Shown here piece by piece: positions 1 to 30,869 of a stretch of 30,869 bases of DNA. Position 1 is the first letter of the stretch, and each line of letters begins with the position of its first letter. The notes beneath the pieces are model-generated. The model was not told the DNA's origin, did not search any database, and saw only the letters and a list, made by a program, of their open reading frames with translations. The position numbers and the translations under genes were made by a program. The stretch is taken from positions 1 to 30,869 of the forward strand of contig DASQJK010000176.1 of NCBI GenBank assembly GCA_035631095.1. The letters are read 5' to 3'. The DNA is from Thermoanaerobaculia bacterium. Lineage in GTDB: Bacteria; Acidobacteriota; Thermoanaerobaculia; UBA5066; Gp7-AA6.

Positions 1-375
1 GCGGAAGTTGACCGGGCGGTTGGTCGCGCACACGACCCTTCTCGAGCCATCGGGCATGACGTTGTTGCGCGCGTAGTACAGGTCCCAGGCGACCGACCCG
101 GCCCTGCGGATGTACCCGACCGGCGGCTTGATCTTCATCAGCGTCTCCAGGAGCTTGTCCTGTCCGAACTCCTGAAGCGTGGTCAGAAGCATGTCCCGCT
201 CGGCGTCGGTCGACCAGCGGTTGATCGCGATCTCCACCACCGCGGAGCGCCCAGTCCCGAGGGAGACGGCGTACGCCTCGAACCTTTCGACCGCCTTGTC
301 CGCAGCCACGGCCAGGCTCGAAACCGAGAGAAGAGAAACGAATACGGCAACCAATGCGGGTCCGCGTCTGCGCAT
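1..375 (-). CDS. Secreted hypothetical protein; C-terminal part runs off the window start
   Basis: Not in the ORF track; translated by hand. ATG at 375 with AAGGAG 6 nt upstream. Reads MRRRGPALVAVFVSLLSVSSLAVAADKAVERFEAY...INRWSTDAERDMLL...WDLYYARNN... with no stop down to base 1, and has a signal-peptide-like N-terminus. Confidence 0.8.
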   Translation of the reverse strand, partial: MRRRGPALVAVFVSLLSVSSLAVAADKAVERFEAYAVSLGTGRSAVVEIAINRWSTDAERDMLLTTLQEFGQDKLLETLMKIKPPVGYIRRAGSVAWDLYYARNNVMPDGSRRVVCATNRPVNFR

Positions 376-402
376 GCGACGCTCCTTTCGGAAGGGCCGC
401 GA

Positions 403-417
403 GCAAGAGGCGAGCCG
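403..417 (-). promoter_or_regulatory. Weaker candidate sigma54 (-24/-12) promoter
   Basis: Minus strand CGGCTCGCCTCTTGC(TC): GG-N10-GC spacing and TTGC are correct, but the -24 half deviates from TGGCAC. Predicted start site near 391 leaves a short leader containing the SD. Confidence 0.4.
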
Positions 418-441
418 ACCGAGCCTTCCGCAGCGAGCGCC

Positions 442-897
442 TCAGCGTTTCCGGAGGGGGCCCATGTCGATGTAGCGCGGCTCGAAGGCGACGACCTTCC
501 AGCCGTCGGAATCGTTGCGCAGCTTCGCCGAATGATGGATGCCGGTGAACATCGCCCCGCCGATTGCCGACGTGATCCCGGGAGGGTCGAAGAAGATCGT
601 CTGGTGGACCTCGAGCTCCAGGTCCCCGGCGTCGGAGACCGTCTCCTTCTCGTACCGGTAACGCGTGCCGCGGAACGCCTCCATGGCCGATCCACTCTGG
701 AGGCCCCGCAGAGACGCATCCTGAAGTGCGTGCCGCGCGCACTCTTCGGTGCCGTACTTCCTGGCCTCCACCATGTTGCCGTGCGTCCAGGCTTCCGCGA
801 ACCCCTCGTACGCGGTGCGGGCACGCCATCTCGAAACGGAGCGCCAGCCGAAGAAGGCGACGCCCGCCACGACGGCGACGAGAACGATCTTCTTCAT
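442..897 (-). CDS. Hypothetical protein with N-terminal membrane anchor/signal (151 aa)
   Basis: ORF track; MKK plus hydrophobic stretch; ordinary protein-like composition, unlike the overlapping shadow ORFs. No family recognised. Confidence 0.75.
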   Translation of the reverse strand: MKKIVLVAVVAGVAFFGWRSVSRWRARTAYEGFAEAWTHGNMVEARKYGTEECARHALQDASLRGLQSGSAMEAFRGTRYRYEKETVSDAGDLELEVHQTIFFDPPGITSAIGGAMFTGIHHSAKLRNDSDGWKVVAFEPRYIDMGPLRKR

Positions 898-935
898 GGG
901 GAGCTGGCGGGAAGTCTAGATCAGCTCCCGACGTC

Positions 936-3389
936 TCAGTCGGTCCTGAGAGCCTCCAGCGGGTTCACCCGCGCGGCGCGGAAAGCCGGGATGGCGCTCG
1001 CCGCCGCCGCGATGGCGAGCAGAACGACCGTCACCGCCGCAAAGGTCCGCGGGTCGTGGGGGGCGACTCCATAGAGAAGTCCCGACATGAGGCGCGTCAG
1101 GAAGAAAGCCGCGATGAGTCCCGCGCCGATGCCGGTTCCCGCCCAGCCGAGGCCGCCGCGGAGGATCAGGGTCAGGACGCTTCGTCGCGTGGCGCCCAGC
1201 GCCATCCGGATCCCGATCTCCCGCCGGCGGCGGCTGACCAGGTAGGAGAGGACTCCTGAAATCCCCACCGCCGCGAGCACGAGCGCGAGAGCGGCGAAGA
1301 TCGACAACAGCGACGCGGTCAGCCGCGGAGAAGACATCGAGGCTCCCACGACCGCGCTCATCGAGCGAACGTCCGCGACCGGCAGGCCGCGGTCGATCCG
1401 TTTGACGGCGTCCCGGATCGGAGCGGCAAGCGCGAGCGGATCGCCATCCGTGCGCACGACGAGTGTCATGTCGCGCGGAGCGGTCCCGGCGGACAAGGCG
1501 AATTGCGCGTGTGGCACGTAGAACTTCTCCTTGATGGCCGCCGTGAGGCCGTTGTGCCGGACGTCCTTCATCACGCCGACGATCGTCATCCACGGACGCG
1601 CCGAAACCGCCGAGCCCATCCTCAGCCGCTTGCCGACGGGGTCTCCGCCGGGCCAGTACGTGCGGGCGAAGGTCTCGTTGACGAGCGCGACGGGAGCGCC
1701 CGACTCCGAGTCCGCGGCGGTGAAGGAGCGGCCGCGGACGATTTTTTCCCCGAGCGCCTCGACGGCCCCGTCGGAGACCACCTGCCAGTCTCCTCGCGCG
1801 TTCGTGCCCGGCGGCGGGACGTAACCCTCCACGGTCAGCCCTCTGGTTCCGATGGAGCTCGCGAGAGGCAGCGCGCGGACGATGCCGGCGGCTCGAACCC
1901 CCGGAAGCTCCCGCACGCGCTCGAGCACCGTTCGATAGAGACCGACGACATGGTCGGGCTTCGGATAACCCACCTCGTCGGGCCTGAGCCGGACGGTGAG
2001 CACGTGCGCAGGGTCGAAGCCGAGGTCGATCCGCGTCATCGCCTCGATGGTCCGAGCCATGAGCCCGGCGCCGAGCAGCAGAAGGACGGCGAATCCCATC
2101 TGGGCGCCCGCGAGGCTCCGACGCAGACGGTGTCCGCGCACGCCTCCCGAGCCGCCCGTGGCCGCGCCGTCCCGCAGCGACTCATTCAGGTCGAACCGCA
2201 GAGTGCGAAGAGCCGGAGCGAGGCCGAAGAGCAGAGTCGTGACGCCCGTGAGCACCGCCGTGAAGAACAGCATGCCGGGCTCGATCCCGATCCTCGACAG
2301 CGCCGGGAGTCCGGCGGAGCCACGTGCCGCGATGACGCGCACGCCCGCAGCGGCAAGCGCCAGCCCGAGGACCGCGCCGCCGCCGGCGAGGACGAGACTC
2401 TCCGTCAGGAGCTGCCGGACGAGCCGCCCCTTGCCCGCGCCGATCGCCGCCCGCACGGAAATCTCGCGCTGGCGCCCTTCCGCTCGGGCGAGAAGAAGGT
2501 TCGCCACGTTCGCGCACGCCATGACCATGAGGAATCCAACCGCCCCGAACACGAGGAGCAGCGAACGCCTCGCGCCGCCGCGGATCTCTTCTTCCACCGG
2601 GACGGCGAAGGCTTCGAACCGCATCGGCGCGCGATACACGCCCTGGCGCGTCAGGTTCGCCGTGACCGTCTTCAGCTCCGCCGTCGCTCTCGCCGCGGTG
2701 GCGCCGGACGCGAGCTTCGCGGCCGCATAGAAGTTGTGCCCGTCATGCGAGATCTGTTTCGGGTCGATCTGGAGCGGGATCCAGGCCTGGCCCGGCTCGG
2801 CTGCGTCGACCGTGAAGTCCGTCGGAAGCGCGAAGCCCTTCGGCATGATGCCGACGACCCGCCGGGAGATCCCGTCGAGCCGCACGACACGCCCGAGCAT
2901 CGCCGGATCTGCGCCGTAGCGGCTCTGCCAGAGGGTCCCCGACAGGACGACGACGGGCGCGCCTCCGGGCAGGTCTTCTTCGGCGGTGAAGCCGCGTCCC
3001 GCCAGCGGACGGGCGCCGAGCGTCTCGAAGGTGTTGGCGGTGACGCTCGCGATGCCGATCCGGACGGGGTCTCCCCCGTCGGAGAGGTTCGCGCGTCCGG
3101 AGTCCCAGGCGGCGACGCTCTGAAGGCTCGGGCACATCCGCCGGTAGTCGTAGACCTCGGCGTCCGCGACCCAGGTCTTGTCGAAATCCACCCAGCGGCT
3201 CCAGATCATCACGCGCCGCTCGGGCTGCGAATACGGAAGCGGCGAGAGCAGAACCGCGCGGACGACGGAAAAGATGGCAGTGGTCGCTCCCATGCCGAGG
3301 GCGAGAGTCACGATCGCGGCGACCGAGAAGCCGGGACTGCGACGCATGCTCCGAAACGCGTACCGGACGTCCTGAAAAAATGCTTCCAC
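936..3389 (-). CDS. ADOP-type duplicated ABC transporter permease (two MacB-periplasmic/FtsX-like halves, 817 aa)
   Basis: Starts with FFQDVRYAFRSMRRSPGF; has CANVANLLLARA..R.REI..R.AIGA.. GRLVRQLLTES and RRREIGIRMALGA; ends A..IPA.RAARVNPLEALRTD. Start moved to GTG 3389 because of GGAGG just upstream. Confidence 0.93.
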   Translation of the reverse strand: MEAFFQDVRYAFRSMRRSPGFSVAAIVTLALGMGATTAIFSVVRAVLLSPLPYSQPERRVMIWSRWVDFDKTWVADAEVYDYRRMCPSLQSVAAWDSGRANLSDGGDPVRIGIASVTANTFETLGARPLAGRGFTAEEDLPGGAPVVVLSGTLWQSRYGADPAMLGRVVRLDGISRRVVGIMPKGFALPTDFTVDAAEPGQAWIPLQIDPKQISHDGHNFYAAAKLASGATAARATAELKTVTANLTRQGVYRAPMRFEAFAVPVEEEIRGGARRSLLLVFGAVGFLMVMACANVANLLLARAEGRQREISVRAAIGAGKGRLVRQLLTESLVLAGGGAVLGLALAAAGVRVIAARGSAGLPALSRIGIEPGMLFFTAVLTGVTTLLFGLAPALRTLRFDLNESLRDGAATGGSGGVRGHRLRRSLAGAQMGFAVLLLLGAGLMARTIEAMTRIDLGFDPAHVLTVRLRPDEVGYPKPDHVVGLYRTVLERVRELPGVRAAGIVRALPLASSIGTRGLTVEGYVPPPGTNARGDWQVVSDGAVEALGEKIVRGRSFTAADSESGAPVALVNETFARTYWPGGDPVGKRLRMGSAVSARPWMTIVGVMKDVRHNGLTAAIKEKFYVPHAQFALSAGTAPRDMTLVVRTDGDPLALAAPIRDAVKRIDRGLPVADVRSMSAVVGASMSSPRLTASLLSIFAALALVLAAVGISGVLSYLVSRRRREIGIRMALGATRRSVLTLILRGGLGWAGTGIGAGLIAAFFLTRLMSGLLYGVAPHDPRTFAAVTVVLLAIAAAASAIPAFRAARVNPLEALRTD

Positions 3390-3418
3390 GGCGCCTCCAG
3401 AGAGGTTTTGAAACGGGA

Positions 3419-3443
3419 TACGCCGGAAGAAGCAGGAAGTTCG
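3419..3443 (-). promoter_or_regulatory. Candidate ECF-sigma-type promoter for the ADOP permease
   Basis: Minus strand CGAAC-TTCCTGCTTCTTCCGG(16 nt)-CGTA, matching the general AAC-N16-CGT pattern of ECF promoters, about 30 nt upstream of the GTG. Confidence 0.35.
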
Positions 3444-3463
3444 CCTCTGGAGCGGCGAGCACG

Positions 3464-3502
3464 CCCCCTCACCCAACGTCTCCCTCGCTCGCGCGGGAGA
3501 GG
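3464..3502. repeat. REP-like palindromic intergenic element, copy 1
   Basis: CCCCCTCACCCAACGTCTCCCTCGCTCGCGCGGGAGAGG; shares CCCCCTCACCC...TCTCCC...GGGAGAGG with 14020-14057. Confidence 0.7.
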
Positions 3503-3539
3503 AGAAGGCACTGGAGTTCGCCTCGGTGGCACAAGTGCT

Positions 3540-3588
3540 CGCCGCGTGAGGAGTCTCCCGACGAAGGAGGGAGGAGCCTCACGCGGCG
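3540..3588. repeat. Perfect 12-bp inverted repeat (hairpin)
   Basis: CGCCGCGTGAGG (3540-3551) and CCTCACGCGGCG (3577-3588), with a 25-nt spacer. Confidence 0.7.
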
Positions 3589-3693
3589 GTCGCCGGAGCG
3601 GAACGAGAGGTCAGGCGCACGGTCGAGCGCGCATCCGCGCGAGCCGGGCGCCGGTGCCGCGCAGCGGCAGACCCCTCGTTTCGCTCCGGCGAC
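3589..3693. repeat. 24-bp inverted repeat (22/24 matches) enclosing smaller hairpins
   Basis: GTCGCCGGAGCGGAACGAGAGGTC (3589-3612) vs GACCCCTCGTTTCGCTCCGGCGAC (3670-3693). Confidence 0.75.
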
Positions 3694-3894
3694 GGAATGA
3701 GGCTCCGCTGATGCGGAGATTTTGGCGGGATCGGTTTTGGTGGGAGCGACTCTGTCTTCTATTACGTTGCGAGCCATCCATCCGTTTCAACGAAACCGGA
3801 TTTTCCTGTTTTCTTTCCGGGCGCGGATCGGGAATGCCGAACCCCGTCGCGGTGTTTCCGCTCGAAGTTCGGCACTTCCTCACCAGCGCGCTGC

Positions 3895-4035
3895 TCAGTA
3901 CGGACCTCCCGGTGTCGGCGTCGGCCCGGTACCCGGCATGTTCGCCGGAGCGGTCGGCGATTTGTACGAGTTCCCGCACGCCGTGTAAGTCAACGCCGCC
4001 ATTACGAGCAACACGATCCCCACGAGCTTCTTCAT
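3895..4035 (-). CDS. Small predicted lipoprotein (46 aa)
   Basis: MKKLVGIVLLVMAALTYTAC-GNSYKSPTAPANMPGTGPTPTPGGPY. AGGAGG 5 nt before the ATG; basic N-terminus, hydrophobic core, lipobox-like TAC. Confidence 0.8.
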   Translation of the reverse strand: MKKLVGIVLLVMAALTYTACGNSYKSPTAPANMPGTGPTPTPGGPY

Positions 4036-4119
4036 GGAAACCTCCTGACTGCTCCCTGGCCGGGAGCGGGCACTTGCGCCGCGCGGCCGTGGGGCTCTCC
4101 GCGACGCCCTGATTCCCGA

Positions 4120-4134
4120 GCAATCGCACTGCCA
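4120..4134 (-). promoter_or_regulatory. sigma54 (-24/-12) promoter candidate for the small lipoprotein
   Basis: Minus strand TGGCAG-TGCGA-TTGC(TC); one mismatch to TGGCAC-N5-TTGC; intergenic and correctly oriented. Confidence 0.65.
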
Positions 4135-4246
4135 TCGGAGGGAACGGGCCCGCCGCAGCAGGCAAACCTCCAGCGCATGACACTGCACGCGAACGGCTTT
4201 CGCGTTCCTTAAGGAGACCTCAGCGGCTTCCCTTTCCGCCCGCCGC

Positions 4247-4252
4247 TAGAAT
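4247..4252 (+). promoter_or_regulatory. -10 box (TAGAAT) 8 nt before an SD-less GTG; probable leaderless transcript
   Basis: TAGAAT-CCCCCCGA-GTG(4261). Confidence 0.55.
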
Positions 4253-4260
4253 CCCCCCGA

Positions 4261-5778
4261 GTGCTCCCCGCCATTTCCGTGATCGCGCCGGCCAGCGGGG
4301 CCGCGCTCGGCGATGTCCCGGACGAAGGGGCGGCCGGCGCGGCGGCCGCAGTCGCGAAAGCGCGCGCGACGGCCGGAATATGGGCGTCACGGCCGGTGCG
4401 CGACCGGGTGCGTGCTTTGAAGAGCTGGCGCGATGCGGTGCTCGACTGCGCGCCGCGCGTCGTCGAGACCCTCTCCGCCGAAAGCGGGAAGCCGAAACAC
4501 GAGGCGGAGGCGCTCGAGCTCGTCTACTTCTGCGAGCTGATTCGTTTCGCCTCCCGCGCGGCCCCGCGCGCGATCGCGGAAGAGGTCCGGCGCCCGTTCC
4601 TCTTCATGACCAAGAAAACGCGGGTCATCCGGAAGCCGCTCGGCGTCGTCGGCGTGATCGGCCCGTGGAATTTTCCGATCCTGAACAACGCGGCGGACTG
4701 TGTCGCGCCGCTTCTCGCCGGCAACGCCGTCGTGCTGAAGCCCTCGGAGGTGACGCCCCTGTCGTCTCTGCTCCTCCGCGACCTGTGGCTCGAAGCCGGG
4801 AATCCCGCGGACGTCTTTTCCGTCGTGACGGGGCGCTCCGAAGCGGGGGCGGCGCTCGTCGAGAACGTCGACGGGATCATGTTCACGGGCTCCGTCGCCA
4901 CGGGCCGCAAGGTCGCGGCCACAGCGGGCGCGCGGCTGATTCCATGCGTGACGGAGCTCGGCGGGAAGTCGCCCCTCGTCGTGCTCGCAGGCGCCGACCT
5001 CGCGCGAGCGGCGGATGCGGCCGCCTGGTCGAGCTTCATCCACAGCGGGCAGGTCTGCGTGCGCACCGAGCGGATCTATGTCGAGGAATCAGTGGCCGAT
5101 CGTTTCGAGAGCCTCCTCGTAGACCGCGTGCGGGCGCTGCGATCGACCGGCACGGGCCCTCTCGACCTTGGCGCCGTGACCATCGAGCATCAGATCGACG
5201 TCGTCGAGCGCCAGATCGCTGACGCAACCGCGAGGGGCGCGCGGGTTGCGACAGGCGGATCGAGGAGCACCGGAACCGGGGGACGCTTCTTTCCTCCGAC
5301 GGTCCTCCTCGGCGCGAATCATGAGATGGCGGTGATGCGGGAAGAGACGTTCGGACCGCTCGTCCCCGTCATGCGGGTGAAAAACGCGAAAGAGGCTCTC
5401 CGATTGGCCAACGATTCGCATCTCGGTCTGAACGCGAGTGTGTTCGGCCCGCGCCGCGAAGCGATCGACTTCGCGAGACGGCTCGACTCGGGCCAGGCGA
5501 TCGTCAACGACGTGCTCGTGAATTACTTCGTCGTCGAGTCGCCGCTCGGAGGCTGGAAATCGAGCGGTCTCGGAGTGCGCCACGGCATCGAGAGCCTGCG
5601 GCAGTGGACACGCATCGAGGCGATTACGGTCGGCCGCAGGTGGTTCGGGCCCGCCGAGCGGCTCGTCGCGAAAAAGCTCGCCTTCCCCTACGACGCCGCG
5701 TTCCTCGGACTCGTTCGCCGGGTGACGCGACTGCTCTATCGCCGCGGGCTGGCGGCGAAGGTGCGGCGCGCGAAGTGA
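4261..5778 (+). CDS. NAD(P)-dependent aldehyde dehydrogenase family protein (505 aa)
   Basis: GVVGVIGPWNFP, FTGSVATG, ELGGKSP (catalytic Glu), SGQVC (catalytic Cys), EETFGP, PLGGWKSSG. Confidence 0.93.
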   Translation: MLPAISVIAPASGAALGDVPDEGAAGAAAAVAKARATAGIWASRPVRDRVRALKSWRDAVLDCAPRVVETLSAESGKPKHEAEALELVYFCELIRFASRAAPRAIAEEVRRPFLFMTKKTRVIRKPLGVVGVIGPWNFPILNNAADCVAPLLAGNAVVLKPSEVTPLSSLLLRDLWLEAGNPADVFSVVTGRSEAGAALVENVDGIMFTGSVATGRKVAATAGARLIPCVTELGGKSPLVVLAGADLARAADAAAWSSFIHSGQVCVRTERIYVEESVADRFESLLVDRVRALRSTGTGPLDLGAVTIEHQIDVVERQIADATARGARVATGGSRSTGTGGRFFPPTVLLGANHEMAVMREETFGPLVPVMRVKNAKEALRLANDSHLGLNASVFGPRREAIDFARRLDSGQAIVNDVLVNYFVVESPLGGWKSSGLGVRHGIESLRQWTRIEAITVGRRWFGPAERLVAKKLAFPYDAAFLGLVRRVTRLLYRRGLAAKVRRAK

Positions 5779-6296
5779 CCCCGCCCATCCTCGTGGCTCG
5801 GATCGAAAGCCCTCTTGGGCCGCTCACCGCGGCTGCGACCCGCGACGGGATCTGCATGCTCGAGTTCACCGGACCGAAGAGGCTCCCCTTGCAGCTCGCC
5901 GCGCTCCGCCGCCGCTTCCGCGCCGAGGTCGCGTCGGGCCGCAACCGCCACATCGGCCGCCTCGAGCACCAGCTCGCGGAATATTTCGCGGGCCGCCGGC
6001 GCCGGTTCGACCTTCCGTTGGTGATACCGGGCACGCCGTTCCAGCTTCGCGTCTGGCGCGCGCTCGCTCGAATCCCGTACGGCGAGACCCGGACGTACGG
6101 TGACCTCGCGCGAAGACTCGGCGTCCCTTCCGCGACACGCGCCGTCGGTCACGCGAACGGATCGAACCCGATATCGATCCTGCTGCCGTGCCATCGCCTG
6201 ATCGGATCCGGCGGCGATCTCACGGGGTACGGCGGCGGCCTGTGGCGCAAACGCCGGCTCCTCGAGCTCGAAAGCGGCGGCAGCCGCGAGGCGTAA
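5775..6296 (+). CDS. ogt: Methylated-DNA--protein-cysteine S-methyltransferase (173 aa)
   Basis: GTPFQLRVWRALARIPYGETRTYG, RAVG.ANG.NP, active-site PCHR, GYGGGL.RK. The GTG start overlaps the ALDH stop (GTGA). Confidence 0.93.
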   Translation: MTPPILVARIESPLGPLTAAATRDGICMLEFTGPKRLPLQLAALRRRFRAEVASGRNRHIGRLEHQLAEYFAGRRRRFDLPLVIPGTPFQLRVWRALARIPYGETRTYGDLARRLGVPSATRAVGHANGSNPISILLPCHRLIGSGGDLTGYGGGLWRKRRLLELESGGSREA

Positions 6297-6322
6297 GTCG
6301 GAGCGAGATCTCTCCACCCTTC

Positions 6323-6337
6323 TGGCACATCGATTGC
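6323..6337 (+). promoter_or_regulatory. sigma54 (-24/-12) promoter
   Basis: TGGCAC-ATCGA-TTGC(TC), a perfect consensus. Predicted start site near 6349, just before GGAGG (6351-6355) and ATG 6360. Confidence 0.75.
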
Positions 6338-6359
6338 TCCCTCACGCTTCGGAGGAAAT

Positions 6360-6851
6360 ATGTCTACAAAGTTGATCAAAAGAACACTCCTGGGAGCGGT
6401 GCTGGCCGGCGGCGTCGCAGCGATGGCTCCGGCTCAGATTCCGCTGCCACCTCTTCCGCCAGGCTTGAACGTCCGGATCACGACCGGGAGACCGCCCGCG
6501 CCGCGCCGCGAGGTCCGTGTCGCGAGGCCGGGTCCCGATTACGTCTGGGTCGCCGGCTACTGGGCTGACGACGGCGGACGATGGACCTGGATTCCGGGCC
6601 GCTGGGAACGCCCCGTCGAGCCGCAGGCTTACTGGATCCCGGCGCGTTACATCCGCACCAGCCACGGAACGATTTACGAGCCGGCTCACTGGTCGAACCA
6701 GCAGGTCATCGTCGACGACGAAGTCGCCCGGCGGCGCGAGTGGCGGGAGCATGAGCGGATGCACCGGCGCGAGCTCGAGCGAGAGCGCAACCGCGACTAT
6801 TACAGGGACCGGGACGACCGCGACCGCGATCACGATCGCGACCATCGCTGA
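6360..6851 (+). CDS. Secreted YXWGXW/WXXGXW-repeat protein (163 aa) with Arg/Asp-rich tail
   Basis: GGAGG SD; signal peptide ending AMAPA; RPGPDYVWVAGYW..GRWTWIPGRW..AYWIPARY repeats. Confidence 0.88.
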   Translation: MSTKLIKRTLLGAVLAGGVAAMAPAQIPLPPLPPGLNVRITTGRPPAPRREVRVARPGPDYVWVAGYWADDGGRWTWIPGRWERPVEPQAYWIPARYIRTSHGTIYEPAHWSNQQVIVDDEVARRREWREHERMHRRELERERNRDYYRDRDDRDRDHDRDHR

Positions 6852-6870
6852 TCGCTTTTCCGGCATCGAC

Positions 6871-6901
6871 AAAGGGCGGGGATGTCCCCGCCCTTTTTTT
6901 T
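6871..6901 (+). terminator. Intrinsic terminator
   Basis: GGGCGGGG-ATGT-CCCCGCCC stem followed by 8 T, 20 nt after the 6851 stop. Confidence 0.88.
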
Positions 6902-6925
6902 GCGCCCGCCGGGCGGCGTCCGGCA

Positions 6926-6931
6926 TAGGCT
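6926..6931 (+). promoter_or_regulatory. -10 box (TAGGCT) 6 nt before an SD-less ATG; probable leaderless transcript
   Basis: TAGGCT-TCGCGG-ATG(6938), just downstream of a strong terminator, so a new promoter is needed here. Confidence 0.6.
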
Positions 6932-6937
6932 TCGCGG

Positions 6938-7387
6938 ATGCCGAACCTGTTCGATCCCGCCGCCCGCGAGGCTCTCCTCACGAGGCTCTCCCAGCTTCAA
7001 CCCGGGGCGCCCCGCCAGTGGGGGAAGATGGGCGTCGCGCAGATGCTCGCCCACTGCTCCGTCGCCATGGAGGCGGCCACGGGGGATCGTCCCCGAAAGC
7101 AGATGCTGATCGGTAAGGCGATCTCCTGGATGGTGCGCTCGAAGGTGCTCGGGGATGAGCCTTTCTCGAAGAATTCGCCGACCGATCCCACGTTCATCGT
7201 GAAAGACGAGAAGGACTTCGAAACCGAGAGGCGCCGCCTGGCAGACCTCGTTTCGCGGTTCTGCGAGGCGGGCCGGGAAAACGCCTCGCGCTACACCCAC
7301 TCGTTTCTCGGCAGGATGAGCGGAGACGACTGGGGAGTGATGATGTACAAGCACATCGACCACCATCTGAAGCAGTTCAACGCGTAG
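6938..7387 (+). CDS. DUF1569-type protein (DinB/YfiT-like superfamily, 149 aa)
   Basis: RLSQLQPGAPRQWGKMGVAQMLAHC...H.FLGRMS.DDWG.MMYKHIDHHLKQF pattern. Confidence 0.85.
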   Translation: MPNLFDPAAREALLTRLSQLQPGAPRQWGKMGVAQMLAHCSVAMEAATGDRPRKQMLIGKAISWMVRSKVLGDEPFSKNSPTDPTFIVKDEKDFETERRRLADLVSRFCEAGRENASRYTHSFLGRMSGDDWGVMMYKHIDHHLKQFNA

Positions 7388-7388
7388 A

Positions 7389-7925
7389 GTGACCGCGAAA
7401 ATGAGCGACGCCCAGACGGTCGAGGATTACATCGCCGGCCTGCCGGACGACCGGCGCCCCATGATCTCGAAGCTGCGCTCGATCCTGAAACGGCGGGTTC
7501 CGCCCGGTTACCACGAGTCGATGATGTGGGGTGCCATCACGTACGCGATTCCGCTCGACCGTTTTCCCGAAACTTACAACGGCCAGCCGCTCTGCTACGT
7601 GGCCCTCGCATCCCAGAAGAACTACTGCTCGCTGTACCTCATGTCCGCGTACGCAAATCCGGCGGAGCGGCGCGAGCTCGAGGCCGGATTCCGCAAGGCC
7701 GGCAAGAAGCTCGACATGGGCAAGTCGTGCGTCCGTTTCCGCTCTCTCGACGACCTGCCCCTCGACGCCATCGGGGACCTCATCGAGAAGGTCCCGCCGG
7801 AGAAGTACATCGCCTGGTACGAAAAATCGAGGAAGACGACCGCGGCCGAATCCGCCAAGAGAAAGGCGGGAAAGGCCGCAAAGACGAGGGCGGCCGCGGC
7901 CGCCCGGGACAAGGAGAAAGCATGA
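7389..7925 (+). CDS. DUF1801 (YdhG-like) domain protein with Lys/Ala-rich tail; start may be ATG 7401
   Basis: VEDYIAGLP..R..., MMWGAITY.IP, LASQKNY.SLYLM, KLDMGKSCVRFR.LDDLPLD. Confidence 0.85.
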   Translation: MTAKMSDAQTVEDYIAGLPDDRRPMISKLRSILKRRVPPGYHESMMWGAITYAIPLDRFPETYNGQPLCYVALASQKNYCSLYLMSAYANPAERRELEAGFRKAGKKLDMGKSCVRFRSLDDLPLDAIGDLIEKVPPEKYIAWYEKSRKTTAAESAKRKAGKAAKTRAAAAARDKEKA

Positions 7926-8404
7926 ACACCCGCGAGTACTACGCTCAGGCATTCAAGGCCGAGAAACCGAAGTTCGTCCGAGTGCTCCAGGCCGTGCCCG
8001 GCGATCAGGCCGCTTACCGGCCCCACCCGAAGTCCACGTCCGCAGGCGATCTCGTCTGGCTGCTCGCGAGCGAGCTCAAGGACGCGTGCGATCTCGTCGA
8101 CAACGGCCAGGTGGAGTACGTCCCGACTCCCGCGCCCGCTCTCGGGGACGCCGTCGCGGCGTACGAGCGCAACGCGAACGAGCTCGAGAAGCGGCTCGGA
8201 AAGATCGGCGACGAGGATTGGGAGAAGAAAGCGAAGTTCCTGATGAACGGAAACGTCGTCTGGGAGTCGTCGCTCGGCGACATGCTCTACGGGTTCCTCT
8301 TCGACGCCATCCACCATCGCGGCCAGCTCTCGACCTATCTGCGTCCCATGGGCGGAAAGGTGCCTTCGATTTACGGCCCCTCGGCCGATGATCCGGGGAT
8401 GTGA
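7922..8404 (+). CDS. DinB family protein (160 aa)
   Basis: YRPHPKSTSAGDL..., DAIHHRGQLSTYLRPMGGKVPSIYGPSAD. AAGGAG SD; ATGA overlap with the previous stop. Confidence 0.88.
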   Translation: MNTREYYAQAFKAEKPKFVRVLQAVPGDQAAYRPHPKSTSAGDLVWLLASELKDACDLVDNGQVEYVPTPAPALGDAVAAYERNANELEKRLGKIGDEDWEKKAKFLMNGNVVWESSLGDMLYGFLFDAIHHRGQLSTYLRPMGGKVPSIYGPSADDPGM

Positions 8405-8408
8405 CGCC

Positions 8409-9116
8409 ATGCCCATGAACGTTCGCAAGCGCAAAGGCATCGGCACGGTCGCTCTGCTCGCGGTTGTTGCAGCGCTCGCATCCTCCTTCCTGGCGGCGCA
8501 GGAGCGCGGGGACCGGGATCGGGACCGCGAGTTCGGTCGCGTCGGGATTACGGTCTTCGAGCACCCGAACTACGGGGGCCGCAATGCGACCTTCCGCGAG
8601 GAGGTGACGAACCTCTCCGACTACAACTTGAACGACCGTGTCTCGAGCTTCCGCATCGCTCGAGGCGAGTCATGGGAAGTGTGCGAGCACAAGGATTTCG
8701 GCGGGCGCTGCACCGTGTTCTCGGGAGACGAGCCGGACCTGTCTCGTGTGTCGTGGAACGACATGATCACGTCGCTCCGTCCGGTTCGAGGCCGCGGCCG
8801 GGACTACAACCGGGACCGGGATGGTGACCGCCGCGACGACCGCCGCGACCGCCGCCGTTACGAGCAGCCCCGCCTCATCCTCTTCGAACGGCCCGACTTC
8901 CGCGGGCGCTCCCGCGAAGTCGAAAACACGGAGGAGGAGATCTCCGACTTCAACGACCGCGCACAGAGCCTTCGCGCGGTGGGCCGGTGGGAGATCTGCG
9001 AGCACAAGAACTTCCGGGGCCGCTGCGTCACGGTTTCCGGAGACGTCCCGGATCTGGAGTCCTATCGGTTCCGCAACATGCTCACGTCCGCCCGCCCGAT
9101 CGAAGACCGGCGCTGA
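8409..9116 (+). CDS. Secreted beta/gamma-crystallin protein, two domains (four Greek keys) joined by an Arg/Asp-rich linker
   Basis: Greek-key hairpins VFEHPNYGG, VCEHKDFGG, LFERPDFRG, ICEHKNFRG; Ca-site-like NDRVSS, NDMITS, NDRAQS, RNMLTS; signal peptide. Start is 8409 or 8415. Confidence 0.9.
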   Translation: MPMNVRKRKGIGTVALLAVVAALASSFLAAQERGDRDRDREFGRVGITVFEHPNYGGRNATFREEVTNLSDYNLNDRVSSFRIARGESWEVCEHKDFGGRCTVFSGDEPDLSRVSWNDMITSLRPVRGRGRDYNRDRDGDRRDDRRDRRRYEQPRLILFERPDFRGRSREVENTEEEISDFNDRAQSLRAVGRWEICEHKNFRGRCVTVSGDVPDLESYRFRNMLTSARPIEDRR

Positions 9117-9906
9117 GTTTCTCGAAGACGACGTAGCGGAAGCAGTTCTCCAGCCGATACCCGCCGGCGTGAAGCCGAAAGGGAGCGAGCGCGGCCTCGA
9201 CGGCCGCGCTCACCGCTTCCTCTCCTGCGAGCTCGATCGCGCGCGCCGCGGGTCCCGCCGACAGGACGCCGCGAAGCGCCGTCGCGAGGTCCGGGTAGAG
9301 AAACGGACTCTCGACCTGGGCCTGATCGGCCGCGTGGAGGCTGACACCGAACGCCGCGCGCTCGAGCGCTCCCGGCGCGGACAGGGTGAGAGCTCCGGGC
9401 GCGGAGGGAGGCTGCGGCGGAAGAAACGCGTTGACCGCGCCCGCATAGGCGATCGCTTCGCAGTCCCTCGGGTCCCCCCACACCGCGATGAGGACACGCC
9501 CGTCCGCCGTGGAGACGCGCGCCGCCTCCGCGAGAGCGGCCCGGGGGCTCTCGGCATACTGAAAGACGTTGAGTCCCGTCACGACGTCGAAGGCTTCGTC
9601 CGGAAACGGCAGCTCCTCCACGGAGGCGACCTCGAAACGAACGCCGGGAAAACGGCGCCTCGCAATCGCCACGAGCGGCTCCGAAGCATCGACCCCGGTC
9701 ACCGCGGCGCCTCGGAGCGCGGCCATTCCAGCAAAGAGGCCGGCGCCGCACCCCGCGTCGAGGACTCGCGTCCCAGGGCCGATCCCGAGGCGGGTGAGCG
9801 CCGCCTCGTAGAGCGGAATCGCGGTGGGCTCCTGCACGCAGGACCAGTCGCCGGCTCGTCTACCCCACCACTCTCTCTGGGTGTCGGCGGAGCCGGCGCT
9901 GGACAT
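9082..9906 (-). CDS. Class I SAM-dependent methyltransferase (274 aa)
   Basis: VLDAGCGAG motif I, VTGVDASE, EELPFPDEAFDVV. Its 3' end overlaps the convergent crystallin gene by 35 bp. Confidence 0.92.
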   Translation of the reverse strand: MSSAGSADTQREWWGRRAGDWSCVQEPTAIPLYEAALTRLGIGPGTRVLDAGCGAGLFAGMAALRGAAVTGVDASEPLVAIARRRFPGVRFEVASVEELPFPDEAFDVVTGLNVFQYAESPRAALAEAARVSTADGRVLIAVWGDPRDCEAIAYAGAVNAFLPPQPPSAPGALTLSAPGALERAAFGVSLHAADQAQVESPFLYPDLATALRGVLSAGPAARAIELAGEEAVSAAVEAALAPFRLHAGGYRLENCFRYVVFEKLSAGLRSGGRT

Positions 9907-9916
9907 CGCGTGTCCC

Positions 9917-10399
9917 TTACTTCTTCGCCGCGTTACGCGGGTCGTCCGCCGGATTGACGTAGTTGAATTCGACGGGACCCATGCCGTAGAGAAGGATCGT
10001 GACGGGCTGCTTCGTGTACGCGTAGTGGTTCGCCTTCGCTGGCATCAACGCGTAACCTCCGGGCGCGAGCGCGTGCCCCGCGTTCCGATCGGCCTTGTCG
10101 CCCATCGCCATGTAGAGCGTTCCCGACACGACCGCGACGTTTTCGTCCGTCGGATGCGAGTGGGCGGGGACCAGGTAATTGGCGGGAAACTTCAGCCGGA
10201 CCGTGTACGCCGAGCTCCCCATCGGGTTTCCGGAAAGCACGGCGATCTCGGCTCCCGGTGGAACGAAGGGCGGAGCCGGTCCCCACTTTGCCTGATCGGG
10301 CATCGCCATGACGTGTCCATCCGAAGTCTGGGCTCCCGCGGAAAGAACAGAGAGCGCCAGCGCGGCGAGAGCCGCGGCGCCGATCCGAAGTGATCTCAT
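9917..10399 (-). CDS. Secreted cupin-domain protein (160 aa)
   Basis: Signal peptide; PAHSHPTDE...VVSG and MPAKANHYA cupin motifs; GGGAGG SD. Confidence 0.88.
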   Translation of the reverse strand: MRSLRIGAAALAALALSVLSAGAQTSDGHVMAMPDQAKWGPAPPFVPPGAEIAVLSGNPMGSSAYTVRLKFPANYLVPAHSHPTDENVAVVSGTLYMAMGDKADRNAGHALAPGGYALMPAKANHYAYTKQPVTILLYGMGPVEFNYVNPADDPRNAAKK

Positions 10400-10547
10400 G
10401 GAGAACCTCCCTTTCGACCGAATGCGGCCGGAATTGGCCGCGCGGTCCGGAGAGTACGTGCGGCGGTAAGCCGAGGCTTCCCCCCTTCAGGCCATTTGCA
10501 CGGAGCGTTGCCGAATGGCCCGTCCGGGCCAGTCGGAGAGGAAAGGG

Positions 10548-12233
10548 TCAGATGAGCTTGTCGCGGGCGGCCTGTGCGGCGGCGGCGGCGCGGGAGGGGA
10601 CGCCGAGCTTCGTCAGGATGTTCGCGACGTGCCGGTGCACGGTGTGCTCGCTGATGAAGAGGCGCTCGCCGATGGTCTGGTTCGAGAGCCCCTGTGCGAC
10701 CTGCCGGAGCACCTCGATCTCGCGGCGGCTCAGGACGGGGGTACCGGCCGCGGCCTGCCGCCCGGCGGGAGTGGACGCTGAGACGGCGGCGCGCGCGCGG
10801 GCGATCTCGACTTCGGCGTTCATCTCCGAGAGCAGCGCGATCGCCCGGTCTGCCTCCGCCCGCGCCTCGTCTGGCCGCCCGAGAGCTCCGAGCGTTCGCG
10901 CGAGCTCGATGCGCGCCCGCGCGGTTTCGAAGGGTGCGCCGCTCTGTTGAAAGCGATCGACGGAATCCTCGAAGTTCCGCCGCGCCCCTTCGAGATCGCC
11001 GGCCGCCGCTGCGGCAATACCAGCCGCGAATCTGGCCGAGGCGGCCAGGGGCGAAGTCGCGACCTCCCTCGCGATCGATTCGAGCTCCTGAAGCGCGGTG
11101 GCGGCCTCGCGCCGGCGGCCCAGAAGAACCTCGGCCCGCACGAGGACCTCGAGCCCGGAGGCGCGCTCGATCCTGTTTCCCGCCGGAAACCGCCGCAGAT
11201 AGCGTTCACCGAAGTCCGCCGCCGCGCGGGCATCGCCGCGGTCGAGCGCGAGCTGCGCGAGGCCCAGGGAGGCGTGGGGATGCGGCTCCGCACGCTCGAA
11301 CATTTCCGCGGCTTCTTCGGACCGCCCCTGGCGGCGGCGCAGCTCCGCGAGGCGCACGAGGCCTTCGCCCGTCATCGCGGGCCGCGCGGCGGCCAGCTCT
11401 TCCGTCGCGAGAGTGAGCTCCCGATCCGCCTCGCTCCACGTTCCGCGCCACAGGCACACGGAGGCGTACTGCGTGCGGCACACCGCGAAGAGAGGCCGCA
11501 ATCCCACCTTCGCGCAGAACGCCTTGAGGCGGTGGCACCACTCGACCGCTCGCTCGTAATCGCGGATCCGCTCGCACGCGGCGATCAGGTAGCAGGAGGC
11601 GAGCCCGATCGAGACCGGGTCGTGGAGCTCGCCCGCGACGATGGCCGCGTTGACCTCGTCGAGCTCGCGCATCCCGGCGGGGACATCTCCCGCGGTGACT
11701 CTCGCGAACCCGGCGAGGGCGCGGCCGACCATTTCGAGGTCGGTCGAGCGGGCGGTCTGCGCCGCCGCGATCGCCGACGCGGCATGCTCGAGGCACCGGG
11801 CCGGATCGCCCTCCTCGAGTAGAGCGAAGACTCCCTCGCGCAGCGCGAGGAACGCGTGCTCCGGCGTATCGGACAGGCCTTCGAGGAGACGACGCGCGCG
11901 GCGGAGCCACCCGTTCGCCACGGCGAGCTCCCCGCGAAAAGAGGCGTAGTCCCAGGCGAGCCAGGTGGCGACGCGCGCGGCGGAGGCGCGCTCGCCCGCC
12001 TCGCGGTACATCGTGTAAGCCCGTTCGCGGGCCTCGAACACGCGGTCGCCCCGGTCGAGCCACCAGTACGTGAGGCCCAGTCCCTCGAGCGCTTCTGCGC
12101 TCTCTTCGCGTGCGAGCTCCGCTTCGAAGGCGGCCCTCGCCTCCTCCCACGCTCCGCGGGCGAGCGCCTCGCGGCCGGCCTCCATTCCCGTCGCTTCGCC
12201 GTTTGCGTCTGCTGATGAGCGGCGTTCAGCCAT
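10548..12233 (-). CDS. LuxR-family transcriptional regulator with TPR-like helical N-terminal region (561 aa)
   Basis: C-terminal LSRREIEVLRQVAQGLSNQTIGERLFISEHTVHRHVANILTKLGV; Ala/Glu/Arg-rich helical repeats; no Walker A seen. ATG directly follows the GNAT stop. Confidence 0.92.
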   Translation of the reverse strand: MAERRSSADANGEATGMEAGREALARGAWEEARAAFEAELAREESAEALEGLGLTYWWLDRGDRVFEARERAYTMYREAGERASAARVATWLAWDYASFRGELAVANGWLRRARRLLEGLSDTPEHAFLALREGVFALLEEGDPARCLEHAASAIAAAQTARSTDLEMVGRALAGFARVTAGDVPAGMRELDEVNAAIVAGELHDPVSIGLASCYLIAACERIRDYERAVEWCHRLKAFCAKVGLRPLFAVCRTQYASVCLWRGTWSEADRELTLATEELAAARPAMTGEGLVRLAELRRRQGRSEEAAEMFERAEPHPHASLGLAQLALDRGDARAAADFGERYLRRFPAGNRIERASGLEVLVRAEVLLGRRREAATALQELESIAREVATSPLAASARFAAGIAAAAAGDLEGARRNFEDSVDRFQQSGAPFETARARIELARTLGALGRPDEARAEADRAIALLSEMNAEVEIARARAAVSASTPAGRQAAAGTPVLSRREIEVLRQVAQGLSNQTIGERLFISEHTVHRHVANILTKLGVPSRAAAAAQAARDKLI

Positions 12234-12725
12234 TCAGGTCCCGAGCAGCTTTACGAGCTTCGTGGTGTCCGCGGCGAAGCCGAGTCTCTCGTAGAGCTCG
12301 CGCGCCCTCTCGTTCGCGCCGAAGACGTTCAACGTGAGCAGCCGGTGCCCGCGCGCGCGAGACCAGCGTTCTCCGGCCGCCATGAGAGCCCGTCCGACCC
12401 CCCGACCCTCGGCGGCGGAGGCGACGACGACGTCGGACACGTGCCCGTGCTCCTCCCCCGTGAAGAAATCGTGCGCCGTGTGGACATGGATGAAGCCGAG
12501 CGGCGCCCCGTCTTCATCTTCGGCGGCGAATACGGCCGAGTCTTCGCCCGGCGAGTCGAGCGCCTCACCGATGGCGCGAGCGACCGCGGCGTCCATCACC
12601 TCTCTCGGTCTCCAGCGCGGCGGACCGAAATCGTGCAGGCGCGCAGACAGCGGAAGGATCCAGTCGCGATCTCCGGCGTGGGCCGCGCGAATCAGGATTG
12701 GCGCCGCGCTCCTTCCCCGTTCCAC
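12234..12725 (-). CDS. GNAT family N-acetyltransferase (163 aa)
   Basis: VSDVVV....EGRGVGRALM (acetyl-CoA motif A), N.RARELYERLGF. Confidence 0.92.
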   Translation of the reverse strand: MERGRSAAPILIRAAHAGDRDWILPLSARLHDFGPPRWRPREVMDAAVARAIGEALDSPGEDSAVFAAEDEDGAPLGFIHVHTAHDFFTGEEHGHVSDVVVASAAEGRGVGRALMAAGERWSRARGHRLLTLNVFGANERARELYERLGFAADTTKLVKLLGT

Positions 12726-12731
12726 GGGAAG

Positions 12732-12737
12732 AGGATA
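12732..12737 (-). promoter_or_regulatory. -10 box (TATCCT) 6 nt before an SD-less GTG; probable leaderless transcript
   Basis: Minus strand TATCCT-CTTCCC-GTG(12725). Confidence 0.5.
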
Positions 12738-12770
12738 TCCGTGGCGGAGTTTGCCCGAGCGGGCCTGCGT

Positions 12771-13256
12771 TTACGGCATCAATTGAAGCGAGTCGTTCGC
12801 GACGGCGTCGCCGGTCCGAATCCCGTCTCCCGTCAGCGACGCGCGCACGGTCAACGTCTGCGCGGCCGACCCCGGCGGGAGCACCCCCATCGTCTGGATG
12901 TGCAGGCGCGATTGCGAATTCGAGTCGAGCGTATTCAGCAGCCAGGAGACCGTCGCCCCCGCCGCGGAATTGGAGAACGCCGCCGAAGTACCGGGCGAGG
13001 CGTCCGCTGAGACGACCTGGAGCGGCGCCGGCAGGGTGACCTCCACGCGCCCGTTGTGGACGTTGTTGATTCCCACCGCGACCGCAGAAACGTCGATCGT
13101 GAAGGTCTCTCCCGAACGAGCCGACTGGGGAGCGTCGATGCTCACCGTCGCCACGGACCCTGGGGCCGTCGTCGTATCGCTGTCCTTGCAGCCGGCGACG
13201 ACGGCCGCGAGAAGCGCCGCTGGAAGAACGAAGCGGAGGATCCAGGATTTGTTCAT
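12771..13256 (-). CDS. Predicted lipoprotein with a beta-rich, DUF11/Ig-like domain (161 aa)
   Basis: Lipobox VAGC. VTLPAPLQVVSA...VSWLLNTL resembles DUF11-type repeats; the fold call is tentative. Confidence 0.8.
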   Translation of the reverse strand: MNKSWILRFVLPAALLAAVVAGCKDSDTTTAPGSVATVSIDAPQSARSGETFTIDVSAVAVGINNVHNGRVEVTLPAPLQVVSADASPGTSAAFSNSAAGATVSWLLNTLDSNSQSRLHIQTMGVLPPGSAAQTLTVRASLTGDGIRTGDAVANDSLQLMP

Positions 13257-13269
13257 GGTTGCTGCAGGA

Positions 13270-13284
13270 GCAATCCGGGTGCCA
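13270..13284 (-). promoter_or_regulatory. sigma54 (-24/-12) promoter
   Basis: Minus strand TGGCAC-CCGGA-TTGC(TC), a perfect consensus. Predicted start site near 13258, about 2 nt before ATG 13256; no SD. Confidence 0.75.
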
Positions 13285-13293
13285 GCACGCGCG

Positions 13294-13299
13294 TAGAAT
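13294..13299 (+). promoter_or_regulatory. -10 box (TAGAAT) 8 nt before an SD-less ATG; probable leaderless transcript
   Basis: TAGAAT-CGACGCCG-ATG(13308), the same geometry as 4247-4261. Confidence 0.55.
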
Positions 13300-13307
13300 C
13301 GACGCCG

Positions 13308-13676
13308 ATGACTCGCCGTTCACTCGCTCTCGGGATCGCCGCCGTTCTCCTTCCGCTGGGGGCGTCCGGGCAGCAACAGCCCATCTATGGATGCCGTCAG
13401 TCGATCAATTGCCGCCCCTCCCCCGTGGGAGCGTCGGCTCTGAACGACCCCGGGACGAACGGGCTGCTCATGGCGGGCAGCATCCGCTGGGGGCCGGGGT
13501 TCCACGTTGGACTCTCGACGCCCTTCCTGAAAATTCCTCTGTTCAACGCGGAACCTCCCGTGGACCTGAAGTCGTTCCGGCTGCCCAACGCGACGCTGCT
13601 GCCGCCGCCCGAGCCCATTCCAACGGCCGCGCCGCCCCGGGTCACGCCCTCCGCCGACCCCGCTCGCGATCAGTGA
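13308..13676 (+). CDS. Secreted hypothetical protein (122 aa) with Pro-rich tail
   Basis: MTRRSLALGIAAVLLPLGASG signal-like N-terminus; its stop overlaps the next GTG. Confidence 0.7.
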   Translation: MTRRSLALGIAAVLLPLGASGQQQPIYGCRQSINCRPSPVGASALNDPGTNGLLMAGSIRWGPGFHVGLSTPFLKIPLFNAEPPVDLKSFRLPNATLLPPPEPIPTAAPPRVTPSADPARDQ

Positions 13677-14017
13677 CGCGAGAACAATTCCGCAAGCTCG
13701 CTCTGAGCCTTCCCGAGGCGGCCGAGAGCGCTCACATGGCTCACCCGGACTTCCGCGTGCGCGGGAAGATCTTCGCGACTCTGGGGTATCCCGACGACCG
13801 GCACGGCATGATCAAGCTGACTTCAGGGCAGCAGGCGGACTGCATCGACGCCGATCCATCGGACGCATTCGCGCCGGCCGCGGGCAAATGGGGTCAGCGG
13901 GGAGCGACGACGGTCCTGCTGAAGGCGGCGAAGCCGGATCTCGTGCGGGCTGCGCTCGAGGATGCCTGGGCGAACCTGGCGCCGAAGAAGCTCTTAGCGG
14001 CCACGAGAAAAAGCTAG
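13673..14017 (+). CDS. MmcQ/YjbR family protein (114 aa)
   Basis: FRKLALSLPEA.E..HM.HPDFRVRGKIFATL, WG..GAT.V.L, AW.N.APKKL; GTGA overlap. Confidence 0.88.
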   Translation: MTREQFRKLALSLPEAAESAHMAHPDFRVRGKIFATLGYPDDRHGMIKLTSGQQADCIDADPSDAFAPAAGKWGQRGATTVLLKAAKPDLVRAALEDAWANLAPKKLLAATRKS

Positions 14018-14019
14018 CC

Positions 14020-14057
14020 CCCCCTCACCCTGCCTCTCCCCCGTCGCGGGGGAGAGG
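14020..14057. repeat. REP-like palindromic element, copy 2; likely also separates or terminates the two convergent genes
   Basis: CCCCCTCACCCTG followed by a perfect 11-bp stem CCTCTCCCCCG-TCG-CGGGGGAGAGG, between stops at 14017 and 14068. Confidence 0.75.
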
Positions 14058-14067
14058 TGGTCCTCAT

Positions 14068-17000
14068 TCAGCTGACCGCTTCGGCGAGGTCCGCGACTTC
14101 GTTCTCGGCCTCGATGTCTCGCTCCGCGGCGCCGTGGCGCTTGGCGACGAGGACGTAGATCGACGGAACGACGAACAGCGTAAACATCGTGCCGATGATC
14201 ATCCCCGTGACGAGCATGATGCCGATGCTGTTTCGGGCTCCCGCTCCGGGGCCGCGCGCGAACACGAGCGGCATGTGGCCCATGACCGTGGCGGCCGTCG
14301 TCATGAGGACGGGCCGCAGCCGCGTCGCCGCCGCCTCGATGACCGCCTGCACCTTGTCGCGTCCTTCCACCTGCAGGTGGTTGGCGAATTCGACGATCAG
14401 GATGCCGTTCTTGGCGATCAGTCCGACGAGCGTGATCAACCCGACCTGGCTGTATATGTTCAGGGTGGTGAAGCCGAGAAACGAGAAGAGAAGCGACCCG
14501 GAGAGCGCGAGCGGCACGGAACCGACCAGGATGATGAAGGGATCCCGGAAGCTCTCGAACTGCGCGGCGAGAACGAGGTAGATGAGGATGGCCGAGAGAA
14601 GGAACGTTCCGAGGAACTTCCCGCCCTCGGTACGGACCTGCCTGGACTCGCCGGCGTAATCGATGATGAAGCCCTGGGGCAGGATCTTCTTCGCCTCATT
14701 CTCGAGATACGAGAGCGCCGTGACGAGCGAGACTCCCGGCGGGATGACTCCCTGGATCCGGACGGCGTTCAGCTGCTGGAAGCGCTTGAGCTCCCGCGGT
14801 TCCGTCGTCGTCTTGAGCGTGGCGAAGGTCGACAGCGGAACGAGCTTGTCGTTGGACCCGCGCACGTAGATCTGCGACAGCTGATCGGGTGTCAGCCGCT
14901 CCGACCGCTTGACCTGCGGAATGACCTTGTAGCTGCGGCCCTGCACACTGAACCGGTTCACGTAGTTTCCGCCGAGCAGCGTCGAGAGGTCCTTGCCCGC
15001 CTGCGCGAGGTCGACGCCCTGCGAGCGAAGCTTGTCGCGGTCGAAGACCACTTCCGTCTGGGGCTGGTCGTACTTCAAATCCGAGTCCGCGTAGATGAAG
15101 AGCCCGCTCTGAAAAGCCTTGCCAACGAGCTGGTTCGCGAAATCCGCGAGCTGCTGCGGGTCCGCAGTCGAGGAGATGACGAAGTCGACGGGAAAGCTGC
15201 CGCTGCCCGGCAGCGCGGGAGGCACCAGGGGAATCACCCGGATCCCGGGGATCTTCGAGACGCCGCCCGCGACGAGCAGCTGCAGCTGCTGCGTGCTCCG
15301 CTTCCTCTCGTCCCACGGCTTCGTGACCATGCCCGAGAACCCGCCCGTGGGGAAGGTGATCTGGAAGGTCGCCTGTGTTTCGGGGAACGACTGAAACACG
15401 TCGTTGACCTGCTTCGTGAACAGCTTCGTCTGATCGAGCGTCGCGTTGGGGGCGGCCTGGACGATGCCGAACACGACGCTCTGGTCCTCCGTCGGCGCCA
15501 GCTCCTTCTGTGAAAACATGTAGAACGGCACGATCAGCAGCGTGACGATCCCCCAGAGGACGAACACCACGGCCCGGTAGTTGAGCGTGCTCGTCAGCAT
15601 CTTCGTGTAACGCCGCCGCACCGAATCGAACCGGCGGTTGACGAACCCGGCGAAACCCTTTTCGGTGTCCCCCTCGCGGAGCAGCTTCGAGCTCATCATC
15701 GGCGAGAGCGTCAAGGCCACGACGCCGGACACGATCACGGCGCCGGCGAGCGTGAAGGCGAACTCCCGGAACAGCGCCCCCGTCAAGCCGCCCTGCAGGC
15801 CGATCGGAGCGTAGACGGCGGCGAGTGTAATCGTCATCGCGATGATCGGCCCGCGCAGCTCCCGCGCCGCGGCGATCGCCGCCTGGAACGGCTTCTGACC
15901 CATGTGGAGGTGCCGTTCGACGTTCTCGACCATGACGATGGCGTCGTCGACGACGAGACCGACGGAGAGCACGATCGCCAGCAGCGTGAGCAGGTTGATC
16001 GTGAAGCCCGCGATCAGCATGAGGAACACCGCGCCGATGAGCGAGATCGGTATCGCAACCACCGGAATGAGGACCGACCGGAAAGACCCCAGGAAAAGAA
16101 AGATCACGATGATGACGATGACGAGCGTCTCCGTCAGCGTCTTCAGGACCTCGCTGATGGCCTTGTCGATGTAGAGAGTCGAATCGTAGGGGATTCCCGA
16201 CGTCATGCCCGCAGGGAGCTGCGCCTGGACCTCTTTCAGCTCCTGCCGCACGCTCTTCACGACGTCGAGCGAGTTCGCCGTGGGCAGGACCCAGATTCCC
16301 ATGAAGGTCGCCGTCTGCCCGTTGAACCGGACCTCCTGGTTGTAGTCCTCCGCCCCGAGGACCACGTCGGCGATCTCCGACAGCCGGACGACGTTGCCCT
16401 TGTCTTCCTTCACGACGAGCTGCTTGAAATCCTCGACCGTCTGTAGGCTCGTGTTCGCCACGAGGTTTACGGAGACCATCGATCCCTTGGTGCTGCCGAG
16501 CGCCGACAGATAGTTGTTGTTGCCGAGCAGGTCGCGCACCTGCGAGGGCGAGATTCCGAGCGCGGCCATCTTCTCGGGCTTCAGCCACACGCGCATCGCG
16601 AATACGCGCGCGCCGAGGATGTCGGCCCGCTGCACGCCGGAGACGGCCGAGAGCTTCGGCTGGACGACGCGGGTCAGGTAGTCGGTGATCTGGTTCTGGT
16701 CGAGGTCCTTCGACGCGAAGCCGATGTACATCGCGGCGAACTGCGAGTCCGCCGTCTGAAGATCGATGACCGGGGCCTGGGCTTCCGGAGGAAGGTCGTT
16801 CTTCACCTGGGCGACCTTCGCCTGGAGCTGCGTCAGGGCGGCGTTGGCGTCGTAGTTCAACTTCAGGTGGACGGTGATCGTGCTGATGCCCTGCGCGCTC
16901 GAGGACTCCATGTAGTCGATGCCGTCGGCGCTCGCGATCACGCGCTCGAGCGGCGTCGTGATGAATCCGCGCACGAGGTCGGCGTTGGCGCCGACGTACA

Positions 17001-17148
17001 CCGTGGAGATCTGAACGACGGCGGTGTCGCTGCGGGGGTACTGGCGGACCGAGAGCGACCGGATCGACTGAACCCCCGCGATCAGGATCACGAGGTTGAC
17101 GACGATCGCGAGGACCGGCCGCTTGATGAAGAGATCGGTGAGTTTCAT
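14068..17148 (-). CDS. RND efflux permease (AcrB/AcrD/AcrF family, MexI/MexW-like; 1026 aa)
   Basis: FIKRPVLA, GLVVDDAIVMVEN, KNGILIVEFA, RLRPVLMTT proton-relay motifs; full length. Confidence 0.96.
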   Translation of the reverse strand: MKLTDLFIKRPVLAIVVNLVILIAGVQSIRSLSVRQYPRSDTAVVQISTVYVGANADLVRGFITTPLERVIASADGIDYMESSSAQGISTITVHLKLNYDANAALTQLQAKVAQVKNDLPPEAQAPVIDLQTADSQFAAMYIGFASKDLDQNQITDYLTRVVQPKLSAVSGVQRADILGARVFAMRVWLKPEKMAALGISPSQVRDLLGNNNYLSALGSTKGSMVSVNLVANTSLQTVEDFKQLVVKEDKGNVVRLSEIADVVLGAEDYNQEVRFNGQTATFMGIWVLPTANSLDVVKSVRQELKEVQAQLPAGMTSGIPYDSTLYIDKAISEVLKTLTETLVIVIIVIFLFLGSFRSVLIPVVAIPISLIGAVFLMLIAGFTINLLTLLAIVLSVGLVVDDAIVMVENVERHLHMGQKPFQAAIAAARELRGPIIAMTITLAAVYAPIGLQGGLTGALFREFAFTLAGAVIVSGVVALTLSPMMSSKLLREGDTEKGFAGFVNRRFDSVRRRYTKMLTSTLNYRAVVFVLWGIVTLLIVPFYMFSQKELAPTEDQSVVFGIVQAAPNATLDQTKLFTKQVNDVFQSFPETQATFQITFPTGGFSGMVTKPWDERKRSTQQLQLLVAGGVSKIPGIRVIPLVPPALPGSGSFPVDFVISSTADPQQLADFANQLVGKAFQSGLFIYADSDLKYDQPQTEVVFDRDKLRSQGVDLAQAGKDLSTLLGGNYVNRFSVQGRSYKVIPQVKRSERLTPDQLSQIYVRGSNDKLVPLSTFATLKTTTEPRELKRFQQLNAVRIQGVIPPGVSLVTALSYLENEAKKILPQGFIIDYAGESRQVRTEGGKFLGTFLLSAILIYLVLAAQFESFRDPFIILVGSVPLALSGSLLFSFLGFTTLNIYSQVGLITLVGLIAKNGILIVEFANHLQVEGRDKVQAVIEAAATRLRPVLMTTAATVMGHMPLVFARGPGAGARNSIGIMLVTGMIIGTMFTLFVVPSIYVLVAKRHGAAERDIEAENEVADLAEAVS

Positions 17149-18276
17149 TTAGCTGTCCTCGGGCTTGGGCGCCGGGTTGTTGCCGGGCTGGACCGTGTTG
17201 TTGACCTTGACGGCGGCCCCGTTGCGAAGCTTGAAGGCGCCCGAGGTGGCGACCGTCTCGCCCGGCTTGATCCCCGATAGCACCGCCACCTGGTCTCCGC
17301 GGGAAGTCCCGAGCTTGACGAACTGCTGGCGCACTCCGAGGTACTTGTCGCCCTTGGGCCCCGTCATCTCCTCGACGACGAAGACCGCATCGCCGTACGG
17401 CGCGTACTTGATGGCTGACGTGGGAATGGTGACGACGGTCTGGCCCGAACCGAGGCCCACGTTGGCTCTCACGAACATGCCCGGCCGCAGCTTGCCGTCG
17501 GCGTTCGTGAAGGTCGCCTGCACCTGGGCATTTCGAGTGGCCTCGTTGATGACCGCGTCGACTGCGGTGACCCGTCCCTCCTCGGCGATCCCGGTGGCGC
17601 CCTCGGCCGTCACGCGGATCGGCGATCCGACCTTGAGCGGTCCGAGCTCCTGCTGGGGAACGGAGAAGTTCACGTAAACCGGCCGGATCGACTGAAGGGA
17701 AACCACGGGGGCTCCGCCTTCGAGATACTGGCCGAGGTTGATCTGACGGATCCCGAGGACGCCCGCAAACGGGGCCCGGATCGTCTTGCGCTGGATCGTC
17801 GCGCGGATCTCTCCCGCCTTAGCCTCGGCCTGTTTCTGCTCGGCCGCGATCCGGTCGAGGTCCGCCTGCGCCTGGATCCCCTGCTGGACGAGTCCTTTCG
17901 CCCGCTTCAGGTTCAGCTCCGCGAGATCGCGGGCGGCTTCCGCGGCCGCGAGCTGGGCCTGCTCCTGCTTCGTGTCGAGGCGGACGAGGACGGAGCCGGC
18001 GGGAACGGACTGTCCCGACTGGAAGAGGATCTTTTCGACGATCCCCGGCAGGTCGGCGCTGACGGTGACCCCTTGAACGGCCGTCACCGACCCGATGGCG
18101 TTCCAGGTCGCGGGCCAGTCCTCGCGCTTCGCGACGACCGTCGTGACCGCTTCGGGAGGCGGCTGAAAAGCCGCCTGCTGCTTCATTCCCGTCTTGATCT
18201 GCCGCGTCTTGACTGCCGCGATCGTGGCGATGAAGACCGCGACGATGACGAGCATCAGAATCATCCGCTTTTTCAT
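17149..18276 (-). CDS. RND periplasmic adaptor / membrane fusion protein (375 aa)
   Basis: V.ADLPG.V.KI.F.SGQ.V..G..LV.LD lipoyl-like half, IRAPFAGVLG, LRPGMF. Start placed at ATG 18276 with a GGAGGAAGGG SD. Confidence 0.94.
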   Translation of the reverse strand: MKKRMILMLVIVAVFIATIAAVKTRQIKTGMKQQAAFQPPPEAVTTVVAKREDWPATWNAIGSVTAVQGVTVSADLPGIVEKILFQSGQSVPAGSVLVRLDTKQEQAQLAAAEAARDLAELNLKRAKGLVQQGIQAQADLDRIAAEQKQAEAKAGEIRATIQRKTIRAPFAGVLGIRQINLGQYLEGGAPVVSLQSIRPVYVNFSVPQQELGPLKVGSPIRVTAEGATGIAEEGRVTAVDAVINEATRNAQVQATFTNADGKLRPGMFVRANVGLGSGQTVVTIPTSAIKYAPYGDAVFVVEEMTGPKGDKYLGVRQQFVKLGTSRGDQVAVLSGIKPGETVATSGAFKLRNGAAVKVNNTVQPGNNPAPKPEDS

Positions 18277-18348
18277 CGAAATCCCTTCCTCCGTTGTCCG
18301 CCACCCCGCCGGGAAGGGGGGCTGCGGCCACATGTGCTGGGGCCTCCT

Positions 18349-18376
18349 AGCCTATCAACCGCGCGCGAAGAGGCAA
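18349..18376 (-). promoter_or_regulatory. sigma70-type promoter candidate for the RND operon
   Basis: Minus strand TTGCCT-N16-TAGGCT with an extended -10 (TGaTAGGCT). Confidence 0.5.
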
Positions 18377-18435
18377 GGTTGCGGGAAGAGGAACCGGCAC
18401 CTAGATCTGTACGCAGGAAAACGCGCGGAGATTCA

Positions 18436-18482
18436 CCGGATTCCCGTTCGGAGGACTCCGAATTTACGGAGCAAAAATCCGG
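18436..18482. other. Imperfect nested hairpin downstream of the 18513 stop; possible terminator or processing site
   Basis: CCGGATT...TTCGGA-GGAC-TCCGAA...AATCCGG; no clear U-tract on the minus strand. Confidence 0.3.
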
Positions 18483-18512
18483 AATGTAAGGAGCGACTGA
18501 AGTTGCGTGCGC

Positions 18513-18725
18513 CTATCGGCCCTCGGCCCGGCGGCCGCGGCCGAAAAGCAGGTAACCGGCGACGGGAGTCGTCAGCGCCCCCACGGCGAGAAGGATCCCG
18601 CCGGCCCTGCGCCGGTCGCGGCCGCTCAACCGTCCGCCCGCGAGAATCCCGATCCCGGCGGCCAGGGCTGCGCGGGTGGCCACGATGAAGCCGAACTCCC
18701 GGAACGACAGATCGACTCTCTTCAC
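18513..18725 (-). CDS. Small membrane protein (70 aa, two hydrophobic segments)
   Basis: AAGGAGGAG SD; GTGA overlap with the VOC gene stop; FIVATRAALAAGIGILAG and GGILLAVGALTTPV segments. Confidence 0.75.
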   Translation of the reverse strand: MKRVDLSFREFGFIVATRAALAAGIGILAGGRLSGRDRRRAGGILLAVGALTTPVAGYLLFGRGRRAEGR

Positions 18726-19135
18726 GACGTCTCCTCCTTTGTACCCGATCCGGCCGCTACCGGCACCTCGCTCATGAGGGCGTGCACGTTGCGGTCGGGG
18801 TCCCGAAAAAACGCCATCCAGATCTCCCGGTCGCCGAGCGTCGCGATCTTGTGCGGCGGCGTCACGGTTTCCACCCCGTGCGCGCGCAGCCGGGCGTGCT
18901 GCTCGGGCAGATCCGAAACGCTGAAGTAGAAGACGGAGCTCGGATGATCGAACTCTGGATCGGTGACGACGTCGAGAAGGATCCGGACCCCGCCGCAGTC
19001 GAAGAAAGCGAGGTTGGGAACGCGGAACAGGAACTGGAGCCCGAGCACGTCGCGGTAGAAGGCGACCGCGCGGTCCAGCTCGTGCACGCGAATGCCCGCC
19101 TGGCCGATCCGTTCGATCTTCAGCGCGTCTGGCAT
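18722..19135 (-). CDS. VOC/glyoxalase superfamily protein (137 aa)
   Basis: IGQAGIRVHELDRAVAFYRDVLGL, WMAFFRDPDRN..ALM. Confidence 0.9.
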   Translation of the reverse strand: MPDALKIERIGQAGIRVHELDRAVAFYRDVLGLQFLFRVPNLAFFDCGGVRILLDVVTDPEFDHPSSVFYFSVSDLPEQHARLRAHGVETVTPPHKIATLGDREIWMAFFRDPDRNVHALMSEVPVAAGSGTKEETS

Positions 19136-19171
19136 GCCGGTCTTCCCGAATCCCGCCCGATCACCCGTGGA

Positions 19172-20413
19172 TCATAGGCCCGGCAACTCCTCCATGCGAA
19201 GAAGCCGCCCGATCAGCACGGCGGCGCGGGCCGTGGAGGGCGCGAGGGAACCGAGGTCCATCGTCTCGGAAGGGCTGTGCTCCCCCACCCCGCTCACGCC
19301 GAGGCCGTCTATCCCGGGAATCGCCGCGCCAATGAAGTTCATGTCTCCGAACCCGCGCGAGGCGGGGTCGTCGGCTGCGGCGGGACCCTGCCCCAGGTCG
19401 CGGCTGACCGCGTCGACGACCGCGAGGAGCCTGCGATTTCCCTCGGTGGCGGGCCAGCCCGGCGCCAGGTTCTCGAATTCGAGGCGGGAACCGGTCCGGG
19501 GCAGGCTGGCCGCCGCGATCGCGCGCATGCGTTCCTTCGCCTCCTCGCGCTCCGTGTCGGACACGAACCTCAGGTCTCCCCGAACGCAGGCGCGCGGCGC
19601 GACGATGTTGAACTTGCCGGCGGCCGAGCCGCTGCCGGCCGCGGGGTCGTACTCGACGCGGGTTCCTCCGAGGGCGATCCCCGGGTTGACGGTCACGGTC
19701 GGGTGCCCGGAGAAAGCCTGCCGGAACCCGTCGAGAGCTCGTGCGGTCTCGTAAACGGCTCCCGCGCCGAGCGCCGGCCGGAGGATCGACGCGGAGTGGC
19801 CCTGAGCGCCCGACACCTCGAGCGACCACTTCGTCAGGCCGCGCCGTCCAATGGCGATCCGTCCCGAGTCGGTCTCGAACGAGAGCACGACGTCGCTCTC
19901 CGCCGCCGCGCGAATGAGCTCGCCGCGGGACACCTCACCGGGCAGCGCGGGATTCTCCTCGTCGCCGGTCAGGATCACCCGGACCGCCGCGCGCTCGAGC
20001 GCTCCCGCCGAATGCAGGGCCTGCAGGGCGAAGACGATCGCGACGTCGCCGCCTTTCATGTCCGTGATTCCGGCGCCGCGCGCCTGCTCCCCCGTCCTCG
20101 CGAAGCGATGGCCGGCTCCTTCGAAAACGGTATCCAGGTGACCGAGGAGAAGCACCCGCATACCGCGGCGTTCCGGCGCCGGCCGCTCCGCGACCAGGTG
20201 ACCCGCGCGGCCCATGGACGACGGCAGGTCGGCCCACCGCGTGGAGAACCCGAGAAGGCCGAGCTCCCGCGCGAAACGGCCGCCGACCTCGCGGACTCCC
20301 GCCAGATTCAGGGTTCCGCTGTCGAGGTCGACCACCTCGCGGAGAAAAGCGATCTCCTCGTCGAGCCGGCTCTCGACCGCGCGGACGAGCTCCCGTTCTG
20401 CCTGATCGAGCAT
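19172..20413 (-). CDS. M20/M25/M40 metallohydrolase (glutamate carboxypeptidase/ArgE-like; 413 aa)
   Basis: LLGHLDTVF, G.TDMKGG, GDEE, SFE and EHSPSE zinc-ligand motifs. Confidence 0.9.
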   Translation of the reverse strand: MLDQAERELVRAVESRLDEEIAFLREVVDLDSGTLNLAGVREVGGRFARELGLLGFSTRWADLPSSMGRAGHLVAERPAPERRGMRVLLLGHLDTVFEGAGHRFARTGEQARGAGITDMKGGDVAIVFALQALHSAGALERAAVRVILTGDEENPALPGEVSRGELIRAAAESDVVLSFETDSGRIAIGRRGLTKWSLEVSGAQGHSASILRPALGAGAVYETARALDGFRQAFSGHPTVTVNPGIALGGTRVEYDPAAGSGSAAGKFNIVAPRACVRGDLRFVSDTEREEAKERMRAIAAASLPRTGSRLEFENLAPGWPATEGNRRLLAVVDAVSRDLGQGPAAADDPASRGFGDMNFIGAAIPGIDGLGVSGVGEHSPSETMDLGSLAPSTARAAVLIGRLLRMEELPGL

Positions 20414-20430
20414 GCTCCTCCCCGCCCGCG

Positions 20431-22038
20431 TCAGCCGCTCACGGGTCCGCGGAAGCGCCGCTTCGCGGAGCCTTCCCAGTACAAAGTGAGTGCCAGACAG
20501 ACGGCCAGCATCGTCCAGAGCACGAGCTCATTGGGGGGAAGACAGAAAACGACGGCGATGAAGCCGACCCAGAGCACAGCCACGCCATTCAGGATCGGCG
20601 CGAAGCGGCCGGGGCTCCACGCGGCGTTCTCGGGAGTCGCGAACTCGCCGCGCCGCCGGAGCCGGTTCCTCAAATTGAGGAGGATGGGGATGCCGTATGC
20701 GAGATAGAGAGCGATCGTGCTGATCGACGTGACGACGGGCACGCCCGCCGCGTAGACGCAGATCGCCACCGCCAGCGTCGCGGTGACGAGGATCGCGGGC
20801 ACGGGAGTCCGCAGGCGGGGGTGGATCTTCCTCAGAAACCCGGACCCCGGCATCCCGCCATCGCGCGCAAACGCGTACCACATGCGCCCCATCGAGGTGA
20901 TCGACGAAAGACCGCACAGCCACATCGCCCCGCCGATGACGACGGCGACGACGTTCGCGAGAGCGCGCGGCAGGTTGTGGTCCACGATGTAGAGAACCGG
21001 GTACGGATCCGCCGCGGTCTTCGCGACGTCCCCGCCCGGGATGCACCACGTGAGGACGACGAGCAGGATCCAGCCGAACGCGGCGGACACGGCGACGGAG
21101 AGAAAGACCCCCCATGCCGAGTTCTTGCGCGCCATCACGGTTTCCTCCGCCACATGCGCCGACGCGTCGAAGCCCGTGTAGGTCCACTGCGCCTGGAGGA
21201 GGCCCAGGACGAATGCGAGCGCGAACGGGCCCGCCGCGTACAGTCCGGTGAGCGAGGGGAACAGAGCGAACAGCGGGGAACGGAACGCGTGGTCACCCAC
21301 GAGAACGGCGGGCGCGACGCGGCCGTCGTCGAGCTTCGCGGAGGAGGCTTCGAGCGGCGTCACGACGGGAGCGAACCGAGTCAGGAAATCCGCGCGGTTG
21401 TGCTGCGTCCCGAGGAAGACGAGCAGCAGCACGATGAGCGCCCCTCCCGCGATGTGCCACCAGACGCTGAAGTCGTTCAGCTTCGAGGTCAGCCGGATTC
21501 CGAAGACGTTGATCGCGACCTGCGGGATCAGGATCACCACCATGACGAAGAGCTGGAACCCCCAGCTCGTCACGGCTCCGAAGAGCGGCACTCGCGCATC
21601 GGGCGGCAATCCGAGGAGACGCGTTGCCGTCCCGATCAGGTAGATCGCCGCGGCAATGTCGATTCCGGCGGTAATCGTGACCTGCCCGATCATGTTGAAC
21701 CACGCGGTCGTCCACGCCCAGCCGCGGCCGCCGAGTCGAAACGCCCAGAAGTACAGGCCGCCCGCCGTCGGGTAGAGCGACGCGAGCTCGGCCATGCTGG
21801 CGGCGACGGCGAGCGTGAAGAGACTCACGACCGGCCACCCGGCAGTATTGATGATCGGCCCGGCGAGCTTCAGCCCGTAGCCGAAGAGAAGGACCGCCCC
21901 CGTCAGCACCGAGATGACGGAGAAGCTGATCGCGAAGTTGGAAAACCCGCCCATCTCGCGCAACAGCTGCTGCGCGTAGCCCAGACGGGAAAGATCCTCC
22001 TCGTCGCTGCGGAGAACCTCTTCTCGAGTGGGTGTCAT
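20431..22038 (-). CDS. APC-superfamily amino acid/amine permease (GABA/choline ACT-like; 535 aa)
   Basis: LGYAQQLLRE...FSNFAISFSVISVLTG, MAELASLYPTAGGLY, YTGFDASAHVAEET; about 12 hydrophobic segments. Confidence 0.92.
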   Translation of the reverse strand: MTPTREEVLRSDEEDLSRLGYAQQLLREMGGFSNFAISFSVISVLTGAVLLFGYGLKLAGPIINTAGWPVVSLFTLAVAASMAELASLYPTAGGLYFWAFRLGGRGWAWTTAWFNMIGQVTITAGIDIAAAIYLIGTATRLLGLPPDARVPLFGAVTSWGFQLFVMVVILIPQVAINVFGIRLTSKLNDFSVWWHIAGGALIVLLLVFLGTQHNRADFLTRFAPVVTPLEASSAKLDDGRVAPAVLVGDHAFRSPLFALFPSLTGLYAAGPFALAFVLGLLQAQWTYTGFDASAHVAEETVMARKNSAWGVFLSVAVSAAFGWILLVVLTWCIPGGDVAKTAADPYPVLYIVDHNLPRALANVVAVVIGGAMWLCGLSSITSMGRMWYAFARDGGMPGSGFLRKIHPRLRTPVPAILVTATLAVAICVYAAGVPVVTSISTIALYLAYGIPILLNLRNRLRRRGEFATPENAAWSPGRFAPILNGVAVLWVGFIAVVFCLPPNELVLWTMLAVCLALTLYWEGSAKRRFRGPVSG

Positions 22039-22059
22039 TCGCCGTCAGACTGCGAGCGT

Positions 22060-22833
22060 CTACTCGGGTGTCACGTACGCGGCCGTGATCCCGCCGTCCA
22101 CCGTGAACGTCGCTCCGTTCACGTAGGAGGACTCGTCTGACGCGAGAAAGAGCGCCGCCTGCGCGATCTCCGTGGGCTTTGCGAGGCGGCCCGGCGGGAT
22201 GTGGACGAGACGGCGAGCCTTGCGCGCGGGGTCCGACATGAGCTCCTGAAGGAGGGGCGTGTCCACCGGGCCGGGGCAGAGCGCGTTCGCACGGATTCCC
22301 TTTCGGGCGAATTCGACGGCGATCTCGCGTGTCATCGAGAGAACGCCTCCCTTGCTCGCGGTGTACGCGATCTGCGGCGTCGCGGCGCCCATCAGCGCTA
22401 CGAACGACGCCGTGTTGACGATGCTCCCGCCGCCCGCGCGGAGCATCGCGGGGATCGCGTACTTGCAGCCGAAGAAGACACCCTTGAGATTCACCCGCAT
22501 GACGAGATCCCAGGTCTCCTCGTCGGTGTCGACCACGGAACCGTCGCGGTCCGGGAAGATCCCCGCGTTGTTGAAGAGAACGTCGAGCCGCCCCCAGGTC
22601 ATCTCCGCGGCGAGCACCATCGCCTCGGCGTCCTTCGCGGTCGAGACGTCCGCGTGAAAGAAGAGCGCCTTGCCTCCTCCGGCTTCGATCTCGGCTGTGA
22701 CCGCACGGCCCGCCGTGTCGTTGACCTCGGCCACGACGACCCGGGCGCCCTCGCGGGCGAAGAGGAGCGCGGACTCACGGCCGATGCCGCTTCCCGCCCC
22801 CGTGATGATGGCCACCTTGTTTTCGAGCCTCAT
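22060..22833 (-). CDS. Short-chain dehydrogenase/reductase (257 aa)
   Basis: TGAGSGIG, NNAG, catalytic YTASK. Confidence 0.95.
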   Translation of the reverse strand: MRLENKVAIITGAGSGIGRESALLFAREGARVVVAEVNDTAGRAVTAEIEAGGGKALFFHADVSTAKDAEAMVLAAEMTWGRLDVLFNNAGIFPDRDGSVVDTDEETWDLVMRVNLKGVFFGCKYAIPAMLRAGGGSIVNTASFVALMGAATPQIAYTASKGGVLSMTREIAVEFARKGIRANALCPGPVDTPLLQELMSDPARKARRLVHIPPGRLAKPTEIAQAALFLASDESSYVNGATFTVDGGITAAYVTPE

Positions 22834-22842
22834 GGACGGACC

Positions 22843-24237
22843 TCAACCTCTCTCGAAAAAACGGGCGCGTTCCCAGCTCGTGACCGCCTCGTCGAACTTC
22901 CGCTGCTCGGTCCGGAGGAAATGCAGGTAGTGCGAGACGACCTCCTCGCCGAAGGCCTCCTTCGCCAGCCCGCTTTCTTCGAGGAGCGCGATCCCGTCAC
23001 GGAGATTGCCTGGGACGCGAGGCAGGGACTTCGCCGCATAGACGTCGCCGCGGAACGGCGCCGGCGGCTCGACTCTCCGCTCGATTCCCGCGAGACCGGC
23101 GGCGAGCGTCGCGGCCCACGCGATGTAGGGATTGGCGTCGGCGCCCGGGATACGGCACTCGATCCGGAGCGATTCTCCGCCGCCGACGACGCGGATGCCC
23201 GCCGTCCGGTTGTCGACGCTCCACGCGATCGTGGTCGGCGCGAAGGACGCGCTCTGGAAGCGCTTGTAGGAATTGACGGACGGCGCCCAGAGCGCCGTGA
23301 ATTCCGCCGCGTGCGCCAGAAGCCCTCCGAGAAAGAATCGGAAGGTCTCGGAGCCGGGTGCCTCGGGGGCGCCGCCGCGTCCGCCGGCGAATGCGTTCTT
23401 CTTTCCCGTTGGGTCCCAGAGCGAGAGATGCTGATGGAGGCCGCTTCCCGCGTAGCGTTCGTCCCACTTCGCCATGAAGGTCACGGCGAGCCCCTTCTGG
23501 TGGGCGATCTCCTTCGCGGCGTGCTTGGTGACCACGTTGCGGTCGGCCTGCTCGACGAGCTCGCAGTACTCGACGTTCAGCTCCTGCTGCCCGGGACCCC
23601 ACTCGCCCTTGCTGCCCTCCATGGGGATCCCGCTCTTCTCGAGCGCGCGGACGAGCTCGCCGACGACCGGCTCCTCCCGCGTGCCCTGGAGGAGGTGGTA
23701 GTCCTCGATGTACCCGCCGAAGGGAGCGAGATCGGTCCAGCGCTTCGCGCGGGCGGAGTCGTACGTCTCGCGGAAGAGGTAGAGCTCGAGCTCGGCGCCG
23801 CCCCGCGGGAGAAGCCCCATCTTCGCCGCGCGCTCCACCTGGCGCCTGAGGATCCGGCGCGGGGCGACCTCCACCGGCGCGCCCTCTTCGGTCACCGCGT
23901 CGCAGAGGACGAGCGCGGTCTTCGGCAGCCACGCGGCGAGACAGAGAGTGGTCCAGTCCGGCACGCACCGGATGTCCCCGTACCCGCTCTCCCAGCTGGT
24001 GAACGCGTAGCCGGGGACGGGGTCCATCTCCATGTCACAGGCGAGCACGTAGTCGCACGCGTGCCAGCCGTGCTCCGCCACCTGCTCCGCGAAGAACCGG
24101 CCGGTCAGACGCTTGCCCAGCAGGCGCCCGTACCAGTCGGGGAGCGCGACGAGTACCGTTTCGACGGCGCCGTCCCGGATCGCGGAGAGAAGCTCCTCGC
24201 GGGTGAGGCGTCCGGGAAGCGCGCGATCTCGATCCAT
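22843..24237 (-). CDS. Glutamine synthetase-like gamma-glutamyl-amine ligase (GlnA4/PuuA-like; 464 aa)
   Basis: GEWGPGQQE, FMAK...GSGLHQH.SL, DNRT, RIECR.PGADANPY. The position of the GSI flap Glu (GYEAP) reads ASFAP. DMEMDPVPGY..TSWE.GYGD resembles actinobacterial GlnA4 as I recall it. Confidence 0.88.
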   Translation of the reverse strand: MDRDRALPGRLTREELLSAIRDGAVETVLVALPDWYGRLLGKRLTGRFFAEQVAEHGWHACDYVLACDMEMDPVPGYAFTSWESGYGDIRCVPDWTTLCLAAWLPKTALVLCDAVTEEGAPVEVAPRRILRRQVERAAKMGLLPRGGAELELYLFRETYDSARAKRWTDLAPFGGYIEDYHLLQGTREEPVVGELVRALEKSGIPMEGSKGEWGPGQQELNVEYCELVEQADRNVVTKHAAKEIAHQKGLAVTFMAKWDERYAGSGLHQHLSLWDPTGKKNAFAGGRGGAPEAPGSETFRFFLGGLLAHAAEFTALWAPSVNSYKRFQSASFAPTTIAWSVDNRTAGIRVVGGGESLRIECRIPGADANPYIAWAATLAAGLAGIERRVEPPAPFRGDVYAAKSLPRVPGNLRDGIALLEESGLAKEAFGEEVVSHYLHFLRTEQRKFDEAVTSWERARFFERG

Positions 24238-24239
24238 CG

Positions 24240-25697
24240 TCAATCTTCCGAGAAGAAGACCGTCTTCGTTTCCGTGTAGTGCTCGAGCGCGGCGAGCCCG
24301 AGCTCGCGGCCGAGGCCGCTCTCCTTCACGCCGCCGAACGGCGCTTCCAGGAACACGCTGCGGCTGCTGTTGACGGAGAGGACCCCCGTCTCGAACGCGC
24401 GGGCGACGCGCATGGCCCGCCCGAGGTCCCGCGTATAGAGCGAGCCGGAGAGCCCGTAGCGGCTCGCGTTGGCGATCTCGACCGCGTCGGCCTCGTCGGA
24501 GAACGGGATCACCGAGACGACGGGGCCGAAGATCTCCTCGCGGGCGATCCGCATCGCGTTATCGACGTCGGCGAAGATCGCCGGCGCCAGGAACGACCCG
24601 TTGGCGAGCTTCGAGTCCGCGGGAGCCTCGCCGCCCGTCACGCGGCGCGCTCCCTCCGCGTCACCGATCGAGATCCATCCACGGACTTTTTCGCGGTGCG
24701 CGCGCGTGATGAGCGGCCCCATCTGCGTCTCCGGGGCGAGCGGGTCTCCGACGCGGATGGCCTTCGCCATGCGCTCGAGCTCGGCGACCACCCTGTCGTA
24801 GATCGGCCGCTGGACGAGGAAGCGCGACCGCGCACAGCAGTCCTGTCCCGCGTTGTCGAAGACGCTCCAGAGCGCCGACTCGAGGCACGTCGCGAGATCG
24901 GCGTCCTCGAAGATGAGGCACGCCGACTTTCCTCCGAGCTCCAGGGAGATCCGCTTGATCCCGTCGGCCGCGAGCCGCATCACGCTCTTGCCCGCTTCCG
25001 TCGATCCCGTGAAGGAGATCTTGCGGACGAGCGGATGCGACACGATGGCGGAGCCGACCGTCTCGCCGGGACCCGGCAGCACGTGGAAAGCCCCCGGGGG
25101 AACTCCGGACTCGAGCGCGAGCTCGCCGAGGCGCAGGGCGGAGAGCGGAGTGTCGCTCGCCGGCTTGACGATGACCGTATTGCCCATGGCGAGCGCAGGC
25201 GCGATCTTCCAGGTGGCGATCGCGAACGGGAAGTTCCACGGGACGATCAGGCCGCAGACCCCGAGCGGCTCGCGGAACGTGACGCTCGCTCCGCGCGCCG
25301 AGACGGGGATCGTGGAGCCGCCGAACTTCGTGACGGCGCCGGCATAGAACTCGAAGCAGTCGGCGCCCATGAGGACTTCTCCGCGCGCGGAGCCGATCGG
25401 CTTGCCGGTATTGCGGCTCTCGAGCAGCGCGAGAGCGTCCGCCTCTTCGCGGATCCGCGCGGCGAGCCGGAAGAGGATCGCGGCGCGGTCCTTCGGAGTG
25501 CGCCGCTTCCAGTCGCTTCGCCAGGCCGCGTCGGCGAGCCTGGCGGCGCGGTCCACGTCCTCCGGGGTCGCCTGCACCACGGAGGCGATCGGCTCCCCGT
25601 TCGCCGGATCGACGATGGAGCGCCGCTCCCCGCCTCCGCCGGCCGGGCGCTCTCCGCCGAGAAGGGGCGCGGTCTCAGGAACCGCCGCTGCGGACAT
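24240..25697 (-). CDS. Aldehyde dehydrogenase (gamma-glutamyl-aminoaldehyde/AldC-like; 485 aa)
   Basis: LIVPWNFP, FTGSTEAG, ELGGKS, AGQDC (catalytic Cys), EEIFGP, PFGGVKESG. Confidence 0.94.
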   Translation of the reverse strand: MSAAAVPETAPLLGGERPAGGGGERRSIVDPANGEPIASVVQATPEDVDRAARLADAAWRSDWKRRTPKDRAAILFRLAARIREEADALALLESRNTGKPIGSARGEVLMGADCFEFYAGAVTKFGGSTIPVSARGASVTFREPLGVCGLIVPWNFPFAIATWKIAPALAMGNTVIVKPASDTPLSALRLGELALESGVPPGAFHVLPGPGETVGSAIVSHPLVRKISFTGSTEAGKSVMRLAADGIKRISLELGGKSACLIFEDADLATCLESALWSVFDNAGQDCCARSRFLVQRPIYDRVVAELERMAKAIRVGDPLAPETQMGPLITRAHREKVRGWISIGDAEGARRVTGGEAPADSKLANGSFLAPAIFADVDNAMRIAREEIFGPVVSVIPFSDEADAVEIANASRYGLSGSLYTRDLGRAMRVARAFETGVLSVNSSRSVFLEAPFGGVKESGLGRELGLAALEHYTETKTVFFSED

Positions 25698-25700
25698 GCC

Positions 25701-25717
25701 CCGAAGAATATCTTCGG
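25701..25717. promoter_or_regulatory. Palindrome overlapping a -10 box (TATTCT, minus strand, 7 nt before ATG 25697); candidate operator
   Basis: CCGAAGA-ATA-TCTTCGG, perfect 7-bp arms; -10 at 25705-25710. Confidence 0.45.
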
Positions 25718-25737
25718 CCGGAGGCGGCGAGTGTCCG

Positions 25738-27012
25738 TTACAGGACCGGGCCGAGGCTTCGCGCCAGCGCGTCGCCCACCCTGTGCAGGAGGGGCCGCCG
25801 GGACCAGGCCTCTCGCGTCATTTCGACCGACTGGGCGAGATCGGTCTCGAATGCCCGGGCGAAGATCTGCCCGACCTCGCCGTCCAGAATCACGACGTTG
25901 CACTCCGCGTTGAAGTGGAAGGACCGGAAGTCGAGGTTGCTCGATCCCGTGAGGGACAGGAAGTCGTCCGCCACGGCGGTCTTGGCGTGCAAAACCGCCG
26001 TCTGGTACTCGAACACCCGCACGCCCCGCCGGAGAAGGCCCGCGTAGTGCCCGTGGCCGGCGTGCCGCACGATCGGAACGTCGCTTTTGCCGGGAAGAAG
26101 GATGCGGACGTCCACACCCCGTTCGGCCGCGAGCCCCAGGGCTTCGACCGCGCGACGCCGCGGCGCGAAGTACGCGTTGGTGATCCAGATTCGCTTCTTC
26201 GCCGCCGCGACCACCGCGGCGAACGCGGAAGCGATTTCCCCCGTTCCGCGGAACGGCCGGGAATCGAGGACCATCACCGATACCGGGCCGGTCTGAGGCT
26301 CCAGGGGTTCGAGGCCTATGGGAGAGCCTCCGGCGGCGTTCCATGCTTCGGTGAACACGATGGTCATTCCCCACGCCGCGGGCCCGTCGATCCTGACGTG
26401 CGTGTCCCGCCAGGGGCCGCCGTGCGCCGACGGCCCCGAGCCGTACTCGTCTCCGATGTTCATCCCTCCCGTGAAGGCGACCTCGTCGTCGATCACGAGG
26501 ATCTTCCGGTGGTCGCGGAACGGCTGCAGGAAGAGCTGGGGAAACAGCGGATTGAACAGTCGGACCTCGATCCCGCGTTCCCGCATCTCTTTCCAGAAAT
26601 CGCGGCGCGTCGCGATCGAACCGAAGGCGTCGGCGAGCACGCGAACGGATACCCCGCGGTCGACCGCCCGGCCGAGCGCCTCGAGCAGCGAACGTCCCGT
26701 GGCGTCGTCCTTGAAGATGTACGACTCGAGGAGCACCATGCGGCGCGCGTCGTCGATCGCCGCCCGCATCGCCTCGAAAGTCGCCGGCCCGTTGAAGAAC
26801 GCGGTGATCCGATTCCCCTCCAGCATCGGCGACTCGTCGATGCGCCGGAGCAGGATCGAGAACCCGGGGTCCCGAACGCCCTCCGCGAAACCGGCCGCGA
26901 GGCGGCCGACGTTCTGAACTCGCAATTCGGGAGGCAGCCTGCGGCCCGGCCGCGGCCTCAGCGTCGGCCGCCACAGCCTCCACTTCCGGCGTCTCCGGGA
27001 GCGGTCACGCAC
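25738..27012 (-). CDS. cls: Phospholipase D superfamily, cardiolipin synthase-like without N-terminal TM helices (ClsB-like; 424 aa; start uncertain)
   Basis: Two HKD motifs (HRKILVID..AFTGGMN; HAKTAVAD..GSSNLD.RS), WRDTH, ITNAYF.P. Confidence 0.88.
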   Translation of the reverse strand: MRDRSRRRRKWRLWRPTLRPRPGRRLPPELRVQNVGRLAAGFAEGVRDPGFSILLRRIDESPMLEGNRITAFFNGPATFEAMRAAIDDARRMVLLESYIFKDDATGRSLLEALGRAVDRGVSVRVLADAFGSIATRRDFWKEMRERGIEVRLFNPLFPQLFLQPFRDHRKILVIDDEVAFTGGMNIGDEYGSGPSAHGGPWRDTHVRIDGPAAWGMTIVFTEAWNAAGGSPIGLEPLEPQTGPVSVMVLDSRPFRGTGEIASAFAAVVAAAKKRIWITNAYFAPRRRAVEALGLAAERGVDVRILLPGKSDVPIVRHAGHGHYAGLLRRGVRVFEYQTAVLHAKTAVADDFLSLTGSSNLDFRSFHFNAECNVVILDGEVGQIFARAFETDLAQSVEMTREAWSRRPLLHRVGDALARSLGPVL

Positions 27013-27751
27013 TGCCCGCCTCCATCGCGCGCGCGCGGATGGCGCGCAGCCACATTCTCCGGATCAAGGCGCTGCCCGGATAGATGACCCGCCAGTAGGC
27101 CGCGAAGCGCCGCCGTCCCCGGGCGCCGTTCGCGAATACCCGTGTCTCGGTCGTCAGGATCGAGCCGCGATCCCCGTCGGGACGGACGAGAAAATTCATG
27201 GCCGCCAGTGTGAGCCCGGAAGGCGGGGCGAGAAAGAGCTCCGCCGCCGGTTTCGGTCGAGTTCCCGCGGGGGCGGCGATCACGGTGCCGACGACCAGCT
27301 CGCGCGGAGAGTCGTCGGCGAGAAGGACGAACGTGCTGTGGATCGCGACGTCGATGAGGGACTCGCGTCCTGCGGCGTCGAGAATGCCGGGCGCCCGGCT
27401 TCGCCCTCCGCGCCGGATCCAGGTCAGGGTGCGGAAGAGAAATATCTCGTCGGCGCGCACGCGGCGAATCGCCTCGAAGACCCGCTCGGGAGGCGCCGCA
27501 ATCCGGATCTCGTGCCGCTCCTGGAACTGCCAGACAGGCACGAAGCGGTCCAGGCGCGACTCGGCCGCGGAAACCCGTGTTTCCCGGGCGGGAAGAGAGG
27601 CGCCCGCGGCGGCGAGCAGGACCCCAACGGCGACGACGACCCCCGCCCCGCGTCTGGTCGAGATCCCGAGACTTCTCGCGGGCCGGATGAGGAGCACGAC
27701 GCCGATGGCGGCGGTGAGCAGTCCCGCGTAAACGACCGCGGCCCCCCTCAT
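27005..27751 (-). CDS. Hypothetical membrane-anchored protein (248 aa); soluble part possibly START/DUF2867-like
   Basis: GGAGG 5 nt before ATG 27751; two N-terminal hydrophobic segments, then LDRFVP.WQFQERHEI.I.APPERVF...TETRV...F..YW.VI.PGS. The fold is a guess. Confidence 0.75.
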   Translation of the reverse strand: MRGAAVVYAGLLTAAIGVVLLIRPARSLGISTRRGAGVVVAVGVLLAAAGASLPARETRVSAAESRLDRFVPVWQFQERHEIRIAAPPERVFEAIRRVRADEIFLFRTLTWIRRGGRSRAPGILDAAGRESLIDVAIHSTFVLLADDSPRELVVGTVIAAPAGTRPKPAAELFLAPPSGLTLAAMNFLVRPDGDRGSILTTETRVFANGARGRRRFAAYWRVIYPGSALIRRMWLRAIRARAMEAGSA

Positions 27752-27864
27752 CGAGCCCTCCCGCGTCGGAGACGTTTCCATCACTGTACATCGCGCGCCA
27801 TCCTCCGAAGTGGACTGGCCCCGCGCCGCGAGTGGACCTGGTTCTACCCGCAATAATCCCGGGA

Positions 27865-28581
27865 ATGAAGCTCCTCGGGATCATCGGCGGCATCGCGCCC
27901 GAATCGACCATCGAGTACTACCGCCTGATCATCGCCGCCTGGCGCCGCCGGCGGCCGGGCGAGGGTTACCCGGCTCTGCTGATCAACAGCATCGACGTCG
28001 AGCGCCTGCTCGCTTTGACCGGCGCCGGCGAGCTCGCCGCGCTGACTGCGTGGCTCGCCGAGGAGCTCGCTCGGCTCGAGCGAGCGGGCGCGCGCCTCGC
28101 TCTTCTCGCCGCCAATACTCCGCACATCGTCTTCGACGAGCTGCAGAGCCGATCGCCGATGCGGCTGATCAGCATCGTCGAAGCGGCAGCGGACTACGCC
28201 GCGGCGCAAGGGATGAGGAAGGTCGGACTCTTCGGAACGCGCTTCACGATGCGGGGCGGGTTCTACGAGCCGGCCTTTGCGCGAGCCGGGATCGAGATCG
28301 TCGTGCCCCGGGAGGAGGACGCCGATTTCATCCACGCAAAGTACGTCGGAGAGCTGATCCACGGCGTCTTCCGCGCCGAGACGCGGGAGGCCCTGCTCGC
28401 GATCATCGAGCGCATGCGGACCGGGTCGGCCATCGATGGAGTGGTCCTCGGCGGCACCGAGCTGCCGCTCGTTCTCCGAGGAGCCGAAAGCCCCGTTCCT
28501 CTCCTCGACACCGCTCGAATCCACGCCGAGCGGGCGGTCGACGAGATGCTCGGAGACGACCCGGAGGATGCCGGGAGCTAG
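27865..28581 (+). CDS. Aspartate/glutamate racemase family protein lacking both catalytic cysteines (238 aa)
   Basis: GIIGGIAPESTIEYY, AANTPH, GLFGTRFTM, LGGTELPL, DTARIH; no Cys in the translation. Confidence 0.9.
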   Translation: MKLLGIIGGIAPESTIEYYRLIIAAWRRRRPGEGYPALLINSIDVERLLALTGAGELAALTAWLAEELARLERAGARLALLAANTPHIVFDELQSRSPMRLISIVEAAADYAAAQGMRKVGLFGTRFTMRGGFYEPAFARAGIEIVVPREEDADFIHAKYVGELIHGVFRAETREALLAIIERMRTGSAIDGVVLGGTELPLVLRGAESPVPLLDTARIHAERAVDEMLGDDPEDAGS

Positions 28582-29096
28582 TCCGCGTGCCCCGCGAGCG
28601 TGTTCTCGTCCGCGCTCCTCCCGTAAACGGCCGGCACGGGGACGTCCAGGAGACGCAGGTACACCGTCAGCTGCCCACGATGGTGGTACCAGTGGTTCAG
28701 GAGCATCGTACGCAGGACCTGCAGACGGGGCATCGCGAAGACCTCACGCTCGCCGAAGCTCATCTTCCATGGCTGCTTCGCGGAGTCCTCGTCGAGCCTC
28801 GAGAGGATCTCGCGCGACTCGGCGAGGCTCGCATCGAGCGTCGCCGCGAAGTCCGTCTGTGCATCGGGCTGAGGAGGCTGACCGCTCGACTGAGACGCGT
28901 CGAAGCCGTCGCCCTGCGCGAGGCGGGAGATGTTGCCCGGGATACGCGCAACGTGGTTCGCGAGCTGCCCGAGGCTCATCGACTTGGAATGCGGCCTCCA
29001 TTCCAGCTTTTCGGCGGGAACACGCTCGAGGACCTTCCTGGTGGCGGGCGCCTCGCGATCGAGCTCGGCGAGAAGAGCGGCGGCGGGATTCGGCAT
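28578..29096 (-). CDS. DinB family protein (172 aa)
   Basis: WRPHSKSMSLGQLANHVA, NHWYHHRGQLTVYLRLLDVPVPAVYG.SADE; AAAGGAG SD. Confidence 0.9.
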   Translation of the reverse strand: MPNPAAALLAELDREAPATRKVLERVPAEKLEWRPHSKSMSLGQLANHVARIPGNISRLAQGDGFDASQSSGQPPQPDAQTDFAATLDASLAESREILSRLDEDSAKQPWKMSFGEREVFAMPRLQVLRTMLLNHWYHHRGQLTVYLRLLDVPVPAVYGRSADENTLAGHAD

Positions 29097-29119
29097 GACG
29101 GTCTCCTTTCGTTGCGGCG

Positions 29120-29164
29120 ACCCTATCGCTGTCACTTGCATTTTGCAAGTCACACGATTAACCT
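29120..29164. promoter_or_regulatory. Overlapping divergent sigma70 promoters built on one palindrome (candidate HxlR operator 29131-29153)
   Basis: ACTTGCA-TTT-TGCAAGT. Plus strand: TTGCAT(29136-41)-N17-TAACCT(29159-64)-N6-GTG. Minus strand: TTGCAA(29148-43)-N17-TAGGGT(29125-20). Confidence 0.75.
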
Positions 29165-29170
29165 CTTCCT

Positions 29171-29551
29171 GTGACTGCCTCCGCGCGCCTCCTGCCCCTC
29201 TCGGAACGGTCGAAGTGCCCGATCGCGAACGCGCTCGACGTCGTCGGTGATCGATGGACTCTCCTCGTCGTCCGCGACCTCCTTTTCTTCGGGAAGGTCC
29301 GCTACAAGGAGCTCGCGGCGTCGACGGAGCGGATCCCGACGAACCTGCTCGCCGACCGCCTCCGCCGGCTGGAGGCCGCAGGCATCGTCGAGAAGAAGGC
29401 GTACCAGAAACGGCCGGTTCGTTACGAGTACCGGTTGACCCCGCGTGGAAGCGACTTGCTGCCGCTGATGCGCGAAATGGTCACCTGGGCCAACCTGCAC
29501 ATCGCCGGCACGGCCCGGCCGCCCGCACGCTTTTACGAGGTCGGACGCTAG
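29171..29551 (+). CDS. HxlR-family winged-helix transcriptional regulator (126 aa)
   Basis: CPIANALDVVGDRWTLLVVRDL, LADRLRRLE..GIV, YEYRLTPRG.DL; N-terminal Cys as in redox-sensing members. Confidence 0.93.
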   Translation: MTASARLLPLSERSKCPIANALDVVGDRWTLLVVRDLLFFGKVRYKELAASTERIPTNLLADRLRRLEAAGIVEKKAYQKRPVRYEYRLTPRGSDLLPLMREMVTWANLHIAGTARPPARFYEVGR

Positions 29552-29559
29552 TCCGCCAC

Positions 29560-30111
29560 GTGCACTTCCGCCGGTCGATCCGAGGCGCCGACCGCCCTCG
29601 CCGGGCCGACGCCGACGGTCATCCACTCTGCCGCGAATGCGGCGGCGCCGTACGCCGTCCCCGCAGGACCTTCTGCTCGGAAGAGTGCGTCGATTCGCTG
29701 CGGGTGCGAACGTCTCCGAGCGCCGCGAGGGAGCGCGTCTTCGAGCGCGATCGCGGACGGTGCGCCGGGTGCGGGCGGGACACCGAGGACCTGCTCCGCC
29801 GCCTTCGCAACCTGCGGCGGCGCCGGCCACGGCCCGAGGTGATCGAGGAGGCGCGCGCGCTCGCTCTCGGGTTCGAGAGCGCCGTCGAGGTCTGCGGTGG
29901 GCGGACCGTCCTCCGGATCCGCAGAACGCTCTGGCAGGCGGACCACATCGTCCCGGTCGCGGAAGGCGGCGGAGGCTGCGGCCTCGAGAATCTGCGGACC
30001 CTCTGCCTTCCCTGCCACCGCATGGCGACGGCCGAGCTCGCGAGGCGCCTGACGCGGCTGCGCGGCGCCGCGCGCAACGAGGCGGTGGAGCTCTTCATCC
30101 GCGAGGACTGA
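29560..30111 (+). CDS. HNH endonuclease with Cys-rich N-terminal zinc-binding segments (about 183 aa)
   Basis: PLCREC, FCSEEC, RERVFERDRGRCAGC, WQADHIVPVAEGGG..GLENLRTLCLPCH. The GTG 29560 start is inferred as the first start codon after the HxlR stop. Confidence 0.88.
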   Translation: MHFRRSIRGADRPRRADADGHPLCRECGGAVRRPRRTFCSEECVDSLRVRTSPSAARERVFERDRGRCAGCGRDTEDLLRRLRNLRRRRPRPEVIEEARALALGFESAVEVCGGRTVLRIRRTLWQADHIVPVAEGGGGCGLENLRTLCLPCHRMATAELARRLTRLRGAARNEAVELFIRED

Positions 30112-30154
30112 TGCGCGGCCCGGAACCTCGAGATCCTCGGCGCGTATCCCGGGC

Positions 30155-30869
30155 ATGAGAGCGGCCGTTTTCGCCTGCGCTCTGGAACTGCTCGTCGCTC
30201 CCCCGGACGCTGGAGCGGCTCCCTCCCCGCCCCGGCTCGAGCTCGACCACGTCTGGATCATGGTCACTCCCCAGGCGCCCGAGCGAGAGGCGCTCGAGCG
30301 GATCGGACTTCGTGTGTCTCCGGACGTGAACCGGCACGAGGGTCAGGGCACGGCGTCGGTCATGGTGGAATTCCCGAACGCGTTCCTCGAGCTCATGTGG
30401 CCCGACGCCGGCGTATCGATCGCGCCCGGCTCCGAAAAAGCGGCAGAGAAATTCAGGAACCGCATGCGCTGGCGCGAGAGCGGCTGGTGCCCTGTCGGGA
30501 TCGGGCTGCGGAGGACCAAGTCGCCGGAGACACCTCTGCCTTTCCCGACCTGGTCGATTGCTCCCGCGTGGCTTCCCGCGGGAGCTTCGATCGAGATGCT
30601 CACGCCGCGCGAAGACACGAGGAGTCCCTCTCTCTTCATCAGCCCCCGCGATCCCGGCTCCGCGGAGAGCCCGGATCCCAACGCCGTGCATCTCGGGAAA
30701 GCCGAGTCCGACCCCGTGTTCCAGCACCCCAACCGAGCGCGCCGCCTCTCGCGGATCCGGCTGGCGATGCCGCCCGCCTACGTACCGATCGAGCCGCTCA
30801 AGTACCTCGAGGCGACGGGCGTCCTGTCGCTGTCCCGGGGGGATGCGTGGGGGGTGGAGCTCGTCCTGG
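30155..30869 (+). CDS. VOC/glyoxalase-like protein with possible signal peptide; runs off the window end
   Basis: Not in the ORF track; translated by hand as MRAAVFACALELLVAPPDAGAAPSPPRLELDHVWIMV...H.GQGTAS.MVEFPNAFLELMWP..., open to the end. LDHV and GQGT..F.N..LEL fit Glyoxalase_3-like proteins. Confidence 0.75.
   Translation, partial: MRAAVFACALELLVAPPDAGAAPSPPRLELDHVWIMVTPQAPEREALERIGLRVSPDVNRHEGQGTASVMVEFPNAFLELMWPDAGVSIAPGSEKAAEKFRNRMRWRESGWCPVGIGLRRTKSPETPLPFPTWSIAPAWLPAGASIEMLTPREDTRSPSLFISPRDPGSAESPDPNAVHLGKAESDPVFQHPNRARRLSRIRLAMPPAYVPIEPLKYLEATGVLSLSRGDAWGVELVL

What the first reader, a model, noticed from the sequence alone, without database searches (positions are those of the whole stretch)
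27865..28581. Asp/Glu racemase homologue with neither catalytic cysteine and no Cys anywhere
Seen in the DNA: ctc gcc gcc aat act ccg cac (LAANTPH) and ctc ggc ggc acc gag ctg (LGGTEL). Established: PLP-independent Asp/Glu racemases use two Cys (PCNT/GCTE); E. coli YgeA has Thr plus Cys; arylmalonate decarboxylase has Gly plus Cys. Here the two positions are Ala and Gly, while the substrate-binding residues (NT, GT, TE) are kept and the ORF is intact. Inference: a ligand-binding pseudoenzyme, or a member with different chemistry, that automatic pipelines would mislabel as a racemase.
Basis: partly seen in the sequence, partly recalled or inferred. Interest (0 to 1): 0.62.

Follow-up and report, generated by a model that had tools for sequence, protein, structure and literature searches.

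The report
Cysteine-free racemase homologue with conserved tyrosine swap
This intact soil-bacterial gene belongs to a large, strongly conserved and uncharacterised branch of the cofactor-free amino-acid racemase family in which the essential catalytic cysteine is always glycine and a nearby isoleucine is always tyrosine, so it is either a thiol-free enzyme of a new type or a binding protein that databases call a racemase.

Summary
Window 27865-28581 (+) encodes an intact 238-aa protein with no Cys. It passes PF01177 and TIGR00035, and has Ala83 (AANTPH) and Gly197 (LGGTEL) at the two catalytic positions.

It is not decay or an assembly error.
- Of 345 scorable relatives, 285 have Gly197, and all 285 also have Tyr160. 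In Cys197 relatives this position is Ile or Leu.
- His157 (278/285) and Val/Ile/Leu165 (277/285) travel with the pair. Gly197 never occurs without Tyr160.
- All 81 checked loci, 80 species genomes from at least eight phyla plus the window, carry [Ser/Ala]83-Tyr160-Gly197.
- All four Gly codons are used, and dN/dS is 0.04-0.30.

Ala at site 1 is not unusual: the active RacX of Halocola is Ala79/Cys193, and PDB 2ZSK has Ala/Cys.

The AlphaFold model (pLDDT 96) superposes on ligand-bound E. coli EcL-DER (TM 0.9). The substrate-binding residues are kept.

My best reading (about 0.45) is an active enzyme in which Tyr160, perhaps with His157, replaces the thiol. The rivals are other one-base chemistry and a ligand-binding pseudoenzyme.

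I could not obtain model coordinates, so the Tyr160 to active-site distance is unmeasured. No conserved operon partner and no paper on this clade were found.

The parts
27865..28581 (+). Complete CDS of the Cys-free Asp/Glu-racemase-fold protein (238 aa plus stop). ATG 27865 is the true start, because homologues begin MKxLGIIGG.
28105..28125 (+). Motif LAANTPH (residues 81-87). Site 1 is Ala83 (gcc, 28111-28113). Asn84 and Thr85 are substrate-binding residues.
   Evidence: RacX mutagenesis of N80/T81 in PMC12838360
28333..28359 (+). Clade-signature segment IHAKYVGELI at the end of helix 150-162 and the following kink. It holds His157 (cac, 28333-28335), Tyr160 (tac, 28342-28344), Glu163 and Ile165 (atc, 28357-28359). 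Tyr160 is invariant in all 285 Gly197 proteins. Cys197 relatives have Ile/Leu at this position.
28447..28464 (+). Motif LGGTEL (residues 195-200). Site 2 is Gly197 (ggc, 28453-28455) in place of the catalytic Cys. Thr198 and Glu199 are retained.
28237..28251 (+). GTRFT segment (Gly124, Thr125, Thr128), part of the retained substrate-binding site. It is equivalent to Asn121/Thr124 of RacX.

Best explanation
The gene encodes a functional, stand-alone member of a large uncharacterised clade within the YgeA/RacX/aspartate-racemase subfamily (TIGR00035). The clade signature is Asn41, Ser/Ala83, His157, Tyr160, Val/Ile/Leu165 and Gly197. I propose that it is still an enzyme that binds an alpha-amino-acid-like substrate in the usual cleft and moves a proton at C-alpha (racemisation or epimerisation). 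In this reading the phenol of Tyr160, probably tuned by His157 one helical turn away, reaches from the neighbouring helix into the space opened by Cys197-to-Gly and acts as the acid/base in place of the thiol. The opposite face would be served by water next to the small Ser/Ala83, as in the one-cysteine racemases.

Shown here: the signature, its conservation, the fold, and the retained binding residues.

Inferred, not shown: that Tyr160 lies at the active site, that it is catalytic, and what the substrate is.
For: Family and fold:
- PF01177 and TIGR00035 both score above their cut-offs.
- The AlphaFold model has pLDDT 96 and pTM 0.91.
- The model superposes on ligand-bound EcL-DER 5HRA/5ELM with TM 0.90-0.91 and rmsd 1.6-1.7 A.

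Coupled signature:
- Of 345 scorable proteins, 285 have Tyr160 with Gly197, 55 have a non-Tyr residue with Cys197, 3 have Tyr160 with Cys197, and none has Gly197 without Tyr160.
- Tyr160 is the only clade-specific invariant column besides Gly197.
- His157 is present in 278/285 of the clade against 17/58 of the Cys group. Position 165 is hydrophobic in 277/285, against Glu in 33/58.

Selection on these exact residues:
- All 81 checked loci (80 species genomes plus the window) carry the signature.
- Gly197 is encoded by GGC 29, GGG 27, GGA 23 and GGT 2. Tyr160 is encoded by TAC 58 and TAT 23.
- Pairwise dN/dS is 0.04-0.30, including pairs with unsaturated dS of 0.3-0.6.
- A merely dead site would be expected to drift among small residues. 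It does not.

Retained binding site:
- Gly8, Gly9, Pro12, Thr15, Tyr18, Tyr19, Ser42, Asn84, Thr85, His87, Thr125, Thr128, Glu163, Thr198, Glu199 and His220 are as conserved as in the Cys group.
- Asn84, Thr85 and Thr128 match residues validated by mutagenesis in RacX.

Site 1: Ala at this site is compatible with high activity, as in RacX Ala79/Cys193.

Location of Tyr160 (indirect):
- Positions 156, 160 and 164 form the conserved hydrophobic stripe of helix 150-162.
- The equivalent segment lines the active site in relatives. OpaE loop B (Asn160-Met170, with Cys199) touches the substrate.
- AMDase pocket residues Val156 and Met159, with Cys188, map to positions 165 and 168 here.

Context: weak, lineage-specific links to amino-compound metabolism. 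These are a divergent MocR regulator in 5 loci of 3 phyla, and an EamA / Cys-Met PLP enzyme / GNAT / GNAT cluster in Verrucomicrobiota.
Against: - No coordinates could be obtained from the model, so the Tyr160 hydroxyl to C-alpha distance is unmeasured.
- By a simple beta-alpha-beta topology, the end of helix 150-162 could lie several angstroms from the catalytic centre.
- I know of no cofactor-independent racemase in this superfamily that uses Tyr. A phenol is a poor base for an unactivated amino-acid C-alpha proton.
- The Tyr160/Gly197 pairing arose essentially once. Only 2 well-supported independent contrasts exist and the pair test is underpowered. The coupling could therefore be shared ancestry plus structural packing.
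- A small lineage has both Tyr160 and Cys197 (P0179, P0271, P0272). Tyr therefore does not simply occupy the thiol's place.
- No conserved operon partner or fusion points to a substrate.
- No activity data exist for any member.
Confidence: 0.45

Rival explanations
1. It is an enzyme with a different reaction that needs one or no enzyme acid/base. One option is an AMDase-like decarboxylative protonation, in which the Gly opens a pocket and a hydrophobic residue at 165 destabilises a leaving carboxylate. Other options are a beta-elimination (lyase) or a double-bond or tautomer isomerisation on an amino-acid-like carboxylate.
For: - The superfamily already contains non-racemase chemistry built on replacing one Cys with Gly. 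AMDase has Gly74/Cys188 and a hydrophobic pocket of Leu40, Val43, Tyr48, Val156 and Met159 (PMC4996985).
- By constant offset from the second catalytic position, AMDase Val156 corresponds to position 165. The clade has switched this position from Glu to Val/Ile/Leu in 277/285 members.
- Several active-site-region positions change together (41, 157, 160, 165, 197), which looks like a remodelled pocket rather than a single swap.
- Strong purifying selection also fits this reading.
Against: - AMDase still needs Cys188 as proton donor, and here no Cys exists.
- Site 1 toggles between Ser and Ala (187/97), so it cannot be the obligatory donor in a mirror-image AMDase.
- The AMDase dioxyanion-hole motif Thr75-Ser76 is Asn84-Thr85 here, which is the amino-acid racemase form.
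- The offset mapping assumes no indels and was not checked on structures.
- No neighbouring genes suggest malonate-type or sulfonium substrates.
Confidence: 0.2
2. It is a non-catalytic ligand-binding protein (pseudoenzyme). It would keep the amino-acid-binding cleft to sense, sequester or hand over a metabolite. Tyr160 and Gly197 would be a packing solution that fills the former catalytic cavity.
For: - Both canonical catalytic residues are absent, and no Cys is conserved anywhere in the clade.
- C197S abolishes EcL-DER racemase activity, and C193S markedly reduces RacX activity (PMC12838360).
- The binding residues are retained under purifying selection.
- Position 160 lies on the buried face of its helix, so an Ile-to-Tyr change with a Cys-to-Gly change could be purely structural compensation.
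Against: - Absolute invariance of Gly197 (285/285, four codons) and Tyr160 (285/285), plus near-invariant His157, is tighter than expected for a relaxed former active site.
- No conserved partner gene or fusion exists that a regulatory or binding protein would act on. The best neighbour cluster occurs in 9 of 81 loci, and fusions are singletons.
- The patchy, accessory distribution across many phyla, with 10 of 15 genomes carrying it in the window's own genus, is typical of a metabolic enzyme.
Confidence: 0.25
3. It is recent decay, a sequencing or assembly error, or a pseudogene. GGC to TGC is a single base change.
For: One transversion separates the Gly197 codon GGC from Cys TGC. The window comes from a 69%-complete soil MAG.
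Against: - The frame is intact.
- All 120 nearest protein clusters and all 81 checked loci (80 species genomes plus the window) have Gly197, encoded by four different codons.
- dN/dS is 0.04-0.30.
Confidence: 0.01

Closest known systems
E. coli YgeA / EcL-DER (PDB 5ELL, 5ELM, 5HQT, 5HRA), an L-Asp/Glu or homoserine racemase with Thr83/Cys197
   Same: Same TIGR00035 subfamily, with 34% identity. The model superposes with TM 0.90-0.91 and shares the residue numbering at both catalytic positions. Both have a non-Cys residue at site 1, and both keep the NT / GT..T / TE binding motifs, His87, Glu163 and His220.
   Different: EcL-DER keeps Cys197, which is essential since C197S is inactive. It has Ile at the Tyr160 position and Asn at the His157 position. 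The NF007569 equivalog score is 133, against a cut-off of 417.
RacX of Halocola ammonii (Ala79/Cys193), a broad-spectrum PLP-independent racemase (PMC12838360)
   Same: Ala at site 1 with full bidirectional activity. The binding residues Asn80, Thr81 and Thr124, validated by mutagenesis, correspond to Asn84, Thr85 and Thr128 at a constant offset of 4.
   Different: RacX depends on Cys193, since C193S is markedly impaired. The window protein has Gly there, plus the Tyr160/His157/hydrophobic-165 signature.
PH1733 of Pyrococcus horikoshii (PDB 2ZSK), the best sequence match among solved structures
   Same: E 6.9e-40, 37% identity, an identical AANTPH motif, and the same length and fold.
   Different: It has LGCTELP (Cys present) and Ile-Ile-Phe where the window has Lys-Tyr-Val. 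As far as the searched literature shows, its function is also uncharacterised.
Arylmalonate decarboxylase (AMDase, Gly74/Cys188)
   Same: Same superfamily. It is the precedent that swapping one catalytic Cys for Gly, together with a hydrophobic pocket, creates new chemistry. Its Val156 maps by offset to the clade's Val/Ile/Leu165.
   Different: The Gly is at the other catalytic site. AMDase still needs Cys188. Its dioxyanion-hole motif Thr75-Ser76 and the other search criteria are not matched. No significant sequence hit was found.
Two-thiol racemases of the superfamily (P. horikoshii AspR 1JFL, MurI, allantoin/hydantoin racemases, OpaE)
   Same: Pseudo-symmetric two-domain fold, with the active site in the cleft. 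The segment about 30-40 residues before the second catalytic position (OpaE loop B) lines the site.
   Different: Both thiols are absent here. Identity is 16-27%.

Membership tests
Asp/Glu/hydantoin racemase superfamily (PF01177) | Profile match above Pfam's gathering score over the whole domain | tested here: met
   146.3 bits against a cut-off of 31, covering profile positions 1-211 of 211.
Asp/Glu/hydantoin racemase superfamily (PF01177) | Two pseudo-symmetric alpha/beta domains with the cleft between them | tested here: met
   AlphaFold model with pLDDT 96. Foldseek TM 0.90-0.91 to 5HRA, 5ELM and 3OJC, and 0.83 to 1JFL.
TIGR00035 amino acid racemase subfamily (AspR/YgeA/RacX) | Score above NCBIfam's curated cut-off | tested here: met
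   166.8 bits against 93.1.
TIGR00035 amino acid racemase subfamily (AspR/YgeA/RacX) | Catalytic Cys in the C-terminal G-C-T-E motif | tested here: not met
   Gly197 (ggc) aligns with Cys197 of 5ELL and the Cys of 2ZSK and 3OJC. Gly is present in 285/285 clade members.
TIGR00035 amino acid racemase subfamily (AspR/YgeA/RacX) | Retained substrate-binding residues (Asn-Thr after site 1, the Thr125/Thr128 region, Thr-Glu after site 2) | tested here: met
   Asn84, Thr85, Thr125, Thr128, Thr198 and Glu199 are present and are at least 90% conserved in the clade.
TIGR00035 amino acid racemase subfamily (AspR/YgeA/RacX) | Racemase activity | not testable with these tools
   No member of the Tyr160/Gly197 clade was found in the searched literature.
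Canonical two-thiol racemases (AspR, MurI, hydantoin/allantoin racemase) | Cys at both catalytic positions | tested here: not met
   Ala83 and Gly197, with zero Cys in the protein. MurI models score 18-19 bits against cut-offs of 147-328.
YgeA equivalog (NF007569) and cysteate racemase CuyB (NF052483) | Equivalog score above the cut-off | tested here: not met
   133.2 against 417, and 107.3 against 190.
Arylmalonate decarboxylase | Gly at site 1 with Cys at site 2 as proton donor, and the Thr75-Ser76 dioxyanion hole (criteria of PMC4996985, Table 4) | tested here: not met
   Site 1 is Ala, site 2 is Gly, there is no Cys, and Asn84-Thr85 stands in place of Thr-Ser.
Pseudoenzyme (fold kept, catalytic residues lost, no turnover) | Loss of the canonical catalytic residues | tested here: met
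Pseudoenzyme (fold kept, catalytic residues lost, no turnover) | Absence of catalytic activity, and no replacement catalytic residue | tested here: inconclusive
   Activity cannot be tested here. A candidate replacement exists: invariant Tyr160 with His157. Its position relative to the substrate was not measured.

The most novel reading that the evidence does not exclude
[quoted passage not shown] The catalytic acid/base would have migrated from the Cys197 loop to Tyr160 (with His157) on the adjacent helix. The result would be an oxidation-insensitive racemase that is widespread in aerobic soil bacteria of many phyla and so far hidden under the label 'aspartate racemase'.
Probability: 0.35. 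Interest if true: 0.78.

Novelty: new variant of a known kind. Interest (0 to 1): 0.6.

Why it matters
Cofactor-independent racemases of this fold are textbook two-base, mostly two-thiol enzymes. The known exceptions still keep one cysteine. A large clade under selection that has replaced that last cysteine with glycine, and always gained a tyrosine next to it, gives a clean and cheap experimental question: do Y160F, H157A and G197C variants change the protein's behaviour? The answer would show whether a phenol can do the thiol's job on an unactivated C-alpha proton, or whether the scaffold has moved to new chemistry or to pure binding.

The finding also has practical uses.
- It marks hundreds of database entries named 'aspartate racemase' or 'amino acid racemase' as unsupported.
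- It supplies a simple sequence rule, IHxxY together with LGGTE, for separating them.
- If the proteins are active, thiol-free racemases would be attractive oxidation-resistant biocatalysts for making D-amino acids.

Tried and rejected
Gene context came from the genome search and the search for related loci instead.
- **The search for related loci** with the 50-sequence clade alignment A2 found no conserved stretch. The closer alignment A3 worked. Its count of 532 relatives includes hits to the N-terminal pattern that Cys-type proteins share, so only the 80 returned loci are counted as verified clade members.
- **Model coordinates** are not exposed. The decisive Tyr160 to active-site distance could not be measured, and the topology and offset arguments are only substitutes.
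- **Independent-contrast test** of the 160/197 coupling had only 2 well-supported pairs and is underpowered.
- **Conserved neighbourhood**: none was found. The top neighbour clusters are generic ABC ATPases, Ser/Thr kinases, SDRs, aldehyde dehydrogenases, MocR regulators and GNATs, each in 9 or fewer of 81 loci.
- **Fusions**: only singletons, namely SnoaL, ApbA and TIR.
- **Glu165 as a partner of Cys197**: considered as a Glu-Cys dyad and played down, because EcL-DER, 3OJC and 2ZSK have Cys or Ala at that position and EcL-DER is active.
- **Protein atlas** gave only generic racemase cluster names.
- **Earlier scan notes** found by sequence were unrelated.
- **Sequencing runs**: no RNA holder was listed. 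The best holder is a soil metagenome that may be the source sample.
- **Literature**: seven full-text searches found no description of Cys-less members. The phrase search for 'Asp Glu racemase' did not match the slash form, so it was repeated as 'Glu racemase'.
- **Unpublished genomes**: the same-genus tally and the motif checks of L004, L008 and L020 rest partly on G013, G003 and G030. No main conclusion depends on them.

Full report
**1. The observation**

The ORF at 27865-28581 (+) is intact and encodes 238 residues with no cysteine.
- The ATG at 27865 is the true start, since homologues begin MKxLGIIGG.
- It matches PF01177 over the whole profile (146 bits, E 1.5e-42).
- It passes the NCBIfam subfamily model TIGR00035 'amino acid racemase' (166.8 bits against 93.1).
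- It fails the equivalogs for YgeA, CuyB and MurI.
- Residue-level HMMER alignments to solved structures put Ala83 (AANTPH) opposite Thr83 of EcL-DER and the Ala of 2ZSK. They put Gly197 (LGGTEL) opposite the catalytic Cys of 5ELL, 3OJC and 2ZSK.

**2. Not decay, but a large clade**
- All 120 nearest protein clusters (52-77% identical) have Gly at site 2. Site 1 is Ser in 90, Ala in 29 and Cys in 1.
- Among representatives of 50%-identity clusters, the Gly197 form fills the top of the list. Cys197 forms appear from about 45% identity downwards.
- A maximum-likelihood tree puts 46 of 47 Gly197 representatives on one side, with a core of 39 rows at SH-aLRT 98. Two Cys197 rows are nested inside, P0194 with Leu160 and P0198 with Ile160.
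- In species-representative genomes, the 80 best loci come from Acidobacteriota (Pyrinomonadaceae, Terriglobales, Thermoanaerobaculia, Blastocatellia, Chloracidobacterium), Gemmatimonadota, Verrucomicrobiota, Chloroflexota, Beta-, Gamma- and 'Delta'-proteobacteria, NC10, Ignavibacteriae and Cytophagia. All of them are MAGs.
- All 81 loci, including the window, read [Ser 51 / Ala 30]83-Tyr160-Gly197.
- Gly197 is encoded by GGC 29, GGG 27, GGA 23 and GGT 2. Tyr160 is encoded by TAC 58 and TAT 23.
- Pairwise NG86 dN/dS is 0.04-0.30, including pairs with dS of 0.3-0.6.
- In the window's own genus, 10 of 15 genomes including G000 carry a Tyr/Gly-type copy. Part of this count rests on the unpublished genomes G013 and G003.

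**3. What distinguishes the clade**

I compared 47 Gly197 representatives with 54 Cys197 representatives column by column. The only column that is invariant in one group and rare in the other, apart from 197 itself, is 160. It is Tyr in 47/47 of the Gly197 group, and Ile/Leu in 51/54 of the Cys197 group.

| Residue 160 | Residue 197 | Proteins |
|---|---|---|
| Tyr | Gly | 285 |
| not Tyr | Cys | 55 |
| Tyr | Cys | 3 |
| not Tyr | Gly | 0 |
| not Tyr | Ala or Ser | 2 |

Other positions travel with the pair:

| Position | Tyr160/Gly197 clade (285) | Cys197 group (58) |
|---|---|---|
| 157 | His 278 | His 17 |
| 165 | Val/Ile/Leu 277 | Glu 33 |
| 41 | Asn 246 | Asn 10 |

Everything known or presumed to bind the substrate is equally conserved in both groups. 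This covers Gly8, Gly9, Pro12, Thr15, Tyr18, Tyr19, Ser42, Asn84, Thr85, His87, Thr125, Thr128, Glu163, Thr198, Glu199 and His220. No Cys column is conserved in the clade.

**4. Site 1 is not the oddity**

The Cys197 sister group also has Ala, Ser or Thr at site 1. PDB 2ZSK has AANTPH with GCTE. The RacX enzyme of Halocola ammonii has Ala79/Cys193 and is a fast bidirectional broad-spectrum racemase. Its Asn80, Thr81, Asn121 and Thr124 matter for activity, and C193S is markedly impaired (PMC12838360). At a constant offset of 4, these correspond to Asn84, Thr85, Thr125, Thr128 and Gly197 here. This whole subfamily therefore already works with a single enzyme base at site 2. What the clade has done is remove that last base.

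**5. Structure**

With an 80-sequence alignment, AlphaFold2 gives pLDDT 96 and pTM 0.91. Foldseek places the model on 3OJC and on ligand-bound EcL-DER (5HRA, 5ELM) with TM 0.90-0.91 and rmsd 1.6-1.8 A. Tyr160 sits in the last turn of helix 150-162, just before a kink at Glu163.

Positions 156, 160 and 164 form the conserved hydrophobic stripe of that helix. Residue 160 therefore faces inwards.

The tools do not return coordinates, so I could not measure how close the Tyr hydroxyl comes to the substrate. Two published landmarks suggest that the segment lines the active site.
- In OpaE (Cys90/Cys199), loop B (Asn160-Met170) shapes the site and contacts the substrate (PMC12661438). This is 29-39 residues before the second Cys, which corresponds to 158-168 here.
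- In AMDase (Gly74/Cys188), the pocket residues Val156 and Met159 lie 32 and 29 residues before Cys188 (PMC4996985 Table 4). These correspond to 165 and 168 here.

These mappings assume no indels and are inference.

**6. Mechanistic reading**

The tight, codon-independent invariance of Gly197 and Tyr160, the near-invariant His157 one turn away, and the fully preserved binding site together argue that the cleft is still used, and that Tyr160 does something specific there.

My best guess (0.45) is a relocated acid/base. The Tyr160 phenol, tuned by His157, would reach into the space freed by Cys-to-Gly and exchange the C-alpha proton. Water beside Ser/Ala83 would serve the other face.

The rivals are:
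- A different one-base reaction on the same scaffold (0.2). AMDase is the precedent for a Gly substitution plus a hydrophobic pocket. The Glu-to-Val change at 165 points this way, but no proton-donating Cys exists and site 1 toggles between Ser and Ala.
- A ligand-binding pseudoenzyme in which Tyr and Gly are a packing solution (0.25).
- Decay or error, which is excluded.

The rare Tyr160+Cys197 lineage (P0179, P0271, P0272) shows that the two side chains can coexist. It may be an intermediate or a revertant.

**7. Context**

In the window the gene is monocistronic.
- It diverges from an unannotated 282-aa ORF (27005-27853, -).
- It converges on a DinB-family gene (28578-29153, -).
- An HxlR regulator, a PLD-type cardiolipin synthase and an aldehyde dehydrogenase lie nearby.

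Across 81 loci no neighbour is conserved. The most frequent cluster occurs in 9 loci.

Lineage-specific hints point to amino-compound metabolism.
- A divergent MocR (GntR-aminotransferase) regulator is present in five loci from three phyla.
- In Verrucomicrobiota there is a MocR-controlled row of EamA exporter, Cys/Met PLP enzyme, GNAT, GNAT, this gene and, in one case, a further GNAT.

Fusions are singletons.

**8. Literature and novelty**

Seven full-text searches and five papers read gave nothing on members lacking both cysteines, and nothing on a Tyr at this position. The searchable library holds only open-licence papers, so this is absence of evidence. Sources annotate the clade as 'amino acid racemase' or 'aspartate racemase'.

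I classify it as a new variant of a known kind. It is a well-delimited, widespread subfamily with a different catalytic signature inside a well-known fold. Its function is untested.

Noticed in passing
L002:1453-2133 (G000 contig C26); relatives L014-L018, L020-L022: The same genome has a second PF01177 paralogue, about 32% identical. It has a conserved ICPDNTxH motif with Asp at catalytic site 1 and a Cys two residues earlier, and a normal LGCTEIP at site 2. The same motif pair occurs in 9 of 10 relatives checked across the genus, family and order. This is another non-canonical site-1 variant. L020 comes from the unpublished genome G030.
   Followed up: partly
P0179, P0271, P0272 (metagenomic proteins): A small lineage combines Tyr160 and a non-acidic residue at 165 with a retained Cys197 (IVGCTEFP). 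Its nearest relatives, at 45-48% identity, are Tyr/Gly-type. It is a possible evolutionary intermediate or revertant, and would be useful for ordering the substitutions.
   Followed up: partly
L069, L090, L092 (Verrucomicrobiota MAGs), around the homologue: A gene row sits next to a divergent MocR-type regulator: EamA exporter, Cys/Met-metabolism PLP enzyme, GNAT, GNAT, the Tyr/Gly racemase homologue and, in L092, a third GNAT. A divergent MocR regulator is also present in L083 (Cytophagia) and L094 (Acidobacteriaceae).
   Followed up: partly
window 28162-28164 (codon 100, cgg): The window protein has Arg100 where 273 of 285 clade members and 54 of 58 Cys-type relatives have Pro (SPxPL). It is one base away from CCG.
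   Followed up: no
window 28578-28581: The stop codons of the racemase homologue (+) and the convergent DinB-family gene (28578-29153, -) overlap in the palindrome CTAG, so there is no intergenic spacer or terminator between the two genes.
   Followed up: no
position 109 of the protein (window 28189-28191): In 82 of 120 near homologues the only cysteine sits at position 109, in helix 104-114 (SIVEATC). The window protein has Ala there, and only 21 of 68 clade representatives have Cys. It is therefore not a conserved substitute thiol.
   Followed up: yes
The genome search relatives: G013 against G003, G006-G012: Within one genus the Tyr/Gly-type copies fall into two very different groups. One is 75% identical to the window protein (G013, and the public MAG locus L023). 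The other is 50-54% identical (seven full-length same-genus hits; an eighth, in G010, is a contig-end fragment covering residues 1-137 at 61%). This suggests xenologous replacement or two old lineages. G013 and G003 are unpublished genomes.
   Followed up: no
window 29254-30111 (+): A long ORF overlaps the HxlR regulator gene (29171-29551) in another frame and carries an HNH endonuclease match only in its C-terminal part (residues 213-260). The real HNH gene probably starts downstream of the HxlR stop.
   Followed up: no
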